Part shown: in pieces, positions 1-64,000 of the stretch
Layout of the letters: each line of letters starts with the position of its first letter
Numbering within the stretch: position 1 is the stretch's first letter
Origin: Escherichia phage vB_EcoM_LNA4
Reading direction: 5' to 3' (one strand)
Length of the DNA: 64,000 nt
Sequence record: MZ311864.1
Notes under the pieces: generated by a model
Seen by the model: only the letters and a program-made list of their open reading frames with translations
Databases searched by the model: none
What the model was told of the DNA's origin: nothing
Program-made: the position numbers and the translations under genes

Positions 1-11
1 CTTTTTTTTCC

Positions 12-39
12 GGCGGGGGGGGGGTGGGGGGGGGTTTTA
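12..39. repeat. Homopolymeric G tract (G10-T-G9)
   Basis: Read directly at window start: ccggc, ten G, T, nine G, then TTTT. Confidence 0.9.
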
Positions 40-254
40 GTTAGTGATGAGCCACTGACAAGGCGATATGCTTATGCTGTAAACATGTTGTGTGGTATGT
101 GTTTATGGAATGGCGTTTTATAGACATGACAATTTGTTAATGAAATGTACACTATGGTAGGCAGGGGCGGTGTTTGTATCCTCCCGCTTCAGGAGATGTG
201 GCGTGTAATGACTATAGCAGGGCTGACAGTTTACGTCAACCCTTTGTGTTCTCC

Positions 255-437
255 TTATAAAATCATGGTGACAACCATAGCCTGTTGTGTGGTCAGGAGC
301 ATAGCGGTATCAGCGGTTCCTGAACCGGAAGAGGGTGTGTCATCATCGTCATCATCACTGAACACGACACAAAGAACAAGCACCAACAGGACCGCAAGAA
401 GGATCAGGATCACCCACAGAATAATCAGCCCCATCAT
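255..437 (-). CDS. small membrane protein with poly-Asp tail
   Basis: 60-aa ORF, hydrophobic N-terminal helix, ATGA overlap with upstream 37-aa membrane peptide ORF. Confidence 0.35.
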   Translation of the reverse strand: MMGLIILWVILILLAVLLVLVLCVVFSDDDDDDTPSSGSGTADTAMLLTTQQAMVVTMIL

Positions 438-630
438 TCATCCTTCTCAGCCACTGGGCCAACAGCTATGTACAGCATCATCCCAACAGGGATAAGGACC
501 AGGATTGATGCAACAAGCACCCCAAGCAATAAGAAACCTGTGTCGTCCATAAAATTCTCCTCGTGTAATTGATAGAAGGAGTATAATCGACTCGCCACTT
601 CAGGTCAAGAGTTGATGTGCCACTTTAGAT

Positions 631-657
631 AAAAGAAAAGGAGCCTCTTCAGGCTCC
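631..657 (-). terminator. rho-independent terminator
   Basis: GGAGCC-TCTTCA-GGCTCC hairpin followed by T-run on minus strand, just downstream of gene ending at 671. Confidence 0.5.
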
Positions 658-670
658 CTTGTTGTGTGGG

Positions 671-1099
671 TCAAATGTTTCTGATATCAATCAACGTAGG
701 GACATACGTACATGTTGGGGAGTACGGGGTGTCTCTCCTGCTGAGTTGCGTTTTGCAAAGGTCAGTATGTGATTGTGTGTTGACTTCCATTCTGTCGTAG
801 AAGGGATAACCGCTGCACATGTACGGGCGATCATCGTACATAGAGCACTTGTTGTCCTTCAGCTTTGTGCAGGTGAAATAGCTGGTGAAATGCTTTGTTC
901 CCTTGGCAAATTTTTCACGACCTGTAACAACCAAAGGGTTCCGTTTGTGGGCCTCATCCCTGGAGATAGGCTTCATCATATCTCCGTGGATAGCAGAAAT
1001 CCTTCCGGTGCGAACCTTCTCGTGGAACTCCTCGTGAGTGATGTTGTCTATGGCAATGACTTCACAACAGGCACTGCAATTATGACAGTGTTTTATCAT
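671..1099 (-). CDS. cysteine-rich hypothetical protein (possible metal-binding)
   Basis: 142-aa ORF with CxxCxxCC and further Cys clusters; GGAG RBS upstream. Confidence 0.5.
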   Translation of the reverse strand: MIKHCHNCSACCEVIAIDNITHEEFHEKVRTGRISAIHGDMMKPISRDEAHKRNPLVVTGREKFAKGTKHFTSYFTCTKLKDNKCSMYDDRPYMCSGYPFYDRMEVNTQSHTDLCKTQLSRRDTPYSPTCTYVPTLIDIRNI

Positions 1100-1111
1100 A
1101 TCGGTCTCCAG

Positions 1112-1297
1112 TCAGAATGGGTTAAACAAAACGCACATAGCGAAATTGAATAGCGTCAGCAATTGTACGGGCAGCATCCACCACCGCCAGCCTTCAGGGA
1201 AGAACTGCACCATGCTTCGCCAGCCCACGCACTCGAAGACTGCACTTACAGAAATCAGGAGCCACAAGGCCCACAACATAGGGATCAGTGCTGTCAT
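1112..1297 (-). CDS. small membrane protein
   Basis: 61-aa ORF, two hydrophobic segments. Confidence 0.35.
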   Translation of the reverse strand: MTALIPMLWALWLLISVSAVFECVGWRSMVQFFPEGWRWWMLPVQLLTLFNFAMCVLFNPF

Positions 1298-1524
1298 TTA
1301 TCAGCCTCACCAAACAGGAGTATGAACTCTACCGCAGCGTTCCAGCCAGAACAGTACGGATCGACACCACGGAGTTTGCCTGCGGTGCTCTTGATGTTGT
1401 GCCTTTCGATAAGGCAGGCGCACCAACCTGCACCCGCCTCAATCATCTCGGAGGTTAGCTGGAAACGGGTCTGGCGAATCCACCAGGCCTGAAATTCTTT
1501 AGTGTGCATATCGAGAGTATTCAT
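1294..1524 (-). CDS. hypothetical protein
   Basis: 76-aa ORF, stop/start overlap with neighbours. Confidence 0.35.
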   Translation of the reverse strand: MNTLDMHTKEFQAWWIRQTRFQLTSEMIEAGAGWCACLIERHNIKSTAGKLRGVDPYCSGWNAAVEFILLFGEADK

Positions 1525-1775
1525 ACAGTGTACTCCACATTGATCTGGCTCAACTGTACCAGTTGCCCCTCTGGGATAGCGATGATCTTGGCATTTCTTA
1601 GATTGAATGCGGTCACAAATCCGTTATAGTTTCCGATCAGTGACTCTCCGACAATGCAAGGAAACCCGTCGAATATAAATCCCTCACCAGGATCAAGGGA
1701 GGACAGGGTAACCATCGTTTTATTCTGCTGTGTTACTTTTACTTTCACGTTTTTGTCTCCTCTCACAAAGTTCAA
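1521..1775 (-). CDS. hypothetical protein
   Basis: 84-aa ORF in minus-strand gene train. Confidence 0.35.
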   Translation of the reverse strand: MNFVRGDKNVKVKVTQQNKTMVTLSSLDPGEGFIFDGFPCIVGESLIGNYNGFVTAFNLRNAKIIAIPEGQLVQLSQINVEYTV

Positions 1776-2040
1776 AGATATAAATGTTCTCTTCGTTTTC
1801 TACCCTGGCAGCAACAATACCTTCGTACATCGTCCTCCCGCAGACCAGTATGTCGTCGAAGTAGTTCCCGGTGGCTATGTGAACTGTGTCTTCCCAGTGA
1901 TCGAAACGCACGACATCATAGGCCTCACCAACACGGAAGAGTTCTGAATCTGCACGAATGCACAAGGCTTTCCCCATAGGATAGGTTCTTTGGAGAAGGT
2001 CTCTTGTCAATATACCTATATCGGTGATGCTACGATTCAT
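1720..2040 (-). CDS. hypothetical protein
   Basis: 106-aa ORF; start overlaps preceding gene. Confidence 0.4.
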   Translation of the reverse strand: MNRSITDIGILTRDLLQRTYPMGKALCIRADSELFRVGEAYDVVRFDHWEDTVHIATGNYFDDILVCGRTMYEGIVAARVENEENIYIFELCERRQKRESKSNTAE

Positions 2041-2237
2041 TTCATTATCTCCGGCGGTTGAATATGTTTCGACACGTCTTTCCCGCAGTTATCGCAGAGG
2101 AAACGTTTACCTCCAGAGATAACCTTGTTATCAGATGTCCCATATGGAACACCGTTGAAGTCTACCGTCAGGTCGTACCTCTCAGTGATGACAGTCGTTG
2201 CGGAGTCACACCCACAGTAAGGGCAGGAATCAATCAT
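2037..2237 (-). CDS. zinc-ribbon protein
   Basis: 66 aa with CPYCGC and CDNCG pairs. Confidence 0.4.
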   Translation of the reverse strand: MIDSCPYCGCDSATTVITERYDLTVDFNGVPYGTSDNKVISGGKRFLCDNCGKDVSKHIQPPEIMK

Positions 2238-2409
2238 CTGGGAATCGCCGTTTCAGTTCACGCTCTGCACACTCAATCCACTTACGAACCTGGCTACGGC
2301 CTTTTATGGTCTCCGGTTCTGGATGGTCAATAAGGAATCGCCTTCCGTGTTCAACATGCTGTCGGAGAGCTTCGTCATCCATATCTTTTACATAATCTTC
2401 ATGTGTCAT
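2230..2409 (-). CDS. hypothetical protein (59 aa, below ORF-track cutoff)
   Basis: Hand translation MTHEDYVKDMDDEALRQ...; stop TGA overlaps ATG of next gene (ATGA). Confidence 0.4.
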   Translation of the reverse strand: MTHEDYVKDMDDEALRQHVEHGRRFLIDHPEPETIKGRSQVRKWIECAERELKRRFPDD

Positions 2410-2418
2410 TTTGTATCC

Positions 2419-2604
2419 TCAGCTTGTAAAGAAAATAAAGAATCCCCACACCATGCTTCCAATGGCAAAGGCCATGACGAAATACAGGAAGCACAAGAGG
2501 TACTCGCTCATCGGCTTCATGATACCCAACTCAAGATGATGATTACCCACAGCACAATGAATGACGAAAGGAAAATTGTCAACCCTAAAGCGCTGAACAG
2601 GCAC
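2419..2604 (-). CDS. small membrane protein
   Basis: 61-aa hydrophobic ORF. Confidence 0.3.
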   Translation of the reverse strand: MPVQRFRVDNFPFVIHCAVGNHHLELGIMKPMSEYLLCFLYFVMAFAIGSMVWGFFIFFTS

Positions 2605-2656
2605 TGGATATCGGTCATCTCTTCTTTTTTCGGAACGTTCCAGCGATGAGCTTTCA

Positions 2657-2842
2657 TTACTGCACCTGCCGAATAAGAGTCAGAATCAGAACAAAAACAG
2701 CGACCCAGTTAAGCACACCAATAAGCGCAGCGGTGGTCTTTTTGTTTTGGTCTTTCTCAACCTCTGCCAGTACCATTCGAACAATGTTGAAGCAACCACT
2801 GATGGTGTTCAGAAGTAGCAGGATTACAGTTACCGTGATCAT
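2657..2842 (-). CDS. small membrane protein
   Basis: 61-aa ORF with two hydrophobic helices. Confidence 0.3.
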   Translation of the reverse strand: MITVTVILLLLNTISGCFNIVRMVLAEVEKDQNKKTTAALIGVLNWVAVFVLILTLIRQVQ

Positions 2843-2912
2843 CTTATTTCTCCTTTATGGATTTGTTTTATATGCAGACATTTTAAGCCAGTCGTAACTG
2901 GCTGTCAAGCGA

Positions 2913-3158
2913 TTACCACAAAATAACACGACCCTGTTCGAGGGTTCGTTTCATTCCGTAGATATCTGCATCAATGCACATAACTATCACGTCCCGATCA
3001 AAGGCTGACATGCCCTCTTCCCTCATAGACTGCGCTTCAGCGGCTAGCGCATCCTCATCTGCACGGTACGCTTCGAGTTCACGGATCTCTTTCTCGATCC
3101 ACTCACGTTCTTCCTGCGTGATCGGCGTTCCACGACGCTCATCAATAAAAATATTCAT
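2913..3158 (-). CDS. hypothetical protein
   Basis: 81-aa acidic ORF. Confidence 0.4.
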   Translation of the reverse strand: MNIFIDERRGTPITQEEREWIEKEIRELEAYRADEDALAAEAQSMREEGMSAFDRDVIVMCIDADIYGMKRTLEQGRVILW

Positions 3159-3254
3159 AAAATCCTCTTTTAAAAGCGTGTCATCTCTGATGGCTACGCG
3201 TGTTATGAAAATCCCCTATTGGATTTTTGCGGCGCTGCCTGACGGCAGCAAGTA

Positions 3255-3449
3255 TTACCCTAAGCGAACAACTTTGCTTTTAAAGGCGTCCTTTTTCTTC
3301 TCTGTCTCGATCTCTTCCAAAGCCCATTCTTCGCAGACATGATCTCCAAGGGTTATCCAGAAGGGCCACCACACAGGTCGAAATTGCGCTGAGAAAAGTT
3401 CCTTTCCGGAATTACTGATCACAGTAATGATTCGATATTTGTACTTCAT
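3255..3449 (-). CDS. hypothetical protein
   Basis: 64-aa ORF. Confidence 0.3.
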   Translation of the reverse strand: MKYKYRIITVISNSGKELFSAQFRPVWWPFWITLGDHVCEEWALEEIETEKKKDAFKSKVVRLG

Positions 3450-3637
3450 CCGTAGTGTCTCTCCGCCTCTTTGTAACTTACGGTGATTGCATCACCCCCG
3501 ACTGCCTCCGGTAACTCCGCTGGTGGAACACTGTACTGGGTAGCCAGTGCAAGTTCAACCCACGAAGAAAGGAATTCAGACCAAAAGCCACGTCCGTCAT
3601 TGATTGCCGACTCATTTGGTGAGTAAATTACGAGCAC
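3446..3637 (-). CDS. hypothetical protein
   Basis: 63-aa ORF, probable GTG start. Confidence 0.3.
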   Translation of the reverse strand: MLVIYSPNESAINDGRGFWSEFLSSWVELALATQYSVPPAELPEAVGGDAITVSYKEAERHYG

Positions 3638-3750
3638 TAGTCTCTCCTCTTAGATTCATGTACCAAGTGTACCCACGCCCAGAAGGGCAGGCCTCTCAAA
3701 CCAACACCTACCATAACGAGCAGGAAGATGATTGTTAAAATTGTGTCCAT
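3637..3750 (-). CDS. small membrane peptide (37 aa)
   Basis: Hand translation MDTILTIIFLLVMVGVGL...; AGGAGA RBS; stop overlaps next start. Confidence 0.3.
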   Translation of the reverse strand: MDTILTIIFLLVMVGVGLRGLPFWAWVHLVHESKRRD

Positions 3751-3810
3751 AGTGTCTCCTTTTATTGTCTAAGAGGAGCGTAACAGCTATTTAATGTGTT
3801 GTCAACAACA

Positions 3811-3836
3811 AAAAAGGCCCCGAAGGGCCTTTATTA
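3811..3836. terminator. bidirectional rho-independent terminator
   Basis: GGCCC-CGAA-GGGCC hairpin flanked by A-run and T-run, immediately after gene ending at 3834. Confidence 0.6.
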
Positions 3837-4985
3837 AGATATTGCTGTTGTGTCTAGAGGTACAAAAGTATAAACCCTTGTTGTGCCAAGACCCGGCAGC
3901 AGTCCGGTGGTGGTATCCTGACCAGTTCCGTACAACGTTCCGTTTATCAGAAGATATGCTGCTTTATAAGCACCACGGGTTCCGTGGTATTCCCCGTCCA
4001 AAACCTGTGTTCCAAGTGCTGTGAAAGAATACTTTATACTTTGCCCTATAACACCATCACCCTGCAACTGACCACTGCTTGTACCAGTGTAGTAAACCCT
4101 ACCAGTTGGGTGCAGATACCTGGCGGAGTACAACCCGATGTACAACTTAGGCGCTCCCTTGGATTTATCCGTGATGTTTGGTGCTACAGCAGTCGGATTT
4201 GAGTAGTTCACACCACCAGTTGCCCCTGTTCCAAGGCTTCCGTCAAATTGTCGTCCTTGAGCATACAAGACATACGCAGATCCGGTCTCCACAACCCTGA
4301 ACCAACCATTAGGTCCGGCTACAATATCCACCACAGTGTTGACGGCGGCTTGTAATGTCCAAGTTGACACAACTGTGGATGTTACCCCAGCCTGTCCAAA
4401 GTCAGAGTTCCCAGCAACATACACAGCCCCCGTGTTCAGCAGCATGTATGAGGTATCAATACTCCCCCAATCAAAGGTGATTTTCTTAACGTTGGTGAAG
4501 TCGGTCCTCATGGTCAGTTGTCTTACGGTTGTTGTATTCCCCTGACCGAGACCGCCGTTACCATTTCTACCGCACATTGCGTATTGCCCGTTTGTGAACA
4601 CCACAGCTATAGATTGATACCCTATGGACACTTCCTTAATGGTCAGCCCAGCCGTGTACGTCATATATGCAGAGACATCCACCGGGGAGGTTATAGTAGA
4701 TCCGAGGGCTGTTGGGAACATAAAGTTGTTACCCATAAACATCCAGCGCCCATCAACCATTTTGAAGAGGACTGCACGGAAACCCACCCAAAAATCCTCA
4801 ACCCCAGCAGACAAAAGTCGCCAAGTCGTTGTTGTCGCCCCTGTTCCACTAAAATACTGGTCACCAATTGTGTAGAGGTTCCCAGATGTTGACAGGGCAA
4901 CGATACCGTTGTCACCAGCATCGAATTTCTTAATATTCCCTGTCGGTACTGGGGTCTTCCCACCAGCTAACATCATCTCGAACAT
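3834..4985 (-). CDS. RCC1-like repeat (beta-propeller) protein
   Basis: 383 aa, Gly/Thr-rich, about five repeats of the form G-N-x-x-G-Q-L/A-G (GRNGNGGLGQG, AGNSDFGQAG, GTSSGQLQGDG...). Confidence 0.5.
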   Translation of the reverse strand: MFEMMLAGGKTPVPTGNIKKFDAGDNGIVALSTSGNLYTIGDQYFSGTGATTTTWRLLSAGVEDFWVGFRAVLFKMVDGRWMFMGNNFMFPTALGSTITSPVDVSAYMTYTAGLTIKEVSIGYQSIAVVFTNGQYAMCGRNGNGGLGQGNTTTVRQLTMRTDFTNVKKITFDWGSIDTSYMLLNTGAVYVAGNSDFGQAGVTSTVVSTWTLQAAVNTVVDIVAGPNGWFRVVETGSAYVLYAQGRQFDGSLGTGATGGVNYSNPTAVAPNITDKSKGAPKLYIGLYSARYLHPTGRVYYTGTSSGQLQGDGVIGQSIKYSFTALGTQVLDGEYHGTRGAYKAAYLLINGTLYGTGQDTTTGLLPGLGTTRVYTFVPLDTTAIS

Positions 4986-5025
4986 TGCTTTTCTCCTATT
5001 TGTAAACCTTTATTTTATCACAAAA

Positions 5026-5274
5026 TCAGGAGAATTTCTTGCGGTAGTAAAGACGCGCAGCTTTACGCGCCTGACCTTCTCGCTTGAAGTATTTGTCCTG
5101 GAATCTCCACTGCCCGGTATCAGTATCTCGCCAGACCTCGTGGTTAATGAACTCTAAAATGCTTTCGCCACCCATGTTTCCCTCTTTTCCCCACGCTTCT
5201 TCAGGAAGATACCAGTTGTCAATGGACTCCCCGTGAATTTCCTTCAACAGTTCACGATAATCACGACTTTGCAT
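5026..5274 (-). CDS. hypothetical protein
   Basis: 82-aa ORF. Confidence 0.4.
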   Translation of the reverse strand: MQSRDYRELLKEIHGESIDNWYLPEEAWGKEGNMGGESILEFINHEVWRDTDTGQWRFQDKYFKREGQARKAARLYYRKKFS

Positions 5275-5437
5275 TATCCTCCCGTGGCTCTATAGCCATT
5301 CTGTGAAGTTCGTTGACCATATCTGCCACCTTTACACGATCCTCCCAGAAATTGAAAGACGCACCCAGAAAAAGTGTGTTTTCAATACCCAGCAGAAGCT
5401 CTTGCGCTCTCTTTACACGCAGTTCTTGTTCGGTCAT
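5261..5437 (-). CDS. hypothetical protein (58 aa)
   Basis: Hand translation MTEQELRVKRAQELL...; ATGA overlaps at both ends. Confidence 0.35.
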   Translation of the reverse strand: MTEQELRVKRAQELLLGIENTLFLGASFNFWEDRVKVADMVNELHRMAIEPREDNAKS

Positions 5438-5628
5438 TTCCAGATCCTGAAATTATCACGAATGGCGCTGCCAACAATTGCCCCGATGAAGCCAAGAAAT
5501 ACCAGACCTGCAACCAGAATAAGGGCCGCAGGGCCGAGTTGAGATATCAACCAGATAAGGATTACCGCACAAAACAGTACGATTGGGAATCCCACCAAAA
5601 AATTCTTCATGCCGCTTGAGATTCTCAT
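5434..5628 (-). CDS. small membrane protein
   Basis: 64 aa with two hydrophobic helices. Confidence 0.35.
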   Translation of the reverse strand: MRISSGMKNFLVGFPIVLFCAVILIWLISQLGPAALILVAGLVFLGFIGAIVGSAIRDNFRIWK

Positions 5629-5873
5629 ACAGACCCCTCCCAGATGACAAGATTCTCTGCTGGTTTGAGCATGTTTTCCATGTCCGGGGTGAATGGACGT
5701 ACCACACGCCTATTTTTAAGTGGGTGTAAGTAGGTCATGAACAAATGACCATTCTTAGAAAGATAGGCCAGCCCACGAACACTACCGGGGTCCTGATTCC
5801 AACCATTATCGTGGAAATAAACACCATTAGAGCGAGATTCTGAGAGAATCTTTTTTATTTCACTTAGTTTCAT
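5625..5873 (-). CDS. hypothetical protein
   Basis: Start taken at internal MKLSEIKK to give ATGA overlap with upstream gene. Confidence 0.4.
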   Translation of the reverse strand: MKLSEIKKILSESRSNGVYFHDNGWNQDPGSVRGLAYLSKNGHLFMTYLHPLKNRRVVRPFTPDMENMLKPAENLVIWEGSV

Positions 5874-6154
5874 TGGATCTCCTTTACTGGTTCGAAACTT
5901 TCCGGTCGAGGAGCACCGCTGGCCCACGCCTTACACCCAGCATAGCCGGGAAGACTGCTGCGTCTTAGCAGGGATGGCACATGGGTACTCTCAAAGTGCC
6001 TACGACCGCTCTCTGACTCATAAAATAACCACTTACCACGATCCCTTTCCCCGGTATCGGTCCAGTTAACAGTCCAACTGGAAGTGCCGATAAGCTTCAT
6101 TTTTCTTCTTTTCCACCAACCTAACATTCTAATCTCCTCTGAACGTAACGCCAA
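5870..6154 (-). CDS. hypothetical protein
   Basis: 94-aa ORF. Confidence 0.3.
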   Translation of the reverse strand: MALRSEEIRMLGWWKRRKMKLIGTSSWTVNWTDTGERDRGKWLFYESESGRRHFESTHVPSLLRRSSLPGYAGCKAWASGAPRPESFEPVKEIQ

Positions 6155-6275
6155 GTTTTCCGATAGTGTGCCATAACTTCCGCAGTTTTGTCAACAGGAA
6201 CCTTGGTTTTCAGACAATACCAGGCCCCCTCGCGGGAGGCCGAGTCCATAGACATTCTTCCGTAGATGCTGTATG

Positions 6276-6485
6276 TCATCCAACACCCCTTACCTGTATT
6301 GTTTTTGCAACATGGAGCAATGTGTCGATAACAAGATTGTACTTACCCCTAGAAACAGAGTTTTTCGGTTCCTTGTCCCTTAAAAATCGGCAGGTATCTA
6401 TCTGGCTAATGATCTCTTCCATGATCTCTTTTCTCTCAAGCATCTTGCCTAATTCCTCTCTTGCATCACCGTACTCATCGGACAT
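6276..6485 (-). CDS. hypothetical protein
   Basis: 69-aa ORF with AAGGAG RBS. Confidence 0.3.
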   Translation of the reverse strand: MSDEYGDAREELGKMLERKEIMEEIISQIDTCRFLRDKEPKNSVSRGKYNLVIDTLLHVAKTIQVRGVG

Positions 6486-7623
6486 TCTTTTCTCCTTTTG
6501 CTACCTTCAGCATGTGGATTGTGTTCTCCAGGTCTTTCTTCGGCTTACTGTACAGCTTACGACCGTGTTTTGCAAGGAACTTCTCCAGATAGTCCAGTGC
6601 TTTGAATTCAACAATTTCGTTGATAACCTCTGGCACGTTGAACTCTTCCTTCAGCATCTGGTATGCTGCCTTTTTCACCGTAATTGGTGTGCGGCCTTGG
6701 CTGATTGCCATTTCAGTAACCAATCGCTTACGGCTATCAGACCAGTTAGCATTGATAGGGAATGCCTTATATCCGTTTTGCTCCTGGAAAATCTTCACTG
6801 CACGTTCTTGCAGGGTGTCTTTGTCATAACCACGACAATAGTAGCTCGACTCATCCTGATGGTCGAAGTGCTCCAGGTCGTCGTAGTCGCCAACACCGAG
6901 GTCTGCCAGTAACAGAACATCGTCCGACTGAGACAGAAGGCGGGTAGCATTCCAGCGTACCTCAAAATCACTCGCCTGGTTGCGATCACGGTCGAGTGTG
7001 AACACCTCAGCAGGGAAATCGTAGTCGAACTTATACTTACCCTTAACCGTGGTAACGTACAGCCCATTCACATATAGGCGGCAGTCATTGTTGTTCTTTT
7101 TGGCATAAGCCTTACCAAAGCAACGGTCTTCGACGACAATCTCAAGATCTGTACGGGCTGGCGCGTAATTCTTTTTAACAAGATTCATTGCAGAATCAGG
7201 AACGCCGCTGATCGTGATCGTTACACGGTCTTCATCGCGACTTAAAAACTGGTTTTCGATGATATTGATAGACAAAACCTTCTCATCAAAAAGGTCGTCC
7301 ATCTCGAACTGTGGTTTCCACAGGTCTTTCCCGTTTTTCACCGTGATATCAGCGCCTTCACGCAACAGGCACAGGAAGCCCACCTTCATCCCCTCACCGA
7401 ACTTACCGATCTTGGTGTCGTCATCCTCTTTGGTGGTTTTACCCATAAGAAGGGACTGGATAGGCATCTTGCCACCGCAGGAAGAAATGGTGATCGAGTC
7501 ATTGTCGAACAGCACAGTATGATCACCTGCGTCAATGGCGTTTTGAATAAGCTCACGGATGCCTTCCCACCATGACCAATGGGCTACATATGTTGGGGCA
7601 ATGCTTAACTTGATACTTTTCAT
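6475..7623 (-). CDS. GHKL-type ATPase domain protein
   Basis: N-terminal Bergerat-fold motif ELIQNAIDA and G-rich box GKFGEGMKVGF; start set at MKSIKL with AAGGAGA RBS. Confidence 0.55.
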   Translation of the reverse strand: MKSIKLSIAPTYVAHWSWWEGIRELIQNAIDAGDHTVLFDNDSITISSCGGKMPIQSLLMGKTTKEDDDTKIGKFGEGMKVGFLCLLREGADITVKNGKDLWKPQFEMDDLFDEKVLSINIIENQFLSRDEDRVTITISGVPDSAMNLVKKNYAPARTDLEIVVEDRCFGKAYAKKNNNDCRLYVNGLYVTTVKGKYKFDYDFPAEVFTLDRDRNQASDFEVRWNATRLLSQSDDVLLLADLGVGDYDDLEHFDHQDESSYYCRGYDKDTLQERAVKIFQEQNGYKAFPINANWSDSRKRLVTEMAISQGRTPITVKKAAYQMLKEEFNVPEVINEIVEFKALDYLEKFLAKHGRKLYSKPKKDLENTIHMLKVAKGEKNVR

Positions 7624-7742
7624 AGTTTCTCCTTGAAACGTTTTATGTCCAAGCATTATTACACAAAGAAAACAGATGTCAACCATTGACTAAGGGTTTT
7701 TATCCTGATAATCTTACCAGACACATACAGAGGAGACATAAA

Positions 7743-7991
7743 ATGTCCGAACAAGTTCTTGAACAAGATAAGTACAAAATTTACGAAGTCGTCCTTGTAG
7801 ACGGTCAGTTCGAAGCGACTATCCGTGACATCTTCACCAGGACTATTCGTGTGGAAGGAAAGAATGGTGAAGAAGACACCTTCGTTACCCACGTATCCTA
7901 CCGTATGCACGAGAAGGAGTGGTGGTACGAAGAAATCCTGCCGCATCGTGTGCAGAAACTCAATGGAAAAATCAACTTTGGAGCTAAATAA
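7743..7991 (+). CDS. hypothetical protein
   Basis: Plus-strand ORF MSEQVLEQDKYKIYEV... inside minus-strand region, GAGGAGA RBS. Confidence 0.45.
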   Translation: MSEQVLEQDKYKIYEVVLVDGQFEATIRDIFTRTIRVEGKNGEEDTFVTHVSYRMHEKEWWYEEILPHRVQKLNGKINFGAK

Positions 7992-8302
7992 TGGATTTAC
8001 TGGAAGATAAAGGCGGTCGTCCGGACCGCAATGAAATTGATCCTCGTGTCGGGCCTGGTAAGGTGTGTATCATCTACGGTTTCGACCCGAAAAACCCCAA
8101 CACTGGGCCTCTCAATGGGTTACAGTGCATGGTACATGAAAAGGTTATCCGTAGCGGAAATATCTTCTTCCCTTTTGGGGAGACATGGTATGCCTGCACC
8201 GTATATGGCCTGAAGGGTATCACAAATCTCCGTGCTGATCACCTGATGGTGACCGATGACTCCGATGTCCTTATTATTGAGAAAATGAGGGCTGATAAAT
8301 AA
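7991..8302 (+). CDS. hypothetical protein
   Basis: 103 aa, TAATG overlap with preceding plus-strand gene. Confidence 0.45.
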   Translation: MDLLEDKGGRPDRNEIDPRVGPGKVCIIYGFDPKNPNTGPLNGLQCMVHEKVIRSGNIFFPFGETWYACTVYGLKGITNLRADHLMVTDDSDVLIIEKMRADK

Positions 8303-8330
8303 AAGAAAACCCGCCTTTCGGCGGGTTATG
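8301..8330. terminator. bidirectional terminator between convergent genes
   Basis: AACCCGCC-TTTC-GGCGGGTT hairpin with A-run upstream and T-rich downstream. Confidence 0.55.
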
Positions 8331-8829
8331 CTATTAATACAATCACTTTTTCTTTGTTCGCTGCGGTATACTCTTCAACAAACATTCCTGACATGACCCT
8401 TTCAATGATCCTTCCTGGAGATCTTCCAAGCCCCTTCATCACTTCATCAAGTTCAGGACCTTTAGCCATCCTTAGCATTTCAATCTCTTCTTTGGTTGGG
8501 GAAGATGGGTCAATAAACATATCCCTATTGTATATCTCCTCTAAGGAACCTGACCCAATATATACCTTGTCCGGATATATCCAGATCACTTCACCGTTTA
8601 AGGTGTGGACTACGAATATCTCCTCATTACTCGCCACACTCTTTTGCACTATGAACCTGGAGAAACTGATCCCCGCTTTGTCAACATTGTGCCTACTCTT
8701 TAATACAAAGGCAATCTTCCACTCGACCCCTGCCTTCACTTTAGCAACAGCGCTGGAAATACCCGGTAGTTTGCTGATTGTCTCGTGGTTGGTGTCTTTC
8801 ACAAAGAGTTTAATCATCTCTTCTTGCAT
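8326..8829 (-). CDS. hypothetical protein
   Basis: 167-aa ORF. Confidence 0.45.
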   Translation of the reverse strand: MQEEMIKLFVKDTNHETISKLPGISSAVAKVKAGVEWKIAFVLKSRHNVDKAGISFSRFIVQKSVASNEEIFVVHTLNGEVIWIYPDKVYIGSGSLEEIYNRDMFIDPSSPTKEEIEMLRMAKGPELDEVMKGLGRSPGRIIERVMSGMFVEEYTAANKEKVIVLIA

Positions 8830-9215
8830 ACGGTCTCCATATCCTTAATCCATTGAAAGCGATCAGTGTAGATCATTTTGTTCTTCTTGCTGCGATTTAG
8901 TTTTGCAGGGATAACCTGGATATTATCACCACAGTTGAGGCCTGAGACAACCTTTGCACGGAGGGGCAGCATGTGGTCTGACTCCCAAGGGATGCCAGTT
9001 TCACGCATCCTCGCGTCACAAAGGTCAGTGGCCTCTTCTCGAACAAAATCATCCCACTCTCCAACAATAGTCGCTCGCTTCTCCGCTTCGATACGGGCAA
9101 GCCGGATCTGCAACTGACGTGCTTTACCCTCAGGGGTTGCACGGCGCTCACGGTCTATTTGCCGTCTACGTGCGGCATATTGTTTGTAGTAATCTCCTCT
9201 GTCCCTCATAGACAA
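8814..9215 (-). CDS. HNH-family nuclease
   Basis: C-terminal SDHMLPL...NCGDNIQVIPAKLNRSKKNK resembles HNH motif; basic N-terminus. Confidence 0.45.
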   Translation of the reverse strand: MSMRDRGDYYKQYAARRRQIDRERRATPEGKARQLQIRLARIEAEKRATIVGEWDDFVREEATDLCDARMRETGIPWESDHMLPLRAKVVSGLNCGDNIQVIPAKLNRSKKNKMIYTDRFQWIKDMETVCKKR

Positions 9216-9220
9216 TCTCC

Positions 9221-9739
9221 TCAGAATAGTGGATACAGATATATAATCATGCTAATTATTGCATAGATAACGAATACAGCAAAGAACACCTTGTTTGGTG
9301 GATTGCGGAACCAGTCTTTAATACGGTATCCCCATCCGAGAGACTTTTTGTACTCATTGATGATCTTGTCGATGGTGCGATAAAGATCACGAATGGCAGT
9401 CTCAAAGCCTTCGTATTCATCAAAGGCCTCTTCCATGTGTTCAGGATCAAGTTTACCCATATCACCAACACGGAAAGTGTAATGCGCTGGGTTTTGGGTA
9501 TCTACTCCGCGAGTTACTTCCAGTCGCCCTACACGAATGGTATAAAGGATGCTGTTCTTAGCATCCCTGATAATAAGCACTCTTTCATCAGCAGCGTACT
9601 TTCGTACAAGTGCGATGCAACCCTTGGAGTTCTCTATAAACCCCTTCTCCAGCAGAGTCTGCCAGTGTTCTTGTAGGGTAGGGTGTTCACGAACTAATTT
9701 CTGAAACATACTACCTCCTATCATATTATTAACCTCCAT
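9221..9739 (-). CDS. hypothetical protein with C-terminal membrane anchor
   Basis: 172 aa; terminal hydrophobic segment FFAVFVIYAIISMIIYLYPLF. Confidence 0.4.
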   Translation of the reverse strand: MEVNNMIGGSMFQKLVREHPTLQEHWQTLLEKGFIENSKGCIALVRKYAADERVLIIRDAKNSILYTIRVGRLEVTRGVDTQNPAHYTFRVGDMGKLDPEHMEEAFDEYEGFETAIRDLYRTIDKIINEYKKSLGWGYRIKDWFRNPPNKVFFAVFVIYAIISMIIYLYPLF

Positions 9740-9788
9740 TTTATCATGGTATGGTGGAATATTATATAGGAATGCGTATGAAACATCC

Positions 9789-10019
9789 TCAGCAGGTGAA
9801 ATTACATTTCGGGCAAGGACACGCGATCCCGTGGAAGCATAAGCCTAACCCGTCTTTTCGTACACCTGTTCCACCACAATTTGGACACTGGTCGTGAAGG
9901 CATTTGATAACACCAGCATCCCCAGGGGAAGGCCATACGACCTTCTTAATACCTTGTTGTTCGTAATAGCGATCTTGCAGGATTTGTGCCTGCTCCGCTG
10001 TTAATGTTCCAAAGCTCAT
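9789..10019 (-). CDS. zinc-finger protein
   Basis: 76 aa with CPNCGGTG...CPCPKC. Confidence 0.35.
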   Translation of the reverse strand: MSFGTLTAEQAQILQDRYYEQQGIKKVVWPSPGDAGVIKCLHDQCPNCGGTGVRKDGLGLCFHGIACPCPKCNFTC

Positions 10020-10174
10020 TCTTCATCCTCCTCATTCCAAAGGTCGAGAAGCATCTCTCGCTCTTGGTCATTTCTTGGTTGAACGCGTTTTGCCATATCA
10101 CGAAGGATTTTGAATTCTTCCCCTGACATGATAACTTTGTGCAGACCACTTTCTTTTTTACTGTACAGTATCAT
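10016..10174 (-). CDS. hypothetical protein (52 aa)
   Basis: Hand translation MILYSKKESGLHKV...; ATGA overlap downstream. Confidence 0.3.
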   Translation of the reverse strand: MILYSKKESGLHKVIMSGEEFKILRDMAKRVQPRNDQEREMLLDLWNEEDEE

Positions 10175-10347
10175 ACCGGATACCCCTTACACTGGAGCCA
10201 CACAAAGAAATCGCACATCCAATCTTCTTGAGTGCGCTCATAAGGCCAGTTCTCAGGCTCGTCGCTGAAGCTACGTTGGCGCTTATAGTCATCCATCCAC
10301 TCAGCCACAAGCTCAAGCATTTTTCCTGAAAATTCAAGCTGCCGCAT
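10171..10347 (-). CDS. hypothetical protein (58 aa)
   Basis: Hand translation MRQLEFSGKMLELVAEW...; GAGGAG RBS; replaces conflicting 84-aa ORF. Confidence 0.35.
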   Translation of the reverse strand: MRQLEFSGKMLELVAEWMDDYKRQRSFSDEPENWPYERTQEDWMCDFFVWLQCKGYPV

Positions 10348-10546
10348 TTCTTCTCCTCATCACATAGTGAAGCAAAGTTGCCAGCGGCCAGGCGAACCCG
10401 ACCGCGAAACAAATCTCGGACCAGTCATGATCCGACTTCGCCTTGTAAACCTGCTTAAGAACTTTATCGTTCTCCATCTTCACGGAGTATACCACAGCAA
10501 TAACAGCATATGCAACCCCAATTATGCCGATAGCTGCCTCAAGCAT
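10334..10546 (-). CDS. small membrane protein
   Basis: 70 aa, hydrophobic N-terminus. Confidence 0.35.
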   Translation of the reverse strand: MLEAAIGIIGVAYAVIAVVYSVKMENDKVLKQVYKAKSDHDWSEICFAVGFAWPLATLLHYVMRRRNAAA

Positions 10547-11612
10547 CCATACTCGCCCAGCAGATATCCTGCGCTGTCATCAGAACACGAGATGCTAACT
10601 CAAGGTCGGTATATTTCGGAAGATCAGTCTTTTTGTACAGGTCTTCGCGGATATATCGGTCCTTCTCGTCGGCCCATGCCAAGAGTTCGTCAAGAGTCCA
10701 CTTGCCAGCACGGATATCCAGCAGTTCCTGAGCGTCAGGGCGTTTCACCAGGACCTTGCCGTCAGTCAGGATCTCTTCAGCCATACGCATCAGACGCACA
10801 AGGTGCATAGCGTGTTTGGTGTCATAACCAAAATTCACCTCAAGCTGGTGACGCACTTCGTTACGGTTCTGTTTCCAAGTCCAGTAGTTGCGGTGCTTCT
10901 CTTTTGCCTGCTTGTGTTCCTCTGCCAAGTATTTCACAATGAACACAGGTTTACGGCGCTTATCCGTATCAGACAGTTGCTGGTAATCTACATGGCGAAT
11001 AGAACCATCTGCATTGAACATACCGGAACTGCTGAAGTTTTCCATAACACCATAGATGTCATTACCGTAAGGGACAAGGACACACATATCATTCAGATTG
11101 GTCATTGCCTCCATGAAACGTTCATGTTTTACAACACCTGCAAGGAAAGGGTGTTCGCTGTAGTTGTGTACCAACCGGAAGAATTCCTTTTGTGTTGGCT
11201 TGGCCTCCGGCTGAGGGTTGGTGATCCATTTATCATGACCACGGATACGCTTCAACTGAGCCATAGCGTAACCAGAAAAGCTAAATGCCACCTTACTTGA
11301 CATAAGCTCAGGGGCCATTGTTCGCAGGTACGCGTAAGCTTCTGAACTTGAGATCAGGTCTTTTTCATCAACGAACATCAATTCGATAATGTTTGGGTTC
11401 ATCTCTACAAACAACTTCATGAAGTTCGTCAGTTCATAGATCTTCCCGTCCTCCTCATCAACAAGCGTCTGCTCTTTGATATTGAAGAATGGGGTACGGA
11501 TGAACTTCTGCTCCGCACAGAAAAGACCACGGATATCCACATCCGATGTTGGGAGGTTTGTCCCGTATGCGAGGCTACCGGAGTAGCAGCGCATCATATC
11601 AAAAGTTTTCAT
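10539..11612 (-). CDS. Pol-beta-superfamily nucleotidyltransferase
   Basis: Motif GSLAYGTNLPTSDVDI (GS...SDxD) near N-terminus; start set at MKTFDMM with AAGGAG RBS. Confidence 0.55.
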   Translation of the reverse strand: MKTFDMMRCYSGSLAYGTNLPTSDVDIRGLFCAEQKFIRTPFFNIKEQTLVDEEDGKIYELTNFMKLFVEMNPNIIELMFVDEKDLISSSEAYAYLRTMAPELMSSKVAFSFSGYAMAQLKRIRGHDKWITNPQPEAKPTQKEFFRLVHNYSEHPFLAGVVKHERFMEAMTNLNDMCVLVPYGNDIYGVMENFSSSGMFNADGSIRHVDYQQLSDTDKRRKPVFIVKYLAEEHKQAKEKHRNYWTWKQNRNEVRHQLEVNFGYDTKHAMHLVRLMRMAEEILTDGKVLVKRPDAQELLDIRAGKWTLDELLAWADEKDRYIREDLYKKTDLPKYTDLELASRVLMTAQDICWASMDA

Positions 11613-11620
11613 ATATCTCC

Positions 11621-12004
11621 TTAAGAGGTGACAAGTTTCATTGGGCGCTTCATATCCCAGAAGTTGAGAAGTCCCTGACACAGTTGTTTTGTCGGCAGGC
11701 CTTCTTTGTTCATTGGGGCCTCATCACGAAGCCGACGAATCTCTTCCAGAAGAAGAATCACTTCGTCAGGATAATAACCCGTAGGCTCTTCGGCCTTGAT
11801 GATACACTCACCGGACTTCCATTTAGACATCGAGTAGCGATGTTCCGGATCTGGGTGGTTAGGCCACGAATCAACCAAGATTTTTGCCTTATTTCCCCTT
11901 ATCTCCTTCACTACTCCGGGGCGTAATTGGTTGTATCCCCAGTAGAGATACACCTCGTCGCCCAGCTTAAGTCTTTCACCACGAACATCGTTCATATTAA
12001 CCAC
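11621..12004 (-). CDS. hypothetical protein
   Basis: 127-aa ORF. Confidence 0.4.
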   Translation of the reverse strand: MVNMNDVRGERLKLGDEVYLYWGYNQLRPGVVKEIRGNKAKILVDSWPNHPDPEHRYSMSKWKSGECIIKAEEPTGYYPDEVILLLEEIRRLRDEAPMNKEGLPTKQLCQGLLNFWDMKRPMKLVTS

Positions 12005-12332
12005 CGAAGTAAGAGATGGTGACCAGACCTACAAAAATAGCATTGATCAGGATGCCGTACCCAAGACTCTTGTTTTTGCAAACCTTGCCGTTAATAATAG
12101 CTTTCGCAGCCAGAAGATGACGGAACAGCCAGAAACCGAACAGGCATCCTGCAAACAGACCTGCACTTGGCGGGATCAGCGTTGTCACCAACATCATCCC
12201 CTCAATCATTGCAAGAACCAAGAAAACACCAAATGATTTCGGGTCGGCAACGGTGTCTTCGCCCTTCAGCCAAGAATACGTGCAAATGGAAAGCCCGAAC
12301 AGGGACCACAGCAAAAAGATAGTAAAAATCAT
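11997..12332 (-). CDS. membrane protein
   Basis: 111 aa, at least three hydrophobic helices. Confidence 0.4.
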   Translation of the reverse strand: MIFTIFLLWSLFGLSICTYSWLKGEDTVADPKSFGVFLVLAMIEGMMLVTTLIPPSAGLFAGCLFGFWLFRHLLAAKAIINGKVCKNKSLGYGILINAIFVGLVTISYFGG

Positions 12333-12514
12333 TGTGCTTTCTCCTTCAACAGACGTTTTTCAACACCAGCCACGATATCAGCCAATGCAAGATCAAAGAA
12401 ATTTGCATTCCGATTATAGCTGGAACCCAAAGTCTCAATCTCGGTGCAGGCGATCTGTGCAGCGGCACGAACCATCTCTATCATCACATCACGATGCAAT
12501 TCTTGAATCTTCAT
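12329..12514 (-). CDS. hypothetical protein
   Basis: 61-aa ORF. Confidence 0.3.
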   Translation of the reverse strand: MKIQELHRDVMIEMVRAAAQIACTEIETLGSSYNRNANFFDLALADIVAGVEKRLLKEKAQ

Positions 12515-12515
12515 A

Positions 12516-13004
12516 CTATTCTCCTTTTAGCCGGAATGATTTGATCATTGTGATCAGGTCTTTTTCAGGTTGCGTATAGTTGTGGATGGTGTTACCCATC
12601 TCGTCACGATACTGATTAGCAATCTGAGGAGGAGTATAACCCGGCAGTTTTACCAAGTCAACAACTTCTGCGTATTGTGGTGCATACATATACTCCGGGA
12701 GCACAACAGCAACTGCTGTCATCGCTCCATTCAGGGCTTCCTGTTCTTCACAGAACGAGGCCCAAGGGTATGTTGCGCTCAGAGGCTTCAGTTTCTCACA
12801 CAGTTCCTGCAATGAGGACTGATAGCCACCGTTGAGGACGATTACAGTCTTGTCACGATCAGCCCAGTCCCACAACAGGTTTCCGGCATTGTTGCGGCGC
12901 TGGGAATAATCAAGGAACATCTCAGACATCGCGTGTGCTGACTGAATCCCGGCATGAATGCCAGCAATATATTGGTTTACTACGCAGTACATGCGTGTCT
13001 TCAT
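12516..13004 (-). CDS. hypothetical protein, possible PTH2-like fold
   Basis: N-terminal VVNQYIAGIHAGIQSAHA loosely resembles the GKxAAQCxHA signature of peptidyl-tRNA hydrolase 2; weak. Confidence 0.3.
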   Translation of the reverse strand: MKTRMYCVVNQYIAGIHAGIQSAHAMSEMFLDYSQRRNNAGNLLWDWADRDKTVIVLNGGYQSSLQELCEKLKPLSATYPWASFCEEQEALNGAMTAVAVVLPEYMYAPQYAEVVDLVKLPGYTPPQIANQYRDEMGNTIHNYTQPEKDLITMIKSFRLKGE

Positions 13005-13222
13005 TTCTTTCTCCTTACAATTACAAAGTCTTCATCGCAGAGTGCAGCTATGCCGCCACCAACAAAGCAAACCACACCCAGAGGCCAGAACAGGATCATC
13101 ATCAACCCTATTCCCACGGAAGACCCCGTAATCTTATCGCAACAAAACCACTCAAGTGCCAGTACAACTACCATAGCCAGTATACCAATGCACAAATAAA
13201 TTACCATCTCGATAGGCATCAT
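13001..13222 (-). CDS. small membrane protein
   Basis: 73 aa, two helices. Confidence 0.35.
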   Translation of the reverse strand: MMPIEMVIYLCIGILAMVVVLALEWFCCDKITGSSVGIGLMMILFWPLGVVCFVGGGIAALCDEDFVIVRRKK

Positions 13223-13536
13223 CTCTCCTTTTTAATCCAAAAATTGTTTTGTACCGCCCAGAAAATCGCACCACCTATCCCGGCTACAGCCAGAATGAAT
13301 GTTACAACGGGCGCAGCCACTAAAATCAAAACCGAGCTTATTGGAAAAAGCAACGTCATTAAGGTTATAGCCAGGACGGGCCAGAAATAATCCTCCCAAC
13401 TATCGAAACTCTTCGGGTGGAAGAATTTACCTATCAATCCAGAAGAAACCAGCAACACACCAAGAGTTATCCACCAGAACCACTCATCCAGGAAAAAAAT
13501 GTAGGGTCTGACTATCTCATTCATCCACCAAATCAT
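13219..13536 (-). CDS. membrane protein
   Basis: 105 aa, multiple hydrophobic helices. Confidence 0.35.
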   Translation of the reverse strand: MIWWMNEIVRPYIFFLDEWFWWITLGVLLVSSGLIGKFFHPKSFDSWEDYFWPVLAITLMTLLFPISSVLILVAAPVVTFILAVAGIGGAIFWAVQNNFWIKKER

Positions 13537-13738
13537 AATTTCTCCTTATTTAAAGAATTGTGTGAACTTGTACATCGCGCTGCGATAAGATGGGTGCAGT
13601 TTGTAGTTGCACCCTTTGTCAACGCACCAGTCGCTTGCTTTGTTTCTCAAGGCGACGAGACCGCACCATGCACAGACTTGCTTCCCTGCGTGTTTGTCTG
13701 CGTAAAAGTGGTGTTTCTCGTATGTGTACTCTTCTTTG

Positions 13739-14198
13739 TCAGCTTTCTTCATGATCTTCCAACCAGAATTTGATACTGTTTCTCTCGATCTCGTTTTTCT
13801 CCCTTTCTTTTGCTTCGGCAAGAAGTCGTGAACGATCTCTAGACTTAGCAACCAGCTTATCCACAGCAGCATATAGGAATTGCTTTTCGTAATGGGTGGC
13901 CCAGTCGAACCCTGTACAGGTGATTTCAAAATCCTCGCCTGAAGTTAAACGCATCAAGCTGAGGTCAGTCTTTGAGAGGATTATCTTCTTGAAAAGATCT
14001 CCCTTACTCCAAATTAACTCGTAGGTGTTGGTGTATAACCTAGAGCCAAACTCAAAAGTGAAGTTTTCCTGCTCCCTCTCAAAGAACTTAATAAGCTCCA
14101 GCGTCGGAGCTTTGCATAGCATTAGGAACTTAGCATATTCATACTTCTCCTGCACCGTCCTGCCATTCGGTTTTGGAAAATCAACCAGGGTCATAGTA
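13739..14198 (-). CDS. hypothetical protein
   Basis: Start set at MTLVDF with AGGAGA RBS; precedes CCA enzyme gene without overlap. Confidence 0.45.
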
Positions 14199-14202
14199 TC
14201 TC

Positions 14203-15456
14203 CTACCACTTAATTTCACGCCGGGTGATGCTACGGATAGCGTCAATACGAGCTACACGAATCGCCTCACCAATCTCGATACCGCTCTTATCCTTTGCAA
14301 GACACTCAGCAGAGATCACCTTTGTATCAACGGCTTTCATGCAACGGAAAGCATCCATCAGCACGTAACCCTGTGGGTATGGCTCTGCCATTTTGGTTGG
14401 GCCACGACCCTTCGCATCACAGAAACAAGCATCAGCCAGAGCAGAGACCTTCATAGCGGTTTTCGCGCTTGCCACGTTGCCAGCGGCTTCAAACAGCTTC
14501 ATCAGTGAGCGGGGTTTTGCACCTTTGTTGCCTCCACGAGGAGCAATGCAGTGTACACGCGTGTGGTGCTCAGTCACATACAGAGCTACATCACGGAAGT
14601 CGTTAGGAACACGGATACGCTCGCACAACTCACGCACTGGTTCAAGACCCTCTTCTTCGTGACCGATCAGATTACCATACTTACGGAAAGTGAGCGCTTT
14701 ACCGAAGTCGTGGCACAGAACAGCGAACTTGGTGTATGGGTTTGCCTCATAGATGTCTGCCACATCAAGACACAGCAGCGTATGAATGAAAGCATCCCCT
14801 TCCGGGTGGTGTTCCGGTGGTTGTGCTACACCACGGAGGGCATCAAGCTCAGGCAATTCACCAAGCTCTGCCATTGCCTCCGCGTAGGCCCGGAAGTTAT
14901 CAGAGGCCAGAGCCTTCTCCATTTCTTTCCACTTGCGCTCACCGCTGATGTGTGACAGACCATAACGGTTATTGAAGCACAGGGCTTTAGTATCTGCATG
15001 GATTTCCCACTCTTTACCCAACTGGGCTTTAAAGCGGTAGACACGTAGGATACGCAGCGGATCGTCAAGGAATGCCAGCGTTGTATGACGCAGGATTTTC
15101 TTTTCGATATCATACTGACCACCAAACGGGTCAATGATCTCACCTGTCTCAAGGTCTTGAGCCATAGCGTTGATCGTCAGGTCACGACGAGACAGATCCT
15201 CCACCAATGTCACATCGGGGCTGAAGAATGTCTCGAAGTCGGTATGACCGTTACCAGTCTTACGCTCAGTACGGGCCAGGGCATACTCTTCGTTGGTTTC
15301 AGGATGCAGGTATACTGGAAAAGCAGCGCCAACCTGGGTGAAACCTTTATTGATCATTTCTTCGTGCGTTGCACCCACAACCACGTAGTCACGGTCATGA
15401 ACTTCACGACCAAGCAAACCATCACGCACAGCGCCGCCTACCAAATATACCTTCAT
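14203..15456 (-). CDS. cca: tRNA nucleotidyltransferase (CCA-adding enzyme) with HD domain
   Basis: N-terminal MKVYLVGGAVRDGLLGREVHDRDYVV head motif and HD-domain histidines (HHPEGD); 417 aa. Confidence 0.8.
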   Translation of the reverse strand: MKVYLVGGAVRDGLLGREVHDRDYVVVGATHEEMINKGFTQVGAAFPVYLHPETNEEYALARTERKTGNGHTDFETFFSPDVTLVEDLSRRDLTINAMAQDLETGEIIDPFGGQYDIEKKILRHTTLAFLDDPLRILRVYRFKAQLGKEWEIHADTKALCFNNRYGLSHISGERKWKEMEKALASDNFRAYAEAMAELGELPELDALRGVAQPPEHHPEGDAFIHTLLCLDVADIYEANPYTKFAVLCHDFGKALTFRKYGNLIGHEEEGLEPVRELCERIRVPNDFRDVALYVTEHHTRVHCIAPRGGNKGAKPRSLMKLFEAAGNVASAKTAMKVSALADACFCDAKGRGPTKMAEPYPQGYVLMDAFRCMKAVDTKVISAECLAKDKSGIEIGEAIRVARIDAIRSITRREIKW

Positions 15457-15465
15457 TCCTTTCTC

Positions 15466-15732
15466 CTATACGTTGTTTGTGTTGATGAAGTTTATACCGT
15501 TCTTCTTCAACAAGTCAACCCTTAATTCAGATTCAAGTCGTTTATATTCACGACAGATCTTTTTATGGTTGTCTTCGTGCTCTTTTAGTTCTGAAAATGG
15601 CTTCACGCAAAGCACATTGCGGTGGTGATAAGCACCACATGCCGTTTTGACATCAAAGTTCTCCTGAAGATCCCCCTCAAGAACGATGTAGTACGGATAC
15701 ATGTCGTAACGGATGAAAGCGGTCACTTTCAT
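15466..15732 (-). CDS. hypothetical protein
   Basis: 88-aa ORF. Confidence 0.35.
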   Translation of the reverse strand: MKVTAFIRYDMYPYYIVLEGDLQENFDVKTACGAYHHRNVLCVKPFSELKEHEDNHKKICREYKRLESELRVDLLKKNGINFINTNNV

Positions 15733-16040
15733 TCTGTGATCCCCAGTTCTTCTGCGGTGTACACATCGTTACCTTCGTACAAGGTTCCGTCAATACGCAC
15801 AACGAATGTACGATCCACGACCTCACCGAAGTTGTTGGCAATACGTGATGTTCCACCAAAGGTCAAGAAAACATCCCGACGAACGTGAGATGTGCCGCAG
15901 AGCTTATCATAGTCGTAGACACCAACAGGTGTACCCGCCGGAACTGCTACGATTGTGGTTACTGTCTGACCCACGGTGGATGGTGTACCCATATTTTCAT
16001 GGCACTGGTCTTTTACAACGGTATAGGCTTTATTGGTCAT
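15729..16040 (-). CDS. hypothetical protein
   Basis: 103-aa ORF. Confidence 0.35.
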   Translation of the reverse strand: MTNKAYTVVKDQCHENMGTPSTVGQTVTTIVAVPAGTPVGVYDYDKLCGTSHVRRDVFLTFGGTSRIANNFGEVVDRTFVVRIDGTLYEGNDVYTAEELGITE

Positions 16041-16281
16041 TGTATTTCTCCTGTTTAGGTTCTGTTAGTACGAATTCGCCACAACAGCCACATTCGTATT
16101 CATTCATTCTACGACCGTTATCGGTCAAGTCATTTGCCCCACATGTACAGAGAACAATCAAGGGCTTTTCGTAATCATCACGAACAGTTACCCAAGGTTT
16201 GTTGCCTACAGAGAACCCTGCGAGCGGTTGTTTGCAGGTCCCTCCCCAGTATGCTCGATACTTGATGGAGACCCCGCTCAT
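16030..16281 (-). CDS. cysteine-rich hypothetical protein
   Basis: 83 aa with CTCG...CGCCG. Confidence 0.35.
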   Translation of the reverse strand: MSGVSIKYRAYWGGTCKQPLAGFSVGNKPWVTVRDDYEKPLIVLCTCGANDLTDNGRRMNEYECGCCGEFVLTEPKQEKYNDQ

Positions 16282-16419
16282 TTTCTTTTCTCCCCGTGTA
16301 CTTCACGGAACTCTTCAATAAGAAGCTCCCAACGGGCATCCCACGCACAGTGGGCAATTGCACGGGTGATTGGGTCGGTCACATGCGGGTAGTTCTCATT
16401 GAACCACGCTTCAAATTTT

Positions 16420-16809
16420 TCATCGAACAAGACCATACTCCTTTTGCAGTTTCCACTCGGCATCGTTCATGTACATTGTACGAACGTGTTTACGGAGACC
16501 ATCGAAATCAACGCAAGGAGTTTCGTTGTTCTCTTCGTACTTATCCCGTGCAAGGCTTGCAAGGATCTCAACATCCTGTCCAAGCGGGTCATAGCCCAAG
16601 GCATGTTTACGGAACATGAACACATAACGACCTTCGTCGTCCTCTACCTCGTCTGCCATTTCAGGCAGGGTGTCAGCACGTTCTTGCCAATAGTTGTACA
16701 GCTTCACCGCATCTTCTGGAGACTTCAATCCGAAAGACAGATCTTCATTCTGCCAGCCCAGCCAATCGGCAATGGCTAACAGCTTTTCACGGGCATTGAG
16801 TTCACTCAT
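16420..16809 (-). CDS. hypothetical protein
   Basis: Acidic ORF, start at MSELNAREK. Confidence 0.4.
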   Translation of the reverse strand: MSELNAREKLLAIADWLGWQNEDLSFGLKSPEDAVKLYNYWQERADTLPEMADEVEDDEGRYVFMFRKHALGYDPLGQDVEILASLARDKYEENNETPCVDFDGLRKHVRTMYMNDAEWKLQKEYGLVR

Positions 16810-17081
16810 TATTTGTTCTCCCATTTATTCATGTAGTTAACAAGGTCTTTTACTGACCGTTTGCCGTCAAGAGGGTAAACCATATCACTCTCCATCCCAC
16901 CGTGTGTCAGCATCTTTACTAAACGAGTATACACATGCTCATGACGATTGCAACGTCTAATTTTCCATTCCTTTCCATCGGGGGAATATTCTTTCTCTTC
17001 GGTGGAGATATGGATCAAGTCGCCCATGTACTCTTTGAAGCGAATGCTCTCCAGTGGTCGATAGTATATGAAAAATTTCAT
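16809..17081 (-). CDS. hypothetical protein
   Basis: Start at MKFFIYYRP with AAGGAGA RBS. Confidence 0.4.
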   Translation of the reverse strand: MKFFIYYRPLESIRFKEYMGDLIHISTEEKEYSPDGKEWKIRRCNRHEHVYTRLVKMLTHGGMESDMVYPLDGKRSVKDLVNYMNKWENK

Positions 17082-17142
17082 GTGTTCTCCTTTGTTGAAC
17101 AGAGAATAATGTCTCACCACACAGATGTCAAGCACAAAAACG

Positions 17143-17166
17143 AAAAAACCCGCCGAAGCGGGTTAA
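17143..17166 (-). terminator. rho-independent terminator
   Basis: ACCCGC-CGAA-GCGGGT hairpin followed by T6 on minus strand. Confidence 0.55.
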
Positions 17167-17168
17167 TT

Positions 17169-17447
17169 TTACCAGGTAACGAAAAAGTTTATTGAAGTGC
17201 CTTGCACTGTCGGTTGGTAGCTGATGATGTCAACTGTGAAACCTCCATTACGAAGATCCCCAACAATATGAGGCAGATAATCACTCATCTCCACCGGGAA
17301 GTCCATTGAGAGTCCCATCCCGAACATCCCCTTCCTTGCACACTGAGCTATCCCGCTCACTATCTGGTCGAAGATGTCTTTCATTTCTGGCGGCGTTTGC
17401 TTTTCTGCGTTGTTTGCGATCTCTCGCATCTTGTTTGCGACACTCAT
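17169..17447 (-). CDS. hypothetical protein
   Basis: Start at MSVANKMRE with GGAGGGA RBS; overlaps 3' extension of methyltransferase ORF. Confidence 0.35.
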   Translation of the reverse strand: MSVANKMREIANNAEKQTPPEMKDIFDQIVSGIAQCARKGMFGMGLSMDFPVEMSDYLPHIVGDLRNGGFTVDIISYQPTVQGTSINFFVTW

Positions 17448-17961
17448 CGCTCTGTCCCTCCAGGAAGTAAAATGGTTCCAGATTAAGTCTGTTCTTCTTG
17501 TCCCAGACAAAATAGGCATAGCCTGAACCGTCTGTCTTGCCGTCATCTGTGAATGATGGTCTTTGAGATAAGACCATCAGACTGGTTGGCTTATTGCTCT
17601 GCCACCATTCGTTTCTTGTCTGACTTTCCAAGAAACCAAGACGAAGTAACATGATCACAACATCGGCATCTTCAAGAGCCTTGGCAACAAATGCCTGAGC
17701 TAAAGAATATGGTGGATTTGTGATGATACAGTCAACATGGTTGTACTCGGTATTCAGATAATCCACACCATGACGAATTTCACCCCAAGCAGAACCAATC
17801 GGCATATGGTTGTAGAATCTACCAGACGCTCTACAAGGCTCTAAGTATTTCCAGTGTGGGTTGATAGGGATAACATCCAAAAGGGCCGTCACAGCCCATT
17901 CTGGTGTCTCATATACGTCATAATCCCTACGTTCTCCCTTCTTCTTCAAAGGCGCAGACAT
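17281..17961 (-). CDS. DNA N6-adenine methyltransferase (Dam-like); 3' end uncertain
   Basis: Catalytic motif DCIITNPPYS; C-terminal 50-60 residues look like out-of-frame translation of the next gene. Confidence 0.6.
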   Translation of the reverse strand: MSAPLKKKGERRDYDVYETPEWAVTALLDVIPINPHWKYLEPCRASGRFYNHMPIGSAWGEIRHGVDYLNTEYNHVDCIITNPPYSLAQAFVAKALEDADVVIMLLRLGFLESQTRNEWWQSNKPTSLMVLSQRPSFTDDGKTDGSGYAYFVWDKKNRLNLEPFYFLEGQSDECRKQDARDRKQRRKANAARNERHLRPDSERDSSVCKEGDVRDGTLNGLPGGDE

Positions 17962-18893
17962 TAGTTCCCCATTCTCTCCAGGACATCAGCCATAATCTCT
18001 TCTGAAGCTGCCAGAATAGCATCAATCAGCTCTTGACGATTACGAACGTTGACAACCAGAGGATCTTCGGCCCCGATAGCCATTGCACCAATCTGGGAGT
18101 AGATGGTTTGCAGTTCTGCCACGTTGAATGGGTCGAAGTCCTTAGCCTGAAGTGTAGACACATCGAACTTGAATACCTCTCCCTCAACTTCGATTTTCAG
18201 GAAGATGCTCTCCGGGGTTCCTGCCGGAAGGTTATCCAGATCAACATTCTCAATCACAGTTTTGTCTTTCGGCCCCTTCTCCTTCTCACCGGAGATGATT
18301 GGGCGTTGACCTTCCTGCATACGTTTGATGTTGCGCTCATCAAGCAGAACTGCCGGGGTGCGTTTCACGATCTCCACTTCATCCATCCAGACCTGTCCAC
18401 CACCTTTGATTGTGGCGATCTCCGTTTCTGTCAGAACACCACTGTAGAAGGTATCGATCAAACGATCAAAATAGTGCTTCTCAAAGGCAATTTGTGCGTA
18501 CATGTTTGCACCATCACCATATGTCCCACCCTGATAGTTGTGGAACATAAACTCGGTCAGCGGAGACACTGTACGATCCTTACAGGCCAGCCACAGGACT
18601 GTACCAGCAGAGCAGACATTGCCCTCTGCGTGTGTCACGATAGACGCCTGGCTTTCACGAATTGCGCTTACGTAGGCCATAGCGATGGAGACAACACCAC
18701 CAGGGCTGTTGATCACCACACGAATAGTATCATCGGGGGATGCCTGACGGATTACCTGCAAACGGTCCTGATGGTCTTCCAGCCATGACAGGTCATCAAT
18801 GTAGATGACATGATCGTGAGAGTGAACAGGGTAGCTGTAGATATTCCCGTGCATACCCGGCATCATACCGAAAAAGTTCTTGTTCTGTTCCAT
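17961..18893 (-). CDS. ClpP/S49-like serine peptidase
   Basis: VVINSPGGVVS motif typical of ClpP-type proteases; start at MEQNKN with GAGGAGG RBS; TAATG overlap with methyltransferase gene. Confidence 0.55.
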   Translation of the reverse strand: MEQNKNFFGMMPGMHGNIYSYPVHSHDHVIYIDDLSWLEDHQDRLQVIRQASPDDTIRVVINSPGGVVSIAMAYVSAIRESQASIVTHAEGNVCSAGTVLWLACKDRTVSPLTEFMFHNYQGGTYGDGANMYAQIAFEKHYFDRLIDTFYSGVLTETEIATIKGGGQVWMDEVEIVKRTPAVLLDERNIKRMQEGQRPIISGEKEKGPKDKTVIENVDLDNLPAGTPESIFLKIEVEGEVFKFDVSTLQAKDFDPFNVAELQTIYSQIGAMAIGAEDPLVVNVRNRQELIDAILAASEEIMADVLERMGN

Positions 18894-18894
18894 A

Positions 18895-19377
18895 TTAATC
18901 CTCCTCACGAGCGTTTGCAATGTAGCCTTTCAGAATGTAAGCATTTCTCATCAGCCAGTCGATGTAATACCCTGTTTCGTCATCGACAAGTACCTGGTCG
19001 CTGTACTTGAATGTCACGAGAACTTTTCTCGCCCTTTCAGAGGCTACTGCTGCGGTGTGCAGCATGGTGAACTTGTCAAGCTCTTCTTTCTCAACAGTCA
19101 CATATTTGGATTTACCATCCAGATAAATCAGGTGGTTAAGTAAATCACGACGATCCGGGAACATCCACCGTGCATCTCGTTCTGCTGCGGCTGGACTATA
19201 AATCATTCGGGTAAAGAACCCATCGTTCATCTCATACAGAGACTGAGCCACTACCTTGCGATAAAAATTGAAGAGGCTTTCCGCTTCAGCATCAAACAGC
19301 CCTGGAGAAACTACCCCACAATTCTTCAACTCCATCAGTTTTCGATGGGAGATAACCCCATGAATACTAACTGTCAT
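18895..19377 (-). CDS. hypothetical protein
   Basis: 160-aa ORF with AGGAG RBS. Confidence 0.45.
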   Translation of the reverse strand: MTVSIHGVISHRKLMELKNCGVVSPGLFDAEAESLFNFYRKVVAQSLYEMNDGFFTRMIYSPAAAERDARWMFPDRRDLLNHLIYLDGKSKYVTVEKEELDKFTMLHTAAVASERARKVLVTFKYSDQVLVDDETGYYIDWLMRNAYILKGYIANAREED

Positions 19378-19384
19378 ACTCCTC

Positions 19385-19708
19385 CTATCGAGCTATCAGA
19401 TATTTCACTTCACCGTCATCCCCACGGTAACCGGAATCTACCACATGATAAGGACCAAAATTGTCCAATCTTACGATATCACCCACCACAAGGGTCTTCC
19501 TTGACTCATATTCCAAGGACTCGGTAAGATGTTTGAACTGATCCGTATCGTCTGTGGTGCAGACATAACGAATTTCACCATTATTTTCAGTGACATAAAT
19601 CCGCTTGCCTGTCTTTTTAGCCAAAACCCAGCCCTTTTTGTCATATTTTACAAGACAATAAGACTGATTCAGCTTATCTCTAAACCTGGACACTTTACCC
19701 ACCCCCAA
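19385..19708 (-). CDS. hypothetical protein
   Basis: 107-aa ORF. Confidence 0.35.
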   Translation of the reverse strand: MGVGKVSRFRDKLNQSYCLVKYDKKGWVLAKKTGKRIYVTENNGEIRYVCTTDDTDQFKHLTESLEYESRKTLVVGDIVRLDNFGPYHVVDSGYRGDDGEVKYLIAR

Positions 19709-20190
19709 ACTTTTCCAGTGTTGATTTTGTAGATTGTGTTCTGACTTACACCGAAGACCTTAGCAATATCCCTTTGCTTCAACCCTTGCTGTAGTAGCTG
19801 CTTTATCTCAGCAACGGACTCTTCTGTCAGTACACTCGTCCCATTCTTCTCCCCTTTACAAGGCACTCTGCCGTTGAAAAGATAAGAGTGCTTAGAGTTC
19901 CATGCTAAAGTACACCACTCCAGATTATCAACATGAGGGTTGAGTATGTTCCCATCTTTATGGTTTACAACATCGTATCCGTTAGGGTTACTCAGGTGTA
20001 CAATAGCCACCAATCTGTGAACAGAGCAATCCTTTCTGGCTCCGTTCTTATGAAGTGTGACCCTTGGATAACCATTTGTAGGTATACTCCACTTCAGCTT
20101 CCTACCAGTTTTACGATTTATAACTTCACCACCCTTCGAAACATAGTAAGAGCTTAAGAAATCCTCAACGTCTTGCAACTTTCCTCTCAA
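19669..20190 (-). CDS. HNH homing endonuclease with C-terminal HTH
   Basis: NHKDGNILNPHVDNLEWCTLAWNSKHS HNH core plus RDIAKVFGVSQNTIYKI helix-turn-helix. Confidence 0.6.
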   Translation of the reverse strand: MRGKLQDVEDFLSSYYVSKGGEVINRKTGRKLKWSIPTNGYPRVTLHKNGARKDCSVHRLVAIVHLSNPNGYDVVNHKDGNILNPHVDNLEWCTLAWNSKHSYLFNGRVPCKGEKNGTSVLTEESVAEIKQLLQQGLKQRDIAKVFGVSQNTIYKINTGKVWGWVKCPGLEIS

Positions 20191-20794
20191 GATTAGTCAG
20201 GAACTGCTCAAGTAAGGTCAAGCGCTCCGGAGTGTTTAGGTTAAGCGTTCTCACGCCGTACTTTTTAGCGAGGTTAACCGCTGTTGCAGTACCTCCCTTT
20301 GGATTTCCATGCTTGTCTTCTAGTGCAAAGTACAAACAGAAGGCCGAAGGTCTCGGTTCGAGAACATTTGCCCCCAAAACCTGATGCACATTACGTGAGT
20401 GCAATGCAAAAGCGCCGCGCTTCTTCTTAAGGGCTTCAAAATTCGGATGAATTTCTTCAACCAAAGAGTCTCTGGTCGCCTTTTGGTCTGGCATCAGATA
20501 GTCAACATAGCTTAGGGGGAAATCCCAATAATCCCAAAGCTTATCGTTGTCTGTTGCAAACCCATCCCACGGTATGTAAATCTCTGCCAAGCGTGTACGA
20601 TACTCCTCTTGTTTTCCATTGTCAAGAGTTTCGTAATATTTTTGCATCCCGACCTGAAATGCCTCATCAGCACCCCCGGCTTTCCCGCTTCGGAGGGTAA
20701 ATCCGAGTCTTGCTAGCCGGAAAGCAGCGTCTTCCATGACGCTGATAACCTCTGGGGGTGTTTCGCGAGATCCTACCCCAGTGTAATATGCCAT
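20165..20794 (-). CDS. SLOG/DprA-like Rossmann-fold protein
   Basis: GVGSRETP...LGFTLRSGKAGGADEAF pattern; start at MAYYTG with AGGAGG RBS. Confidence 0.4.
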   Translation of the reverse strand: MAYYTGVGSRETPPEVISVMEDAAFRLARLGFTLRSGKAGGADEAFQVGMQKYYETLDNGKQEEYRTRLAEIYIPWDGFATDNDKLWDYWDFPLSYVDYLMPDQKATRDSLVEEIHPNFEALKKKRGAFALHSRNVHQVLGANVLEPRPSAFCLYFALEDKHGNPKGGTATAVNLAKKYGVRTLNLNTPERLTLLEQFLTNLERKVARR

Positions 20795-20804
20795 AATCCT
20801 CCTG

Positions 20805-21605
20805 TTAAGAAGCCATCGGGGTATAGAGTTTTGCGTCACGGTCAGCCATGAGGCCAAGAGCGATGTCGCGAACCATACCACCACGAACGATATCCTCATT
20901 CGGGTCATCAAAGGAAACAGAACCCACACCTGCCAGGTTGTGACGCTGAGTGAACTCAATCAACCATTCAAGACCAGACTGACCATGAATGTCTTTCTGA
21001 CTGGCATCACCCATAACCACAAGGGTACAGTTGTCGGAGATACGAGTGATGATACTCAGCATCTCTTCAGGGGTGCTCTGCTGCGCTTCGTCGATCAGCA
21101 GGAAGCTTTTTTCGTCGAATGAACGACCACGGATGCTTTCCAGTTCCTGAACTTCGATACGCCCATTTAAGCCGTCCTTCAGAGCGTTGTAATACGCTCC
21201 GTCACCCATACGCTTACGGATGGTATCCAGCATATTTCGGACATAAGGGAAAAGCTTTTCCAGTGAAGTACCCGGTTTGAAGCCGGAGGTTTTACCCGTC
21301 TGCACGTATGGTCGAGCGACAATGATCTTGTCAAGTTCGTTTCTACGTAGCAAGTCGGCAGCATGAGCGGAGGCCAGATAAGTTTTACCTGTTCCGAAGA
21401 TCCCCTTCGCGATGATGATGTTGCATGTCTGCAACTTGTGAAGATAATCTTGCTGCTTTTCATTCAGAGCAACGAGCGGTGGTGCGCTTTTACGTTCCTC
21501 ATCGAATTTCGGGTGGTGCTTTGCTTGACTAGCGGCCTGACGTTCAGCACGTTGCTGTTGACGGGCGCTCAGTTTTGTTGCACGAGCCTCTTTGCTTCTT
21601 CCCAT
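20805..21605 (-). CDS. phoH: PhoH-like ATPase
   Basis: Walker A GIFGTGKTYLASAHAADLL and PhoH-like downstream motifs; 266 aa. Confidence 0.8.
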   Translation of the reverse strand: MGRSKEARATKLSARQQQRAERQAASQAKHHPKFDEERKSAPPLVALNEKQQDYLHKLQTCNIIIAKGIFGTGKTYLASAHAADLLRRNELDKIIVARPYVQTGKTSGFKPGTSLEKLFPYVRNMLDTIRKRMGDGAYYNALKDGLNGRIEVQELESIRGRSFDEKSFLLIDEAQQSTPEEMLSIITRISDNCTLVVMGDASQKDIHGQSGLEWLIEFTQRHNLAGVGSVSFDDPNEDIVRGGMVRDIALGLMADRDAKLYTPMAS

Positions 21606-21616
21606 ATTGGTTCTCC

Positions 21617-22171
21617 TTACGAGGTTAGAACAGATTTTGCCTTTTTGTAATAGGCTGTGCGCTCGGCTAGGTGGTTTGTGCCACCGTTTACCAGCTTGGT
21701 AATCTTAACGATATCATCAGCATCGCAAGCGGCGTTGATGTTTCTCATGTTCCAATACCAACCAGCGCTGGCAACTGCATACTTAGGCTGTTCAAGCAGT
21801 TCTGGGTGATTAACGAGGTCTAAACCAAGTGCCTTTCCGCAAGCCTTATAGTTTGCAAGTCCGGTAACCTGAATCAGGCCTCTCCCCTTATACTTAGCCC
21901 CATCCCCATCCTTCTCAGGGGTGTTGCCAAGACGCTTTGCGAGAGAGCCAGTGTCATACTTATCAAAGTAGGCGTTATTACCAAGCTCCTTGACATAACG
22001 GAACTCAGCAGATTCCACACCAACCTGCGATAGGAACCCAGCAATACGTTTGACAGTATTGATACTGCCCTTCTCAAACAAGTCGTTCAGTGCATCAATG
22101 AACTTGGCATTTCGTCCTGCTGATGCACCTACTGGAAAAATCTTGTTGAGTTGTTCAAGCGTTAGTTTCAA
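21617..22171 (-). CDS. endolysin, glycoside hydrolase family 19-like
   Basis: YKGRGLIQVTGLANYKACG matches GH19 catalytic region signature. Confidence 0.7.
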   Translation of the reverse strand: MKLTLEQLNKIFPVGASAGRNAKFIDALNDLFEKGSINTVKRIAGFLSQVGVESAEFRYVKELGNNAYFDKYDTGSLAKRLGNTPEKDGDGAKYKGRGLIQVTGLANYKACGKALGLDLVNHPELLEQPKYAVASAGWYWNMRNINAACDADDIVKITKLVNGGTNHLAERTAYYKKAKSVLTS

Positions 22172-22183
22172 AAGAAGACCTCC

Positions 22184-22615
22184 TTACGGATTAGTCTCTC
22201 CTAGTGCCTCTTCAAAAGCCGTTTCAAGCTGGGCGGCAATCCCAGAGATTTTGATGGTAATTCGTTCCTGGTAGATTGCGTAGGCCAACTCGTGTGGCTC
22301 AAGCGCTTCTTTCAGGAGTGCGACCATCTTATCCATAACCTTCTGCATAACCTCTTCGGAAAGAGCCTTTTTCAGGCGAACCTGGGCGGCGTTTAATTCC
22401 TTTTCGAAAGCCGGGTCTTTTGCACCAGACTTCATTTGGCGCATTGCCTCGATCTCGTATTGGGTTTGCTCACTGAACTGATTAATCAGTCGCGGGAATA
22501 CAAGACCAACAAAGTCACGGGCCAGTTGCTCGTGGTCACCAAACAGAATGGTATCAAGCTCTGATTGCGGCATTGGCACGAACGTTTGTCCTTCTTCATT
22601 GATAACGTCAGTCAT
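22184..22615 (-). CDS. hypothetical protein
   Basis: 143-aa acidic ORF. Confidence 0.45.
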   Translation of the reverse strand: MTDVINEEGQTFVPMPQSELDTILFGDHEQLARDFVGLVFPRLINQFSEQTQYEIEAMRQMKSGAKDPAFEKELNAAQVRLKKALSEEVMQKVMDKMVALLKEALEPHELAYAIYQERITIKISGIAAQLETAFEEALGETNP

Positions 22616-22623
22616 GGGTTACC

Positions 22624-22764
22624 TCAGTAGGTGCTACGGGCAGCAGCATCGGCTACCAGTTGCAGAAGTTCGTCTTCAGTAGCACGTTTAGTCTTACGCT
22701 TCTTACCACGCAGTTCCAGTGCCAGTTCCTTTTGATATGCCTTACGCAGAGTACGTTTGCTCAT
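22624..22764 (-). CDS. small basic protein (46 aa)
   Basis: Hand translation MSKRTLRKAYQKELALELRGKKRKTKR...; AAGGAG RBS. Confidence 0.3.
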   Translation of the reverse strand: MSKRTLRKAYQKELALELRGKKRKTKRATEDELLQLVADAAARSTY

Positions 22765-22841
22765 TATATTCTCCTTTGTGGCCCACCAACAACATGAGGA
22801 TGGGCTTAGTTAATCTTATATGGTTTTTAGACGACTGTCAA

Positions 22842-23120
22842 TCAGATGTTATGAGATTTCACAAATGCGATAAACTCATCTGCGGTTCCAATGTACCGCT
22901 CACTACCACCATCCTCCATAAACACACGAGGTACTGTGGTTGGAATAACAGGAGCACATTTTGCTACCAGTTCTTCCTTCGTGTAGTTCTTGTCGAGGGT
23001 CATGTACAGGAAGTCAAGACCTTTTGACTTTGCGAACTCTTTCGCACGTACACAGTGGGGGCAATTGTCTTTGCCGTAAATAACAAAGGTATTGTCTTTG
23101 ATGCTCATATCAGTCCTCAT
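22842..23120 (-). CDS. nrdH: glutaredoxin-like protein (NrdH-type)
   Basis: CPHC redox motif in 92-aa protein immediately downstream of nrdB. Confidence 0.65.
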   Translation of the reverse strand: MRTDMSIKDNTFVIYGKDNCPHCVRAKEFAKSKGLDFLYMTLDKNYTKEELVAKCAPVIPTTVPRVFMEDGGSERYIGTADEFIAFVKSHNI

Positions 23121-24208
23121 TAGAAATCCCAGGTTTCGCCTTCGGTATCATCTACCGCTGCATTCAGGCGATAATCTGTATTGGTTTGCTCTTGGTTAGC
23201 ATTTTGCTGCTTGCTCGGATTCATCCAGATATCCATGAACGGCAGAGGGTCGCGTTTTGGAGCCTCGAAATCACGTTCGATACCGTAGTAGTCATAGATC
23301 GGAGCACAGTTCCAGTCTGTCCAGTCTTTCAGGAGTGGAGCATTAAGCCCGATGATTGCACGTCCCTCACTGAACAGGTAATCACCCCATGCGTACTCAT
23401 TGGTGCGAACTTCGTCCAGAATTGCTTTCAGTTCTGGCTTGATAGCGTAGAAGCTGTCTTTCCAAACCGGATCTTTCAGCAGGATGTCAATGACACCGAA
23501 GTCCATTTTGGTGTGCAGCATTTCGTCCAGCATAATTTTCTGAACAAGCTGACCCACCTGAACGAACACACCCTGTTCAGCCAGAGCAAAGGTACACGCG
23601 AAGCTAGAGATGAATTCGATACCTTCAAGGCCAAGCAGAGAGAACAGTGCTCGCAGAATACCACGACGAACTTCCTCTTTATCAACAGACTCTGGATCGA
23701 TACGGTATTTTGCACCGAGGATTTCCAGTTCACGCATATACTTGACGATCACACCTGAGCGTTCCAGAACTGCTTGGTTGTTCTGAATGTCTTCAATGAT
23801 CTGACGTGAGTTTGGCAGACACTGACGGACAATATCAGAATACGTTAAAGCATGAAGAACTTCAATCTCAGATTGCTTCATCATCATAGCAAACAGTTCA
23901 CTATTGGTGATGAATGGTGCGAACAGACAGATAATCGCCTGTGCTGCAACGCTATCCGCTTCCCACTGCCACATGATCGTTTGTACCATGACATCGTAAG
24001 TGGATTTGCTACAGGTTGCGAAATCAGTGATGGATTGGTTCAGTTCAACCTCATCTTCAGACCAATCCTGCTCTTTCTGCTTTTTGTACAGGTCGAACAG
24101 TTGTGGATACTTTTTGTTGATGGAGTCATACATCCCCATTTGCTGCCCCAAGAACAGCGGGTAGTCACCAGTTTTATGAGCGGTGTTCTCAACGTTAAAT
24201 ACAGCCAT
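23120..24208 (-). CDS. nrdB: ribonucleotide reductase small subunit
   Basis: Position next to nrdA, ferritin-like Glu/His pattern; start at MAVFNV with GAGGGAGA RBS. Confidence 0.8.
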   Translation of the reverse strand: MAVFNVENTAHKTGDYPLFLGQQMGMYDSINKKYPQLFDLYKKQKEQDWSEDEVELNQSITDFATCSKSTYDVMVQTIMWQWEADSVAAQAIICLFAPFITNSELFAMMMKQSEIEVLHALTYSDIVRQCLPNSRQIIEDIQNNQAVLERSGVIVKYMRELEILGAKYRIDPESVDKEEVRRGILRALFSLLGLEGIEFISSFACTFALAEQGVFVQVGQLVQKIMLDEMLHTKMDFGVIDILLKDPVWKDSFYAIKPELKAILDEVRTNEYAWGDYLFSEGRAIIGLNAPLLKDWTDWNCAPIYDYYGIERDFEAPKRDPLPFMDIWMNPSKQQNANQEQTNTDYRLNAAVDDTEGETWDF

Positions 24209-24246
24209 TATTCTCCCTCGAAAACGGGGCCGAAGCCCCATAAGAA

Positions 24247-26562
24247 TTACAATGCACAACCTTCACAGTACGGATCTCCAACCGAGTTGTCTGCAATCAG
24301 CGGGTAGTCCTTGCGGGTCTCTTCCTCTGCTTGCTTCTTCGCCTGAAGCTCTGCGGTCAGGGAGTCACCAGCACCAACCTTAGAATTCAGGTAGTACCAG
24401 GTCTTCATCCCCATTTTAGTCGCACGGATCAGGTATCCAATCTGGTCCTTCATCGAAATCTTCCCGTCTTTCAACTGGGTATAGTCGATGTAAAGGTCAG
24501 CACTGATAGCCTGCCCTGCAAACTTCTGAATGACGGCGTAAATGTCAATCAGGTCGTTGGTGTTGATATCCCACGCAGAGGTGTAGTAATCCTTCAGTTC
24601 TTCATACTCAGGCACGATAAACAACACAGAGCCTTGAGGAGATTTCTTGAAGATTACATGGTCACGCACCGGATACAGACCGTTCGTTGTGTTGGTAGCC
24701 AATGAAGAACTTTCGTTCGGCATATACGCTTCCAAGACACTGTTGCGGATACCACCATTCTTGATGATTTCCTGTCGTAGAGTTTCCCAGTCCTGTTTCA
24801 GACTTGGATTCTTCACAACACTATCAACTGCCTTGTTGTAGGTGTCGATAGGCAACCAACCCTGGGGGTACTTGGTCTTGTGCATCCACGGAGCCACACC
24901 ACGTTCTTTCGCTAGGCGCAAGCTTGCCTTGTGCAGGCTGTAGCTGTGCAGTTCTGCCAGGTCGTGAACCAACTGCTTGCTTTCCGGAGAACCATACGCG
25001 ACTTTGTGTTTCGCGATGTAGTGAGCAAGGTTAGTCAGGCCAACACCAATCGAGCGACGAGATTCGGCTGTGTGCTTCATATTCTCATACGGATAATCCA
25101 TGATATCCATAACGTTGTCGATCATCAGGACGGTGTAGTAAGCAACATCCTCGTACTCTTCCGGAGTAACACGACCAGCAACCAGAGAGGACAGGAAACA
25201 CAGGGCCACTTCACCATCGTCTGCATCATGGCTAAACAGGTTACGCATATCCTTGTAGCCCTTGGTAACCAAACAGATTTCCTGACACAGGTTAGAGGAG
25301 TAAATTGTCTCCAGGAACGGTGTGTGTCGGTTCATCTCGTCAGGCCAGTACACGTACAGGCGACCAGTTTCTGCTCGTTGTGTGATGATCTCCAGAGCCA
25401 AGTCACGGGCCTTAACCCAAGTCTTAGGGATCTTCTTATCAGCAGCAATACGGGCTACTTCCGCATCGAACTCCTGCATAGTCATCTTGAACATCCCTTC
25501 GTGCAACTGAGGGGCATCCTTATAAGAGACCAGCATCCAGTCAAGGTTCTTCGCCACACGGTTCATGAACGACTGGTTGATACCGATGGAATAATCCATT
25601 GTGTTCAGGCGTTTAGAGGTCACTGTGAGCGGGTTTTTAAGTCGCATCAGATCTTCGACTTGTGGGTCGATAGCCAAGAACGAAACTGTTGCAGAGCCAC
25701 CACGGGTTGACTGACGGTTCTCTTTCACACCAGAGTCAATGCCACGGTAATATGGGATTTTACCCATGTGTTTGATCGTATTGCCACGAACACCATCACC
25801 GATTGAGCGGGAGGATAGGTAATAACCGATCCCGGCCTGTGCAACAGTCATTGTGTACGCAACTTCACGAGCAACACCGATGCTCTTAGCTGTGTCGTCT
25901 GCTTTGATAATGCAACATGACGCATAGCCAGTCCTACCAGTACGCAGGCCGTTCAGGTACGGCGTTGGTGCGTTGATCTTCAGGTCAGACAGATACGTGT
26001 ACAGTTGGATAACGTCATTGATACGGCGTTCCTTCGGCATACGTTTCATTACTGCCATTGCGATACCCATGAACATCATCTGCGGAGATTCAAACAGAAC
26101 ATCGTTGATGTTGTCCTTGATACCGTACTTATCGCGGAACTGTTTCAGTACCGCATACCCATAACTCAGGTCTTTCGAGTGATCAATAGCCTCTTCCAGC
26201 TTAATCAGGTCGAAAGAATCATAACCCATATCTTCCCAGTAGCCGATATTGGTCATGTAGTGGTAGAAGTTAAACAGCGTAGGGATCTTGGTAAAACCGC
26301 CATACGCCTCTTTGTAGATCTGTCCGATGAGCACACGACCTGCCATACGGGAATGCGCTTCATCTTTACGACTTACACAAGCGTCGATCAATGCCTGGTT
26401 TACTTCACGAGTGGTGCAACCATCGTACAGACGTTTGTAGGCGTCCATTGAGATGTGTGACCAGTTGCCATTGCCGTCATCACCAAAGATCGCTGCTTTG
26501 TTAAGACGTTCCGGCTCGAACACAACCTCTGTTCCATCACTCTTTACAACTGTATTGATCAA
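24247..26562 (-). CDS. nrdA: ribonucleotide reductase large subunit (class I)
   Basis: 771 aa with N-terminal ATP-cone-like segment and conserved C-terminal Cys pair (CEGCAL). Confidence 0.9.
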   Translation of the reverse strand: MINTVVKSDGTEVVFEPERLNKAAIFGDDGNGNWSHISMDAYKRLYDGCTTREVNQALIDACVSRKDEAHSRMAGRVLIGQIYKEAYGGFTKIPTLFNFYHYMTNIGYWEDMGYDSFDLIKLEEAIDHSKDLSYGYAVLKQFRDKYGIKDNINDVLFESPQMMFMGIAMAVMKRMPKERRINDVIQLYTYLSDLKINAPTPYLNGLRTGRTGYASCCIIKADDTAKSIGVAREVAYTMTVAQAGIGYYLSSRSIGDGVRGNTIKHMGKIPYYRGIDSGVKENRQSTRGGSATVSFLAIDPQVEDLMRLKNPLTVTSKRLNTMDYSIGINQSFMNRVAKNLDWMLVSYKDAPQLHEGMFKMTMQEFDAEVARIAADKKIPKTWVKARDLALEIITQRAETGRLYVYWPDEMNRHTPFLETIYSSNLCQEICLVTKGYKDMRNLFSHDADDGEVALCFLSSLVAGRVTPEEYEDVAYYTVLMIDNVMDIMDYPYENMKHTAESRRSIGVGLTNLAHYIAKHKVAYGSPESKQLVHDLAELHSYSLHKASLRLAKERGVAPWMHKTKYPQGWLPIDTYNKAVDSVVKNPSLKQDWETLRQEIIKNGGIRNSVLEAYMPNESSSLATNTTNGLYPVRDHVIFKKSPQGSVLFIVPEYEELKDYYTSAWDINTNDLIDIYAVIQKFAGQAISADLYIDYTQLKDGKISMKDQIGYLIRATKMGMKTWYYLNSKVGAGDSLTAELQAKKQAEEETRKDYPLIADNSVGDPYCEGCAL

Positions 26563-26571
26563 ACTTTCTCC

Positions 26572-26802
26572 TTATTTCTCTTCGAATTGAGCAAGATATT
26601 TATCGGCTTCGTCAACTTCCTCGTCTTGAGGTGTTTCTTCAGACGGAGCAGTGACATTGATTATTTTACCAGAATATTGATCATAGTAAACATCATCGTA
26701 CATCTTACTGTCATCGGTCAAATCATTGAAGTAGAGCCACCCGGCGTAGTGATGCTTATCATCGAAGCCACGGTCTTTCCACTTGGTCTTCTCTTTACTC
26801 AT
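26572..26802 (-). CDS. hypothetical protein
   Basis: 76-aa acidic ORF. Confidence 0.35.
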   Translation of the reverse strand: MSKEKTKWKDRGFDDKHHYAGWLYFNDLTDDSKMYDDVYYDQYSGKIINVTAPSEETPQDEEVDEADKYLAQFEEK

Positions 26803-27278
26803 TAGTCCCCCAGACCAAATGCGTCACTCAGACGTGCTTCATCTTCACTATTGAACGTAATGTCAAACGAATCTGGGCGGTCACCGCGTTTTGTGTACTT
26901 ACGGGTGTTAACTTTTTCGTTTACCGGGATGTCGTAAGGCAAGTCGATAACGAACTCCATATCCCGCTCTGAATACACACCAACATCAAGGATGTCAACG
27001 CCGTTATAAATTTTCGCATACGGATAATCCGGACGCATGTCACCGACAAAGATCGTTGTCTTACGGTACAAATATGGCAAATTCGCACATCGTACATTTT
27101 TGTTGTTAAGCATTGTTACTTGCTTAGGATTACCCTCACTGTCGGAGACTTGGAACCCTACTGCATAGAGGGCAGCGCGGAGTCCACTTTCTTGTGTCAC
27201 ATCGAATCCAGGAACGGTTCTCAGGAAGTCCAAAGTGACCGAAATGTGTTGGGTAGGTTTGCGTTTTGTTTTACTCAT
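26802..27278 (-). CDS. hypothetical protein
   Basis: Start set at MSKTKRKPTQ. Confidence 0.4.
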   Translation of the reverse strand: MSKTKRKPTQHISVTLDFLRTVPGFDVTQESGLRAALYAVGFQVSDSEGNPKQVTMLNNKNVRCANLPYLYRKTTIFVGDMRPDYPYAKIYNGVDILDVGVYSERDMEFVIDLPYDIPVNEKVNTRKYTKRGDRPDSFDITFNSEDEARLSDAFGLGD

Positions 27279-27359
27279 GTATTCTCCATTCTGCCTATAA
27301 TCGGGGAGAAGCTCTCCCCGCAATTCATACAACCAAGATACGGATTACTGGAACCTTTG

Positions 27360-28358
27360 TCAACCGGAAACTACGTTGTTAGGAACTAACTGGCGATGTT
27401 GTATCCACCCACAGAAGTTGCCTGACCAGAATGTTCCGTTTCGATCAACATGGGTGATGCCTTTCTCCCAAGAGTCAGGTTCACGAGGGAAGTTGATATG
27501 TCCGATTGTAAGATAATCAGAGTTTTCAATCTCACGGTACTCCTGCATAGGGGTGGCTTGGTGTTCGAACGGAGAGGCGTGGACCTTATTACCGCTCAAA
27601 AGTTTCCCATAAATGTCCAGCGCCTTATCTTTTGTGTTGTTCAGAACTCGGTAAGAGACCTGAGCACAACACGAGGCAGATATTGCCTTTGCTTCCTCTA
27701 CGGTAAGCATAACAGGCTTATCTTCTTCGTCAAGAACACAATACCCAACAAATACTACACACTCTTTGTCGTCAATGTCTTCGAACTCGTAGACGTGATC
27801 AACATACGGCGTGTGCCATTGTCCAGGTTCAAGCAGTTCAGGCAGAGATTCATCAAACGCCTTCTTCATGGCCTCAGCCAATACAAAGATCGTCGGATCT
27901 GCATCTTTATCTACACGCAACCACCAGAAGTTTTCGAAGTCAGTTGCAGTCAGAACCGTTTTCATACGCTGGAACGGCTCAAGAAGGCGGTTGGCAATCT
28001 GTTTGTGATAGCCTGCATCTGCAAAGCCCTCAGCAAAACGTGCTGCGCTTAATCCTGCTAAACCCCACCAAGTTTGAGGCTCGTAACCAGCGTCGATCAA
28101 TTCTTTATGGTCGCCAGCATCTTGCATACCCGGTTGGTTCTTACCGAACTTCACAGGCATTGCCGGATTCTGTTGCACCTGCTCGATCATCTTCTTGATC
28201 GGGATTGCACGGCTGCTCATGGCATTACGACTAAACAGTCGGTGCGTCATCAATTCGCTGTGAATGATACGCGGGTACTCAAGCTCAAAGGTTGTAATAC
28301 GTTGTCCCTGCGGTGAAATGCTATCCGCTACTACGCGAGCGATTACAGCCTCTGTCAT
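27360..28358 (-). CDS. thyX: flavin-dependent thymidylate synthase (ThyX-like)
   Basis: ELMTHRLFSRNAMSSRAIP resembles the ThyX RHRxxSxxxxSxR signature. Confidence 0.65.
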   Translation of the reverse strand: MTEAVIARVVADSISPQGQRITTFELEYPRIIHSELMTHRLFSRNAMSSRAIPIKKMIEQVQQNPAMPVKFGKNQPGMQDAGDHKELIDAGYEPQTWWGLAGLSAARFAEGFADAGYHKQIANRLLEPFQRMKTVLTATDFENFWWLRVDKDADPTIFVLAEAMKKAFDESLPELLEPGQWHTPYVDHVYEFEDIDDKECVVFVGYCVLDEEDKPVMLTVEEAKAISASCCAQVSYRVLNNTKDKALDIYGKLLSGNKVHASPFEHQATPMQEYREIENSDYLTIGHINFPREPDSWEKGITHVDRNGTFWSGNFCGWIQHRQLVPNNVVSG

Positions 28359-28681
28359 TACTTAGCCCCTTCTTGCAGTTTTTTCAGGATGTTTTCTTTG
28401 TTGGCTTCCATCACTTTGCCAACAGCTTCCTCTACAACCTTTTCAAGGATCGCGGTGCGATCAGCGAATCGTTGCTGGAATGCGATCATTTCTTCGGCTT
28501 CCTCTGCGGTGAAAATGCCGAGATATGCTTCAGTGATCAGGCGATTAATGAAATCGGCATCAAGGCCCATATCTGCTGCGGTGATACCGTAAGCGTCCAG
28601 ACCCATTACCTGTGGGACTTTATCCACACGGCGCTGTAACTCATTGGTCAGGATGTCGAAAGATTCTTGTTTTAAAGTCAT
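28358..28681 (-). CDS. hypothetical protein
   Basis: 107-aa ORF. Confidence 0.35.
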   Translation of the reverse strand: MTLKQESFDILTNELQRRVDKVPQVMGLDAYGITAADMGLDADFINRLITEAYLGIFTAEEAEEMIAFQQRFADRTAILEKVVEEAVGKVMEANKENILKKLQEGAK

Positions 28682-28872
28682 TTGCCTCTCCTTTTGATTC
28701 GGTATGGTGTTTCAGGATTCATGTTTGCCTTGAACACCAAATATCGTGTCAGGATGTCCTGACACATGTCACTTGTGGCTTTGAAGGATATGAGGAAAGT
28801 TCCATCCTCAGTGAACACTTCCACCCAATCCCCGTAGTGGACAACAAAGTCTCCTGTGGGGCATCTCTTCAT
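28678..28872 (-). CDS. hypothetical protein
   Basis: 64-aa ORF. Confidence 0.3.
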   Translation of the reverse strand: MKRCPTGDFVVHYGDWVEVFTEDGTFLISFKATSDMCQDILTRYLVFKANMNPETPYRIKRRGK

Positions 28873-29474
28873 TACGCAATATCCAGAACGAACTTACGGA
28901 TGTCATCCCAGTTGTCGGTCTCAAGGTCAATCGAGACACGAAGCTCCTCGGACTGATCGTATGGTGTCTTGAACTTAATCTTGATCACCTCTGGGCCGAA
29001 CTGGTTCAGGAACTCATTACGGTCATCAATGATGACATCGAGTTTGATACCAGCCTTGTTCTTCGTTGCATAGAACCCGTGGCCTGAGCCTGGCTCAATA
29101 CTGAAAAACTCTTCAGTCTCACGTTTCAGGAAACGTACCTTAGACGAGAAGTGGCCTTTTTTGCAGTAAGATACAAACTGGTTGAAGTGTCCTGCTTCAG
29201 CCCATGCTGCCACTGCTTCAACTGCACCCGGTAGGGGTTTCAGTTTATCATACAGATATGGGTCTTCCCAAAAATCGTGTGGTGGAACCTGATTTACCTT
29301 TGCAGGTGGAAAATACTTGGAAACGTTGTAATACACCTTCCCTTGTGGATTCAGTGGTGGCAGAGTAGGATCTGCCTTCACACCGTAAACCTGCTCCATC
29401 CAATGAACCCAGGGTGTCCCAGAATCAACAAAGGTCAGGTCAACATCAATACCAATATTCAGCGGTTTACGCAT
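28872..29474 (-). CDS. HAD-family 5'(3')-deoxyribonucleotidase-like
   Basis: HAD motif I IGIDVDLT and later DVIIDDR; start at MRKPLN with GGAGAAGAG RBS. Confidence 0.55.
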   Translation of the reverse strand: MRKPLNIGIDVDLTFVDSGTPWVHWMEQVYGVKADPTLPPLNPQGKVYYNVSKYFPPAKVNQVPPHDFWEDPYLYDKLKPLPGAVEAVAAWAEAGHFNQFVSYCKKGHFSSKVRFLKRETEEFFSIEPGSGHGFYATKNKAGIKLDVIIDDRNEFLNQFGPEVIKIKFKTPYDQSEELRVSIDLETDNWDDIRKFVLDIA

Positions 29475-30072
29475 TCTCTTCTCCGTAGCTAATAGTCCTC
29501 GCCCATTCGAGAACCTCTTCAGCACAGTCTATCATGCCGCCCTCTTTGTTGTCAAAGTCACGCTCATGCCCTTTGATATCATCAAGGTACAACCAGTTAC
29601 GACTGTCATTTCCCCAATCATAACCTTTTCGGTGGATACGTGCAAGGAAGAATTCACCGCCTGTTGAGTACGCATAGTCGGATAGCTCCTTGATCTCTTC
29701 CTTGAAGCCACCATCTGAATACACAATAACTTCATCATTTGCGTATGTCTTCTTCAGGTGCTCTACCGCAGCCTTACCAAAAGCAGACTTACCGAACAAT
29801 GGCTTGATCACTTTCTCTGAGCAATGGATCATCCACTGACGTGGTGATACATTCACCCCATCGATCATCAGATACGGGCTTGGGATCTCTTTGTACCGAC
29901 GAGTGTACATTGCATCCCACAACTCGCGGGAAATACCCGCTGAACGGATCGCAACCTCAAAAAGGAGTTCCTTAACCTCTTCGTGGTTGATGTTTGGGTT
30001 ACCCTTGCAGAGATACGCAGAGATCTCATCTTTCCCGCTCTGCGGCGGTGCATTAAGAACAATAATATCCAT
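29467..30072 (-). CDS. deoxynucleoside monophosphate kinase-like P-loop protein
   Basis: P-loop NAPPQSGKDE near N-terminus. Confidence 0.5.
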   Translation of the reverse strand: MDIIVLNAPPQSGKDEISAYLCKGNPNINHEEVKELLFEVAIRSAGISRELWDAMYTRRYKEIPSPYLMIDGVNVSPRQWMIHCSEKVIKPLFGKSAFGKAAVEHLKKTYANDEVIVYSDGGFKEEIKELSDYAYSTGGEFFLARIHRKGYDWGNDSRNWLYLDDIKGHERDFDNKEGGMIDCAEEVLEWARTISYGEENA

Positions 30073-30257
30073 CAGTACCCCGCGTATTCTTGCATAGCAT
30101 TAACGATATCAAGACAAGCGCCGATTTTATTAAAGCGGTCTTCATCAGGCTCCGATTCAACAAGTTCTTCGAGCCGAATGTCAAGGTCACGAAGTTGTTT
30201 AATCAACCATTCATTATCGAAAGAATCTGGAACCTTAATACTGATAACTCTACTCAT
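30072..30257 (-). CDS. hypothetical protein
   Basis: 61-aa acidic ORF. Confidence 0.3.
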   Translation of the reverse strand: MSRVISIKVPDSFDNEWLIKQLRDLDIRLEELVESEPDEDRFNKIGACLDIVNAMQEYAGY

Positions 30258-30287
30258 AAATTCTCCTTTACAAAAGGGCCGAAGCCC

Positions 30288-31262
30288 TTAAATAATATTG
30301 ACAAGCGTATTAGCCATTTCTTCCTTGGTACGGATATTACGGCGGTCACGCATCACCGAACCACAGCACTCGCAACGGTATGCTTGGAACTTGGAAAGGT
30401 ACGTAGTACCGACCTTGCCCTGCATCTCCACAACCTGATCAGAGTTACAACGAACACAGCGTAGAACCTGGTTGTCGTCTTCCTCGTTGAACAGGGTCAC
30501 GTTAGGGTGTTTCTTCATGAAAGGCCTTACTTTCAGATAGATACCTTCAAGTGTTGGAATATCACCGATGTTATAGAATTCCATTTCCTCAAATGCTTCG
30601 ATCTCTCCGTGGAAACAGCGAATCCACAATGTAATACCCTCGTGGTGGCGCTTACGTGCGTCCAGTTGGAAGTAATTACATGCGGCCTCCAGAGCATTAG
30701 AAGGCAAGGAGAATGCCGACTTCAGTTCTGCAAGTGTATCGATCACAATGTACGGAGATGGTGGTTTCATTCCGTGGAATGCGAAACGCTGGTTAGCCCA
30801 ACCCTTATCGAAACGAGCATTGTGTGCAATGAAGATGTCACACTCATCCAGGATATGCCACAGTTCTTCAACCAGTTCTCGGTCGTCATGGATATCTGTT
30901 TTGAAAGTTTCGTAGTCCGGGAGTTTGCGACTGATGATCGCCGGGTTATCCAACCACTTACCCGCCCATGTCAGCATGTATGGCTCGTGCTCAACGTGGG
31001 AAGGTGTTACAAATGCCTTGAATCGGTTAAAGACCCAAGCCAAAGTCGCAGAGACCTCTACGTCACCCAAGAAGATCTTCGCTCCCGGATTACGTGCAAC
31101 TGTCTCGGTAATTACCTGAGCAGCCTGCTTATCGTACTCGTGGGCCTTCAGGATCAGACGGATGTGTGATTCCTTACTCTCTTTCCCAAGATAACGACGA
31201 GCAATTTCACGGTTACTCAGACCTTTCGCTTTTAAATCAAGGATTTCTTCTGCACTCAGCAT
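30288..31262 (-). CDS. DEDD-type 3'-5' exonuclease-like protein
   Basis: FIAHNARFD exo II-like motif; C-terminal Cys4 zinc ribbon. Confidence 0.5.
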   Translation of the reverse strand: MLSAEEILDLKAKGLSNREIARRYLGKESKESHIRLILKAHEYDKQAAQVITETVARNPGAKIFLGDVEVSATLAWVFNRFKAFVTPSHVEHEPYMLTWAGKWLDNPAIISRKLPDYETFKTDIHDDRELVEELWHILDECDIFIAHNARFDKGWANQRFAFHGMKPPSPYIVIDTLAELKSAFSLPSNALEAACNYFQLDARKRHHEGITLWIRCFHGEIEAFEEMEFYNIGDIPTLEGIYLKVRPFMKKHPNVTLFNEEDDNQVLRCVRCNSDQVVEMQGKVGTTYLSKFQAYRCECCGSVMRDRRNIRTKEEMANTLVNII

Positions 31263-31477
31263 TACACCTCTCGGATAAATTCAACAATATCATTCACAGC
31301 AAAGTCTCTCACGGCATCTTTCTCGACATCATATGCCTTGATCATCCATTGAGGCTCTTTGTGAAACTCAGTGGACCCATACCACATCACCGGGTCCATA
31401 ACGGTTCTATAACCGTACTCACCTCTCCAGTTCTTGTAGTAGAACTTCAAGGGTTTACTCAAATTATTCAGCAAATC
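31262..31477 (-). CDS. hypothetical protein (probable TTG start)
   Basis: GGAGGA RBS then TTG; avoids long out-of-frame overlap. Confidence 0.3.
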   Translation of the reverse strand, partial: DLLNNLSKPLKFYYKNWRGEYGYRTVMDPVMWYGSTEFHKEPQWMIKAYDVEKDAVRDFAVNDIVEFIREV

Positions 31478-31949
31478 TTTCCTCCGTCTGTCTGACAAAC
31501 TCCGTAAGGTAAAGTGTGATGCTTTCGTGTTTCTGAGTCCCTTTCGGGATGATGAGGCCGAGATCCGACTCAGCCCTTTCAATGATCTTCTCATTGGTGC
31601 ATCTTCTCAGGAACTTCAGCATGTCGTCCTTATACCCTGCGTGAATAGGATACCCACTGAAATCCTGTTCCAAATAGTCAGCAAGATTTCTAAGCGCTGT
31701 GGACAAAGAGGTGTCTGTGTAAGCAGAAACGTACTTCATCCAAGCCTTCAGGACATATCCTTCAAACGTATTCACACACTGGCTCAGAACTCCTCGACAC
31801 TTTCCATCGAAGTGATCATGATCGAGACAAGGCTTGCGAAGTGGCTCACCGAGTACAGGATCAAGACCGCCTTGTTCCAGAATTAATTTCTCCCTGAATG
31901 CTGCAATCTGTCTTGCATCCTTAACCCAAAGTTCTGCCGTCAATGGCAC
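31464..31949 (-). CDS. hypothetical protein
   Basis: 161-aa ORF. Confidence 0.4.
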   Translation of the reverse strand: MPLTAELWVKDARQIAAFREKLILEQGGLDPVLGEPLRKPCLDHDHFDGKCRGVLSQCVNTFEGYVLKAWMKYVSAYTDTSLSTALRNLADYLEQDFSGYPIHAGYKDDMLKFLRRCTNEKIIERAESDLGLIIPKGTQKHESITLYLTEFVRQTEERFAE

Positions 31950-31993
31950 TACGACAGGCTTCTTCCTTGCCTTGGGTTTGGATACAGGACTTT

Positions 31994-32626
31994 TTACTCT
32001 TTTCCTGCGGATAGCCCCTCCAAGAACTTCTTACCGATTAAATACGCATCGGCGTAGTCAGCCTTTCCTGCTGCAAGAGTAACACCGTCTAACCACCCCG
32101 GATAGTCGTAATCAACGGCCTTAACCATCATGGCTTTGTCCATCTTAACTTTGGAGCGTGATGATACCATTTTATTCTTCTTTTTGTCAAGCTTTTCCTT
32201 AGTTACCCACTGCTCTTCCTCTGGAAGGAGGCTACGGGCAAAAGACTTAACAGAAGTCGGTGCAACAGTATGGATGTTAAAGTATTCAATAAAGTGATTA
32301 CCACAACCATCCAAGCTAAGGGCAATGCAGTAGAACAGACCTGCAAGGTCCCTTGTGGCACTACCAATAGACCCAAGACTCAGTGCTTCCATCACATAAT
32401 CATCTGGAGAATACTCAGTACACAGTTCATTTATCCTTTTACAGATATGCTCGATCTGCTCATAAACGGTGTCAAAGTAGTAAACTTCCGGGTTTTGCTT
32501 TCCCTTGCTCTTGGTAGAACCAGTCCTGATCATCTCCCGATAAATAGGAGTCCCATCACTCCAGATAACAACGGCACAATGGGACAAAGACTGATCAACA
32601 GACATCAAAACATAAGGGAACTCACT
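31994..32626 (-). CDS. RuvC-like Holliday junction resolvase
   Basis: LMSVDQSLSHCAVVIW, VMEALS and ADYADAYLIG resemble RuvC catalytic motifs. Confidence 0.5.
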   Translation of the reverse strand, partial: SEFPYVLMSVDQSLSHCAVVIWSDGTPIYREMIRTGSTKSKGKQNPEVYYFDTVYEQIEHICKRINELCTEYSPDDYVMEALSLGSIGSATRDLAGLFYCIALSLDGCGNHFIEYFNIHTVAPTSVKSFARSLLPEEEQWVTKEKLDKKKNKMVSSRSKVKMDKAMMVKAVDYDYPGWLDGVTLAAGKADYADAYLIGKKFLEGLSAGKE

Positions 32627-33020
32627 CATCTTTCCCGTCCACAGCATTCTCACGGAAAAGAACCAAGGAGCACTCAAGGTCACCGTAGGCAACACTTGTC
32701 AACAGTAGCAACTTCTCTCCCTCAACAAGCTCACAGTCATTAAGAAGCAGGACTGTAAAGGCCTTATCTGGGTCAATGAAATCGTCTGTGAAGACAACAT
32801 AGTCTCCGTGATCGGTTTCCAGCATTCTCCAAATACCTGTTCCGACCATGAACTTAGGTTTCAGAGAAGAAACAGCGAGGGCCTTAGAGTCCCTCATTAC
32901 TGCTTCCATGATCATCCCGTCAATCATAAAACCCCCACACGGCGAAGCTCTGTACTCAAGGTGGTGTGATCGTTGGCAGTACGCTTCATATAGACCATCT
33001 GGAAGATGATTGAAGCCCAC
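32622..33020 (-). CDS. hypothetical protein
   Basis: 132-aa ORF. Confidence 0.35.
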   Translation of the reverse strand: MGFNHLPDGLYEAYCQRSHHLEYRASPCGGFMIDGMIMEAVMRDSKALAVSSLKPKFMVGTGIWRMLETDHGDYVVFTDDFIDPDKAFTVLLLNDCELVEGEKLLLLTSVAYGDLECSLVLFRENAVDGKDE

Positions 33021-34057
33021 TGACCAGCACTCATTTTACGATGAGTCCCGTCCCACGAGGTAAACTCCACCCCGTTAGGGAACCAGGTTTTGTACTGGTC
33101 AACAATCGCAGTCCACATATCCTTTTCAGTCTGAAGGTGACCGATCAGGTTGAATGCAGCAGTATCCCCAAAACGCCCGGAGATATCGAATGACTGATAA
33201 GGTTTGATGTTGTCTGAGCTATCACCGCAGAGCATCTGGTAGCCAAAGAACTTACGTCCCCAGCCCTTGACCTTGTTACCTTCCATCCAAATCTCTCCCA
33301 TAGAATCATCAATGATCATTGGGATAGGGTGTTTCCATGTTTTCTCTTCGCTGTCACGCATAGTGTCAAAAAGAAGACCCGGCGTTCCCTTCTGGTCCTT
33401 ATCGAAGGATGCAACCATGTAGTTGAACTTGCCAGTGGCCTGGTAGAACTCCCACCCGGTGTTCATTAGCACAGACAGGTAATCGTCTGCCTCAACGCCG
33501 TCAATCACCTTGGCCTTGTACTTCTTCTTAACATATTCGCGTGTTTCCTGCAACAGCTTAGGACGCAGGGTGTCTTCACGGTTGCCCTTATAACGCTCAG
33601 GTGCCGGAAGTAACAGACGGAAGTTGTTTTCACCACCAAGAACACCCATCCCGTATTGGTTGTCCATTTCAAGGTGTTCAAAGATCGCATTGATCTTAGT
33701 TTTCAGGATGTGCAGGCAGTTTTCAACAGGCTCTGGAGTCTGAATGTCCTCAATCAGGAAGTCATCTCTTCCCCACGGAGTAAATTCACGTCCTTCTGCC
33801 TTTGCCTTGATTTCCATATTGGCGTTCTGGTCTTTCAACCAACCGCCTACCACCCTTTTGGTGGAACCCCAGAATTCTGTTCTGTTTTTGAAGATCTTTT
33901 CCCTGCCAGAAGCAATGTGCGTTGCCTTAATCGTGCGCTTCTCAGCGCCAGCAGCAGACACAAAGCAAGTTTGGTCAAGGTCTAAAGCGATCACACAGTC
34001 ATTCGTGACTTTATTTTTCCAATCTTTATCATACGGATATCCCACTAGCCCTCTCAA
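32924..34057 (-). CDS. 5'-3' exonuclease / flap endonuclease (FEN, RNase H-like)
   Basis: DGVEADDYLSVL matches the FEN G-x-E-A-D-D motif; 377 aa. Confidence 0.6.
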   Translation of the reverse strand: MRGLVGYPYDKDWKNKVTNDCVIALDLDQTCFVSAAGAEKRTIKATHIASGREKIFKNRTEFWGSTKRVVGGWLKDQNANMEIKAKAEGREFTPWGRDDFLIEDIQTPEPVENCLHILKTKINAIFEHLEMDNQYGMGVLGGENNFRLLLPAPERYKGNREDTLRPKLLQETREYVKKKYKAKVIDGVEADDYLSVLMNTGWEFYQATGKFNYMVASFDKDQKGTPGLLFDTMRDSEEKTWKHPIPMIIDDSMGEIWMEGNKVKGWGRKFFGYQMLCGDSSDNIKPYQSFDISGRFGDTAAFNLIGHLQTEKDMWTAIVDQYKTWFPNGVEFTSWDGTHRKMSAGQWASIIFQMVYMKRTANDHTTLSTELRRVGVL

Positions 34058-34545
34058 TCGTTACTCAAATACTCGTCCAAATACCGGACATCCAGTTCCC
34101 ATTCCTCTCGCTTACTCCGTTCATGATACAAGGCAAATGCCTCGCTAACGTACTTCTCTGCGACCTGTCTGGAGACACCGTTCACCTTCATGAAGTGACG
34201 AAGGGCGATCTCTCCTCTTCCACGAATACCAGCAAGGCCGATATGTTTTACTTCGTGACATGACGGGCAGAGCGCGATAAGACCTTTCAGCGTTATCTTA
34301 CCATTACCAAAGTCCCAGATTTCGTGACACTCAACAGGGTGCTTATTCCCTTTACCACCACAAATCTCACATCTGTAATTGGCTTTGGCATAGCATTTCT
34401 TTCTTACGACATCCCATTGGGATTTAGTGAGGTGAGAGCGTAAGTTAGTAAACCAAGCTGTTTTCGGAACCAGTTCAATCTCTAATTTCAATTCACCTCC
34501 ACGAAGCTGCGATAACGACATCAATTGCTCTTTCCCAGCATTCAC
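34054..34545 (-). CDS. HNH homing endonuclease
   Basis: CEICGGKGNKHPVECHEIWDF...CPSCHEVKH. Confidence 0.6.
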   Translation of the reverse strand: MNAGKEQLMSLSQLRGGELKLEIELVPKTAWFTNLRSHLTKSQWDVVRKKCYAKANYRCEICGGKGNKHPVECHEIWDFGNGKITLKGLIALCPSCHEVKHIGLAGIRGRGEIALRHFMKVNGVSRQVAEKYVSEAFALYHERSKREEWELDVRYLDEYLSND

Positions 34546-35005
34546 CGAGAAGATTTAATCCTTGCCAGTTGGCAGGATCATCAATGCGTGTATCATATTC
34601 ATTCATTTTAACTCCCCAGATTGCGTCATATGGGGATGCCTCTACAAAGCGACGACCAGCATCTCTGTGGGTCAGTGCTGCCTCAAGGATGGATCGATTC
34701 GCCTTCATTTTCAGAACAAGACCGTTTGTTACAATGTCCATCCGGTTTTCTTCCCAGACACTATTGTCAAAGTCCCTGACTTTACGGCCCAGCGCTTTTG
34801 CCTCATTTGGATTATTAACCGTGGCAATACGTGCAGCAATCTCTTTATCATCAAAGAGCATTGCTTTCTGGAACATCATAAAGTGCTCAACCGTGAAGAA
34901 TTCATAGCCACCACAACGGATAGGGATTACCTGACGGAAGTGGTTGCTGAACATATCACGGTAAGTGAAGAAGAAAACATGCTTATCAGTTATTCTCATC
35001 ACCAA
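34493..35005 (-). CDS. NADAR (YbiA-like) domain protein
   Basis: FSNHF, TVEHFMMFQKAMLF, NPNEAKALGRKV and EASPYDAIWGV match NADAR/DUF1768 signatures. Confidence 0.7.
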   Translation of the reverse strand: MVMRITDKHVFFFTYRDMFSNHFRQVIPIRCGGYEFFTVEHFMMFQKAMLFDDKEIAARIATVNNPNEAKALGRKVRDFDNSVWEENRMDIVTNGLVLKMKANRSILEAALTHRDAGRRFVEASPYDAIWGVKMNEYDTRIDDPANWQGLNLLGECWERAIDVVIAASWR

Positions 35006-35010
35006 ACCTC

Positions 35011-35205
35011 TTAGTGGAATGTCTTTTTAGACGGACATGAACCAGCACCTTCTTTCACAACGCTCTCGGTACGATTACCGTCGCTGTAGATGCAGACTTT
35101 GGAGCTTCCATCAGTGTATTCATCCACCAAAGAAAGTGTGTTGACTGTGGCGAATGCCTGGGAAGAGAGCAGCGCTGCTGCTAAAAGAATTGTTGTGCGG
35201 ATCAT
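35011..35205 (-). CDS. small secreted protein
   Basis: Signal peptide MIRTTILLAAALLSSQAFA; 64 aa. Confidence 0.45.
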   Translation of the reverse strand: MIRTTILLAAALLSSQAFATVNTLSLVDEYTDGSSKVCIYSDGNRTESVVKEGAGSCPSKKTFH

Positions 35206-35268
35206 TTTGTATCTCCTTTATTAAGTTGAGACCCGATAATAATCTATCACCGGGCCTTTTGTCAACTC

Positions 35269-36159
35269 TTATTTACCTGCTGGCAGGGTAACGAATGGGG
35301 TCTGAGAGCCGCTGGTCATGTAGACTGGGGTCACACCGTTCCACTTGTTAATTGCTTCCAGTTGCATAATCTCTGGGTTTTTGCGGAGAGAATCACCACG
35401 AAGTTGGATGGATTCTGCTTCACCTTTTGCCAGCGCTACTTTAGCATCGGCTTCACCCTGAGCTTGCAGTCGCTTAGATTCAGCTTCACCGCGAGCGGCT
35501 TCGATCTGTTTCTGAGCTTCAGCTTTGGTCTGCTGGATTTCGTTTTCACGCAGCAGTGCTTTCTGAGTCGCTTCGATCTTCGCGTTGATGGACGCTGTTA
35601 CCTGTGGTGGGTAACGCAGGTCATCAGTGTAAGACAGTTTCACGATCACGATACCAATTGGGTCAAGTTTCGCTTTCAGCGTTTTCGTCACACGATCCAG
35701 AAGCTGAGATTTACCATCACCAGCCAGCGTACCGATATCCATCGTACCCGCTTCTTTGATCAGTGCATCAGAGATGTTCTGACGAATGTTTACATCAGTG
35801 ATTTCCTGAACACCTTTACGGTAAGTCTGGAAGATCTTGGTGACCTTAGAGCGGTCAACGTAGTATTCAACACCAACCTTCGCAGAGACTGTCATGGAGT
35901 CTTTGGTCTGGAAGTTAAACGGCTGGTCGTAGTTGTTCAACTGATTGAACGTTGGGAACTGATAGATCTCTTCGTTCCATGTCAGCCAATATTTACCAAC
36001 ACCGACTTCCTGTTGCTGAACGCCCTTCTCATCGCCGTACAGGTCAACCTTGACACCAACGTAACCTGCCGGGACGGTTGCACGTTCACAACCTGTCAGG
36101 CCAATTGCACCCAGAGCGATCAGGCCAGCGAAAACTACACGTTTGATATTCTTAAGCAT
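35269..36159 (-). CDS. SPFH/band-7 domain lipoprotein
   Basis: Lipobox LTGC after signal peptide; SPFH-like core and C-terminal coiled coil. Confidence 0.6.
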   Translation of the reverse strand: MLKNIKRVVFAGLIALGAIGLTGCERATVPAGYVGVKVDLYGDEKGVQQQEVGVGKYWLTWNEEIYQFPTFNQLNNYDQPFNFQTKDSMTVSAKVGVEYYVDRSKVTKIFQTYRKGVQEITDVNIRQNISDALIKEAGTMDIGTLAGDGKSQLLDRVTKTLKAKLDPIGIVIVKLSYTDDLRYPPQVTASINAKIEATQKALLRENEIQQTKAEAQKQIEAARGEAESKRLQAQGEADAKVALAKGEAESIQLRGDSLRKNPEIMQLEAINKWNGVTPVYMTSGSQTPFVTLPAGK

Positions 36160-36299
36160 TGGTTTGGTTCTCCTCTTTGATTTTGTATTCAGTTTTTACA
36201 GTTTGGTCAACGTGATCGTCAACAATTTTCGCTACCAAGGCAGCGGCAGACTTATTTCTGGACCGGGCCAGATGCTGCAACTTTTCCCAGGTAGATGCT

Positions 36300-36503
36300 T
36301 TAAGATTTAGTAGCATCTAAGCCTCCACGTTTAAAGAACACTTTACGGACCCAATACCACACAACCGCCGGGGCTGAGAACACCAGGGCGAAACCGCCGA
36401 TAACGCCCAGTGTATCTTTAGCAGAAACTAAAGTTGGTACTGCGAACCCGAAGATGAAGCAAAGGAAAACAAATAAGCCAACACCATTCAGGTAATATTT
36501 CAT
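36300..36503 (-). CDS. small membrane protein
   Basis: 67 aa, two hydrophobic helices. Confidence 0.35.
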   Translation of the reverse strand: MKYYLNGVGLFVFLCFIFGFAVPTLVSAKDTLGVIGGFALVFSAPAVVWYWVRKVFFKRGGLDATKS

Positions 36504-36838
36504 TATTGAGCACCTTCCGCAGCGGCTGGTTTGCCACGACCAAACAGAATATCTGCTTCGGTCATCTGCTCAACCTGCTCCTCAAGGTTTTTACGCTTTT
36601 TACCAGCCTGATACTGACGGTCAAACTCTGCTGCTACCAGCGTTTTGATGAATTTAGGATCGTAGTTGTGGCTGTCCTTTTCTACCGCAACGATGTCCTT
36701 GAACTGGCTCGCCGCATCTTTCTGGGCGATCTTCGCATCAACACCTTCCTGAATTACTTTCTTCAGGCGATCACGCTCTACTGGGTCAGAAGGCAGGGTG
36801 TTTTTCAGTTCTACTTTGATTTTAGGCATACGTGGCAT
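36503..36838 (-). CDS. hypothetical protein
   Basis: 111-aa charged ORF. Confidence 0.4.
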   Translation of the reverse strand: MPRMPKIKVELKNTLPSDPVERDRLKKVIQEGVDAKIAQKDAASQFKDIVAVEKDSHNYDPKFIKTLVAAEFDRQYQAGKKRKNLEEQVEQMTEADILFGRGKPAAAEGAQ

Positions 36839-36906
36839 AGTTTTGTTTCTCCTCTGTTTGTTTAGTCTGTTCAGTATAACTACTTAATTCTTTTTGTCAA
36901 ACACTT

Positions 36907-37152
36907 TTAATCAATGCCGACAATCTTTCCACCAGAACGCTCAATCTGAGCAATATACGCATCCAGTGTTCCGAGTGTACACTCATAGGCGTACTTCTTC
37001 TCACCACCCCAACGACGCTTCATTGTGAAGCGAATCACGTATTTTCTACGCGGCAATGGAGACACCGAGCTTTGGTCAATGCTGATTTTAACATTCAAAC
37101 GCTTTGCCAGTTCACGGAGGTCACTAAAGACCTTTTCAACATCTTCGTTCAC
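36907..37152 (-). CDS. hypothetical protein
   Basis: 81-aa ORF. Confidence 0.35.
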   Translation of the reverse strand: MNEDVEKVFSDLRELAKRLNVKISIDQSSVSPLPRRKYVIRFTMKRRWGGEKKYAYECTLGTLDAYIAQIERSGGKIVGID

Positions 37153-37206
37153 TTATTTCTCCTCTCTGTCTTGATAGGGGTCATTATACAGACCCCTTAT
37201 TCATTG

Positions 37207-37896
37207 TCAAGCAATAATTTTCGGACTTTCGAAAGTGCTTGGCTTCATGATCTTGCCATTGTTGTCGAAGAACACAAGGCGCGGATCTGTCGAGCTAGGG
37301 TCTTTGGCATTATACACCTTATGGCATCTAACACCAGAGTAACGACCATTAGACCTGTCCTCAATTGCTTTGCACTCCAGACGAAGAGCTTCATTATGCT
37401 CTTTATCAGGCCATAGGGCAAGAACATCCTGAAGATACGGATACTTCGTATCGTTAGAGTGTAAAACCTGCTGCATGTTGTAGTCAAGATTAATATCAAG
37501 ACGATAGCACAATGCAGTCACCAGCTTCAGTACATAAACAGGATCTTGCATGTTGCCATACAGGTTGTGTTCAAGATCACCAATGGTAAACGTCAATGTT
37601 GGTGAAGGAGTACAAGCCTCACGAAGATACTCAGGGCTTTTCAACTGACAAGCATATGAGGCCACAACAAAGAGATCACAGGCAGCATCAATAGTTTCAA
37701 TGCGATCTCCAACACGGAGTGCATCAACAAGTTCGTTGAATTCTTCGCGAATAAAGCCCCATTGCAGATCAAATGGTGTTGCTACATTGTTCCGAGCACG
37801 ATATGCAACATGGTTCCATTCAATCACATGCTCCGCGTATGCGTACAGATCTGATGGTTTTGTCATCGCTAAAAGTGTTTCGTAAACCTTACTCAT
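37207..37896 (-). CDS. hypothetical protein, possible MazG-like NTP pyrophosphohydrolase
   Basis: IREEFNELVDAL...ETIDAACDLFVV resembles the EExxE...D motif of all-alpha NTP-PPases; weak. Confidence 0.3.
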   Translation of the reverse strand: MSKVYETLLAMTKPSDLYAYAEHVIEWNHVAYRARNNVATPFDLQWGFIREEFNELVDALRVGDRIETIDAACDLFVVASYACQLKSPEYLREACTPSPTLTFTIGDLEHNLYGNMQDPVYVLKLVTALCYRLDINLDYNMQQVLHSNDTKYPYLQDVLALWPDKEHNEALRLECKAIEDRSNGRYSGVRCHKVYNAKDPSSTDPRLVFFDNNGKIMKPSTFESPKIIA

Positions 37897-37905
37897 TGAT
37901 TCTCC

Positions 37906-38277
37906 TTAATTAATTACATCTGTTGCGTGATCACCTTCCGGTTGGTCACGAATAATTCTTAATGGCAAAAGAGCGCCGTTCTTAGCTACGAACAGGCATT
38001 TGTCGCCATATGTCCCATTCTTGTACCAAGAATAAGAAGTGTTAACCTTGTAGGCCATGCCGTCGAATTGACAGGTCATGGTGTTCCACAACGGTTTGGT
38101 AAGGGCCAGCGTTACCAGGCCCAACACAACAGCCCAAATCAACAGCATACGTTTCACCTTTCCCTGAATCCAGTCAATGAAATCGTCAAGCTTGTCTTTC
38201 CGGAAACGGTAGGCGATATAAATACCGCCCCCGGTTAACAGTGTTGCTCCAAAGAGCGCCAGCCAATACCAGATCAT
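37906..38277 (-). CDS. membrane protein
   Basis: N-terminal hydrophobic helices; 123 aa. Confidence 0.35.
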   Translation of the reverse strand: MIWYWLALFGATLLTGGGIYIAYRFRKDKLDDFIDWIQGKVKRMLLIWAVVLGLVTLALTKPLWNTMTCQFDGMAYKVNTSYSWYKNGTYGDKCLFVAKNGALLPLRIIRDQPEGDHATDVIN

Positions 38278-38723
38278 TATGCACGTACCTCTGTTACCTT
38301 CACGGTTGCTTCACCGCGAAGCTGGATGTTAGAACCATCATCGAGAGTGAGAATGATATCGTCGCCACTGATTTTGTGACCCTTAACGACATAATCTTTA
38401 CCCCACATCTCTACCTTATCGCCCATCACGACATTTTTCGCCTTGTAATCACCAGGCAGGCGATCTTCATCGCTAACCGCTTCGTAAAGGTCGCTAAAAG
38501 CCTGTGGAGACATTGCTGTGAACTGATCGCCCACCTTTACAATGTAATCGCCTGGAAACGCCTGAACGCCGTTAACGTCCATATTTCGGATATCCCGTGT
38601 ATGGATCTCAGAATCTTTCCATACCCCGGTCTCGATCCACTTGGTCACTTGACCAACCCCGGTGCTAGACCCATTGAATACGTGTGCTTCAACCTCTTGA
38701 GGTTTACGACTATAGAATCCCAT
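38277..38723 (-). CDS. hypothetical protein
   Basis: Start at MGFYSRK; TAATG overlap with ligase gene. Confidence 0.35.
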   Translation of the reverse strand: MGFYSRKPQEVEAHVFNGSSTGVGQVTKWIETGVWKDSEIHTRDIRNMDVNGVQAFPGDYIVKVGDQFTAMSPQAFSDLYEAVSDEDRLPGDYKAKNVVMGDKVEMWGKDYVVKGHKISGDDIILTLDDGSNIQLRGEATVKVTEVRA

Positions 38724-40027
38724 TAGTAGACTGGCTCCCATGTTAATGTGTTAAGTTCACGTACACTCTGCCCCACTGGGAACTGAGGTACACCATCATC
38801 AGTACGCGACTGGAATGTAAAGTTGATGAAACCACCAACCAACAGCAACATCTTCGCCTGAGAACGTTCTGCGTGTGTGCCTTTCATTTTACAGTTGAAT
38901 CGTGTTCCGTCCTGTTCTTCGCAAAGCAGAACACCTTCACCATTTTTGTCCTCTACAGAATCAAGGACTTTGGCCTCACCGTCCTGGAACAGCTTCCATT
39001 TCTGGAGATCAGTGGATCGCTGCCCGAACTCATATTTACCTTTGAAGTTTCGGATGATAACACCCTCAAACCCGGCTTCCATGTAATAACCGATAAAGCG
39101 TTTCACAGATGCTTCGTCTTTCACGAACTCGCCATGAACGATAGCAATCTTAGGAACATCAATCTCACATTCTACAGCTTCAGCCACAGCATTAAGATCA
39201 GCCATACGGGTTTGATCATGATCCTGAGAGTGCCAAGGACTGTGTGCATTCACTGGAATATCAAAGATATGATACTCAAGGTCAAGACTCGAATAACCGC
39301 TATAACGATCAACATCCTTCACAGGTTTATACGTTGAAACAGCCCACACGTTACCGTCAAAGTCTTTCCAGAGGTGTTCCCCTGCTGCAACCGCCTTGTT
39401 GTAACGCTTGATATCTGCTTGATAATCTTTTTCGATCTCAGCTTCAATCTGCTCAGGTGTACGCCACTTCTTAGCGAGAGCAACAATCTTCTGTAGACTC
39501 AGGCCATGAATATACAGTTCCCCATCGAACTTGTCAAACCCGGAATGCTCTGCAAGTTCTTTAACCTGTTGCAAAAGAGCACCCTGCACTGGATACGTCT
39601 TATTACCACGGCTATTGAACACTGGAATGCCGTCCTTGTCAAGCGTGACAAGAGCACGAACGCCGTCGAGCTTTGGCTGCACATAGGCAGGATAAACGAT
39701 AGCTGAAAATCGTTTGATCGCATCATGCGCCAGCATAGGAGAGAAGTTCTCTTCCGTCTGCAACTCTTCCTTAGTCTCACGATAACCTAAACGGACTTGC
39801 TTTTCCCATTTGGATCTTGCTTCAAGAACCGCTTGGAATACGGCAGTAGTCTCATTGGAACGGCCAATGTTTTTCATTTCACACTTGGTACGCTTTTGTT
39901 GAATCTTTCCGTTTTCCTTACCGAAAGAAACGACAACCTCATCACCTTCTGTGGTTACATTCCAAACTTGGTACGATCCGTCTTTGTTGAGAGCGTACAG
40001 TGTTGGTGTGTCTAAACTAATTGACAT
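38723..40027 (-). CDS. ATP-dependent DNA ligase
   Basis: Motif I KLDGVRAL, motif III FDGELY, motif IV EGVIIRN; 434 aa. Confidence 0.85.
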   Translation of the reverse strand: MSISLDTPTLYALNKDGSYQVWNVTTEGDEVVVSFGKENGKIQQKRTKCEMKNIGRSNETTAVFQAVLEARSKWEKQVRLGYRETKEELQTEENFSPMLAHDAIKRFSAIVYPAYVQPKLDGVRALVTLDKDGIPVFNSRGNKTYPVQGALLQQVKELAEHSGFDKFDGELYIHGLSLQKIVALAKKWRTPEQIEAEIEKDYQADIKRYNKAVAAGEHLWKDFDGNVWAVSTYKPVKDVDRYSGYSSLDLEYHIFDIPVNAHSPWHSQDHDQTRMADLNAVAEAVECEIDVPKIAIVHGEFVKDEASVKRFIGYYMEAGFEGVIIRNFKGKYEFGQRSTDLQKWKLFQDGEAKVLDSVEDKNGEGVLLCEEQDGTRFNCKMKGTHAERSQAKMLLLVGGFINFTFQSRTDDGVPQFPVGQSVRELNTLTWEPVY

Positions 40028-40803
40028 TATTTCTCCTTCTTCTGTAAAGGCGTTTTTCCTTCAAGGTGGTCTTCAACCATCTTGATTAAACCGGGATTGC
40101 TGAAAGCATCAACAGCACCTGTACGATAAACGATAACACCCGCATCTTCATACATCAACTGCTCATCATAGCGAACACCGGGGTTAACAACCACCACCTT
40201 TGTTCCTCTCATGACAGCAGGGAAAAGTTCCCAGTTGAAGTTGATCACTGTGTTTGAACATCCAACCACAATCACCATATCCTCAGATGTCAAGCTGTCC
40301 AAGGTTGAGTATAGCTGCCCGTATGCAGGCGCAGTTTCACCAAAAAAGATAACGTTAGGCTTACACCAACCATAATCATCTGGGTCAATCTGCTCATAAC
40401 CAACATCAATGATCTTTTTAGGTGATCCAGCCTCAGTCTCAATCACCAACTCTTTCAGATAACCATGAATATAAAGCGTATCTTCTTTAGGAACACCTGC
40501 ACGTTCCAATAGATCATCAACGTTAGTTGTCAAGTTAATAACCTGGTTCGGATAGTTTTTATACCACTCTGCCACACGCATATGTGCAGCATTAGGATGC
40601 ACAGTTTGCAGTTCTGCACGACGCTTGTTATAAAAGGTGTGCGTCTTATGGTAAAAATTACCACGAAAGGCATGAATGTTGCAGACCTCTTCAAGGTCAT
40701 ACTCATCCCACAAGGCCTTACCGGAGTCGGTGTCAGTACGGAATGTACGAACACCGCTCTCAGCAGAGAAACCAGCACCACTAATTACATATAAACGCCT
40801 CAT
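40027..40803 (-). CDS. Sir2-family NAD-dependent deacylase/NAD-utilising enzyme
   Basis: GAGFSAESGVRTFR, TTNVDDLLERAG, IHGYL and VIFFGE sirtuin motifs; no obvious Zn-ribbon Cys4. Confidence 0.75.
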   Translation of the reverse strand: MRRLYVISGAGFSAESGVRTFRTDTDSGKALWDEYDLEEVCNIHAFRGNFYHKTHTFYNKRRAELQTVHPNAAHMRVAEWYKNYPNQVINLTTNVDDLLERAGVPKEDTLYIHGYLKELVIETEAGSPKKIIDVGYEQIDPDDYGWCKPNVIFFGETAPAYGQLYSTLDSLTSEDMVIVVGCSNTVINFNWELFPAVMRGTKVVVVNPGVRYDEQLMYEDAGVIVYRTGAVDAFSNPGLIKMVEDHLEGKTPLQKKEK

Positions 40804-41018
40804 GGATTAACCACCTCGCTAATAGCCCTCATTGCCCCATTATGGCCTTGGCAACGCTCATCAATACCTTTCATGTAGCAAATTTTACTTGCAACACGAT
40901 AGTTAGCGAACTGCCAAGCCTGCCATGCTGCTGTTTTCGCAGCGGGTTCTTCCCACGGGTGGGCGAGAGAGTTCCACCAATTTTCGAACTCAACCCACTG
41001 CATGTTTTCTTTGTTCAT
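40800..41018 (-). CDS. hypothetical protein
   Basis: 72-aa Trp-rich ORF. Confidence 0.35.
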   Translation of the reverse strand: MNKENMQWVEFENWWNSLAHPWEEPAAKTAAWQAWQFANYRVASKICYMKGIDERCQGHNGAMRAISEVVNP

Positions 41019-41024
41019 TATTCC

Positions 41025-41909
41025 TCACTGTAATTTCAATGAGTTACGCAGACGACGCTCTTGAGCATCACGGGTTTCCTGCGGAACGCTGTGAATAGAA
41101 TCATTGCCATGACGGTTCTCTACCACCAAGCTAATGACGCGATACCCATTCTCGGCTGCGAGGTCGAGGTATGGTTTCAGTTCTTTTTCACTGGTAGAGG
41201 TGTTAGACACGATGATCCTACGGAAATTCCAACCCATCATGTCCTTAACTTCTGACTGGCACCATGTGTGTGCCGCCTGAATATTCTCAGGTTTCCAGTC
41301 ATAAACACCATCTTCCGTATAGTGGAATTTATCTGCTTCACAGACAGGCCACAAACCCTCTGACAGCATCTTTCCCGTTGTCATATTACGAGCACCAATC
41401 AGATACGCACCAGGTTGTTCGTGAACTATATGCGGGTCAGAATCATCACAAATTTCAAACATTAAAGTCAAACAAGATTGCCCTACATGTGTCCACATGG
41501 ATGGGTGGTTTGCCTTTTCAACACCACTCAAAATATGAGTTTTTGCAATATCTGCAAATTCGGAATCAAGAGTTCCGGTGGTGGATACTAAAACATCGCC
41601 TTTATAAATTGAGGCCGCTGCCATAAAGCCATTAACTTTACGAGGTACACACACCAACTGGTCTCGTGGAACATCGGTATTATTCTCGAAGCGGTTGAAA
41701 ATCTTCGTGAAAGGCCAGATAACAACGTTGTCTTCTGCATCAACAACCATGCCACGGCACTCCAGAAGACGTGCGTCTGTGTGCCACAGGTTATCCCAGA
41801 ACACATTGTTCTTATATTTCAGAACAGACAGACCCGCGAACGGGCCTTCGGTATAAGTCTTTTTGGTTACAAGCTTTTTAGCAACAAGGTCATCTACGTT
41901 AAATTTCAT
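41025..41909 (-). CDS. hypothetical protein
   Basis: 294-aa ORF; contains RKVNG but motif order does not fit a ligase. Confidence 0.45.
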   Translation of the reverse strand: MKFNVDDLVAKKLVTKKTYTEGPFAGLSVLKYKNNVFWDNLWHTDARLLECRGMVVDAEDNVVIWPFTKIFNRFENNTDVPRDQLVCVPRKVNGFMAAASIYKGDVLVSTTGTLDSEFADIAKTHILSGVEKANHPSMWTHVGQSCLTLMFEICDDSDPHIVHEQPGAYLIGARNMTTGKMLSEGLWPVCEADKFHYTEDGVYDWKPENIQAAHTWCQSEVKDMMGWNFRRIIVSNTSTSEKELKPYLDLAAENGYRVISLVVENRHGNDSIHSVPQETRDAQERRLRNSLKLQ

Positions 41910-41918
41910 TTGTGTCCC

Positions 41919-42095
41919 CTACTTTTTCTTGAAGAATGACTGGATTATACATGCCTCACGGCGGCTGTCAATACTTTGTTCTGGCATTGATGCCGCTGTT
42001 ACAAGTTTAGCAACATCGCGCTTGTCGATGGAGCCATACGCACCAGAATCCATCATGAAGAAAATCTTATCTTGGGTAATTTTATGAACTTTCAT
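41919..42095 (-). CDS. hypothetical protein (58 aa)
   Basis: Hand translation MKVHKITQDKIFF...; AGAGAGGA RBS. Confidence 0.3.
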   Translation of the reverse strand: MKVHKITQDKIFFMMDSGAYGSIDKRDVAKLVTAASMPEQSIDSRREACIIQSFFKKK

Positions 42096-42113
42096 AAGTC
42101 CTCTCTTAGGTAA

Positions 42114-42468
42114 TTAACTACGCTTTTCGTAACCTTCTGCCTGATAGTAGGTAGTATTGTGCGGCGTTTCAATGCTAAAACTGATCTGGCAGAGTTCTTG
42201 GGCTAAGAATGTACCAAGTTCTACAGCCATGTCAAGGATTTCATGCTCAGGTCGCTCAAAGCGAGGATATTGCATGATCCGGACAGTCATACCGTCCTCA
42301 ACACCCCCGGTATACACGTAGGTACACGGGGAGATCTGCACACAAGCGCCCTTCATTACCCACTGGCGGCACAGGTTTTCAGCCTGATTGTAGTTCCCAG
42401 CGATGTGAATTGTTGCATAGAACGACTTAGAAGTCTTCTTTGGTAAAAAGTTACGTTTCTTATTGTGC
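42114..42468 (-). CDS. hypothetical protein
   Basis: Start at MHNKKRNF, TAATATG junction with phosphoesterase stop. Confidence 0.35.
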
Positions 42469-42474
42469 ATATTA

Positions 42475-43071
42475 TTATCCGTGATCAGCAGTGTAAATTG
42501 GTTTAGCAAGGCACATCAGAACAGCTTCACGCATCGTCAAAGGACGACCATGCACATCCCAACCCACATCAAGAATACGTCCACCAGGGGCCGTGTAGGA
42601 GCCGTGGCTGTGACCGTGCAGCATTACCGACCCGTGGTGAGCTTTATTCCATGATGCAAACGGATAGTGGGACATACACACCTTCACCTTTTCTTTCCCG
42701 GTGCTGAACTCAATTTCCTTATAGTCCACGACTTCATGACCAAACTCACGGAAGATACGTTTTGTCTGATGGTTGTCATGATTACCACCAACCAGAATGA
42801 TCTTCCCATTGATACGGCTCAGGATATCACGAACTTTTGGCTCAACTTGCTTACCATAGGCAATAACGAAATCACCAAGGTGTGCCACCACATCGTCAGG
42901 CTTGACGTTTTTGTTCCACGTCTTAACCATGTCATCGTTCATTTTGACAACGGAGGCTGAGTCTTCTTTCGGACCATACAGGTTCTTACGGAACTTATCA
43001 CACGATGGGAAACCAAGAATGTTGGTGTGCCACCAGTGAGTGTCTGACGTGACGTGATCAATTTGAATCAT
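42475..43071 (-). CDS. calcineurin-like metallophosphoesterase (Ser/Thr phosphatase-like)
   Basis: GDFVIAYG, GGNHD and GHSHG metal-binding motifs. Confidence 0.7.
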   Translation of the reverse strand: MIQIDHVTSDTHWWHTNILGFPSCDKFRKNLYGPKEDSASVVKMNDDMVKTWNKNVKPDDVVAHLGDFVIAYGKQVEPKVRDILSRINGKIILVGGNHDNHQTKRIFREFGHEVVDYKEIEFSTGKEKVKVCMSHYPFASWNKAHHGSVMLHGHSHGSYTAPGGRILDVGWDVHGRPLTMREAVLMCLAKPIYTADHG

Positions 43072-43352
43072 TTCTTTTTCCTTTTTGTTGTTTTCTTATA
43101 CAAACCTAAAGCCGCATTCTCTTTAGCGCAGGTGAGGACCTTTTCGATCTTGCGACGATCAACCTCCGGCATATTAAGCTCCCACCAACCCATCCAATAG
43201 ATCTGGTCTTTGGTCAGGGGTTCTGCCATAGGATCTTCTTCTTGTGCATTAAGCCTTGCGATGGCCTCTTTTATCACAGACACATCTGTTGTAAAAACAA
43301 ACGCTTCTGTATCGAACTTGTCTTTAACTGGCTTCTTAATATCTTTTTTCAT
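43068..43352 (-). CDS. hypothetical protein
   Basis: 94-aa ORF. Confidence 0.35.
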   Translation of the reverse strand: MKKDIKKPVKDKFDTEAFVFTTDVSVIKEAIARLNAQEEDPMAEPLTKDQIYWMGWWELNMPEVDRRKIEKVLTCAKENAALGLYKKTTKRKKK

Positions 43353-43639
43353 TTTATCTCCGTAGCCGGGTAAGCATAGAGGATTCCGTCACGAATGTTA
43401 CGGTTGTGCTGCCACACAATTAGCTTCATGCACACCAAATTAACTACATGACGATCACCATGAATGTAGACACTGGAGTCCATCCATGTCTTACCCCAGC
43501 CAACACGACTGTCTAGATACAGCTTAACACCATATCTCTTCTCCGCTGCACTCATAATCTCCAAGAGGGCTTCATAAGCCTCTTTGTAGATTGAGTTATC
43601 GCAGGTAATGCTCTTCATATCCAAATTAACCCTCCACAA
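43349..43639 (-). CDS. hypothetical protein
   Basis: 96-aa ORF. Confidence 0.35.
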   Translation of the reverse strand: MWRVNLDMKSITCDNSIYKEAYEALLEIMSAAEKRYGVKLYLDSRVGWGKTWMDSSVYIHGDRHVVNLVCMKLIVWQHNRNIRDGILYAYPATEIK

Positions 43640-43735
43640 TAGCCCTCAGAGCCTCTGAGCGGCCCTGTATTGAATTAAATGGGTGTAGGGAACCCAAGTG
43701 TACCACCACACCATTAAAACCTCTTAAAACGCCTC

Positions 43736-44080
43736 TCAGAGCGTTATACGAATCTCACTGAGATCCACCACACAATTATTACTCTCGATATGTTCCACTG
43801 TCAAGTCCTTATACCACACAACAGTGACATTTCTTCGTCTTAGACGACTACGTAATGACGTGAGGTAGTCTCCGAACACTTCCTGTTCAGACTTACCATC
43901 TGGTAAAACTACACACACATTTTGTTCTCTCATTGATTCATGAAACACATCACGAATCAACATGAGTCTTGACTTCTCCTCGTCAGTCTGTTCAGCTTTA
44001 CGACGAGGTTTACCACTCACAGTCTTCGACTGACCACACACCATATCACCAATATCTTTTGTTTGTTTACTTGACAACAT
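43736..44080 (-). CDS. hypothetical protein (first gene of leftward unit)
   Basis: Start at MLSSKQ with AAGGAGA RBS. Confidence 0.4.
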   Translation of the reverse strand: MLSSKQTKDIGDMVCGQSKTVSGKPRRKAEQTDEEKSRLMLIRDVFHESMREQNVCVVLPDGKSEQEVFGDYLTSLRSRLRRRNVTVVWYKDLTVEHIESNNCVVDLSEIRITL

Positions 44081-44149
44081 TACAATCTCCTTTAACAATA
44101 CGAGCATTCTACATGAACAAAATCTGAAGTCAACCCCTTGACAGCACAT

Positions 44150-44358
44150 TCCTGTTCATTCATACTGCGGTTCATCAAGTGAACGACTCTTTGATAGTAG
44201 AACATATAGATCATGCTAAAAGATCTTGTTTTTAGATCTTATGTTTTATTGTTTTTATAAAAGAGTATTGTTTTATTTATTTTATATAGTATTTATTTCT
44301 GTTATCAATTTGAGACTAGGCTTAGTGTCAATTTGAGACTAAGCTATGGAGGAGAGAC
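44150..44358. promoter_or_regulatory. AT-rich divergent control region with direct repeats and palindrome
   Basis: Strand switch; palindrome AAGATCTTGTTTTTAGATCTT; two copies of TCAATTTGAGACTA(G/A)GCT 23 bp apart just upstream of first plus-strand gene. Confidence 0.55.
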
Positions 44359-44676
44359 ATGGGGTACATCGCGTCAGGTAAGCACATCTACGGTAACTTC
44401 GAACTGAAGTTGCTGTCGGTGACCTGCGCCTCGTCCAACGACAAGATTGTGTACCTCTACATGCGTCATCAGTATCACTACTTCAAGTCTCTCCGGAAAA
44501 CGTACCATGAGTCGCTTGACAGTATTGCTGATGCCACAGGATTATCGAGGGCAACTGTTGCCAGGTGTGTGAGCAACCTTGAAAAGATAAAGTGGTTGAC
44601 AAAGGACACAACACGCACCAATATGGGCCACAACAAAACGATTTACGAAATTCACAATTGGACAGAGGAGAAATAA
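44359..44676 (+). CDS. helix-turn-helix DNA-binding protein
   Basis: SIADATGLSRATVARCVSNLE HTH segment; GGAGGA RBS. Confidence 0.5.
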   Translation: MGYIASGKHIYGNFELKLLSVTCASSNDKIVYLYMRHQYHYFKSLRKTYHESLDSIADATGLSRATVARCVSNLEKIKWLTKDTTRTNMGHNKTIYEIHNWTEEK

Positions 44677-44677
44677 A

Positions 44678-45490
44678 ATGAGTATTGAATTACGTTTGAA
44701 CAAACTGGTTGTTCCTGTAGACCACTTCACCTTTAAGGGTGGTGAGGAACAGGTCAAAATTGACCTAAAACACGCACCAAAAGGCGGTATTGGTTTCGTA
44801 GATATCACTGCCAAAATCAAAAATTCAACTGATGTCATGGCACTGGCTATGTTGGTGGATGCGTGTTCCCGTTTGGAAGGATTGCATAACCACGCAGAGT
44901 TCACCCTGCACCTTCCATACATCCCGTATGCACGTCAAGACCGTGTAATGAACCCAGGTGAAGCGTTATCTATTAAGGTTTTCGCAAACATTGTCAACTC
45001 GCTTGGTTTCGACACGGTTATCGTTGATGACCCGCACAGCGATGTCTCTGCTGCACTGCTCAATAACGTCCGTATCCGTGGTCAGGATGTTCTTATTTCC
45101 GAGATGAAAGATCTTGGCAACTCCACATTGCATAGCAACTCTTTGGTTGTGGTAGCACCTGATGCGGGTGCTCGCAAGAAAGCCCATAAGGTTGCTGACC
45201 GATTCAGTCTTCCTCTTGTTGAGGCTGGTAAAGTACGTGATTTGCAGACCAACGAAATCACTGGTACTGCGGTGTTCGGAGATGTTGAAGGTAAAGTGTG
45301 TATGATTGTTGATGATATCTGCGACGGTGGTCGTACATTCATCGCCCTTGCACAGGCCCTGAAAGAAAACGGTGCGAAACGTGTTATCCTGTACGTTACT
45401 CACGGTATCTTTTCTTTCGGTAAACAGGTCATCCTCGATGGTGGGGTTGATGAAATCTATGCGTATCATGACTGGACGGAGAATTTTTAA
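44678..45490 (+). CDS. prs: ribose-phosphate pyrophosphokinase-family protein (Prs-like)
   Basis: YARQDR, DDPHSD and PRPP-binding loop VDDICDGGRT motifs; 270 aa. Confidence 0.75.
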   Translation: MSIELRLNKLVVPVDHFTFKGGEEQVKIDLKHAPKGGIGFVDITAKIKNSTDVMALAMLVDACSRLEGLHNHAEFTLHLPYIPYARQDRVMNPGEALSIKVFANIVNSLGFDTVIVDDPHSDVSAALLNNVRIRGQDVLISEMKDLGNSTLHSNSLVVVAPDAGARKKAHKVADRFSLPLVEAGKVRDLQTNEITGTAVFGDVEGKVCMIVDDICDGGRTFIALAQALKENGAKRVILYVTHGIFSFGKQVILDGGVDEIYAYHDWTENF

Positions 45491-46023
45491 TGACTGAATC
45501 AACAAGTTTTATTTTTGTTGTCGATACAGATTCCTATGCTGGTAATTTTGAGCGTGACATGTGCGCTCATATCACCGGGCAGATTGGTGAATGCGGTGTT
45601 GGTGCAGAGTACCGCCCCGATATTGAAGACCTAAAAGAAGACCATTACGATTTTGATCTCGAAAAAATCTGTGAGTGGTTAGAAAATAATGTTCTCCAGG
45701 TTCCAGATGAACACGCCTGCTATCGCCCATGTGCGATTTACCCAACACCGGGGCGTACAAACAACGGCGGTGGTGTGCATTCTGATGTGACCGCAAATAA
45801 TCCATTCAAGTGGCCTGCATACGAAAGTGTAGCTATCTACATCCGTGAAGAACCACCTGAAGATGTGGTACGTTTCATGGTCATCCGTGCTAACACTTTC
45901 TATATTCGTGCGACCAAGTGGTCACCAGCAAAAGAAATCAAGGTAAAAGGTTGCAGATTGGTTAAAGAAACGACAACTGTGAAAACAGAATCGAAATCTT
46001 TAGACTTTTCACTTGACATCTAA
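45490..46023 (+). CDS. hypothetical protein within NAD operon
   Basis: 177-aa ORF with ATGA overlap to Prs-like gene; Cys/His-containing, no recognisable motif. Confidence 0.5.
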   Translation: MTESTSFIFVVDTDSYAGNFERDMCAHITGQIGECGVGAEYRPDIEDLKEDHYDFDLEKICEWLENNVLQVPDEHACYRPCAIYPTPGRTNNGGGVHSDVTANNPFKWPAYESVAIYIREEPPEDVVRFMVIRANTFYIRATKWSPAKEIKVKGCRLVKETTTVKTESKSLDFSLDI

Positions 46024-46076
46024 ACCAAACGGGGTGTAGAATCACCCCATCAAAACACACAAAGGAGAAACAAAAC

Positions 46077-54284: not shown

Positions 54285-54313
54285 TTGCAAAAGATTGTTT
54301 TCACTGATAAAGT
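54285..54313 (+). promoter_or_regulatory. sigma70-like promoter
   Basis: TTGCAA, 17-bp spacer, TAAAGT upstream of tRNA at 54322. Confidence 0.3.
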
Positions 54314-54321
54314 AATTACAT

Positions 54322-54410
54322 GGTTCTTTGACCGAGAGGCCGATGGTAGCAGGCTGTTAACCTGCCTGGAGTAATCCACGACGAAGGTTCGAATCCTTCA
54401 GGAACCGCCA
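54322..54410 (+). tRNA. tRNA with GTT anticodon (Asn) and long variable arm
   Basis: Canonical loop CTGTTAA on GCAGG/CCTGC stem, 17-nt variable arm with TGGA/TCCA stem, T-arm GAAGGTTCGAATCCTTC, G73, CCA. Confidence 0.6.
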
Positions 54411-54443
54411 AATTAGGTGATACGCTACCTTAAGTGCGAACTT

Positions 54444-54520
54444 GAAAATTAATGGGGCCGTGGCTGACAAGGTAATGGTGCCGCACTGTCTATGCGGAAA
54501 ATGAGGGTTCGATCCCCTTC
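54444..54520 (+). tRNA. tRNA-Asp (GTC)
   Basis: Loop CTGTCTA on CCGCA/TGCGG stem, T-arm GAGGGTTCGATCCCCTT, CCA. Confidence 0.6.
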
Positions 54521-54713
54521 GGTCTCGCCAATTTGATATGTTGATGTAAATTGCCGGAAGGCACTCAAAATGAGTTCGACATATCAAACCAAATACGCTC
54601 TTGCAGGAAAGGTTAGCCTCCCTGCAATGTCACACTAGGTGATCAGAGCGGATCAAATTAGCTAGCCAGCGATACCAGTTGCAGTGTCTGGGACAATTAA
54701 AATTCTGCACCTT

Positions 54714-54791
54714 CGGAGCGTAGCGCAGTCTGGTCAGCGTGGGAGCCTTGGATGCTCTGGGTCGCAGGTTCGAATCCTGCCGCTCCGACCA
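54714..54791 (+). tRNA. tRNA-Pro (TGG)
   Basis: Loop CTTGGAT, T-arm GCAGGTTCGAATCCTGC, CCA. Confidence 0.8.
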
Positions 54792-54796
54792 ATTTA

Positions 54797-54872
54797 GCAG
54801 GTATAGTTCAACTGGACAGAGCATCAGTTTACGAAGCTGAGAATCGGGGTTCGAATCCCTGTATCTGCACCA
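54797..54872 (+). tRNA. tRNA-Arg (ACG)
   Basis: Loop TTACGAA, T-arm CGGGGTTCGAATCCCTG, CCA. Confidence 0.8.
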
Positions 54873-54907
54873 AATTAAGGCTTGGATTTCTTCGGACCCA
54901 AGCGCAC

Positions 54908-54984
54908 GGGCGATTGATGGAATTGGTATACGTGTCGGATTTAGATTCCGAATTTTGGGGGTTCGAGTCCCCTGTCGCCCACCA
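54908..54984 (+). tRNA. tRNA-Leu (TAG), short variable arm
   Basis: Loop TTTAGAT on TCGGA/TCCGA stem, A73, T-arm GGGGGTTCGAGTCCCCT, CCA; no long variable arm. Confidence 0.6.
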
Positions 54985-54991
54985 ATCCTTC

Positions 54992-55067
54992 GGGACTGTA
55001 GCTCAGTTGGTAGAGCACCTGATTGAAGATCAGGGTGTCGGTGGTTCGAATCCACTCGGTCCCGCCA
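54992..55067 (+). tRNA. tRNA-Phe (GAA)
   Basis: Loop TTGAAGA on CCTGA/TCAGG stem, T-arm GGTGGTTCGAATCCACT, CCA. Confidence 0.8.
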
Positions 55068-55073
55068 AATAAT

Positions 55074-55146
55074 TGCGAGCTAGAATTCTGGTGAATTCAC
55101 GAGTCTCATAAGCTTGTTCAGAGGGGTTCGATTCCGCTGCTCGCAA
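55074..55146 (+). tRNA. tRNA with CAT anticodon (Met or Ile2), no encoded CCA
   Basis: Perfect acceptor TGCGAGC/GCTCGCA, loop CTCATAA, T-loop TTCGATT; 3' end lacks CCA. Confidence 0.6.
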
Positions 55147-55163
55147 CTAACAGAGGACTTAAT

Positions 55164-55628
55164 GTGAAGATTTGTGGCAAGTGCAAAATAGAAAAAGACT
55201 TTGACCAGTTCCATAAGAAAGGAAAAGGTTATAATCATATTTGCAAAGTTTGCCGCAAAGAGTACATTAAGGATCACTACGAGAAGAACAAAGACGCTTA
55301 CAAGTCAAGATCTAAATCGTGGAAAGAAAACAATCCTCATCGTGTTATAGCTACACGATATGGTGTTGACGAAGATGTTGTTAAAGAAATAATGTCTGTC
55401 GGTAAATGCCAAATTTGCTCATCAACTGAAAACCTCGTGTTCGACCATGTTCACAAAACAAGCGAGCCTAGAGGTTGTTTGTGTCACTCATGCAATACAA
55501 TGCTTGGTCGTCTTGGTGATACTGAAGAACAAATCTTTAAGCGTATGGAAGCTATAAAATCTTATCTTACGCATCCAAAACAATGGGGTATCCAGGAACA
55601 GTCCTGCACCGTAAGTGTCCCTCAGTAG
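55164..55628 (+). CDS. endonuclease VII-like / HNH endonuclease
   Basis: CGKCK...CKVCRKEY and CQICSSTENLVFDHVH...CLCHSCNTMLG Zn/HNH-type motifs; directly follows tRNA array. Confidence 0.55.
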   Translation: MKICGKCKIEKDFDQFHKKGKGYNHICKVCRKEYIKDHYEKNKDAYKSRSKSWKENNPHRVIATRYGVDEDVVKEIMSVGKCQICSSTENLVFDHVHKTSEPRGCLCHSCNTMLGRLGDTEEQIFKRMEAIKSYLTHPKQWGIQEQSCTVSVPQ

Positions 55629-55837
55629 GGAACACCCCACCAATTCAAAGTGGACACTAAGGAAGGTTTCGGCTGTGGAAACGGTTAGACACCCTCGACG
55701 AGTAAAATCCCTTCGCCACTTTTCATATTCTAATAATAATAAATATTCAATCTCCTCTCCTTTGCCTCGCCCCGCTCTTGCGGGGCTTTTCTTTTTCTGG
55801 TACACTCCAATGGTTAACTAAACCAAAGGAGAAAACC

Positions 55838-57262
55838 ATGCTTCATATCTACCCAAAAGAAGACTTCCAACGTGAATTCAACATCCTCAAAAGCCTGATC
55901 CCGAAAGGTGTGTATGAGATCCTTAAGCGCCTCGATGCTCGTGTTGCAGGTGGTACGCTGACATCACTTTTCTCTAACCGGGAAGTGAATGACCTTGATC
56001 TCTATTTCCCATCCTGGGAGAATCTTGAGGTTTTTCTGGCATACATGACTGATCGTGGACTCTTGGTTGGGGACAGCGATCTTACCCCAACTTCAAACAA
56101 CTGGGGCAACTCGAAGCGTTCATTCGTATACTTCCTTGAACTTGACAAGCCGGGTAGCCATAAAGACTACGTGAATGCCTTGGTATGCGAAAGAAAAGAA
56201 CGACCACCTACAGAGCTTTCAGCTAGCCAGCTTTCAAAGCTTTATTCTTTGCTTGAATCTCGTAATGGCAATGTTTTCAAGGCCATTCAAAAGGCCTCGG
56301 AAGATAACAACCCCGACACCATCTACAATCTGGGGATGACTGATAAGAGCGTCATGTTCACCAATCAATCCTCTCCCGTTATGCAGGTGATCGCATTTGA
56401 TGTTTTTGCTGATGCAGAGGCGATCTTTAACAAGTTCGATTTCACGATCAATATGGGCTGTTTTAGCTTTGCAAGCGAGAAATGGGAGTTTGATAGTCGC
56501 TTCCTGAAACACTTGGCTCAGAAAGTTCTGGTGATTAACCCAGGCACTGATTACCCCATTATCAGTATGCTACGCTCTGATAAGTATCGCGCCCGTGGCT
56601 ACACGATCTCTCGTCGAGAAACAATGAAGCTTGGTATTGCAGCGTCAGGACTTAAAATCGAGTCGTGGGAAGATGCCAAGGCACATTTGAGCGGGATGTA
56701 TGGTACAAACGTTGAAGACTTATTCAATGAAACAAGACCATTTTCATTTGATCTGTTATTTGATAAACTAGATTCAGCGGGGGATTATCTGATCGCCTCT
56801 ATCGCAACTGAATCCGAAAAAGGACAGTTCAGCAGATATCGTGGTCTGAAACCAGAGAACATCTTTACTATGTATCAACGGTTACGTATCAACACCGGGC
56901 GTCCACATTTCTCTAAGCTGTGGGGTGTCTGTCCGGCAGAGAACTTCTATTTGATGCAGGCCAACAATCCGCAACAGGCCGTTGGTCTTCTTGAGACAAA
57001 ACCTGCTGATAAACTCCTCAAGTACATGAACGTTTATATTGATGAGAAAGAGGCGTATGACGTTTACAAATCGTGGGGAGAGAAAGGAAAGACAGGGAGA
57101 TGGGGCGACAGATTATCAAAACCGGGGGCTGTGCTTCTGGAGGTCACTGTCCTTGACCCAACGAAAATCGCCTATGACGATGCACAGATTGACATTTTAG
57201 ATGATGAAGAAACGCTTCTGAAAATAGAGCGGCTTATTGAATCTAACGGGGATATTTCATGA
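55838..57262 (+). CDS. hypothetical protein with CCA/poly(A)-polymerase-like nucleotidyltransferase head motif
   Basis: DARVAGGTLTSLFSNREVNDLDLYF resembles GG...DxD NTase head; start at MLHIY with AAAGGAGAA RBS. Confidence 0.45.
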   Translation: MLHIYPKEDFQREFNILKSLIPKGVYEILKRLDARVAGGTLTSLFSNREVNDLDLYFPSWENLEVFLAYMTDRGLLVGDSDLTPTSNNWGNSKRSFVYFLELDKPGSHKDYVNALVCERKERPPTELSASQLSKLYSLLESRNGNVFKAIQKASEDNNPDTIYNLGMTDKSVMFTNQSSPVMQVIAFDVFADAEAIFNKFDFTINMGCFSFASEKWEFDSRFLKHLAQKVLVINPGTDYPIISMLRSDKYRARGYTISRRETMKLGIAASGLKIESWEDAKAHLSGMYGTNVEDLFNETRPFSFDLLFDKLDSAGDYLIASIATESEKGQFSRYRGLKPENIFTMYQRLRINTGRPHFSKLWGVCPAENFYLMQANNPQQAVGLLETKPADKLLKYMNVYIDEKEAYDVYKSWGEKGKTGRWGDRLSKPGAVLLEVTVLDPTKIAYDDAQIDILDDEETLLKIERLIESNGDIS

Positions 57263-57663
57263 CAGACATATTGAACATGGTGATTTCCTTTATCAGGAAT
57301 AATACCAAACTGGTAGTTGCAGCATTCTTAGCCATTGCCCTGTTGTCCGGGGCAGTTTACACTAAACACTGGTACAACGACCAGATTACAGCATCTTATA
57401 ATCGTGGTGTGAAGGATACCGATGATAAGTGGGTCGCTAAACAACAAGAGAACAAGAATGCTAACCATGACTACAAAGACAATCAGCAGAAAGCTTCTGA
57501 TGAGTTGAGTAAACAACTTGAAGAAGAGAGGGCGAAGAATGCGAAGTTGCAGTCAGAGCTTGACAAGAAACAGGTCGCCTATCAGAACTCCGATAATGGG
57601 AAGAAGAAGGGTCTGGACAATGACTTTGTGGACATCTACAACGAGAGCCTGGGGTTGAAATGA
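57259..57663 (+). CDS. i-spanin (Rz-like)
   Basis: N-terminal transmembrane helix then charged coiled-coil periplasmic domain; ATGA overlap with next gene. Confidence 0.5.
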   Translation: MTDILNMVISFIRNNTKLVVAAFLAIALLSGAVYTKHWYNDQITASYNRGVKDTDDKWVAKQQENKNANHDYKDNQQKASDELSKQLEEERAKNAKLQSELDKKQVAYQNSDNGKKKGLDNDFVDIYNESLGLK

Positions 57664-57950
57664 GAAAGACAATCATAGCCGTATTGGTCGCTACAGCGCT
57701 TGTTAGCGGGTGCAGAAATCCTCCTGAAGTCGTACCTGTTGTGCAAAAGTTTAACCCGGCAGAGGTGCTAGCGAAGCCCCCTGCTGGGGCAATGGTTGAC
57801 CCTGTTGAACCAACACCACTCCCTTATGGTGCAGACAACTCGGTAAACAGTGCGATCATGAAGAAGAATAACATTGACGGAGCCAATGACCGTAGCAAAC
57901 TACGCATACTCCAGCAATATATCCGAAACATATTTGATCCTAAAAAGTAA
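57660..57950 (+). CDS. o-spanin (Rz1-like outer-membrane lipoprotein)
   Basis: Signal peptide with lipobox LVSGC, Pro-rich mature region, 96 aa. Confidence 0.55.
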   Translation: MRKTIIAVLVATALVSGCRNPPEVVPVVQKFNPAEVLAKPPAGAMVDPVEPTPLPYGADNSVNSAIMKKNNIDGANDRSKLRILQQYIRNIFDPKK

Positions 57951-57959
57951 TTGACAAGG

Positions 57960-57990
57960 CCCTTATTTTATGATAAGGGCTTTATTTTTA
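57960..57990 (+). terminator. rho-independent terminator
   Basis: GCCCTTAT...ATAAGGGC hairpin followed by TTTATTTTT. Confidence 0.6.
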
Positions 57991-58049
57991 TCAGGTTTCA
58001 TGGTAAACTACCTCCTATAGGCCAATTTAAGGCACAAAATGGAGGTCTT

Positions 58050-59549
58050 TTGAGTAAAACATTCGGACCTGCCAGCCCCAAGCAGAAAATGATCCTGGAA
58101 AACAACGCACAAATCCTGATCATTGGGGGTGCGGCGGGGTCAGGTAAATCTTACCTGCTTCAATTGATGCCTCTCAACATTATCGACGACCCAAGAACGA
58201 ACTGCATTATGTTCCGTAGAAACACCCCTCAGTTGAAGGGTGGTGGTGGTCTGTATGATACTGCACGAGGCATCTACACACAGCTTGCTCCTGAATGGAA
58301 GCCACGCTTCAGGGAGAAAGACCTTGAGGCAATTTTCCCTTCCGGTGCGAAAGTTAAGTGGTCCCACATGGAATATGAGAAAGATAAGTATTCTCACCAG
58401 GGTCTGCAATATACCTTTGTAGGGTTTGACGAAGGAACACAGTTTGAATGGTCTCAGATCGAATACCTTATGTCTCGTCTTCGTTCTGAATCCAAATACC
58501 CAAGCCGCATGGTTATCTCCTGTAACCCCGACCCAGACCACAAGATCAAAGAGTTGATCGAATGGTATCTTGATGATGATGGGTTCCCGATCCCTGAGCG
58601 TGACGGTGTTATCCGTTGGTTCATTCGCCGTGATGGTGAATTCATTTGGGGGGAAACTGCGGAGGAGTTGATCGAGAAATATTGGGACGGTGTGGATGTT
58701 CGTAAGAAGCCAAAGCCCCTGTCCTTCTCATTCATCAGTGCGACTATCTTTGATAACCCACCGATGCTTGACAATAACCCGGATTACCTTGCCTTCCTTG
58801 AAGGTCTCCCAGAGATCGAAAAGGCACAGCTACTCCACGGTAACTGGAAGGTTCGCCCTGAAGGTGCAAACTATTTCCAGCGATCCTATTTGAAAGAAGT
58901 TCCTTGCCTTCCTTTGGGTGTGACATCAGTCCGTCCTTATGACAAGGCAGGCACAGAGAGAACCTCTGGCAACAGATATCCCGACTTTACCGCATCTGTT
59001 AAGGTGAGTAAAGATAGTGACGGGTTCTACTACCTGTCTGGTGACTATTGCCCTGAATTCGTTGATGACGGAATGTATTCAACGCAAACACAAGGTCGTT
59101 TCTGTAAAAAAGCTGGTGAACGAGATGTTATCATTAAGAAGCAAGCCCACTTTGATGGTGATGACGTTGTTATCATTTTCAACGTTGACCCAGGTCAGGC
59201 TGGCATTAGTGAGTTCACAACAAGTTCCCGTGAGCTTCTTGCTGAAGGATTTATCGTAGAACGAGATCCTACACCGGGTAACAAATCAAAACTTACACGC
59301 TTCACTCCATTTGCAAAACTGGCCCAGTCTGGCATGGTGCGTATCGTAAGAGATAGCTTTGATGCTAAAACTTACGAAGCCCTTATGACCGAACTTGAGA
59401 AGTTTAATGGAGAGCGAAGTACAACAACCCGTAAGGATGACTGGGCTGACTGCGTGGCTTCAGGTATTAACTACCTTGAGAAGAACGAAGTCATCAGACC
59501 TGTTGTAATCCCGAAAATTGTTGCTCCGACCTTGTATAAAAGACTTTAA
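58050..59549 (+). CDS. terminase large subunit
   Basis: Walker A ILIIGGAAGSGKSYLLQ; about 500 aa; probable TTG start after GGAGG; ORF-track ATG at 57951 lies in the terminator. Confidence 0.8.
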   Translation: MSKTFGPASPKQKMILENNAQILIIGGAAGSGKSYLLQLMPLNIIDDPRTNCIMFRRNTPQLKGGGGLYDTARGIYTQLAPEWKPRFREKDLEAIFPSGAKVKWSHMEYEKDKYSHQGLQYTFVGFDEGTQFEWSQIEYLMSRLRSESKYPSRMVISCNPDPDHKIKELIEWYLDDDGFPIPERDGVIRWFIRRDGEFIWGETAEELIEKYWDGVDVRKKPKPLSFSFISATIFDNPPMLDNNPDYLAFLEGLPEIEKAQLLHGNWKVRPEGANYFQRSYLKEVPCLPLGVTSVRPYDKAGTERTSGNRYPDFTASVKVSKDSDGFYYLSGDYCPEFVDDGMYSTQTQGRFCKKAGERDVIIKKQAHFDGDDVVIIFNVDPGQAGISEFTTSSRELLAEGFIVERDPTPGNKSKLTRFTPFAKLAQSGMVRIVRDSFDAKTYEALMTELEKFNGERSTTTRKDDWADCVASGINYLEKNEVIRPVVIPKIVAPTLYKRL

Positions 59550-59564
59550 CAGAGGGGATAACTC

Positions 59565-61115
59565 GTGTCAACAAGATTTGCACAACCAGGGGCGGTTGTA
59601 AAGGCAGGGAATGAAAACCTTGCTGTTAGCCGCCTCCGTACCGGGGAATTAGGCTCTGGTGCTCTCTCCCAGCTTCGTGCAGAGTCCGAAGTGATGAAGG
59701 TAGAAGAGCTACGCTGGCCTTGCTTCCTAGCTACCGTAGAGGCGATGAAACAGGATCATACTGTCTCCACGGCGCTTGATACGAAATACGTATTCGTAAC
59801 CAAAGCATTCAACGATTTTAAAATCCTGTTTAATCGTGATAGTAAAGCTTCCAAAGATGCCGCAGAGTTTGTAGAGTACGCCCTGAAGAACCTTGCTAAC
59901 CAGCAAACTCTTCGTGACGTTGCTCGTAGTGCAGCAACTTTCAACGAATATGGTTTCTCCATCTTTGAGAAAGTATACCGTACTGAATCTGCTCCGTCAA
60001 AGTATGCAGGCTACATCACAATTGATAAGATTGCTTTCCGTCCTCAGTCAAGTCTTTCACGTTACAAACCTTGGGTTTTTGACGATGATGGTCGCACACT
60101 GAAAGGAATCTACCAAAGCAAACTGGCTTTTGCTAATTTCCAGAACGGACTGACTCAAGTATCATCTGCCATGACCTTGGTGACAAACTTAACATCCAAT
60201 GCTGATGAAGTGTTTATCCCAATCAACAAATTGATGGTTATGAGCCTTGGTGGTACAGAATCTAACCCGGCGGGTGTTTCTCCTCTGGTTGGGTGTTATC
60301 GTGCTTTCCGTGAGAAGATTCTGATTGAGAACCTTGAGACCATTGGTGCTTCTAAAGACCTCGGTGGTATCATCGAACTTAAAATCCCTTCTCAGATCCT
60401 GAACAAAGCGGCAATGGACCCTAAATCCCCAGAAGCTGATATGGTTCAAGGATTAATGGCTGACGCTGCAAACGCACACGCAGGTGAGCAGGCTTACTTC
60501 ATCCTCCCTTCAGATATGAACGCTCAGGGTGGGGAACAGTACAAGATGGCCCTCAAAGGCATTGACGGTGCTGGTAAGCAGTATAGCACACAAGAATTGG
60601 TGAACTCACGTAAGAAGGCGATCCTTGACCGCTTTGGTGCTGGCTTCATTAACCTTGGTAACGATGGTCAGGGTTCCTACAACCTGTCAGAATCCAAGCA
60701 ATCTATCCACGGTCACTTCGTTCAACGCGATATCGACATCATTGTTGAAGCGTTCAACAAGAACCTGATCCCACAGCTTCTGGCACTGAATGACATTCGT
60801 CTTTCTGATGAAGACATGCCAAAACTGAAGCCAGGTCTGATTCAAGAAGTGGATATGGAAGGCTTCTCTAAATTTGTTCAGCGTATCGGTGCTGTTGGAT
60901 ATCTTCCTAAGACTCCTACAGTTATCAACAAGATCCTTGAGGTCGGTGGCTTCGATGAAGAAATCCCGGAGGACATGTCCACTGAAGAACTTATGAAGCT
61001 GCTCGGAGAGGATACTAGCCGCTCCGGTGATGGTATGGGTGCAGGCACATCCGGAAATGGAACAGCGAAAATCTCTTCGAAAAGAGACAATTCTACTTCC
61101 AATATGGATAATTAA
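59565..61115 (+). CDS. portal protein (by position and size)
   Basis: 516-aa ORF immediately after terminase; acidic C-terminus. Confidence 0.55.
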   Translation: MSTRFAQPGAVVKAGNENLAVSRLRTGELGSGALSQLRAESEVMKVEELRWPCFLATVEAMKQDHTVSTALDTKYVFVTKAFNDFKILFNRDSKASKDAAEFVEYALKNLANQQTLRDVARSAATFNEYGFSIFEKVYRTESAPSKYAGYITIDKIAFRPQSSLSRYKPWVFDDDGRTLKGIYQSKLAFANFQNGLTQVSSAMTLVTNLTSNADEVFIPINKLMVMSLGGTESNPAGVSPLVGCYRAFREKILIENLETIGASKDLGGIIELKIPSQILNKAAMDPKSPEADMVQGLMADAANAHAGEQAYFILPSDMNAQGGEQYKMALKGIDGAGKQYSTQELVNSRKKAILDRFGAGFINLGNDGQGSYNLSESKQSIHGHFVQRDIDIIVEAFNKNLIPQLLALNDIRLSDEDMPKLKPGLIQEVDMEGFSKFVQRIGAVGYLPKTPTVINKILEVGGFDEEIPEDMSTEELMKLLGEDTSRSGDGMGAGTSGNGTAKISSKRDNSTSNMDN

Positions 61116-61181
61116 TTTCAACTTACTGAAATAGCTTGCAAAAGAAAATGAACGGTGTTAAAATAACTATCAACGGGGAAA

Positions 61182-61811
61182 ATGATGAAATACACAAGTA
61201 TTGCTGACCTTCCTGCATCGGTATCTGATCTGTCTCTCGTTCAGAAGAGCAAGGTACTGAATATTGCAAATGGCCTGATTGCTTCAGGCCAATCTCCTGA
61301 AGCCGCTATCGAGAAGGCTTCCAAAGACGTTCTAAACGTGAACGTTAAAACTGAAATCAACAAGTCAACCTCTGTTGTAAGCGTTCAGAAAGACGCTGGA
61401 GAGCAGATGATTTCCTACGAAGTCATTTACGAACCAGACGCCAAAGACGCTCACGGCGAATGGATGTCTGCTGAGACAATCGCTAAAGCAAAGCAGTCTT
61501 TTGATAAGGCACACGAAGCTGGCATTGTTAAAGAGAACCTCTTCCACATGGTTGAGACTGACTCTTTCACAATCGAGAAGACTTGGATTCAGGAAGAATT
61601 TGATGTGGTGGTTATCGGGACCGAGCAGGTAATTAAGGCTGGCACCTGGGTAGCTAAAGTTAAATATAACGACCCTGTTCTCTGGGACCTGAAAAAGTCT
61701 AACGTTGTTGGTGGTCTAAGCATTCAGTGCTCCGGCTCTATCGACAAAGAAACAGGTGAGATCACCAATGTTGATTTCGGTGTCGAATATGTTGAGGAAG
61801 ATGGCGAATGA
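61182..61811 (+). CDS. prohead protease (by position)
   Basis: 209 aa between portal and scaffold, the position of a T4 gp21-type protease; no strong motif. Confidence 0.4.
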   Translation: MMKYTSIADLPASVSDLSLVQKSKVLNIANGLIASGQSPEAAIEKASKDVLNVNVKTEINKSTSVVSVQKDAGEQMISYEVIYEPDAKDAHGEWMSAETIAKAKQSFDKAHEAGIVKENLFHMVETDSFTIEKTWIQEEFDVVVIGTEQVIKAGTWVAKVKYNDPVLWDLKKSNVVGGLSIQCSGSIDKETGEITNVDFGVEYVEEDGE

Positions 61812-62809
61812 CAATTGCTAAAGCCAAAGCCATTAAAGAGAAAGGTATCGCACTCTGCCACGAGAGTCAAGGATTTTCTGCAAACCTGAGACCAGTGTCA
61901 CTTCTGATGAAGTCTGACCTGAAGCCAGAACAGATTACCGAAGACGTTATCAAGGCATTGCAGCAAGTTACTGTCTCTATGAGCTTTGAAGAGTTCCTGC
62001 GTAGATTCTTCTATATGTGGAGTGATGACGCTGAACTGCTTACCAAGCTGTTAGGCTTTGAAACTGAACTTGAAAATGAAGCTGCTGAAAATCCTGACGA
62101 TGAGTGGGTCCAAGCTTGGAATGCACAACATCAGGAATGGCTTGAAGAACGTATGGAGTCAATCTCCATTGCGAAAGCTGCAAACAGCGGTGAGAAAATC
62201 GACCTTGTTAAACAGTACGAACTGCTGAAGCTTCAGCAACTGTTTGAGAAAGGCGTAAGCGAATTAGGCCTGACCTTCACAGAAGGTGAGTCCAAAGATC
62301 TCCAGGTAACTGGGGTCGTCAAAGAAGCAGGTACTGACCCTGTAATTGATACATCCAAAGAAAATAAGGAGACCTCAGTGTCCGATAATGTTACTGATGT
62401 AACCAAGTCTCAAGAATACCTTGACCTGGTTAAGCAACTGGAAGATGCCAAAGCGAAAGCTGCTGCTGCTGATGAAATTATCAAGGCTGCGGAGCAAGTA
62501 GAAAAGAATGCTGCTCTGGCTAAAGCGAAAGGTTTCACCTTTGCTGCTGAAGCTGACCACGCATCACTGGCCGATTTCATCATCGAAAAAGCTAATGCCC
62601 CGGTAGTAGCTCTTCTGGAAAAAGCTCAGGCTCGTATTAGCGAACTGGAAACAGAAGTTGAAACCGTGAAGAAAGAATTCAGCACTGCTGAACACGGATC
62701 TGGTGCTGAAGCGCCTGTTGATGACATCAACAAGTCTGCTGAAGACATTCTGAAAGCAAACATCGAGAAAGCGAAAGCTCGCGCTCGTGAAGCTGCACAA
62801 AACGCCTAA
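61808..62809 (+). CDS. scaffolding protein
   Basis: 333 aa, highly acidic, Ala/Glu/Lys-rich coiled coil; ATGA overlap with upstream gene. Confidence 0.5.
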   Translation: MTIAKAKAIKEKGIALCHESQGFSANLRPVSLLMKSDLKPEQITEDVIKALQQVTVSMSFEEFLRRFFYMWSDDAELLTKLLGFETELENEAAENPDDEWVQAWNAQHQEWLEERMESISIAKAANSGEKIDLVKQYELLKLQQLFEKGVSELGLTFTEGESKDLQVTGVVKEAGTDPVIDTSKENKETSVSDNVTDVTKSQEYLDLVKQLEDAKAKAAAADEIIKAAEQVEKNAALAKAKGFTFAAEADHASLADFIIEKANAPVVALLEKAQARISELETEVETVKKEFSTAEHGSGAEAPVDDINKSAEDILKANIEKAKARAREAAQNA

Positions 62810-62829
62810 TATCGAGGAGATTTAAATAA

Positions 62830-63249
62830 ATGGCTAATCCAATCCAAGGGTACTACTCTGACATCGTTCTGGGTAAAGTGGACTCTTCTGACCAGGGCTA
62901 CAGCTTCCTGGAAATGGAAATCACCTACAGCGCTGGCCTGAAGGCTGGTATGATCGTTAAGGCAGACGGTACTCTGGCTGCAACTGGCGATGCTGCAAGT
63001 GCATTTGGTGTGATCACCGACCGTGACCTTGTTCCTGCGTATGACGCTCCGCGTCCTTTCGTAGTGGGACAGAAGTACAACTTCGTCGTGGCTGTTCGTG
63101 GTCTGACCCTGAACAAATTCAAACTGTTTTTCGCTGACGGTACTACTGCAATCAACGCTGCCGCTATCGCTGCTCTTGAGGCCAAAGGTCTGAAGATCAC
63201 TGATAAATATTACGACGGTTCCGTTGAGATCCCAGTAACGTCTATCTAA
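62830..63249 (+). CDS. head-associated protein
   Basis: 139-aa ORF with strong RBS between scaffold and capsid genes. Confidence 0.4.
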   Translation: MANPIQGYYSDIVLGKVDSSDQGYSFLEMEITYSAGLKAGMIVKADGTLAATGDAASAFGVITDRDLVPAYDAPRPFVVGQKYNFVVAVRGLTLNKFKLFFADGTTAINAAAIAALEAKGLKITDKYYDGSVEIPVTSI

Positions 63250-63270
63250 TCTACACCAAGGAGAATAACA

Positions 63271-64000: not shown

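Follow-up and report, generated by a model that had tools for sequence, protein, structure and literature searches.

The 258-residue Sir2-family open reading frame at positions 40027..40803 (minus strand) of the window, the 64,000-nucleotide stretch of phage DNA analysed here, is an intact member of an already known phage sirtuin clade (phrog_2162), with no novelty as such. Its product looks like a single-domain, zinc-less derivative of the class III (CobB/Sir2Af1/SIRT5-like) sirtuins, and the function that we favor from its sequence and predicted fold is that of an NAD+-dependent lysine deacylase, to which we assign a probability of roughly 0.45. The reading frame is that of the minus strand, the plus-strand translation of the same interval being riddled with stops. 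The Pfam SIR2 profile (PF02146) matches with E = 1e-21 and 78.2 bits (gathering threshold 24) over profile positions 1–178 of 180, the phrog_2162 profile, ‘Sir2 (NAD-dependent deacetylase)’, matches with E = 9e-110 (residues 1–254 on positions 10–276 of 277), and Escherichia coli CobB (PDB ID: 1S5P) matches with E = 5e-19, confirming the real and intact Sir2-family gene that an earlier, sequence-only reading had placed here. Many GenBank phage records already carry a Sir2 annotation for homologues, and tblastn with the protein returned matches in 997 phage records, T5 included. The protein is 100% identical to an IMG/VR protein, 98% identical to its homologue in the Enterobacter phage EC152 and 62% identical to that of T5; identity falls to 38–41% for GAP32 and a KVP40-like Vibrio phage, and the clade is conserved at 55–60% identity across T5, rV5-like and phAPEC8-like phages. 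The dN/dS ratios against relatives are 0.03–0.13, indicating strong purifying selection on this gene. The phage Sir2/CobB proteins (T5p100 of T5, Sir2/CobB of KVP40 and the ‘Sir2-like protein’ of rV5, phAPEC8, GAP31 and EC152) share its single-domain size, its zinc-less small domain and the D-I/V-G-Y and T(T/A)NVD motifs; the protein itself shows no difference from them, and only its genomic setting in LNA4 is distinct (an overlap with the DNA ligase gene, orf72 and a deletion among neighboring genes). We found no biochemical or genetic study of any member of the clade in the literature, and the interest lies in the role of a protein common to T5, rV5-like and phAPEC8-like phages and to about 1,000 sequenced genomes.

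All three of the sirtuin motifs quoted in the sequence-only reading were located on the minus strand. The NAD-binding motif GAGFSAESGVRTFR (residues 9–22; 40738..40779, minus strand, coordinates verified) comprises, by alignment with CobB, the Rossmann GAG and the cofactor-loop pair Phe21-Arg22; G9, A10, G11, S16, G17, F21 and R22 are unchanged in all phage members and in CobB, and S13 likewise matches CobB (GAGxS). The segment TTNVDDLLERAG (residues 92–103; 40495..40530, minus strand) aligns with the TQN(I/V)D motif of CobB and has Thr93 in place of the Gln, with Asn94 and Asp96 retained. Asn94 is invariant, and Asp96 is invariant in the 70-sequence clade alignment and nearly so in the wider alignment, being kept in CobB. 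IHG (residues 112–114; 40462..40470, minus strand) provides the catalytic His113, aligned with His147 of CobB, and His113-Gly114 is unchanged in every alignment made. The residues that are invariant relative to CobB are GAG, S16, G17, F21, R22, N94, H113, G114, F154, E156, D175 and G181. The catalytic His and the NAD-binding residues, on which the Sir2 assignment had been made to depend, were checked against CobB and a confident fold model and are retained. Two positions that contact the NAD ribose and phosphates differ from the sirtuin norm: Thr93 (Gln in TQN) and Cys182 (Thr in GTS).

The substrate side of the pocket is equally recognizable. The motif FYNKRR (residues 57–62; 40618..40635, minus strand), aligned with FYNARR of CobB, carries the Tyr58-x-x-Arg61 pair of class III sirtuins (Y92/R95 in CobB, Y102/R105 in SIRT5). 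In class III sirtuins this pair serves the recognition of acidic acyl groups. Y58, R61 and R62 are invariant in the clade alignment (n = 70), and YRR is present in 96 of 147 wider-family representatives. The acyl-pocket residues of CobB map by alignment onto C41 (A76 in CobB), Y58 (Y92), R61 (R95), V95 (I131), V151 (V187) and F154 (F190).

The Cys4 zinc site of the canonical deacylase sirtuins compared here stabilizes the substrate-binding lobe. The sequence-only reading had found no evident Cys4 zinc ribbon, and this holds throughout: the whole protein contains three Cys residues (41, 147 and 182), and Cys is absent from the CobB zinc-ligand columns in every phage member. Where the zinc ribbon would be, there is a small domain (residues 114–148; 40360..40464, minus strand, delimited from DSSP and the sequence) of three β-strands (114–122, 130–133 and 146–151 in DSSP; pLDDT 93–96 in the AF2 model) that has no Cys4, a net charge of −5 and a conserved D-V/I-G-Y motif; in 68 of the 70 clade sequences this region holds 0–1 Cys. 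The AF2 model as a whole (pLDDT 90.2, pTM 0.88) adopts the two-lobed sirtuin fold; its best Foldseek matches are to CobB (TM 0.83–0.86, E = 1e-19), and the 50 best matches listed are all CobB, Sir2Af1/Af2, SIRT5 or Sir2Tm. The clade proteins are acidic (median pI 5.2) with a net negative small domain, the charges of both protein and clade being estimated from sequence. Loss of the zinc site in KVP40-type phage Sir2/CobB was published in 2016 (PMC5107563). A new detail is that zinc loss co-varies with changes at the two NAD-pocket positions across the wider family. Among the 147 representatives, a residue other than Gln at position 93 goes with zinc loss (43 vs 13) and Gln goes with Cys4 (82 vs 9), T, S or A being the residues that accompany zinc loss; position 182 is Thr in 81 of 82 zinc-type members, while in zinc-less ones it is Ser, Ala or Cys in 34 of 43 and Thr in just 5. 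The altered positions 93 and 182 could signal changed chemistry. The domain fusions of longer relatives (tandem Sir2, WG repeats, GIY-YIG and LRR) were considered as a clue to function and rejected, as they are restricted to zinc-type relatives and heterogeneous.

The sequence-only reading had left deacylation, ADP-ribosyl transfer and NAD+ hydrolysis side by side; the comparisons favor the CobB/SIRT5-like deacylase among these and disfavor a defense-type NADase. The best sequence matches are deacylases, CobB being followed by Sir2Af1/Af2 and SIRT5 (E about 1e-12 to 1e-14). CobB (PDB ID: 1S5P, 6RXJ), Sir2Af1 and human SIRT5 are the closest proteins in both sequence and fold, and share the NAD motifs, the catalytic His, the FGE loop and the Tyr-x-x-Arg pair; CobB further resembles the phage protein in having a small residue at its Ala76 (Cys41 here) and in being acidic overall. 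The differences are that identity is just 27–33% and that the phage protein lacks Cys4, replaces Gln with Thr in TQN(I/V)D, has GCS for GTS and has V-I-N for the V-Y-P that follows GTS. All seven NCBIfam matches are to ‘NAD-dependent protein deacylase’ models, and all fall under their cut-offs (the best, NF001753, at 112 bits vs 243; the CobB equivalog NF040867 at 91 vs 320). Against the deacylase, then, count the missing Cys4 site of CobB, SIRT5, Sir2Af1/2 and Sir2Tm, the altered residues 93 (Thr) and 182 in the zinc-less group, and NCBIfam CobB scores that are far under the cut-offs.

As a lysine deacylase, the enzyme would bind NAD+ and an acylated lysine on a host or phage protein during infection, Tyr58 and Arg61 suggesting an acidic acyl group (succinyl or malonyl), although acetyl is also possible, as in CobB. 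Attack by the acyl oxygen on C1′ of the nicotinamide ribose would expel nicotinamide; His113 would activate the ribose 2′-OH, and the acyl group would finish on ADP-ribose. Nicotinamide and ADP-ribose (from O-acyl-ADPR) would be exactly the substrates of the NARP1 pathway, whose genes lie at a distance of 4 kb, and Sir2 chemistry could therefore proceed without draining NAD+. If the deacylase assignment is true, host lysine acylation is remodeled by phages in the course of infection.

The NARP1 genes occupy 44678..47762 on the plus strand and were identified from Pfam and structure matches: Adps (Prs-like, 44678–45490), orf177 (45490–46023) and Namat (Nampt-like, 46077–47762). The coexistence of the sirtuin with NAD+ salvage genes, already remarked on from the sequence, is thus borne out, the Prs-like and Nampt-like genes being found at a distance of 4–7 kb on the opposite strand. 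The Nampt-like product matches the phage Namat structures 9W5X/9W5W with E = 3e-125 and canonical Nampts with about 1e-45, a disparity that identifies the Adps/Namat gene pair as NARP1. NARP1 (Adps, Namat) is an experimentally shown counter-defense pathway in which NAD+ is rebuilt from ADP-ribose and nicotinamide (10.1101/2024.02.11.579819), and its identification supports the earlier proposal that this phage manipulates NAD+. The intervening orf177 was considered as RyR/RyDEP and set aside, having no Pfam match.

Such surroundings raise the alternative that the sirtuin is itself part of a counter-defense neighborhood with NARP, as an NAD+-glycohydrolase, an ADP-ribosyltransferase acting on a host or defense protein, or a small-molecule enzyme whose substrate is an immune signal or a metabolite derived from NAD; we consider this quite unlikely. 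Nampt-type genes lie less than 10 kb from Sir2 in 7 of 27 lineages, representing at least three unrelated genome types, accompanied by Adps (NARP1-type) in lineages 1, 11, 15 and 16 and by NMNAT (NARP2-type) in lineages 7, 19 and 20. In GAP32, Sir2 has an Acb1-like anti-CBASS gene on one side and a Nudix gene on the other, with NARP2 3–5 kb upstream. RyDEP offers a precedent for an extra NAD-signal enzyme embedded in NARP1 operons, some sirtuins are ADP-ribosyltransferases (PMC9503650), and Thr93, Cys182 and the lost zinc lobe could reflect a changed acceptor. However, a free NADase would run counter to the phage's own investment in NARP1, and conservation of the Tyr/Arg pair and the lysine tunnel points to an acyl-lysine substrate. 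No macrodomain partner was found among the operon ORFs or among the 25 most frequent neighbor Pfam families listed (23 lineages), the EVADES catalogue of 268 anti-defense proteins has no phage Sir2 entry, and the NARP1-bearing phage Bas63 shows no Sir2 in the 22-kb region examined, so that Sir2 and NARP1 may occur together without being functionally linked. According to the NARP1 preprint (10.1101/2024.02.11.579819), ADPR-PP is absent when there is no host NADase; the Bas63 metabolomics were considered as an argument against a free-NADase role and discarded, Bas63 being an 87-kb Felixounavirus, a group not in the Sir2 match lists, so the data are silent on the Sir2 protein.

Identity as a defense-type SIR2 protein was rejected. 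The PADLOC SIR2 NADase models gave no match, the sole hit being a chance-level 12.6 bits to an unrelated candidate model; neither defense-type nor SirTM structures are among the 50 best Foldseek matches listed; and a PDB search with a 36-residue motif segment gave no match other than to the class III deacylase Sir2Af1, ITQNVDDLHERAG. A ‘TTNYD’ motif resembling TTNVD may be present in NADase-type SIR2 proteins; a full-text literature search for this motif gave no results. The defense SIR2 NADases (ThsA, DSR1/2, SIR2-HerA, SPARSA) and SirTM resemble the phage protein in belonging to the Sir2 superfamily, consuming NAD+ and taking part in phage–host conflict, but the phage protein is a single domain with no SLOG, HerA or pAgo partner in its operon and is phage-encoded in an early-type operon; unlike SirTM, it has no macrodomain gene beside it.

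A more specific alternative comes from the genes around the sirtuin in relatives. Iyer, Burroughs, Anantharaman and Aravind (2022; PMC9503650, section 3.7.3) predicted an RNA-repair role for the phage sirtuin clade, and reported the corresponding neighborhood for rV5, Mydo, SP15 and jumbo phages. The sirtuin would then act like KptA/Tpt1, transferring ADP-ribose from NAD+ onto the RNA 2′-phosphate left after opening of a 2′,3′-cyclic end, with the phosphate leaving as ADP-ribose-1″,2″-cyclic phosphate; a neighboring ligase could subsequently restore tRNAs cut by host anticodon nucleases. We judge this unlikely, and the broader proposition that the zinc-less clade comprises not protein deacylases but the first sirtuins to act on nucleic-acid ends or ADP-ribose-derived small molecules (for example, in Tpt1-like 2′-phosphate removal during tRNA repair) is similarly doubtful; on that reading, the joint zinc loss, Thr93 and position-182 changes would mark a substrate switch.

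The published neighborhood types were found again independently, the rV5 type having the order phosphoesterase-PNK, Rnl1-cREC-Sir2-MazG...DNA ligase, and the rV5-type gene set falls within 3.3 kb in lineages 1, 11, 13 and 15. In T5, a HAD_SAK_2 ‘Swiss Army Knife RNA repair’ phosphatase lies 0.3 kb downstream of Sir2; in GAP32, a 2H phosphoesterase is directly upstream and a Nudix-cREC fusion directly downstream; a 607-kb contig has Rnl1 2.2 kb from Sir2; and an array of 22 tRNAs lies near the locus in this phage. That RNA-end and ADPR-processing genes recur beside Sir2 of this clade in four or more unrelated genome types also counts against the deacylase, as a general deacylase does not obviously predict it. 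By analogy of the established mechanisms, the chemistries would be alike, an oxygen on the group being removed attacking C1″ of NAD+ and the ribose 2″-OH taking the group, and the conserved Tyr/Arg pair could bind phosphate. KptA/Tpt1 also resembles the sirtuin in using NAD+ as ADP-ribose donor with release of nicotinamide, and in the setting of sir2 among RNA ligase, kinase and cyclic-phosphate-processing genes in relatives; it differs in fold (KptA/ART-like vs sirtuin Rossmann), in the acidity of the phage sirtuin and in the disruption here of the RNA ligase, cREC and kinase partners. What the sequence-only reading had overlooked is the setting in which Sir2 recurs, a module for RNA/DNA end repair (Rnl1, cREC, kinase, phosphoesterase and MazG) that PMC9503650 had already described.

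In this phage, that module is broken. Sir2 is linked to intact Rnl1, cREC and kinase genes in EC152, L009 and JeffSchatz, but here a 294-residue chimeric ORF (41025..41909, minus strand; Pfam and a split PHROG match) joins an Rnl1-type RNA ligase segment (residues 1–184) to the C-terminal portion of a P-loop protein resembling polynucleotide kinase. Aligned with the intact Rnl1 and kinase of relatives, the chimera lacks ligase motifs IV and V and the kinase P-loop, and Pfam RNA_lig_T4_1 matches over profile positions 1–152 of 227 only. Compared with L009, about 1.0 kb is absent, with the cREC gene lost within the deletion. Relative to the type 2 set of PMC9503650, the phage thus has MazG and the phosphoesterase, a truncated Rnl1, no cREC and a kinase without its P-loop. 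That this ∼1-kb deletion wrecks Rnl1, cREC and the kinase yet leaves Sir2 intact is a new detail; it counts for the deacylase, and against RNA repair, as Sir2 remains under purifying selection. So too does the presence of Sir2 in lineages that lack RNA-repair genes in its vicinity, for instance the phAPEC8-like phages, in which cREC is about 30 kb from Sir2; no Rnl1 was seen near Sir2 in 7-11- and KVP40-like phages. The evidence for RNA repair is guilt by association, drawn from early/nucleotide-metabolism blocks where many unrelated genes cluster, and the ‘2H’ neighbor in GAP32 matches the anti-CBASS nuclease Acb1 (59 bits) more strongly than the generic 2H RNA-ligase family. The lysine-tunnel residues are kept as in CobB, and the acidic protein, with its strongly negative small domain beside the substrate cleft, would fit protein substrates better than polyanionic ones. 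KptA in place of Sir2 at viral cREC loci was also sought, and a PTS_2-RNA domain was present in 0 of 5 usable loci (13 found), a sample too small to weigh against RNA repair. Both oddities of the gene, the missing zinc site and the RNA-repair neighbors, are already in the literature and the gene is ordinary; the natural deletion that keeps Sir2 and the co-variation of zinc loss with the NAD pocket are small but useful clues to function. If the Tpt1-like activity is true, it would represent a new sirtuin chemistry and a new counter-defense arm against tRNA-cutting systems.

The sequence-only reading had also emphasized that Sir2 adjoins an ATP-dependent DNA ligase. This is true in this phage, but the adjacency is lineage-specific, T5, phAPEC8 and 7-11 having other neighbors. 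The ligase gene (38723..40027, minus strand; PF01068 and PF14743, phrog_114) begins within the stop codon of Sir2 (TAATG), and its AAGGAG Shine-Dalgarno sequence is located in the 3′ end of Sir2, a junction that indicates translational coupling. This coupling bears on a further alternative, namely that the sirtuin is catalytically decayed or has a structural or regulatory role, its sole activity being to bind NAD+ or a partner protein, for instance the co-translated ligase. The coupling is tight in this lineage, the zinc site is lost, and the conserved Gln and Thr of the NAD pocket are substituted; moreover, a Sir2-like protein is reported to interact with Ku/LigD in mycobacterial NHEJ (PMC3102665). 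Nevertheless, phage lineages of just 38–60% identity show no change in the catalytic His, Asn94, the GAG loop, Phe21/Arg22 or the FGE loop (and Asp96 is nearly invariant), and this conservation, the low dN/dS and the lineage-specific adjacency make such a role highly improbable.

Together, Sir2 and the DNA ligase look like part of a co-transcribed, translationally coupled, early-type operon under a host σ70 promoter. A perfect consensus promoter, TTGACA-16-TATAAT (41944..41971, minus strand; putative, identified by its 12/12 consensus match alone), heads the unit. Directly before Sir2 is orf72 (40800..41018, minus strand, from the ORF list), whose stop overlaps the Sir2 start (ATGA); it has no Pfam match, and adjoins Sir2 only in L008/L009 among close relatives. 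Beyond the ligase, orf154 (38277–38741) and orf123 (37906–38277) precede the final gene of the unit, which encodes a MazG-like nucleotide pyrophosphohydrolase (37207..37896, minus strand; PRA-PH 22.1 bits, cut-off 21.3), the rV5-type homologue of which matches the PHROG ‘nucleotide pyrophosphohydrolase’ family. A second perfect putative σ70 promoter follows at 37210–37183, after the MazG-like gene. A universally linked partner gene of Sir2 was sought by BLAST clustering and iterated HMMs (83 loci, 27 lineages) and none emerged, the most widespread neighbor being PhoH, a common early gene, in 10 lineages. Upstream of Sir2 on the same strand is a calcineurin-like metallophosphoesterase (42475..43071, minus strand; PF00149, E = 4e-8), and such a gene lies about 0.9–3.1 kb from Sir2 in six lineages and 6.6 kb from it in a seventh.

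The ORF at 40027–40803 encodes 258 residues on the minus strand (read from the plus strand, the interval is interrupted by stops). Its product matches the full Pfam SIR2 domain (E = 1e-21; 78 bits, cut-off 24), the phage family phrog_2162 'Sir2 (NAD-dependent deacetylase)' along its whole length (E = 9e-110) and CobB of E. coli (E = 5e-19), confirming the Sir2-family enzyme proposed here by an earlier sequence-only reading. The sirtuin motifs quoted in that reading are all found in the translation, GAGFSAESGVRTFR at residues 9–22, TTNVDDLLERAG at 92–103 and IHG at 112–114, and the Cys4 zinc ribbon that it did not find evident is indeed missing, as the whole protein contains just three cysteines (41, 147 and 182). 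Its observations were correct; its interpretation, that such an enzyme could deacylate or ADP-ribosylate proteins or act as an NADase, was reasonable but generic, and the finding was already known.

The gene belongs to a phage family that has long been catalogued, as evidenced by Sir2 homologues in 997 phage records (tblastn) and by an identical protein in IMG/VR already labelled 'NAD-dependent deacetylase'. Identities to the window Sir2 in the tblastn search are 98% for Enterobacter phage EC152, 62% for T5 and phAPEC8, 59% for 7-11, 54–55% for rV5-like phages, 42% for a KVP40-like Vibrio phage and 41% for the jumbo phage GAP32. The DNA of the region is 93–94% identical to EC152 and Cronobacter phage GAP31 (Vequintavirinae, Seunavirus), and both records are annotated here, with EC152 calling the gene a SIR2-family deacetylase. 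In work on KVP40-like phages published in 2016, E. coli CobB served as template for a model of the phage Sir2/CobB; its authors remarked that the zinc ligand is lacking and argued for a deacetylase on sequence grounds, giving transcript levels but no enzymology (PMC5107563). In a 2022 survey of viral NAD+-ADPr systems, one clade contains most viral sirtuins; beside them, rV5/Mydo-type phages encode a T4-like RNA ligase, cREC, kinase, MazG and calcineurin-like phosphoesterase, SP15-type phages an HAD 'Swiss army knife' phosphatase, and jumbo phages 2H, Nudix-cREC and PIN. The survey regards these neighbourhoods as of RNA-repair type and proposes KptA-like RNA 2'-phosphate removal for the clade (PMC9503650). 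The unusual features of the clade are already published, and the window gene is a routine member. Our literature search found no experimental test of either the deacetylase or the RNA-repair proposal for phage sirtuins.

Phage members of seven genome types were aligned with the CobB segment. Invariant throughout are GAG, S16, G17, F21, R22, W32, F57, Y58, N59 and R62 in the N-terminal part, P70, N71, H74, T92, N94, E100, G103, H113 and G114 in the middle, and P149, F154, E156, D175 and G181 in the C-terminal part; R61 is also invariant (70 closer homologues). This conservation makes a decayed, non-catalytic protein highly improbable. CobB numbering could be recovered from the alignment, since Y92, H147, V187, F190 and P221 all fit, and the predicted acyl-lysine pocket comprises C41, Y58, R61, V95, V151 and F154 (CobB A76, Y92, R95, I131, V187 and F190, respectively). 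A Tyr-x-x-Arg pair is the defining mark of class III sirtuins, and it is kept in the window protein, where Y58 and R61 correspond to CobB Y92 and R95. In contrast, every phage member differs from CobB at the Gln of TQN(I/V)D (Thr or Ala), in GTS (G(C/S/A)S), in V-Y-P (V-I-N) and in the zinc columns, which are without cysteines. Only 'NAD-dependent protein deacylase' models of NCBIfam match, and as all seven matches fall below cut-off (112 bits against 243 and 91 against 320 for two of them), the window protein is, by sequence, a class III-type Sir2-domain protein and not a CobB equivalog.

A ColabFold model built from a 70-sequence alignment (pLDDT 90.2, pTM 0.88) predicts a three-stranded sheet (pLDDT 93–96) in place of the zinc ribbon, its sole weak stretch being the cofactor-binding loop at residues 21–30. 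The best 50 Foldseek matches in the PDB are all CobB (TM 0.83–0.86), Sir2Af1, Sir2Af2, SIRT5 or Sir2Tm, with no defence-type SIR2 or SirTM among them, and a PADLOC scan gave no SIR2 match for the protein. The phage family is acidic (median pI 5.2, range 4.6–6.1; small-domain net charge −1 to −7), and dN/dS for Sir2 against its relatives is 0.03–0.13. Together, the best matches, the modelled fold, the catalytic and tunnel residues, the Tyr/Arg pair and the acidity suggest a CobB/SIRT5-like lysine deacylase, a tentative assignment to which we give a probability of about 0.45. Some family members (phAPEC8, and the homologues P0055, P0071, P0082 and P0114) carry a 25–30-residue insertion between window residues 48 and 49 (e.g. 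GYQQEQCVPGAVGGLDAEG), in a helical module beside the cofactor-binding loop; it is missing in the window protein and T5.

The Sir2 gene lies in a tightly packed or overlapping minus-strand run ordered 294-residue ORF (41909–41025), orf72 (41018–40800, with an ATGA overlap with Sir2), Sir2, DNA ligase, orf154, orf123 and a MazG-like gene (37896–37207). The ATP-dependent DNA ligase named as a neighbour in the sequence-only reading is the next ORF downstream (38723–40027), its ATG sharing bases with the stop codon of Sir2 (TAATG) and preceded by the ribosome-binding site AAGGAG; this coupling is one of the window's small clues. Predicted minus-strand promoters with perfect 12/12 sigma-70 consensus (TTGACA-16-TATAAT) precede the run (41971–41944) and follow the MazG-like gene (37210–37183), bracketing the operon; promoter-like sites between 36 and 48.5 kb number 35, against 22.3 ± 4.3 in shuffles. 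A calcineurin-like phosphoesterase gene (42475–43071) lies just upstream of the run.

The NAD+ salvage genes claimed earlier are also present, on the opposite (plus) strand, where a Prs-like gene, a 177-residue ORF and a Nampt-like gene span 44678–47762. Against the crystal structures of phage Namat (9W5X/9W5W) the Nampt-like protein scores E = 3e-125, far better than against canonical Nampts (~1e-45). This identifies the pair as NARP1 (Adps and Namat), a pathway that regenerates NAD+ out of ADP-ribose plus nicotinamide and was shown to counter NAD+-depleting defences (10.1101/2024.02.11.579819). Were Sir2 a deacylase, nicotinamide and ADP-ribose would be recyclable by NARP1. The 177-residue ORF (45490–46023) has no Pfam match; at this place in some other phages lies the gene for RyDEP, a glycosidase acting on the cADPR signals of Thoeris and destroying them. 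Ahead of Adps, an HTH gene (44359–44676) has a sub-threshold match to 'wHTH-PRTase associated'. A plus-strand array of 22 tRNAs (49029–55147) follows the NARP1 genes, and EC152 and the rV5-like phage JeffSchatz have similar arrays near their Sir2/RNA-repair blocks.

The first ORF of the run (41025–41909) is a chimera of an Rnl1-type RNA ligase and a polynucleotide-kinase-like protein. Its residues 1–184 align to the N-terminal part of the 303–306-residue Rnl1-type ligases of relatives, ending ahead of two conserved stretches, EGF and KIKSPHY, which represent ligase motifs IV and V. The remaining ~110 residues, from about residue 185, correspond to the C-terminal portion of a kinase of 135–141 residues, without its GSGKST P-loop; the joint is a shared ML(S/A)E microhomology. 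Relative to L009, a close relative with a 98% identical Sir2, ~1.0 kb is missing, including a 78-residue ORF and the 114-residue cREC gene. The genes are separate in all 12 other relatives with a fetched locus spanning this stretch (L009 and EC152 included), and cREC is retained on an IMG/VR contig with a 100% identical Sir2, the fetched pieces of which stop short of the Rnl1 region. The fusion reflects a recent deletion or else a mistake of assembly. As the sequence has neither ligase motifs IV and V nor cREC nor the P-loop of the kinase, loss of ligase, cREC and kinase activity is very probable in the window phage, whereas Sir2 is intact. This natural loss of partners, another of the window's small clues, argues for the deacylase and against Tpt1/KptA-like RNA 2'-phosphate removal, the published proposal (PMC9503650); because the deletion may be recent, its weight as evidence for Sir2 being independent of these three genes is modest.

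The gene neighbourhood of Sir2 was compared across 76 IMG/VR loci and the GenBank loci, which form 27 lineages at 70% Sir2 identity; recurrent neighbours were sought by BLAST clustering, batch Pfam scans and iterated HMMs. No universally Sir2-linked gene was found across the 27 lineages, and two themes recur, nucleic-acid end processing and NAD+ metabolism. Lineages 1, 11, 13 and 15 have Rnl1, kinase, phosphoesterase, MazG, cREC and DNA ligase within 3.3 kb (in JeffSchatz as phosphoesterase-PNK, then Rnl1-cREC-Sir2-MazG and, farther along, ligase), and Rnl1 is 2.2 kb from Sir2 on a 607-kb contig. In T5 (L001, 8142–9481), T5p103, 0.3 kb downstream of Sir2, is an HAD_SAK_2 'Swiss Army Knife RNA repair' phosphatase, and a tandem pair of DUF7415 proteins is formed by T5p104 and T5p105; GenBank labels all three hypothetical. 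The genomic-context evidence for the RNA-repair proposal was thus reproduced independently, and transfer of an acyl group or of a 2'-phosphate to ADP-ribose is analogous chemistry. However, this support is associative, and the end-processing and NAD+ genes all lie within early/nucleotide-metabolism blocks, where clustering is common. Neither theme is found near Sir2 in phAPEC8-like, 7-11-like and several metagenomic lineages, and in the phAPEC8-like IMG/VR contigs L093 and L095 cREC lies ~30 kb from Sir2, beside DNA ligase, MazG and NARP1-type genes, so the 'RNA-repair' genes and Sir2 are not always one module. On balance, we consider RNA repair unlikely.

Nampt-type genes lie within 10 kb of Sir2 in 7 of the 27 lineages; Adps accompanies them in lineages 1, 11, 15 and 16, and NMNAT in 7, 19 and 20. 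In Cronobacter phage GAP32 (L006, 6270–8664), Sir2 sits between a 2H protein and a Nudt16-like Nudix-cREC fusion, with NMNAT/Nudix and Nampt genes (NARP2-type) 3–5 kb upstream. The two flanking genes belong to the end-processing theme, but the 2H protein scores best as the anti-CBASS nuclease Acb1 (59 bits to the Acb1 model), which speaks against a strict functional link, and the locus resembles a counter-defence island no less than an RNA-repair module. The altered NAD pocket and the neighbouring NARP and Acb1 genes would fit an ADP-ribosyltransferase, NADase or small-molecule enzyme acting in counter-defence, but this reading is without positive sequence support, and we regard it as quite unlikely. 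The leftover probability falls to explanations other than deacylation, RNA repair, counter-defence or decay.

The pocket changes were followed into the wider family by a profile search of 1.84 billion representative proteins, in which 140 clusters passed E ≤ 1e-30 and 1,931 passed E ≤ 1e-10; co-variation was counted on 147 of the best 150 representatives (P0121–P0270). Zinc state and position 93 are concordant in 43 zinc-less/non-Gln93 and 82 Cys4/Gln93 members and mixed in 13 and 9, an odds ratio of 30, not phylogenetically corrected. Zinc loss goes with replacement of Gln by Thr, Ser or Ala in TQN and of Thr by Ser, Ala or Cys in GTS; position 182 is Thr in 81/82 zinc-type members and Ser, Ala or Cys in 34/43 zinc-less ones (Thr in 5/43). 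The sites lie on the minus strand at 40525–40527 (position 93), 40258–40260 (position 182) and 40360–40464 (residues 114–148). As zinc loss is tied to positions 93 and 182, while Cys41 and the small-domain I-G-Y motif are present in both groups alike, the phage clade looks, from these sequences, as if it derives from within a zinc-containing family whose small-domain architecture it shares, and this co-variation of zinc loss with two NAD-pocket residues is a further small clue. In four longer zinc-type relatives (P0140, P0205, P0263 and P0268), the sirtuin domain is fused to extra domains: a second Sir2, WG repeats, leucine-rich repeats or a LEM-3-like GIY-YIG nuclease domain.

Follow-up and report, generated by a model that had tools for sequence, protein, structure and literature searches.

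What lies between the leftward and the rightward genes of Escherichia phage vB_EcoM_LNA4, and does the protein encoded next to this junction act on it? We analyzed a 64,000-nucleotide stretch of the phage genome (sequence record MZ311864.1), referred to here as the window, in which an AT-rich segment near 44 kb separates two divergent blocks of genes. A first-pass annotation, made from the sequence alone, had read this segment as a divergent promoter hub with operator sites, possibly autoregulated by the adjacent helix-turn-helix (HTH) protein, or as an origin-like element. At the matching strand switch of rV5, the authors of the genome paper had anticipated a region with promoters in both directions but could not find it (PMC3606486). 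The comparisons described below identify the segment as a conserved hub from which both blocks of genes of a Vequintavirinae phage are controlled, a regulatory element that is real but fairly ordinary in kind.

A conserved control hub at the strand switch

When positions 43000 to 46000 were used as a megablast query, matches included Enterobacter phage EC152 (96.9% identity, full coverage), Cronobacter phage vB_CsaM_GAP31 (96.3% identity), Escherichia phage 4MG (85% identity), and many further Vequintavirinae of the genera Seunavirus and Mydovirus. By sequence, the window phage is an rV5-like member of this subfamily in the genus Seunavirus, 96 to 97% identical to EC152 and GAP31. Wider searches for homologues by word index gave only 9 to 11 close relatives, and a scan of IMG/VR gave three near-identical loci. 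Alignments of the hub covered 9 and then 12 genomes, metagenomic loci included, and synteny was common to all. The winged-helix protein of the metagenomic loci is 61 to 65% identical to that of the window (62 to 65% by BLASTP).

Gene orientation was taken from annotated relatives, in which the local gene order is identical. Their leftward side carries small genes without known function, a phosphoesterase gene, and an RNA ligase gene; their rightward side carries the gene for a 105-amino-acid HTH protein, a “ribose-phosphate pyrophosphokinase” gene, an open reading frame, and a “nicotinamide phosphoribosyltransferase” gene. The first leftward gene (positions 43736 to 44080, minus strand) encodes a 114-amino-acid protein of phrog_4868, which has no known function, and is the counterpart of GAP31_178 (345 bp). 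We place its start not at 44149 but at 44080, at an ATG that is preceded by an AGGAG of its own and agrees with the 345-bp length of GAP31_178. Since the left gene begins at 44080, the gene-free segment measures 278 bp (44081 to 44358) and not the roughly 210 bp originally assigned to it. The annotation had also described all upstream genes as leftward and all downstream genes as rightward. This is accurate near the hub, where the strand switch coincides with the minimum of the cumulative GC skew at about 44 kb, but “all” is slightly too strong, as the GAP31 annotation has a few rightward genes far upstream of the hub (GAP31_088, GAP31_102, and GAP31_103). Read from left to right, the hub consists of promoters, GATC boxes, a T-rich run, an AT block, two repeats, a GGAGG, and an ATG.

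Outward-facing promoters

Two sigma70-like promoters with their −35 elements back to back lie in the left part of the hub. The leftward one, P_L (44106 to 44133, minus strand), reads TTGACT (44133 to 44128), N16, TAGAAT (44111 to 44106), and the rightward one, P_R (44138 to 44166, plus strand), reads TTGACA, N17, CATACT. The P_L columns GTCAAC and ATTCTAC are conserved in both hub alignments (A1 and A2), and the TTGAC of P_R is invariant in alignment A2. All relatives keep this back-to-back pair, which favors the proposed divergent promoter hub; the pair lies at 44106 to 44166, mostly to the left of where the hub had been placed. In a scan of 13 hubs with a simple sigma70 matrix, whose scores are approximate, P_R ranked first in 9 hubs (all 8 of the window type plus FENT2) and second in PVP-SE1 and Av-05, and it fell outside the top five in W70 and CR3. 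We found no transcript-start data for Vequintavirinae in the literature.

P_R lies about 140 bp upstream of the repeats described below, and a transcript from it would carry about 190 nt of leader ahead of the winged-helix gene. Nearer to the repeats, the scan found no good adjoining sigma70 promoter in the window-type cassette; in the window-type hubs there was a weak TTTATA-N17/18-TATAGT candidate, present in two relatives only. A second cassette type, named here after gp098 of PVP-SE1, has in every case a second, equally strong proximal promoter 29 to 52 nt before the start codon. Because the window-type cassette has no good adjoining promoter, the repeats of the window phage probably belong to the leader transcribed from P_R, or else they lie at about +8 to +50 relative to a weak start that follows the conserved TATAGT. 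With the repeats in either of these places, the geometry of any regulation is uncertain, and the missing proximal promoter is the main weakness of an operator model for the window-type allele.

GATC boxes and the AT-rich stretch

To the right of the promoters are three WAGATCWT boxes (44207 to 44240), with GATC at 44209, 44222, and 44235, 13 bp apart. The last two make up a palindrome pointed out in the first-pass annotation, AAGATCTTGTTTTTAGATCTT, which is indeed present at 44220 to 44240. As a structural element, however, it did not hold up. There is no conserved hairpin, and the conserved part is the AAAAGATCTT box alone; in the alignment the second arm is missing from SPLA5a and the Erwinia-type relatives, and the RNA fold is weak (−7.7 kcal/mol, z of −1.3). 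The AAAAGATCTT box and the T-run are conserved in the window-type loci and in PVP-SE1, FENT2, KB57, and W70, with close variants of the box in Av-05, CR3, and Hena1. We also considered the palindrome as an intrinsic terminator and rejected it, given that the terminator scan made no call, the fold is weak, and the second arm is not conserved. GATC occurs 309 times in the 64 kb, and at five places three of these sites fall within 40 bp, so that the cluster alone is not a significant anomaly. The cluster is notable for its conservation across genera.

The same boxes overlap two head-to-tail 13-mers, GATCTTGTTTTTA and GATCTTATGTTTT (44222 to 44247), with two mismatches and one mismatch, respectively, to GATCTnTTnTTTT, the consensus of the AT-rich 13-mers of Escherichia coli oriC. 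As in oriC, they sit at the edge of an AT-rich stretch; unlike oriC, the hub has no DnaA boxes nearby, and several relatives lack the second 13-mer. Single matches with at most two mismatches number 43 in the remainder of the window. The resemblance is a by-product of the AGATCTT palindrome.

The 90 bp from 44226 to 44315 have the lowest G+C content of the 64 kb (15.6%, T-rich on the plus strand); the next-lowest 90-bp stretch of the window has 24.4%. An AT-rich run of about 90 bp had been described here as near-pure AT. The run is there, but it is not pure AT, with 14.8% G+C from 44217 to 44304 and 12% from 44242 to 44299. Within it is a conserved 24-bp AT block (44275 to 44298, plus strand) of the form ATTTATTT-TATATAGT-ATTTATTT, with the invariant pattern TTTA.TT....TAGT.TTTA.TT, and in the relatives it is 66 to 97% identical to that of the window. 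Neither the window nor the rest of the GAP31 genome contains a second copy. The block possibly contains a weak −10 element, TATAGT or TAGTAT. Of the six loci with the other cassette type that we read, four (PVP-SE1, FENT2, Av-05, and W70; not CR3) also have a TAGTATT box ahead of the first repeat, and being common to cassettes with different winged-helix proteins, the AT block and the box are not protein specific.

Direct repeats that change in parallel

Both of the 23-bp-spaced direct repeats that had been noted as ending at the ribosome-binding site (RBS) of the HTH gene were found. They read TCAATTTGAGACTAGGCT (44305 to 44322) and TCAATTTGAGACTAAGCT (44328 to 44345), match at 17 of 18 positions, and are 23 bp apart from start to start. 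Repeat unit 1 extends from 44303 to 44325, with the core TCAATTTGAGACTAGGC at 44305 to 44321, and unit 2 extends from 44326 to 44348, with the core TCAATTTGAGACTAAGC at 44328 to 44344, both on the plus strand. Unit 2 abuts the Shine-Dalgarno sequence GGAGG (44348 to 44352), which begins 2 nt after the end of TCAATTTGAGACTAAGCT and serves the ATG at 44359. None of 300 shuffles of the intergenic sequence reached a match of 17 of 18 (the best match per shuffle averaged 12.1, with a maximum of 15). No further exact copy of the 14-bp core occurs in the window, and when the window and the other 85 kb of GAP31 were scanned with a weight matrix built from 13 repeat variants, the plus strand gave no comparable site. 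The two units are direct repeats with a weak internal dyad; a clear dyad (GTCCAA-N8-TTGGAC) is seen in locus L016 only. We also considered the repeats or the AT block as a general phage promoter motif. Neither occurs a second time in the window or elsewhere in GAP31, and with the motif present once per genome, they are not a general promoter class of the phage.

Both copies and the 23-bp period are conserved in all 13 window-type loci examined, among them the more divergent L029 (CCATTTTGACACTAGGG and CCAAAATGATACTAGGC). Each copy follows the near-invariant pattern CA-N3-TGA-N3-T-N-GG(C), strictly so in copy 1. The repeats are 55 to 91% identical to those of the window. Third codon positions in the flanking genes gave 39 to 61% identity in six out of seven comparisons; AT block and repeats alike are better conserved than these positions and are therefore under purifying selection. 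Where the repeats do change, they change together. In L016 both copies are now CCAAAATGAACCTTGG(A/C) and match each other at 16 of 17 positions, versus a mean of 9.6 of 17 to the copies of other genomes. In L017 GAG has become GAT in both copies, and at unit position 12, where three states occur, the two copies agree in 12 of 12 genomes. These patterns indicate that the two copies evolve in concert within a genome. The protein of L016 (P0007) is altered in its predicted recognition helix (GIARSTLKRSLSRL versus GLSRATVARCVSNL). As far as sequence comparison goes, covariation of protein and sites is supported mainly by this one clear locus together with the cassette swaps described next.

Repeats and winged-helix gene are replaced together

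The left half of the hub, with its promoters and GATC boxes, is common to PVP-SE1, FENT2, KB57, K23PH08C2, and Hena1, all of which change over at about window position 44257 to another, distantly related gene for a small winged-helix protein. In PVP-SE1, FENT2, and Klebsiella phage K23PH08C2, the match to the window ends at about 44257 to 44303, and a different module lies beyond. The sister cassette of these three phages has repeats of the form ATTCC-N6-GGGAATAATTAG in three copies. Two of them, in tandem at a 24-bp period, immediately precede a strong TTGACA-N17-TACATT promoter, and the third falls between the −10 element and the RBS. Its gene, represented by PVP-SE1 gp098 (118 amino acids), encodes a protein 30% identical to that of the window (E value of 3e-4), with weak HTH_36 and DnaD-like matches. 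PVP-SE1 and FENT2 have a second gene, for a winged-helix domain fused to a T5orf172 nuclease domain, which is absent from KB57 and Hena1. The repeats of Hena1 read TATACCCGAnnGGGAATAATTAGG, in three copies. Av-05 has TGTCCCC-N5-GGGGACA twice, followed by TTGACA-N17-TAGCAT, and the rV5-like W70 has ATGCC-N6-GGCAT, followed by TTGACA-N16-TAAGAT, and lacks a downstream Prs gene. All genera sampled begin their rightward genes at the strand switch with one for a small winged-helix-type protein, preceded by type-specific repeats.

In Seunavirus the window-type allele is found in GAP31, 4MG, and EC152 and the gp098 type in PVP-SE1 and FENT2; in Mydovirus the window type is found in Mydo and BIS47 and the gp098 type in KB57 and K23PH08C2; and in Henunavirus the window type is found in pEp_SNUABM_01 and the gp098 type in Hena1. 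Loci whose gene has given way to one for a gp098-type protein all carry a wholly different repeat set. Since each of the three genera contains both alleles, sites and protein are swapped as one unit, and this coexchange is the strongest nonexperimental argument that the adjacent protein is the binder of the repeats.

The winged-helix protein and the genes behind it

The proposed binder (44359 to 44676, plus strand; 105 amino acids) is labeled “replication initiation protein” in the RefSeq records of relatives. In Pfam, HTH_IclR alone scored above its cutoff (25.0 versus 22), with subthreshold matches to other winged-helix families (DUF6945, HTH_36, wHTH-PRTase_assc, and Phage_rep_O). An identity as PF24409, “wHTH-PRTase associated,” was rejected as subthreshold (22.3 versus a cutoff of 27), and we found nothing useful on wHTH-PRTase in the literature. 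Because the homologues in W70 and L029 have no downstream PRTase gene, the family is tied to the strand switch and not to Prs. The best PHROGs match was to phrog_8102, “replication initiation protein” (E value of 2e-36), over positions 9 to 113 of 337 only, and weaker matches were to lambda-O-like and DnaD-like families. An AlphaFold model (pLDDT of 80) has a canonical winged helix with four helices and a beta hairpin. Foldseek searches of the PDB with it returned generic winged-helix proteins, mostly MarR, ArsR, and CodY regulators and TFE-alpha, along with 4ro3 and RepA_N-DNA complexes (5kbj and 4pql, RepA_N N-terminal domains), and a profile search of PDB sequences gave weak matches only. 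The modeled fold does not distinguish a regulator from an initiator. A hidden Markov model search of 1.8 billion representative sequences gave 196 matches at an E value of 1e-3 or below, mostly of 100 to 200 amino acids, with two clusters below 1e-30. The family is narrow and single domain.

The genes directly downstream (44678 to 47762, plus strand) share a transcription unit with the winged-helix gene: a Prs-like gene (44678 to 45490), an open reading frame without known function (45490 to 46023), and a NAMPT-like gene (46077 to 47762). Many of these phages have the pair of Prs-like and NAMPT-like genes at the start of the rightward unit. By annotation, the pair resembles Adps and Namat, the pair of NARP1, a phage NAD+ reconstitution pathway (bioRxiv 10.1101/2024.02.11.579819).

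A paired operator as the favored reading

The observations establish that the hub elements exist, that they are under purifying selection and unique within the genome, and that they covary and are cotransferred with the protein gene. From these sequence comparisons we consider it somewhat more probable than not that the adjacent winged-helix protein uses the two repeats as a paired operator and thereby controls the rightward unit, which opens with the NAD+ reconstitution genes. Of the two-part reading in the first-pass annotation, the comparative evidence favors the HTH operators alongside the promoters, while the palindrome drops out. Binding of the protein to the repeats, repression as its sign, and the promoter used are all three inferred from sequence. 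Under this model, the two back-to-back sigma70-type promoters would fire outward from the hub, and once the winged-helix protein had been made, two units of it (monomers or dimers), probably acting cooperatively, would occupy the repeats. Occupancy would throttle transcription into the winged-helix gene and the genes behind it, namely, the NAD+ reconstitution pair, then small genes, and eventually structural genes. Bound protein could act as a roadblock to polymerase that has started at P_R, or it could occlude a weak start within the AT block.

Several features of the hub recall known operators. As with lambda cI/Cro at OR and with MarR regulators of divergent regions, the regulator gene adjoins repeated sites; as in lambda- and MarR-type operators, the cassettes have two or three sites about 23 to 25 bp apart. 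As in immunity regions, site and protein are swapped together between related phages as specificity types, and as with autoregulated repressors, the sites of the sister cassette lie upstream of the −35 element and between the −10 element and the RBS. Other features do not fit this comparison. Whereas the sites of the gp098-type cassettes flank a strong TTGACA-N17 promoter, the window type has the distal P_R and the weak TATAGT only; unlike lambda- or MarR-type operators, its sites are direct repeats with little dyad symmetry, flanked by an AT-rich block on one side and the RBS on the other, and they lack a recognizable promoter of their own. Unlike lambda, the phage is virulent and has no lysogeny switch, and unlike lambda- and MarR-type regulators, the hub protein is from a narrow family and is a predicted binder only. 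Further points weigh against the operator model: direct repeats with a weak dyad are not typical of dimeric winged-helix proteins, the nearest PHROGs relatives are labeled replication initiators and the fold is also RepA_N-like, and the conserved, extremely AT-rich block beside the repeats is left unexplained by a simple operator.

Alternative readings

One alternative is an iteron-type origin, perhaps also autoregulatory in the manner of P1 oriR, with the winged-helix protein as a minimal origin-binding protein; we regard this as unlikely. The GATC boxes and the AT-rich stretch would then be the unwinding region and the repeats would be the iterons, and the phage primase-helicase would be loaded at the hub, perhaps aided by transcription from P_R. 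R-loop priming of this kind is known from T4 and T7 origins. The succession of GATC cluster, AT-richest 90 bp, 23-bp direct repeats, and winged-helix gene resembles that of P1 oriR and iteron plasmids and, more widely, the layouts of P1 oriR/RepA, F, pSC101, lambda ori/O, RepA_N plasmids, and the PLE satellite, and a 23-bp period is typical of iterons. Like the self-repression sites of RepA, the hub repeats abut gene expression signals, and the protein is distantly similar in both sequence and fold to the N-terminal domains of iteron initiators, as the PHROGs matches and the RepA_N-DNA complexes among its structural neighbors illustrate. The stretch at 44226 to 44315 could serve as the adjacent AT-rich unwinding region, the two tandem 13-mers resemble the oriC consensus, and the GC-skew minimum falls at the hub. 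In addition, the sites of the sister cassette are inverted repeats converging on an A/T tract, as are RepA_N iterons (PMC7145576). However, there are two repeats only, unlike the 3 to 7 of known iteron origins, and the weight matrix finds no third; no DnaA-box-like site (TTWTNCACA with at most one mismatch) occurs within about 900 bp (43434 to 45297); and the replication genes are some 60 kb away. The 105-amino-acid protein, unlike iteron initiators, is a bare DNA-binding domain with no effector domain, corresponding to 9 to 113 of the 337 positions of phrog_8102. The skew signal is confounded, as the GC-skew switch coincides with the transcription switch, a coincidence that the rV5 authors noted while failing to define an origin (PMC3606486). 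Furthermore, the window has five cases of three GATC sites within 40 bp, the AT block is conserved in sequence and not merely in composition, which a pure unwinding element would not need, and the sister-cassette repeats flank a strong promoter at classic operator positions. Origin function and autoregulation are not mutually exclusive. The fullest version, in which the hub would be the origin of rV5-like phages in the style of P1 oriR, with Dam/SeqA-sensitive GATC boxes, two iterons, a single-domain autoregulating initiator, and exchangeable alleles, is a still more doubtful proposition.

Two further explanations would leave the repeats to something other than the winged-helix protein. One is that the AT block and the repeats are bound by host IHF, Fis, or H-NS or by another phage factor, or form an unconventional promoter, the winged-helix gene being merely linked to the repeats. 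Consistent with this, the AT block and the TAGTATT box are common to cassettes with different winged-helix proteins, the conserved TATAGT has no sigma70 −35 element, and noncanonical late promoters were suspected in the rV5 study (PMC3606486). The repeats, unlike the AT block, change sequence whenever the type of the adjacent protein changes; in addition, they do not fit the IHF consensus (compared by eye), and their single occurrence per genome speaks against a promoter class. Taken as a whole this explanation seems to us improbable; it may hold for the AT block and the TAGTATT box but is unlikely for the repeats. The other is that the repeats are structured RNA near the RBS, part of a cis-acting leader (a riboswitch, attenuator, or translational operator) of the NAD+ operon, with the palindrome as a terminator. 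A leader of about 190 nt if P_R is used, a palindrome followed by a U-rich run, and a 12-bp near-perfect inverted repeat (I7) formed by repeat 2 and the inter-repeat spacer would suit this idea, but I7 is found in the window phage only, with its stem not kept even in GAP31, and the second arm of the hairpin is absent from SPLA5a and the Erwinia-type phages. A conserved RNA element received no support from any of three approaches: Rfam had no relevant family match at E values up to 10, folding energies were no different from those of shuffles (z of −1.3, −1.2, −1.9, and +0.35), and the RNAalifold consensus was −3.65 kcal/mol with an unfavorable covariation term of +0.22. We therefore hold a leader RNA to be highly improbable.

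Implications for Vequintavirinae

With P_L and P_R, the promoter hub that the rV5 authors expected is now located. The paired operator that we favor would add to it at least two interchangeable regulator-site alleles in Vequintavirinae, and if the cassette model is true, each protein should show a strict preference for its cognate sites, TCAATTTGAG..TAGGC for the window protein and ATTCC-N6-GGGAAT for gp098. The origin reading is the more interesting minority possibility, and caution is advised with the RefSeq label “replication initiation protein” for the 105-amino-acid gene. The anti-defense function of NARP1 has so far been described solely as a two-gene operon (bioRxiv 10.1101/2024.02.11.579819). 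Because the rightward unit starts with a NARP1-like pair, the hub is a candidate control point for this function. Vequintavirinae are used in phage therapy and biocontrol, and for these phages the hub may offer a promoter-operator pair for engineering.

Variation in the hub and its regulator

The slot between the hub (the gene-free segment separating leftward and rightward gene blocks) and the Prs-like gene is filled by either of two regulator-plus-repeats alleles, the window type or the gp098 type; window 44257-44676 was compared with L009 (the PVP-SE1 locus) 2560-3072, L027 and L026. Seunavirus, Mydovirus, and Henunavirus each contain both alleles, which implies that the slot has undergone horizontal replacement more than once. 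The replacement pattern is comparable to that of lambdoid immunity regions.

The second of the two direct repeats preceding the winged-helix gene (repeat 2) reads ACTAAGC in the window phage, where relatives have TATAGGC or CATAGGC. These substitutions raise the likeness of repeat 1 to repeat 2 (16/17) and produce, at window 44320-44344, a palindrome of 25 bp that is almost perfect, GCTTAGTGTCAA-T-TTGAGACTAAGC, seen in the window phage only. Gene conversion between the two copies may account for the changes. In the most divergent repeat set (L016, 695-740), each unit carries a clear dyad, GTCCAA-N8-TTGGAC, and this hints at the repeat sites being degenerate dyads to which dimers bind.

Across the Vequintavirinae, the hub element with the widest conservation is a cluster of 2 to 5 WAAGATCW boxes, with the core AAAAGATCTT and then a T-run (window 44207-44240; L024 1227-1290; L025 1216-1245; L023 1296-1372; L029 2364-2375). 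Spacing between this cluster and P_R, the rightward sigma70-like promoter of the hub, is not constant among loci. The cluster may be sensitive to Dam or SeqA, or may act as a protein site.

Annotation of the hub region

RefSeq applies the label "replication initiation protein" both to the 105-aa winged-helix protein (window 44359-44676; GAP31_179) and to the 98-aa GAP31_035, which is encoded elsewhere in GAP31 (L001 and L021 for the two GAP31 genes). In the case of the 105-aa protein, the label, which looks over-specific, is backed by a PHROG match that is partial and falls in the N-terminal third of the profile. Several deposited genomes also have short "hypothetical protein" ORFs annotated within the AT-rich hub (L005 1258-1431, L008 1240-1431, L003 1268-1357); their strand and frame differ from record to record, and they are probably spurious. 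In Klebsiella phage K23PH08C2 (L011; OY757067.1), the deposited hub-region annotation does not line up with the sequence: "DNA ligase" and "primase/helicase" features lie over the intergenic hub and small genes, and many features there carry a pseudogene flag.

Neighboring genes and NAD+ metabolism

PVP-SE1 (gp097; L009 3081-3641) and FENT2 (L010 3072-3641) carry a gene after the regulator and before the Prs-like gene whose product joins a wHTH to a T5orf172 (GIY-YIG-like) nuclease domain. This gene, not present in KB57 or Hena1, looks like an inserted homing-endonuclease-type gene. In the window phage, a 177-aa ORF (window 45490-46023) splits the "two-gene" NARP1 operon, lying after the Prs-like gene and before the NAMPT-like one. 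The ORF has no Pfam match and is missing from Mydo and KB57; a GAP31 annotation note describes it as similar to Bacillus phage G gp332.

About 4 kb from the hub are leftward genes whose translations, judged by eye, resemble a Sir2-type deacetylase (window 40027-40803) and an ATP-dependent DNA ligase (38723-40027). PnuC-like and NadR-like genes are also present in GAP31 (L022). On this gene content, these phages invest heavily in NAD+ metabolism.

Follow-up and report, generated by a model that had tools for sequence, protein, structure and literature searches.

A conserved gene between Adps and Namat is a candidate optional third gene of a predicted NARP1 operon in a Seunavirus-type phage

NARP1 provides phages with a means to overcome many NAD+-depleting defences. 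Bacteria answer it with NADases whose products NARP1 cannot use, as in the case of aRES and its product ADPR-1''P, and the reply of the phage is an accessory phosphatase. So far, every accessory gene found at a NARP1 locus has uncovered another layer of this arms race. In the 64,000-nt stretch of phage DNA analysed here (the window), two genes for NAD+ enzymes enclose a short reading frame, ORF177. The question raised by this locus is whether ORF177 is a further accessory of NARP1 and, if so, what it might contribute.

The locus and the predicted NARP1 enzymes

An earlier note on this DNA had described the flanking genes as Prs-like and NAMPT-like. Their closest matches, read together with the description of NARP1 by Osterman et al. 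(2024, bioRxiv 10.1101/2024.02.11.579819), point instead to Adps and Namat of NARP1. In BLASTP comparisons the upstream protein was 40% identical to the experimentally validated Adps of Vibrio phage Gary (E=9e-49, 150 bits) and 35% identical to SpbetaL1 Adps, and its match to the best cellular Prs structure was weaker (~90 bits, E about 1e-24). The upstream enzyme is accordingly assigned on sequence to the group of validated Adps rather than to cellular Prs. The downstream protein matched 9W5X and 9W5W, identified as crystal structures of SpbetaL1 Namat (PMC12774641), with E=2.9e-125 (phmmer), compared with about 1e-45 for human or mouse NAMPT, and is likewise predicted to group with Namat rather than with Nampt. 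The pair thus forms a predicted NARP1 operon, which would reconstitute NAD+ from ADPR by way of ADPR-PP. Upstream of Adps lies a 105-aa gene with HTH-type Pfam matches, including a sub-threshold match to PF24409 ('wHTH-PRTase associated'); this gene is kept upstream of Adps in phages 4MG and KE23.

Table 1. Features of the ORF177 locus, in positions of the window
Feature	Position	Strand	Remarks
Winged-HTH gene, 105 aa	44359..44676	+	Opens the co-directional block; 1 nt separates its end from Adps
Predicted Adps (ADP-ribose pyrophosphate synthetase, Prs-like fold; NARP1 enzyme 1)	44678..45490	+	Pfam Pribosyltran / Pribosyl_synth
GGAG Shine-Dalgarno sequence for ORF177	45478..45481	+	Inside the Adps reading frame, 8 nt upstream of the ORF177 start codon
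ORF177	45490..46023	+	177 aa, ATG start; accessory gene, phrog_23621 family, predicted ferredoxin-like core
Putative sigma-70-like promoter before Namat	46013..46042	+	TTGACA-N18-TAGAAT; 11/12 consensus positions match
Hairpin	46031..46048	+	GGGGTG-TAGAAT-CACCCC; loop is the -10 box of the putative Namat promoter
Predicted Namat (nicotinamide ADP-ribose transferase, NAMPT-like fold; NARP1 enzyme 2)	46077..47762	+	Pfam NAPRTase

ORF177 itself was present exactly as the earlier note had it, with both of the Cys/His peptides quoted there (CAHITGQIGECGVG and CYRPCAIYP) in its translation, and the gap of 53 bp between its end and the Namat ATG at 46077 was also correct. The overlap with the upstream gene had been given as ATGA; it is TAATG, in which the Adps stop codon (45488-45490) and the ORF177 start codon (45490-45492) have one base in common. 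The GGAG sequence ahead of ORF177 arises from the synonymous codons ACG GAG in Adps. These codons were found in all ORF177-bearing phages, whereas relatives without ORF177 have ACT, ACA or ACC followed by GAA. The 31-nt junction that contains GGAG and TAATG was unchanged even in locus L008, whose synonymous sites are otherwise saturated. From these signals ORF177 is predicted to be translationally coupled to Adps. The dN/dS values against phage 4MG were 0.059 for ORF177, 0.068 for Adps and 0.134 for Namat, and no paralogue of ORF177 was found in the window. Because ORF177 has a family match (see below), many homologues, a low dN/dS and its own Shine-Dalgarno sequence, it is not a chance reading frame. 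We conclude that it is a genuine gene under purifying selection comparable to that on the flanking genes.

Namat has its own ribosome binding site (GGAG at 46064-46067) and a putative promoter whose -35 box falls in the last codons of ORF177 (S-L-D-I-stop). Relatives without ORF177 keep the same promoter element between Adps and Namat. Since Namat appears to possess its own conserved sigma-70-like promoter element, ORF177 would be coupled to Adps only in this window. The earlier suggestion of coupling inside the operon therefore stands for the Adps side, where GGAG and TAATG are found, and not for Namat, which lies behind its own predicted promoter. The hairpin at this promoter has a folding energy of -11.9 kcal/mol (z = -3.2), and its stem is maintained by compensatory changes (GGGTGCA/TGCACCC in FENT2 and GGGCG/CGCCC in KP12).

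A large phage family with recurring synteny

ORF177 matched one PHROGs family only, phrog_23621, a family of unknown function (E=4e-108, residues 1-177 of 177), which is also matched by its distant relatives P0047 and the L052 homologue. A word-indexed search gave 81 homologues, and an exhaustive HMM search extended the family to at least 1,761 representatives of clusters formed at 50% identity. A genome scan covering 185,579 species added only 11 MAG contigs, some of them jumbo-phage. The family thus appears to be essentially phage-only, which leaves no cellular operons from which context could be drawn. The earlier description of an uncharacterised gene with no placeable motif was borne out in that no curated domain library recognises ORF177: searches of Pfam, NCBIfam, PADLOC and PDB sequence profiles gave no match, and BFVD contained a single unnamed viral match and nothing else. 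Every database name for the protein is 'hypothetical protein', and a full-text literature search with the ORF177 motif and the PHROG identifier found no mention of it. Fusion partners of family members were uninformative (DUF6575 in P0020, none in P0083).

ORF177 separates Adps from Namat in the window, and a homologue does so at loci L007, L008, L020, L158-L160, L162 and L163. The order persists over considerable divergence: ORF177 is 76% identical in L158, 58-60% identical in L008, L159 and L160 (Namat 50-53%), 60% identical in L162 (Namat only 36%) and 51% identical in L163 (Adps 46%, Namat 41%). In L092, Adps is directly upstream of the homologue. In L162 and L163 the homologue is tightly coupled to Namat instead, with a 10-nt gap; since the coupling partner has switched, operon membership was kept through rearrangement.

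The earlier note had asked whether homologues always sit between the two enzyme genes in related phages. They do not, as Adps and Namat are intact and adjacent in FENT2, KE23 and KP12, close relatives of the same subfamily, and ORF177 is absent. ORF177 is therefore an optional accessory and not a core subunit. Such absence had been named in advance as evidence against a place in the operon, as had homologues at random positions unrelated to NAD genes. Each pattern was found in part, the second in that ~85% of family lineages have no recognisable NAD/ADPr gene within 6 kb (tblastn), although the three-gene order recurs elsewhere. The neighbourhoods are otherwise heterogeneous and mostly accessory regions. 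These mixed surroundings and the frequent lack of an NAD/ADPr neighbour were counted against an NAD role, as were the subfamily relatives without ORF177 and the fact that Bas63 NARP1 works as two genes.

Large phages unrelated to these also carry the family close to NAD+ and ADPr genes, in independent and looser arrangements. The richest set is in L052, where NMNAT-Nudix, YAcAr, Nampt, the ORF177 homologue, an overlapping NADAR gene, NDT-like, Adpp-like Macro, SIR2 and Adps-like genes occur together. Homologues are found with NMNAT-Nudix, Nampt and an RNA ligase in L025, directly downstream of a Nudix gene in L059, 1.8 kb from a NARP1-AP operon in L048, near an NDT-metallophosphoesterase fusion in L024 and L146 and near NADAR in L153. 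Outside the three-gene operons, the genes next to family members thus include those of NARP2, NADAR, Macro, Nudix and metallophosphoesterase proteins as well as Apyc1-like genes. In Bacillus phage G the family member gp332 is two genes from gp334, an NAD+ enzyme of the ADP-ribosyl-cyclase superfamily (Iyer et al. 2021, PMC7824862). Counted by independent lineages, the top recurrent neighbour families were metallophosphoesterase (6), an unknown family (5), Adps (4), Namat/Nampt (4), a second unknown family (4) and NADAR (4). Core NAD-salvage genes are close by in at least 5 of 82 lineages (p = 6e-5 to 0.025 if base rates of 0.5-2% are assumed), and the nearest NAD/ADPr gene is closer to the family member than a uniform model predicts (p = 0.017); these enrichment statistics are rough, with assumed base rates in place of a matched control.

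Our preferred interpretation, which we put forward tentatively and at a little short of even confidence, is that ORF177 is an optional third gene of NARP1, whose product extends or protects the pathway as a stand-alone small-molecule enzyme, or possibly a tight binder, with an NAD+-derived nucleotide as its ligand. The foremost alternative is that ORF177 serves counter-defence or host takeover independently, by a chemistry unrelated to NAD+, and is placed here because the Adps-Namat spacer tolerates insertions and anti-defence genes cluster. Its patchy presence among close relatives whose locus is otherwise identical, the location of most homologues in heterogeneous accessory regions and the Apyc1-like cyclic-nucleotide phosphodiesterases (non-NAD) directly downstream in L138 and L140 fit this alternative. 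We nevertheless consider it rather unlikely, as the three-gene order outlasts both divergence of the flanking enzymes to 36-46% identity and the change from coupling with Adps to coupling with Namat, and the list of recurrent neighbours is dominated by NAD/ADPr enzymes.

Conserved residues, predicted fold and possible roles

Among 226 family representatives less than 50% identical to one another, ~20 positions are 93-100% conserved, including four Arg, two Asp, Glu, Tyr, Asn, Ser and Cys. The near-invariant residues are D12, T13, Y16, G18, N19, F20, E21, R22, T29, G30, G33, C35, G38, D73, C77, R79, P80, S113, P122, R133 and R156. This polar, Arg-rich constellation centres on the beta1-alpha1 loop (DTDxYAGNFER) and the TGQxGEC loop that follows. 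The conserved positions are kept across phages of very different hosts, a pattern typical of a small-molecule site and not of an inhibitor of a host protein. Structure prediction and a fold search, as proposed in the earlier note, gave a confident AlphaFold model (pLDDT 93.6), whose core would be of a generic ferredoxin-like type (beta-alpha-beta-beta-alpha-beta, as in ACT, RRM or RAMP domains), and no convincing fold match in the PDB.

According to the preferred interpretation, ORF177 would be a functional optional third gene of the NARP1 operon in this Seunavirus-type (rV5-like) phage, co-transcribed and translationally coupled with Adps, with Namat following from its own promoter. Its ligand may be a phosphorylated nucleotide derived from NAD+, for example a derivative of ADP-ribose or a related immune product, so that ORF177 would widen or protect the substrate supply for NAD+ rebuilding. 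What we infer here is the ligand class, any catalysis and the benefit to NARP1. A more specific proposal, that phrog_23621 is a new class of enzyme acting on an unrecognised defence product or immune signal derived from NAD+, which it would make harmless or usable by NARP1, is unlikely on present evidence. If true, Adpp and RyDEP would be joined by a third 'extended NARP1' pathway, and the reasoning that connected Adpp with the discovery of aRES would point to bacterial NAD+-degrading chemistry that is still undiscovered.

The ferredoxin-like fold could also be read as RRM/RAMP-like. With its conserved Arg residues and nearby genes for RNA ligase, phosphoesterase and tRNA, ORF177 might then be an RNA-binding or RNA-repair factor, which we regard as improbable. 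A regulator, scaffold, chaperone or channeling subunit that partners Adps or Namat, or a protein inhibiting a host competitor for ADPR, is less probable again. Translational coupling suggests expression matched to Adps, and Adps and Namat alone formed no stable complex in published pull-downs (PMC12774641); against this, the family mostly occurs without Adps or Namat nearby, NARP1 of Bas63 and SpbetaL1 works without ORF177, and polar residues so strictly conserved among phages whose hosts are unrelated are ill-suited to a protein-protein interface. Since its presence is optional and most lineages have no recognisable NAD gene nearby, a dedicated chaperone or subunit of Adps or Namat is unlikely. 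Thus, of the earlier idea of a third component, the part that stood is the recurrence of the three-gene arrangement in divergent operons, for which Adpp and RyDEP are precedents, and the chaperone variant did not hold up. The Cys/His residues, a feature noticed earlier, are unevenly conserved: C35 (96%), C77 (82%) and C25 (79%) are conserved, and C81 (42%), H75 (56%), H97 (55%) and H27 (10%) are poorly kept, so that a zinc-binding regulatory protein is very doubtful and a zinc finger was rejected for want of a fourth conserved metal ligand, C25 being Thr in 37 of 226 members and no zinc-finger family or fold being matched.

ORF177 is a well-defined, strongly conserved accessory gene, with a fold that the model suggests is new, in therapeutically relevant rV5-like phages of Enterobacter, Cronobacter, E. 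coli and Salmonella. It may represent a new accessory step in NAD+ counter-defence, a proposal that can be tested. Its ligand could give a name to a large unannotated 'dark' phage family and could reveal further host defence chemistry or protection of phage NAD+ rebuilding.

Comparison with known systems

ORF177 showed no homology to known accessories. Comparison with aRad1, an aRES inhibitor family of ~70 aa characterised by a conserved Trp and a loop containing TGQ, gave an hhalign probability of 4%; the 'TGQ' common to both is a chance tripeptide, and ORF177 has 177 residues. cRec, predicted in NAD+/ADPr and RNA-ligase neighbourhoods of jumbo phages (Iyer et al. 2021, PMC7824862), resembles ORF177 in lying near NAD+-processing enzymes and RNA ligases and in the conserved acidic residues that end its first strand. 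By its description cRec is a Receiver (flavodoxin-like) domain of phages and cells, whereas the ORF177 family is essentially phage-only and the protein has a modelled ferredoxin-like topology and no CheY-like matches; on model topology and the lack of such matches, a Rec/cRec fold was rejected. Ferredoxin-like small-molecule domains of the ACT, PII and acylphosphatase type may count among the closest known to ORF177.

The archetypal NARP1 of Bas63 (Vequintavirinae) and SpbetaL1 consists of two genes (Osterman et al. 2024). It has the same kind of Adps and Namat pair as the window, Bas63 belonging to the same phage subfamily as the source of that pair, but no gene in between, where the window and a set of divergent relatives have ORF177. 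In the NARP1-AP operon of Vibrio phage Gary, the third gene of Adps-Adpp-Namat encodes the Macro phosphatase Adpp; a Macro gene is present in 15% of NARP1 phages and was proposed to supply the pathway with a different product of NAD+ breakdown (Osterman et al., bioRxiv 10.64898/2026.01.28.702374). Adpp occupies the same slot as ORF177 and both are optional; ORF177 has no Macro sequence or fold (PF14519, PF01661, PF20016) and was rejected as an Adpp. RyDEP, an RyR-domain glycosidase encoded beside NARP1 in mycobacteriophage DyoEdafos, converts the immune nucleotide 2'/3'cADPR to NARP1-usable ADPR (PMC13232231); ORF177 lacks an RyR Repeat12-like domain and was rejected as a RyDEP. Adpp and RyDEP would thus play in other phages the part proposed here for ORF177, and RyDEP, like ORF177, is a small accessory adjoining Adps and Namat whose family also occurs away from NARP1.

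Layout of the locus and identity of the flanking genes

The 177-aa ORF proposed in the earlier note was present in the window, its translation contained the quoted peptides, and the predicted 53 bp separated its stop codon from the downstream gene. The proposed ATGA overlap with the upstream gene was incorrect; because the upstream TAA stop codon occupies 45488-45490, the overlap is TAATG and a single base is shared. ORF177 matched phrog_23621 over its full length (E=4e-108), a word-indexed search returned 81 homologs, and an exhaustive profile search returned 1,761 family representatives clustered at 50% identity, of which 741 had E<=1e-30. In the comparison with phage 4MG, dN/dS was 0.059 for ORF177, 0.068 for Adps and 0.134 for Namat, and the ORF177 value was 0.14 relative to the more distant L008 locus. 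Judged by these sequence comparisons, ORF177 is a real gene.

The flanking genes had been described as Prs-like and NAMPT-like. While the folds are related, closer sequence matches identify the products as Adps and Namat of the NAD+ reconstitution pathway NARP1, in which Adps pyrophosphorylates ADP-ribose and Namat forms NAD+ from ADPR-PP and nicotinamide (Osterman et al. 2024, bioRxiv 10.1101/2024.02.11.579819). With the validated Adps of Vibrio phage Gary, the 270-aa Adps shared 40% identity (E=9e-49), a better match than to any cellular Prs structure; its identity to SpbetaL1 Adps was 35%. Similarly, the 561-aa Namat matched the SpbetaL1 Namat crystal structures 9W5X/9W5W with E=3e-125, as compared to ~1e-45 for mammalian NAMPT. 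The 3.5-kb locus was ~94% identical in DNA sequence to Enterobacter phage EC152, and Cronobacter phage GAP31 and Escherichia phage 4MG were also close, relatives belonging to the Vequintavirinae, genus Seunavirus; phage Bas63 is a member of this subfamily.

A winged-HTH gene precedes Adps. It had a sub-threshold Pfam match to PF24409 ('wHTH-PRTase associated') and a PHROGs label of replication-initiator N-terminus, and its product may regulate the operon. Upstream of the NARP1 block, the opposite strand encodes NADAR-domain and SIR2-family proteins, a DNA ligase and an RNA ligase 1 homolog, so that genes for NAD+/ADP-ribose functions and for nucleic-acid repair are abundant here; a tRNA gene array lies downstream.

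Coordinates of features in the window and in the loci compared
Feature	Sequence	Position	Strand	Remarks
NADAR-domain gene	window	34541-34996	-	
DNA ligase gene	window	38723-40027	-	
SIR2-family gene	window	40027-40803	-	
RNA ligase 1 gene	window	41025-41909	-	
Calcineurin-like metallophosphoesterase	window	42475-43071	-	also L019, L024, L038-40, L059, L146, L153
Winged-HTH gene	window	44359-44676	+	105 aa; ends 1 nt upstream of Adps
Adps gene	window	44678-45490	+	upstream of ORF177
GGAG	window	45478-45481	+	8 nt 5′ of ORF177 ATG
ORF177	window	45490-46023	+	ATG start
Putative Namat promoter element	window	46013-46042	+	11/12 consensus positions
Hairpin around −10 box	window	46031-46048	+	−11.9 kcal/mol, z = −3.2
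Namat gene	window	start 46077	+	downstream of ORF177
22-tRNA gene array	window	49029-55147	+	
Hairpin/promoter	window	46013-46048		
Hairpin/promoter	L001	3330-3372		
Hairpin/promoter	L003	3984-4020		
Hairpin	L162	154-210		
Hairpin	L163	358-415		
NAD+/ADP-ribose gene island	L052	900-12190		
NARP1-AP operon	L048	4503-8547		
phrog_22676	L013	5474-5980		upstream of homolog, 4-nt overlap; also L111
phrog_22676	L124	3340-3846		upstream of homolog, 4-nt overlap
phrog_22676	L099	573-1037		downstream of homolog, overlapping
phrog_22676	L025, L026, L131			further loci
Apyc1-like gene	L138/L140	6660-7679		
Apyc1-like gene	L118/L119	3003-3848		
Apyc1-like gene	L019	11481-12275		

Retention and loss of ORF177 in NARP1 operons

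The GACTGGACGGAGAATTTTTAATGACTGAATC junction was common to all of the ORF177-bearing phages examined. In these phages the GGAG sequence is supplied by Adps codons ACG GAG; where ORF177 is missing, the relatives use ACT, ACA or ACC plus GAA for this Thr-Glu pair and lack GGAG. The junction was also 100% identical in L008 despite saturation of other synonymous sites (pS ~0.72), suggesting that the coupling signal is under selection. By its start and stop signals, ORF177 is coupled to Adps in the window.

The NARP1 locus of FENT2, KE23 and Klebsiella phage KP12 is intact and lacks ORF177, with Adps and Namat directly adjacent across a 60-70-bp spacer. This spacer contains a conserved TTGACA-N17/18-TA(G/C)AAT element, a −10 hairpin, the ribosome-binding site AAAGGAGA and the Namat ATG. 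Since ORF177-less relatives share this spacer, ORF177 sits exactly in the handful of bases that separate the Adps stop codon from the Namat promoter; in the window, the −35 box of the putative promoter is encoded by the final ORF177 codons. The loop of the conserved intergenic hairpin is the −10 box of the near-consensus promoter, and the stem is kept in relatives through compensatory changes (GGGGTG/CACCCC, GGGTGCA/TGCACCC, GGGCG/CGCCC). The hairpin may act in control of the promoter or in the stability or processing of RNA. Namat probably also has its own transcription start, at a promoter that is a candidate by consensus match alone.

Thus, some close relatives with an intact operon lack ORF177 and others keep it, and ORF177 is an optional accessory rather than a core subunit. 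Its presence was decoupled from Adps similarity among the phages compared. Adps of KP12, which lacks ORF177, and of 4MG are each 86% identical to that of the window, and L008 contains ORF177 although its Adps is only 77% identical. Identity to the window in other operons was 76% for ORF177, 78% for Adps and 88% for Namat in L158; 58-60% for ORF177 and 50-53% for Namat in L008, L159 and L160; 60% and 36%, respectively, in L162; and 51% for ORF177, 46% for Adps and 41% for Namat in L163. In L092, the homolog was 53% identical with Adps immediately upstream. From these identities, the Adps-ORF177-Namat order is judged to be old. In L162 and L163, Adps is followed by a 63-nt hairpin spacer, the ORF177 homolog, a 10-nt gap and Namat, a spacing that indicates coupling to Namat and not to Adps; a similar GGGTGTTA...TAACACCC hairpin is placed between Adps and the homolog instead in the divergent operons. 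Equally distant homologs in L161 and L164 are located outside NARP1. ORF177 is therefore a selected, expressed-looking, optional gene retained inside NARP1 operons across deep divergence.

A frameshift-ridden copy of the HTH-Adps-ORF177-Namat locus was found in L005 (KR296685.1, Salmonella phage 21, UNVERIFIED), in which 'PotC', 'terminase' and other annotations are spuriously assigned to tiny ORFs.

Distribution and genomic neighbors of the ORF177 family

The survey covered 153 loci, taken from contigs of viral and metagenomic origin and grouped at 70% identity into 109 lineages; in 82 of these lineages, the flanks extended over 6 kb or more. The majority of family members were located in the accessory regions of phages with large or jumbo genomes. 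A scan of 185,579 species, each represented by one genome, identified only 11 MAG contigs with the family, some demonstrably jumbo-phage, a lower bound because the scan depends on a sequence pattern; the family is thus essentially phage-only.

The NARP1-embedded group had core NAD-salvage genes (Adps, Namat, Nampt, NMNAT-Nudix) within 6 kb, as did, independently, L048, L052, L025 and L059, and ADP-ribose-processing genes (NADAR, Macro, NDT/ARC-like, Nudix) were present in phage G, L024, L146, L153, L033 and L006. An NAD/ADPr neighbor was not found by tblastn in ~85% of lineages. Five independent co-localizations among 82 lineages gave p = 6e-5 to 0.025 at assumed base rates of 0.5-2%, and the nearest NAD/ADPr gene was at a mean of 1.7 kb versus 2.75 kb expected under uniformity (p = 0.017), both rough values without a matched control. 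The most recurrent neighbor was a calcineurin-like metallophosphoesterase of the phrog_547 type (6 independent lineages), followed by phrog_22676 (5) and by Adps, Namat/Nampt, an unknown 97-aa family and NADAR (4 each); Apyc1-like phosphodiesterase, Thg1-like, DNA ligase, DHFR, radical SAM, sigma factor and P-loop kinase genes occurred in 3 each. In this large, phage-only family, the neighbors that recur most are genes for NAD+/ADP-ribose enzymes and for other counter-defence functions directed at nucleotide signals. We consider a counter-defence passenger unrelated to NAD unlikely; the deeply conserved three-gene order, together with NAD/ADPr-rich contexts elsewhere, supports a functional link. 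The 'third component' of the earlier note is partly supported, as an accessory and not as a core subunit; both observations that the note had named as refuting, homologs at positions unrelated to NAD genes and absence from close relatives with an intact operon, were made in part.

Several loci deserve mention. The L052 island of a jumbo phage (IMGVR_UViG_3300033984_000473, 233 kb) is dense in NAD+/ADP-ribose genes: NMNAT-Nudix, GltS-like (glutamate-synthase-like), YAcAr-SLOG, Nampt, an unknown gene and the ORF177 homolog are followed by an overlapping NADAR gene, NDT-like, Adpp-like Macro, SIR2 and Adps-like genes. In metagenomic phage L048, the homolog is 1.8 kb upstream of an extended operon containing Adps, a phrog_3668 'hydrolase', an Adpp-like Macro gene, a small ORF and Namat. 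The phage G homolog, gp332, is two genes from gp334, cited as a novel NAD+ enzyme of the ADP-ribosyl-cyclase superfamily by Iyer et al. 2021 (PMC7824862). phrog_22676, a second unannotated family (~120-170 aa, motif RVYIRQ...DSYDSITF...GRFWAKL), adjoins ORF177 homologs, often with overlapping start and stop codons, and its product may be a partner protein. In L024 and L146 the metallophosphoesterase is fused to a nucleoside-2-deoxyribosyltransferase/ARC-like domain. The Apyc1-like (anti-Pycsar) genes have a metallo-beta-lactamase fold, and in L138 and L140 this gene is directly downstream of the homolog.

Protein model, possible function and known NARP1 accessories

An AlphaFold2 model built from a 51-sequence alignment (pLDDT 93.6, pTM 0.85) began with beta1 (2-13) and alpha1 (21-29), followed by a two-helix insertion. 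Three short strands then span residues 81-99, one further strand 113-118 and helix alpha2 124-135, and a long strand covers 152-164. Foldseek found no PDB match at E<=1e-3, a BFVD search returned a single unnamed match, and Pfam, NCBIfam, PADLOC and PDB profile searches gave zero matches. Among 226 diverse members, D12, T13, Y16, G18, N19, F20, E21, R22, A26, T29, G30, G33, C35, G38, D73, R79, P80, S113, P122, R133 and R156 were 93-100% conserved, C77 was 82% and C25 79% conserved, and window ORF177 retains all of them. The strongest family motif, DTDxYAGNFER, spans the beta1-alpha1 loop, where ACT-type and acylphosphatase-type ferredoxin folds typically bind a ligand or phosphate; by analogy, this loop is a putative ligand/phosphate site. 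The four invariant Arg residues, together with acidic, hydroxyl and Cys residues, suggest binding of a phosphorylated small molecule. The polar residues hardly vary even among phages whose hosts are unrelated, which favors a universal small-molecule target over a host protein. An RRM-like RNA or RNA-repair factor seems improbable, a protein partner or inhibitor of Adps, Namat or a host enzyme is quite improbable, and a zinc-binding regulator is highly improbable.

We tentatively propose that ORF177 is a stand-alone enzyme acting on a phosphorylated nucleotide derived from NAD+; a sponge for such a nucleotide is less likely. Its role in NARP1 operons would be to supply the ADPR/NAD+ pool or to protect it, as the analogy to Adpp and RyDEP suggests. 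Adpp, present in 15% of NARP1 loci, is a Macro-domain phosphatase of ADPR-1''P, and an Adps-Adpp-Namat operon of Vibrio phage Gary overcomes aRES defence (bioRxiv 10.64898/2026.01.28.702374); RyDEP is an RyR-domain glycosidase that opens 2'/3'cADPR to ADPR (PMC13232231). ORF177 is neither of these, as hhalign gave 0.3% against Adpp and no Macro or RyR match was obtained in any search. GAP31 and 4MG were not among the entries of the Macro table, and Adpp-like Macro genes occur alongside ORF177 homologs in L048 and L052. Profile comparison also ruled out the aRES inhibitor aRad1, and the model lacks the Receiver fold proposed for cRec (Iyer et al. 2021), a comparison made at the level of the fold.

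The archetypal NARP1 is a two-gene operon, genes 79-80 of phage Bas63 (Osterman et al. 2024, bioRxiv 10.1101/2024.02.11.579819), whereas in the window ORF177 lies between Adps and Namat. NARP1 operons with accessory genes were already known; the extended operon described here is new in carrying a novel accessory family.

Follow-up and report, generated by a model that had tools for sequence, protein, structure and literature searches.

Which amino acid does a phage tRNA deliver when it carries the anticodon of asparagine on a body with a long variable arm? The question is raised by positions 54322-54410 of a 64,000-nt stretch of DNA from Escherichia phage vB_EcoM_LNA4 (sequence record MZ311864.1; hereafter the window). 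By the textbook rules, long variable arms in bacteria belong to tRNA-Leu, tRNA-Ser, tRNA-Tyr and tRNA-Sec only, and SerRS and TyrRS select their substrates by the arm. A preliminary description of the locus had proposed that the tRNA could be charged by SerRS and recode AAY codons as serine, and had kept as a fallback an asparagine tRNA with an unusual insertion. Our analysis favours, with a probability of about three in four, a functional phage tRNA-Asn(GUU) on a class II body of remoulded origin, which would be charged by AsnRS, would translate AAC and AAU as asparagine, would draw no serine identity from its arm, and would do the usual decoding job of a phage tRNA.

The locus is a real tRNA gene with a long variable arm. 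ARAGORN calls an 89-nt tRNA-Asn(gtt) at exactly 54322-54410 on the plus strand; Rfam model RF00005 matches the same interval with 51.0 bits (gathering score 29, E=5e-8) and places a 14-nt insertion in the variable region; and the ViennaRNA minimum-energy structure (−27.1 kcal/mol) is a five-helix cloverleaf with an additional hairpin in the variable (V) region. The acceptor stem is formed by GGTTCTT (54322-54328; pairs G1-C72, G2-C71 and U3-A70) and AGGAACC (54400-54406). Between its two strands lie, all on the plus strand, TG, a D arm of class II type (ACCG-AGAGGCCGA-TGGT, 54331-54347; 9-nt loop with GG and extra bases after the GG), a single A, the anticodon arm (GCAGG-CTGTTAA-CCTGC, 54349-54365; anticodon GTT at 54356-54358), the variable arm (54366-54382), and a T arm (GAAGG-TTCGAAT-CCTTC, 54383-54399) identical to that of E. 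coli tyrT/tyrV; the discriminator G73 (54407) and an encoded CCA (54408-54410) complete the gene. The variable arm consists of C, the stem strand TGGA (54367-54370), the loop GTAA (54371-54374), the stem strand TCCA (54375-54378) and an unpaired tail CGAC (54379-54382); with 17 nt, a 4-bp stem and a GUAA loop, it belongs to class II, which is defined by a variable region of at least 10 nt with its own stem-loop. Every helix of the tRNA is intact. No type I fold and no intron emerged from Rfam, ARAGORN or minimum-energy folding, all of which assign the additional 12-14 nt to the variable region. The preliminary description was thus right about the 17-nt arm with its own stem, the asparagine anticodon loop, G73 and the class II body, and the automated folding that it had suggested as a check returned a long-arm cloverleaf in every case.

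The gene is the sole tRNA-Asn in an array of 23 tRNA genes of a Seunavirus (Vequintavirinae) phage; the same array holds three tRNA-Ser genes. It lies between a tRNA-Lys(UUU) gene with a D-loop insert of ~13 nt (54066-54149, plus strand; Rfam 50.5 bits) and a tRNA-Asp(GUC) gene (54454-54530, plus strand), and synteny in relatives defines the three as a Lys-Asn-Asp slot. In Mydo this slot holds a plain 75-nt tRNA-Asn, and in GEC_vB_MG, whose NrdA is 93% identical to that of the window, it holds a 72-nt tRNA-Asn. In FENT2, AV124, SalP219 and pEa55 the slot is occupied by a second kind of long-arm gene (class B), found in 38 phage records, in which an E. coli-like tRNA-Asn body carries its own 4-bp V hairpin; it is this class, and not the window copy, that has a body of the bacterial tRNA-Asn type. 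Copies of the window's kind (class A) occur in Seunavirus, Avunavirus and the jumbo phage 7t3, and the gene is annotated as tRNA-Asn in 4MG, GAP31, VIK251, EC152 and 7t3. Two unrelated long-arm tRNA-Asn bodies are found within one phage subfamily.

The variable arm of these genes is conserved. Relatives have V stems of TGGA/TCCA, GGGA/TCCC, GGGAG/CTCCC and GAGA/TCTC, and all class A copies share the 4-nt unpaired 3' tail. When 42 distinct related long-arm tRNAs were aligned to a model, each of the four V-stem pairs showed changes on both sides, and 95% of V-stem cells pair, compared with 60% in shuffles and 33-46% with slid partners. The V stem is kept by compensatory change over large divergence, and more than chance would allow.

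The nucleotides that specify asparagine are in place. The identity set of E. coli AsnRS is known to be the GUU anticodon together with G73, and asparagine identity has been transplanted into tRNA-Lys with the anticodon and G73 alone (PMC9976931). Both elements are present here (G34-U35-U36 at 54356-54358; G73 at 54407), and asnT of E. coli likewise has the CUGUUAA loop and G73. The G73 that the preliminary description had read as a pointer to serine is hence also the discriminator of E. coli tRNA-Asn. Other features of a bacterial tRNA-Asn body, namely U1-A72, a standard D arm and a 5-nt variable loop, are replaced in the window tRNA by G1-C72, a class II D arm and the 17-nt arm. Class II synthetases of the AspRS/AsnRS type reach the tRNA from the side of the variable loop, where a long arm might in principle stand in the way of AsnRS. 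The acceptor stem is identical in all class A copies, an invariance across very different phages that the identity rules of AsnRS leave unexplained.

Codon usage likewise assigns AAY to asparagine. When the NrdA gene of the window was compared with 45 homologues (51-78% identity), its 36 AAY codons were aligned to asparagine in 49% of cells and to serine in 6%; AAY is used in all seven columns with at least 90% asparagine, and the 18 columns with at least 90% serine never use it. A reassignment of AAY to serine at the level of the genome is rejected by this test.

Sequence likeness makes remoulding of a class II phage tRNA the most likely origin of the body. The core comes nearest to that of phage tRNA-Ser(GCU), with 75% identity (at most 71% for the best short tRNA-Asn sampled), and a 23-nt stretch at the D arm, TTGACCGAGAGGCCGATGGTAGC, is identical to the tRNA-Ser(GCU) of Pseudomonas phage PPSC2; the passage from GCU to GUU amounts to a single change. 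Among E. coli tRNAs, tRNA-Tyr is the most similar (78% over nt 10-78), and it also follows phage tRNA-Ser(GCU) as the next-nearest core outside tRNA-Asn, two bases away if the change of A73 to G is counted. For the wider type, we determined the nearest neighbours of 95 long-arm tRNA(GUU) cores with other long-arm tRNA-Asn excluded, and these neighbours included short tRNA-Asn for 29, tRNA-Tyr and tRNA-Gln for 11 each, tRNA-Ser for 8 and tRNA-Leu for 5. This mixture led us to reject one origin of the type from tRNA-Tyr, and it indicates that long-arm tRNA(GUU) is polyphyletic.

The type is widespread. The arm is present in ~9% (about one in eleven) of the phage tRNA-Asn genes sampled from IMG/VR. 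Among 93 distinct long-arm tRNA(GUU) from this survey, G73 occurs in 89% and U1-A72 in 62%, as in short phage tRNA-Asn; the V stems have 3-4 bp, and the 3' tail has 3-4 nt in 65%, as in tRNA-Tyr. Phages with a long-arm tRNA-Asn also hold long-arm tRNAs for Thr, Met, Ile, Cys, His and Trp. Long-arm tRNAs for Cys, His, Trp, Met, Ile, Pro, Lys and Thr have the discriminator of their own isotype (U73 in 7/8, C73 in 5/5, G73 in 5/5, A73 and so on), which suggests that the arm is an add-on independent of isotype. GNRA tetraloops are equally common in the arms of phage tRNA-Ser and tRNA-Leu, and the GNRA loop was rejected as a special signal. The long-arm tRNA-Asn type is also found in dense tRNA arrays of bacterial genome assemblies. 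When four other representatives of IMG/VR subfamilies were searched by BLAST against cultured-phage records, one of them matched (Cellulophaga phage phi4:1 and an uncultured 636-kb phage). Full-text literature searches and reviews of tRNA identity and non-canonical tRNAs yielded no account of a phage tRNA-Asn of class II, and these genes apparently constitute a recurrent and undescribed type of phage tRNA.

We consider it unlikely that the tRNA accepts serine, either exclusively or in addition to asparagine, in which case SerRS would read the long arm, G73 and the G1-C72/G2-C71 pairs, and AAY would be translated partly as serine. SerRS ignores the anticodon and depends on the variable arm and tertiary shape, and the G1-C72 and G2-C71 pairs are conserved in tRNA-Ser (PMC9976931). 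Both pairs and G73 are present in the window tRNA, its acceptor stem is of the invariant class A form, and its serine-like core lies a single anticodon change from tRNA-Ser(GCU); the D arm, although identical to that of a phage tRNA-Ser(GCU), has G-U at position 13-22 (Ser type: G13-A22, 3-bp stem, extended D loop). As the class II body, G1-C72, G2-C71 and G73 are retained, some serylation is possible. The geometry of the arm argues against it: a serine arm has a long stem with 0-2 unpaired bases before position 48 (6-7 bp with a 1-nt 3' tail in E. coli serV and serU; mostly 4-7 bp among 72 phage tRNA-Ser, 94% of which have 0-2 unpaired 3' bases), whereas the window tRNA has a 4-bp stem with four unpaired 3' bases and resembles tRNA-Tyr, in which stems of 3-4 bp are followed by 3-4 unpaired 3' bases. 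Because the hairpin has the geometry of tRNA-Tyr rather than of tRNA-Ser, it probably confers no serine identity. Such small geometric differences matter, given that tRNA-Tyr reportedly gained serine acceptance when Himeno et al. (1990, NAR 18:6815) lengthened its V stem by two nucleotides.

The comparative evidence also speaks against serine. The wider long-arm tRNA(GUU) type does not conserve G2-C71 and mostly has U1-A72, whereas in phage tRNA-Ser U1-A72 is found in none and G2-C71 in 93%; moreover, the arm occurs on many isotypes with non-G discriminators. A serine-like acceptor and a serine-like arm geometry are combined in no long-arm tRNA(GUU), in numbers too small to carry meaning. NrdA reveals no use of AAY for serine, the close relatives have an ordinary tRNA-Asn in the same slot, the phage already possesses its three tRNA-Ser genes, and substitution of serine for asparagine throughout the proteome would be costly. 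Hence charging by SerRS and recoding of AAY, the headline of the preliminary description, find no support in arm geometry, NrdA codons, synteny or the discriminators of other isotypes; the fallback of an asparagine tRNA with an unusual insertion gains support from the asparagine identity elements and from the normal tRNA-Asn in the slot of relatives.

Rather improbable, too, is the proposal that the tRNA has a dual Asn/Ser identity and, with the phage either intending or tolerating it, inserts serine at a fraction of asparagine codons in infection, or else that its arm is a selected, isotype-independent module that blocks defence nucleases. The module is the less radical of the two; the arm is found most often on Asn, then on Thr(UGU), Met, Ile and others. 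To a similar degree, we doubt that the arm or the class II body serves mainly to soak up or resist tRNA-cleaving nucleases (PtuAB of Septu/retron-Eco7, AriB, OLD), with translation being secondary. PtuAB of Septu and retron-Eco7 cuts tRNA-Tyr in its variable arm, and phages counter both systems with variants of tRNA-Tyr (PMC13096335); AriB and OLD, which cut the anticodon stem, target Lys(UUU), Thr(UGU) and Asn(GUU), the last being a secondary target of both (PMC12409363, PMC12445682). The preponderance of long arms on Asn is consistent with such a role, as are the presence of long-arm Thr(UGU) in 12/37 long-arm-Asn loci vs. 1/46 control loci (p=2e-4) and the side-by-side occurrence of long and short tRNA-Asn in 19/89 loci. 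However, the anticodon loop, G73, CCA and T loop are intact and conserved in what is the only tRNA-Asn of the phage, and the AriB motif UAAUC is found in 40/96 long and 54/123 short phage tRNA-Asn, which is no difference (p=0.78). On the same frequencies, we rejected the idea that the arm replaces anticodon-stem mutations that escape AriB. Positions 36-40 of the window tRNA read UAACC and thus differ from the AriB motif (PMC12409363), as from the anticodon stem of the host tRNA, by U39 to C, with the CAG/CUG (CNG) pair retained. Evasion of tRNA-cleaving defence nucleases would be a plausible candidate reason for keeping the arm.

It is very unlikely that the arm is a relic, i.e. a chance insertion or a scar of recombination in an array that evolves fast and abounds in homing endonucleases, on a tRNA that functions weakly or not at all. 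Some pipelines do call such genes pseudo-tRNAs, and the phi4:1 copy is annotated as 'tRNA-OTHER/tRNA-Pseudo'. The reverse change, a tRNA-Leu without the long arm, is seen in the window and in roughly every second phage tRNA-Leu sampled, and suggests that arms come and go where the synthetase is indifferent. Nevertheless, no helix is broken, the gene encodes CCA, compensatory changes preserve the V stem, and the arm recurs in ~9% of the sampled phage tRNA-Asn genes and on two unrelated bodies in one subfamily. Finally, a tyrosine-accepting tRNA that reads asparagine codons is scarcely credible: the body and arm are Tyr-like (in the T arm of tyrT, the 78% identity and the arm geometry), and G34 and U35 are determinants of TyrRS, but A73, which is critical for TyrRS and occurs in 39/41 phage tRNA-Tyr, is replaced here, and in 89% of long-arm tRNA(GUU), by G73, an antideterminant against TyrRS and LeuRS (PMC9976931), and AAY stands for asparagine in NrdA.

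We thus return to a tRNA-Asn on a class II body, for which we propose the following course. The gene would be transcribed within the 23-gene array; host AsnRS would read G34-U35-U36 and G73 and charge the tRNA with asparagine; and the charged tRNA would decode AAC and AAU as asparagine, with the Tyr-like variable hairpin probably recognized by neither SerRS nor TyrRS. Its job would be the usual role of a phage tRNA, that is, to keep asparagine decoding going in infection, including when host tRNA-Asn is lost to defence nucleases such as PARIS AriB or P2 OLD. The window tRNA would then be one member of a recurrent, polyphyletic tRNA-Asn type with an arm that belongs to phages and mobile elements.

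The molecule can be compared with several known systems. Canonical tRNA-Asn(GUU) (E. coli asnT, T5, Mydo, GEC_vB_MG) has the same CUGUUAA loop, G73 and CCA and presumably the same synthetase and codons, and in Mydo and GEC_vB_MG the same Lys-Asn-Asp slot, but it has a 4-5-nt variable loop, a 4-bp D stem and a standard D loop in place of the 17-nt arm and class II D arm. Phage tRNA-Ser(GCU) (Pseudomonas phages PPSC2 and Torfinnsbu) has the class II architecture and G73, and in some copies the G1/G2 acceptor start; it differs by C35, a V stem of 5-6 bp and one unpaired 3' base (here U35, 4 bp and four). E. coli tyrT (tRNA-Tyr(GUA)) has, besides the same T arm, a near-identical anticodon stem, a short V stem, a 3-4-nt 3' tail, G34 and U35, but A36 and A73 where the window tRNA has U36 and G73, two changes that swap the tyrosine identity set for that of asparagine. 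Nematode nev-tRNAs and bacterial allo-tRNAs (for the latter, PMC5389517 and PMC7609411) combine a long arm with the anticodon of a class I amino acid; the arm dictates charging with Leu or Ser, these tRNAs cause or could cause recoding, and the acceptor/T geometry of allo-tRNAs is 8/4 or 9/3. The window tRNA, in contrast, has 7/5 geometry, and its discriminator and acceptor follow the isotype of the anticodon.

To our knowledge, remoulding has in no case given a class I isotype the body of a class II tRNA. As in tRNA remoulding and alloacceptor anticodon shifts (PMC3923123), a body here takes on the anticodon and decoding role of another isotype, and the discriminator as well, but it does not lose its class II arm, which is maintained. 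Phage anti-defence tRNAs (T5 Lys/Thr/Asn against PARIS; tRNA-Thr against P2 OLD; tRNA-Tyr against retron-Eco7 and Septu) have in common with it that the Asn GUU anticodon is a nuclease target; their known routes of escape are point substitutions and shortening of the anticodon stem, and an added variable arm is not reported among them. The T5 tRNA-Asn of the PARIS rescue experiments has 78 nt and is of the ordinary kind.

In conclusion, a natural and conserved tRNA-Asn with a long arm departs from the textbook list of class II tRNAs. As records label such genes either tRNA-Asn or 'pseudo/other', our findings are also a warning to annotators. Charging with serine, if it occurred, would make this the first case of a sense-codon ambiguity encoded by a virus. 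In the long-arm tRNAs of phages, nature offers a set of test cases for the discrimination of class II shapes by SerRS, TyrRS and AsnRS.

The 89-nt tRNA-Asn(gtt) gene at 54322–54410 on the plus strand (GGTTCTTTGACCGAGAGGCCGATGGTAGCAGGCTGTTAACCTGCCTGGAGTAATCCACGACGAAGGTTCGAATCCTTCAGGAACCGCCA) was called by ARAGORN with exact coordinates. Its predicted structure comprises a 7-bp acceptor stem; a D arm with a 4-bp stem, whose last pair is G-U, and a 9-nt loop; a 5-bp anticodon stem closed by the loop CUGUUAA; a variable (V) region that reads C-UGGA-GUAA-UCCA-CGAC; and a 5-bp T stem followed by G73 and an encoded CCA. Under the Rfam tRNA model the gene reaches 51 bits (threshold, 29), with the extra bases treated as a variable-region insertion, and thermodynamic minimum-energy folding gives the same five helices. 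As ARAGORN, Rfam and the minimum-energy fold gave no type I alternative, the preliminary description of a long arm with its own stem, a GUU loop and G73 is right in all details.

The source phage belongs to the genus Seunavirus of the Vequintavirinae, and most of its tRNA region matches Escherichia phage 4MG and Cronobacter phage GAP31 at 97% identity. The array holds 23 tRNA genes (49029–55147), 22 found by ARAGORN and one, the upstream neighbour tRNA-Lys(UUU) (54066–54149, plus strand; 50.5 bits), found by Rfam and missed by ARAGORN; the downstream neighbour is tRNA-Asp (54454–54530), and the window contains no second tRNA-Asn. The 84-nt tRNA-Lys(UUU) carries a D-loop insert of ~13 nt, AAGCGG-CGACGTATGTCT-AA, possibly with a GAC/GTC mini-hairpin; the inserted form is kept in FENT2, 4MG and comparison locus L017, and measures 86–87 nt in SalP219 and pEa_SNUABM_55. 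The tRNA-Lys(UUU) D loop is the modelled binding place of the second subunit of AriB, the PARIS nuclease. Two serine tRNAs, Ser(GCU) at 53879–53971 and Ser(UGA) at 53972–54060 (both plus strand), adjoin without a spacer and carry U73, not the usual G73; of the phage tRNA-Ser sampled, 18 of 73 have U73. The D arm of tRNA-Ser(UGA) is odd, and on the tRNA-Sec model this tRNA reaches 34 bits, under the 47-bit threshold. A 417-aa protein encoded at 14203–15456 (minus strand), with a PolyA_pol head, RNA-binding and HD domains, resembles a CCA-adding enzyme (tRNA nucleotidyltransferase).

The proposal that Asn codons are recoded as Ser was not borne out. We aligned NrdA of the window (24247–26562, minus strand) with 45 homologues of 51–78% identity. 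At its 36 AAY codons, the aligned cells hold Asn in 49% and Ser in 6%, the latter within the range of other polar residues (D, 8%; K, 6%). AAY encodes 7/7 columns with an Asn share of at least 90%, and 0/18 columns with a Ser share of at least 90%. This genome uses the standard code at AAY codons; reassignment to Ser is excluded by the NrdA test, with low-level mistranslation beyond its reach.

The identity elements of the tRNA point to asparagine. The established elements of E. coli AsnRS are only the three anticodon bases and G73, and their transfer into tRNA-Lys also transfers Asn identity (PMC9976931); the window tRNA(GUU) contains the full set. G73 had been taken as a pointer to serine, an argument that falls because E. 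coli tRNA-Asn itself has G73. TyrRS depends critically on A73, and G73 is among its listed antideterminants (PMC9976931). SerRS ignores the anticodon and reads the arm and a characteristic tertiary shape; G1-C72 and G2-C71 are conserved in tRNA-Ser (PMC9976931). As the window tRNA carries G1-C72, G2-C71, G73 and a D arm like that of a phage tRNA-Ser(GCU), charging by SerRS was not an absurd suggestion, and such features are more numerous in this copy than in most members of the long-arm tRNA(GUU) type. The number of unpaired bases at the foot of the arm is one feature that sets class II identity (PMC9976931), and tyrosylation falls more than 300-fold when the Tyr and Ser arms are exchanged. 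We located V hairpins by a single rule in tRNAs taken from one set of viral contigs: the V stem is mostly 4–7 bp in 72 tRNA-Ser, with 0–2 unpaired 3′ bases in 94%; it is 3–4 bp in 36 tRNA-Tyr, with three unpaired bases in 22; and it is 3–4 bp in 77 of 84 long-arm tRNA(GUU), with 3–4 unpaired bases in 65%. With a 4-bp stem and a 4-nt tail, the window arm is unlike that of tRNA-Ser. The tRNA lacks one defining feature each of the Ser and Tyr sets; it also lies outside the bacterial tRNA-Asn sequence family, because its body is of class II.

The slot between tRNA-Lys and tRNA-Asp in related phages always holds a tRNA with a GUU anticodon and G73, of three kinds. Class A, the kind found in the window, occurs in 4MG, GAP31, VIK251 and EC152 and also in Avunavirus Av-05 and 18-1-2; the Salmonella jumbo phages 7t3 and SE_PL (348 kb) have it too, in an array of different context. 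Its D arm is of class II and its acceptor stem, GGTTCTT/AGGAACC, is invariant; its V stem shows covariation (TGGA/TCCA, GGGA/TCCC, GGGAG/CTCCC, GAGA/TCTC), and four unpaired bases follow it in every case. Copies in comparison loci L002, L003, L004, L009 and L015 show an identical acceptor stem across Seunavirus, Avunavirus and 7t3/SE_PL and covarying D, anticodon, V and T stems, a pattern that suggests horizontal transfer and an acceptor stem under strong constraint, for which the AsnRS identity rules do not account. Class B (FENT2, AV124, SalP219, pEa_SNUABM_55; 38 phage records overall) has D and anticodon arms that are nearly those of E. coli tRNA-Asn and a 4-bp V hairpin (GAGC/GCTC or GAGT/ACTC) that is followed by a tail of three bases. 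Class C (Mydo, BIS47, GEC_vB_MG) is an ordinary tRNA-Asn of 72–75 nt; NrdA of GEC_vB_MG is 93% identical to that of the window, so a normal tRNA-Asn fills the slot in very close phages. The slot serves for a tRNA-Asn, and a long arm has been joined to that function at least twice in the subfamily.

The body of the window tRNA appears to be class II by origin. Its nearest E. coli tRNA is tRNA-Tyr (78% over nt 10–78), and the tyrT T arm is identical and its anticodon stem one pair different. With the variable region removed and the anticodon masked, comparison with about 2,200 phage tRNAs gave as nearest core, other than long-arm Asn, a phage tRNA-Ser(GCU) at 75%, followed by E. coli tRNA-Tyr (72%) and short tRNA-Asn (71%); tRNA-Ser(GCU) of Pseudomonas phage PPSC2 has an identical 23-nt D arm. 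The anticodon could be reached from tRNA-Ser(GCU) by one change, GCU to GUU, or alternatively from tRNA-Tyr by two, A36 to U and A73 to G.

A scan of IMG/VR viral contigs for CTGTTAA, 17–30 bases and GGTTCRANTCC returned at least 120 matches; among the matches listed, 89 of 119 loci hold an ARAGORN tRNA(GUU) of 79–93 nt with extra variable-region bases, and IMG/VR contains at least 93 distinct such sequences. When both short and long spacings were allowed, 10 of 109 viral tRNA(GUU) were long (9%). The long pattern in prokaryotic genomes (596 Gb) gave genuine cases in 13 of 120 among the matches listed, nine of them in dense arrays of 10–36 tRNAs within 8 kb in assemblies of Mycobacterium, Verrucosispora, Thermoguttaceae and others; on genome contigs L144, L154, L216, L252 and L257, long-arm tRNA(GUU) genes lie among 18–36 tRNAs per 8 kb. 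Dense tRNA arrays are known mobile-element features (PMC5966550, PMC12803027), and these examples probably belong to mobile elements or prophages. Long-arm tRNA(GUU) resemble short phage tRNA-Asn in G73 (89% and 87%) and U1-A72 (62% and 53%); phage tRNA-Ser have U1-A72 in none and G2-C71 in 93%. Their nearest core class, other long-arm Asn excluded, is short Asn in 29, Tyr in 11, Gln in 11, Ser in 8 and Leu in 5; core similarity thus shows that the type has several origins. We aligned 42 distinct relatives, chiefly tRNA(GUU) but including a few other long-arm isotypes, by fitting them to a model, which favours the structure. Compensatory changes occur at all four V-stem pairs, and pairing is found in 95% of cells versus 60% when shuffled and 33–46% with partners slid. 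GenBank already labels the gene tRNA-Asn in 4MG, GAP31, VIK251, EC152 and 7t3; a relative in Cellulophaga phage phi4:1 (locus L367, 2495–2583; NC_021788.1, 90400–90481), a long-arm tRNA(GUU) with U1-A72 and G73, is labelled 'tRNA-OTHER / tRNA-Pseudo'. Annotation pipelines are thus inconsistent on this type. Our literature search, which covered few subscription journals, found no paper on class II tRNA-Asn in phages, and an earlier description is possible.

Loci with long-arm tRNA(GUU) also hold long-arm Thr(UGU), Met(CAU), Ile(UAU), Ile(GAU), Cys, His, Trp, Lys, Glu and Asp tRNAs, frequently on a common scaffold (3-bp D stem, 11-nt D loop, and one base, 3–4 bp, a tetraloop and 3–4 bases), and the V motif GGAGUAAUCC of the window tRNA-Asn recurs in some of them. 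Long-arm Thr(UGU) of 85–88 nt with the window scaffold and this motif occur, for example, at L035 11416–11502, L036 1394–1479, L069 4406–4492 and L096 5808–5892. Genes called tRNA-Ile(UAU) of 88–96 nt (L036 582–674, L076 3492–3584, L124 4574–4666, L126 4202–4291), which carry A73, very short D arms and a conserved CCAGAU/CUAGAU-type sequence within long variable arms, look like a separate unusual family. Discriminators follow the isotype: U73 in 7/8 Cys, C73 in 5/5 His, G73 in 5/5 Trp, and A73, typical of each, in Met, Ile, Pro and Lys. Since serine identity conferred by the arm would mischarge all these isotypes, the arm is best read as an add-on tolerated by the cognate synthetases. The reverse change is also seen: tRNA-Leu(UAA) (52326–52403) and tRNA-Leu(UAG) (54908–54984), both plus strand, are 77–78 nt and of class I shape, with a short variable loop and A73 (tRNA-Leu(UAG) of FENT2, Mydo, AV124 and pEa55 are 85–86 nt), and about half of the sampled phage tRNA-Leu lack a long arm, which fits the report that E. 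coli LeuRS has no need of it (PMC9976931).

As to the role of the arm, steric escape from tRNA-cleaving nucleases is plausible, if speculative. AriB targets Lys(UUU), Thr(UGU) and Asn(GUU), and it is neutralised by the T5 versions of all three (PMC12409363); the P2 defence nuclease OLD cleaves the anticodon stems of Thr(UGU), Lys(UUU), Asn(GUU) and Val(UAC) (PMC12445682); and Septu and retron-Eco7 cleave the variable arm of tRNA-Tyr (PMC13096335). Such escape would fit the emergence of the arm beside the anticodon-stem strand cleaved by AriB and OLD, the D-loop insert in tRNA-Lys(UUU) of the same phage, and the enrichment of long arms on Asn (10/110 vs. 28/681 for other class I isotypes; p=0.03) and, in loci with long-arm Asn, on Thr(UGU) (12/37 vs. 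1/46; p=2e-4); the remaining class I isotypes together give 73/855 in loci with long-arm Asn vs. 18/580 in those without (p=2e-5). However, the AriB motif UAAUC is equally frequent in long and short phage tRNA-Asn. The window tRNA has UAACC, not UAAUC, and retains a CAG/CUG pair, a type that OLD cleaves.

The phage carries a class II tRNA that is conserved and intact in structure, has the complete set of Asn identity elements and lies in the Asn slot of the array, in a genome that uses AAY for Asn. We infer that it works like tRNA-Asn: SerRS would reject it because of its arm geometry and TyrRS because of G73, host AsnRS would charge it, and during infection it would decode AAY codons as Asn.
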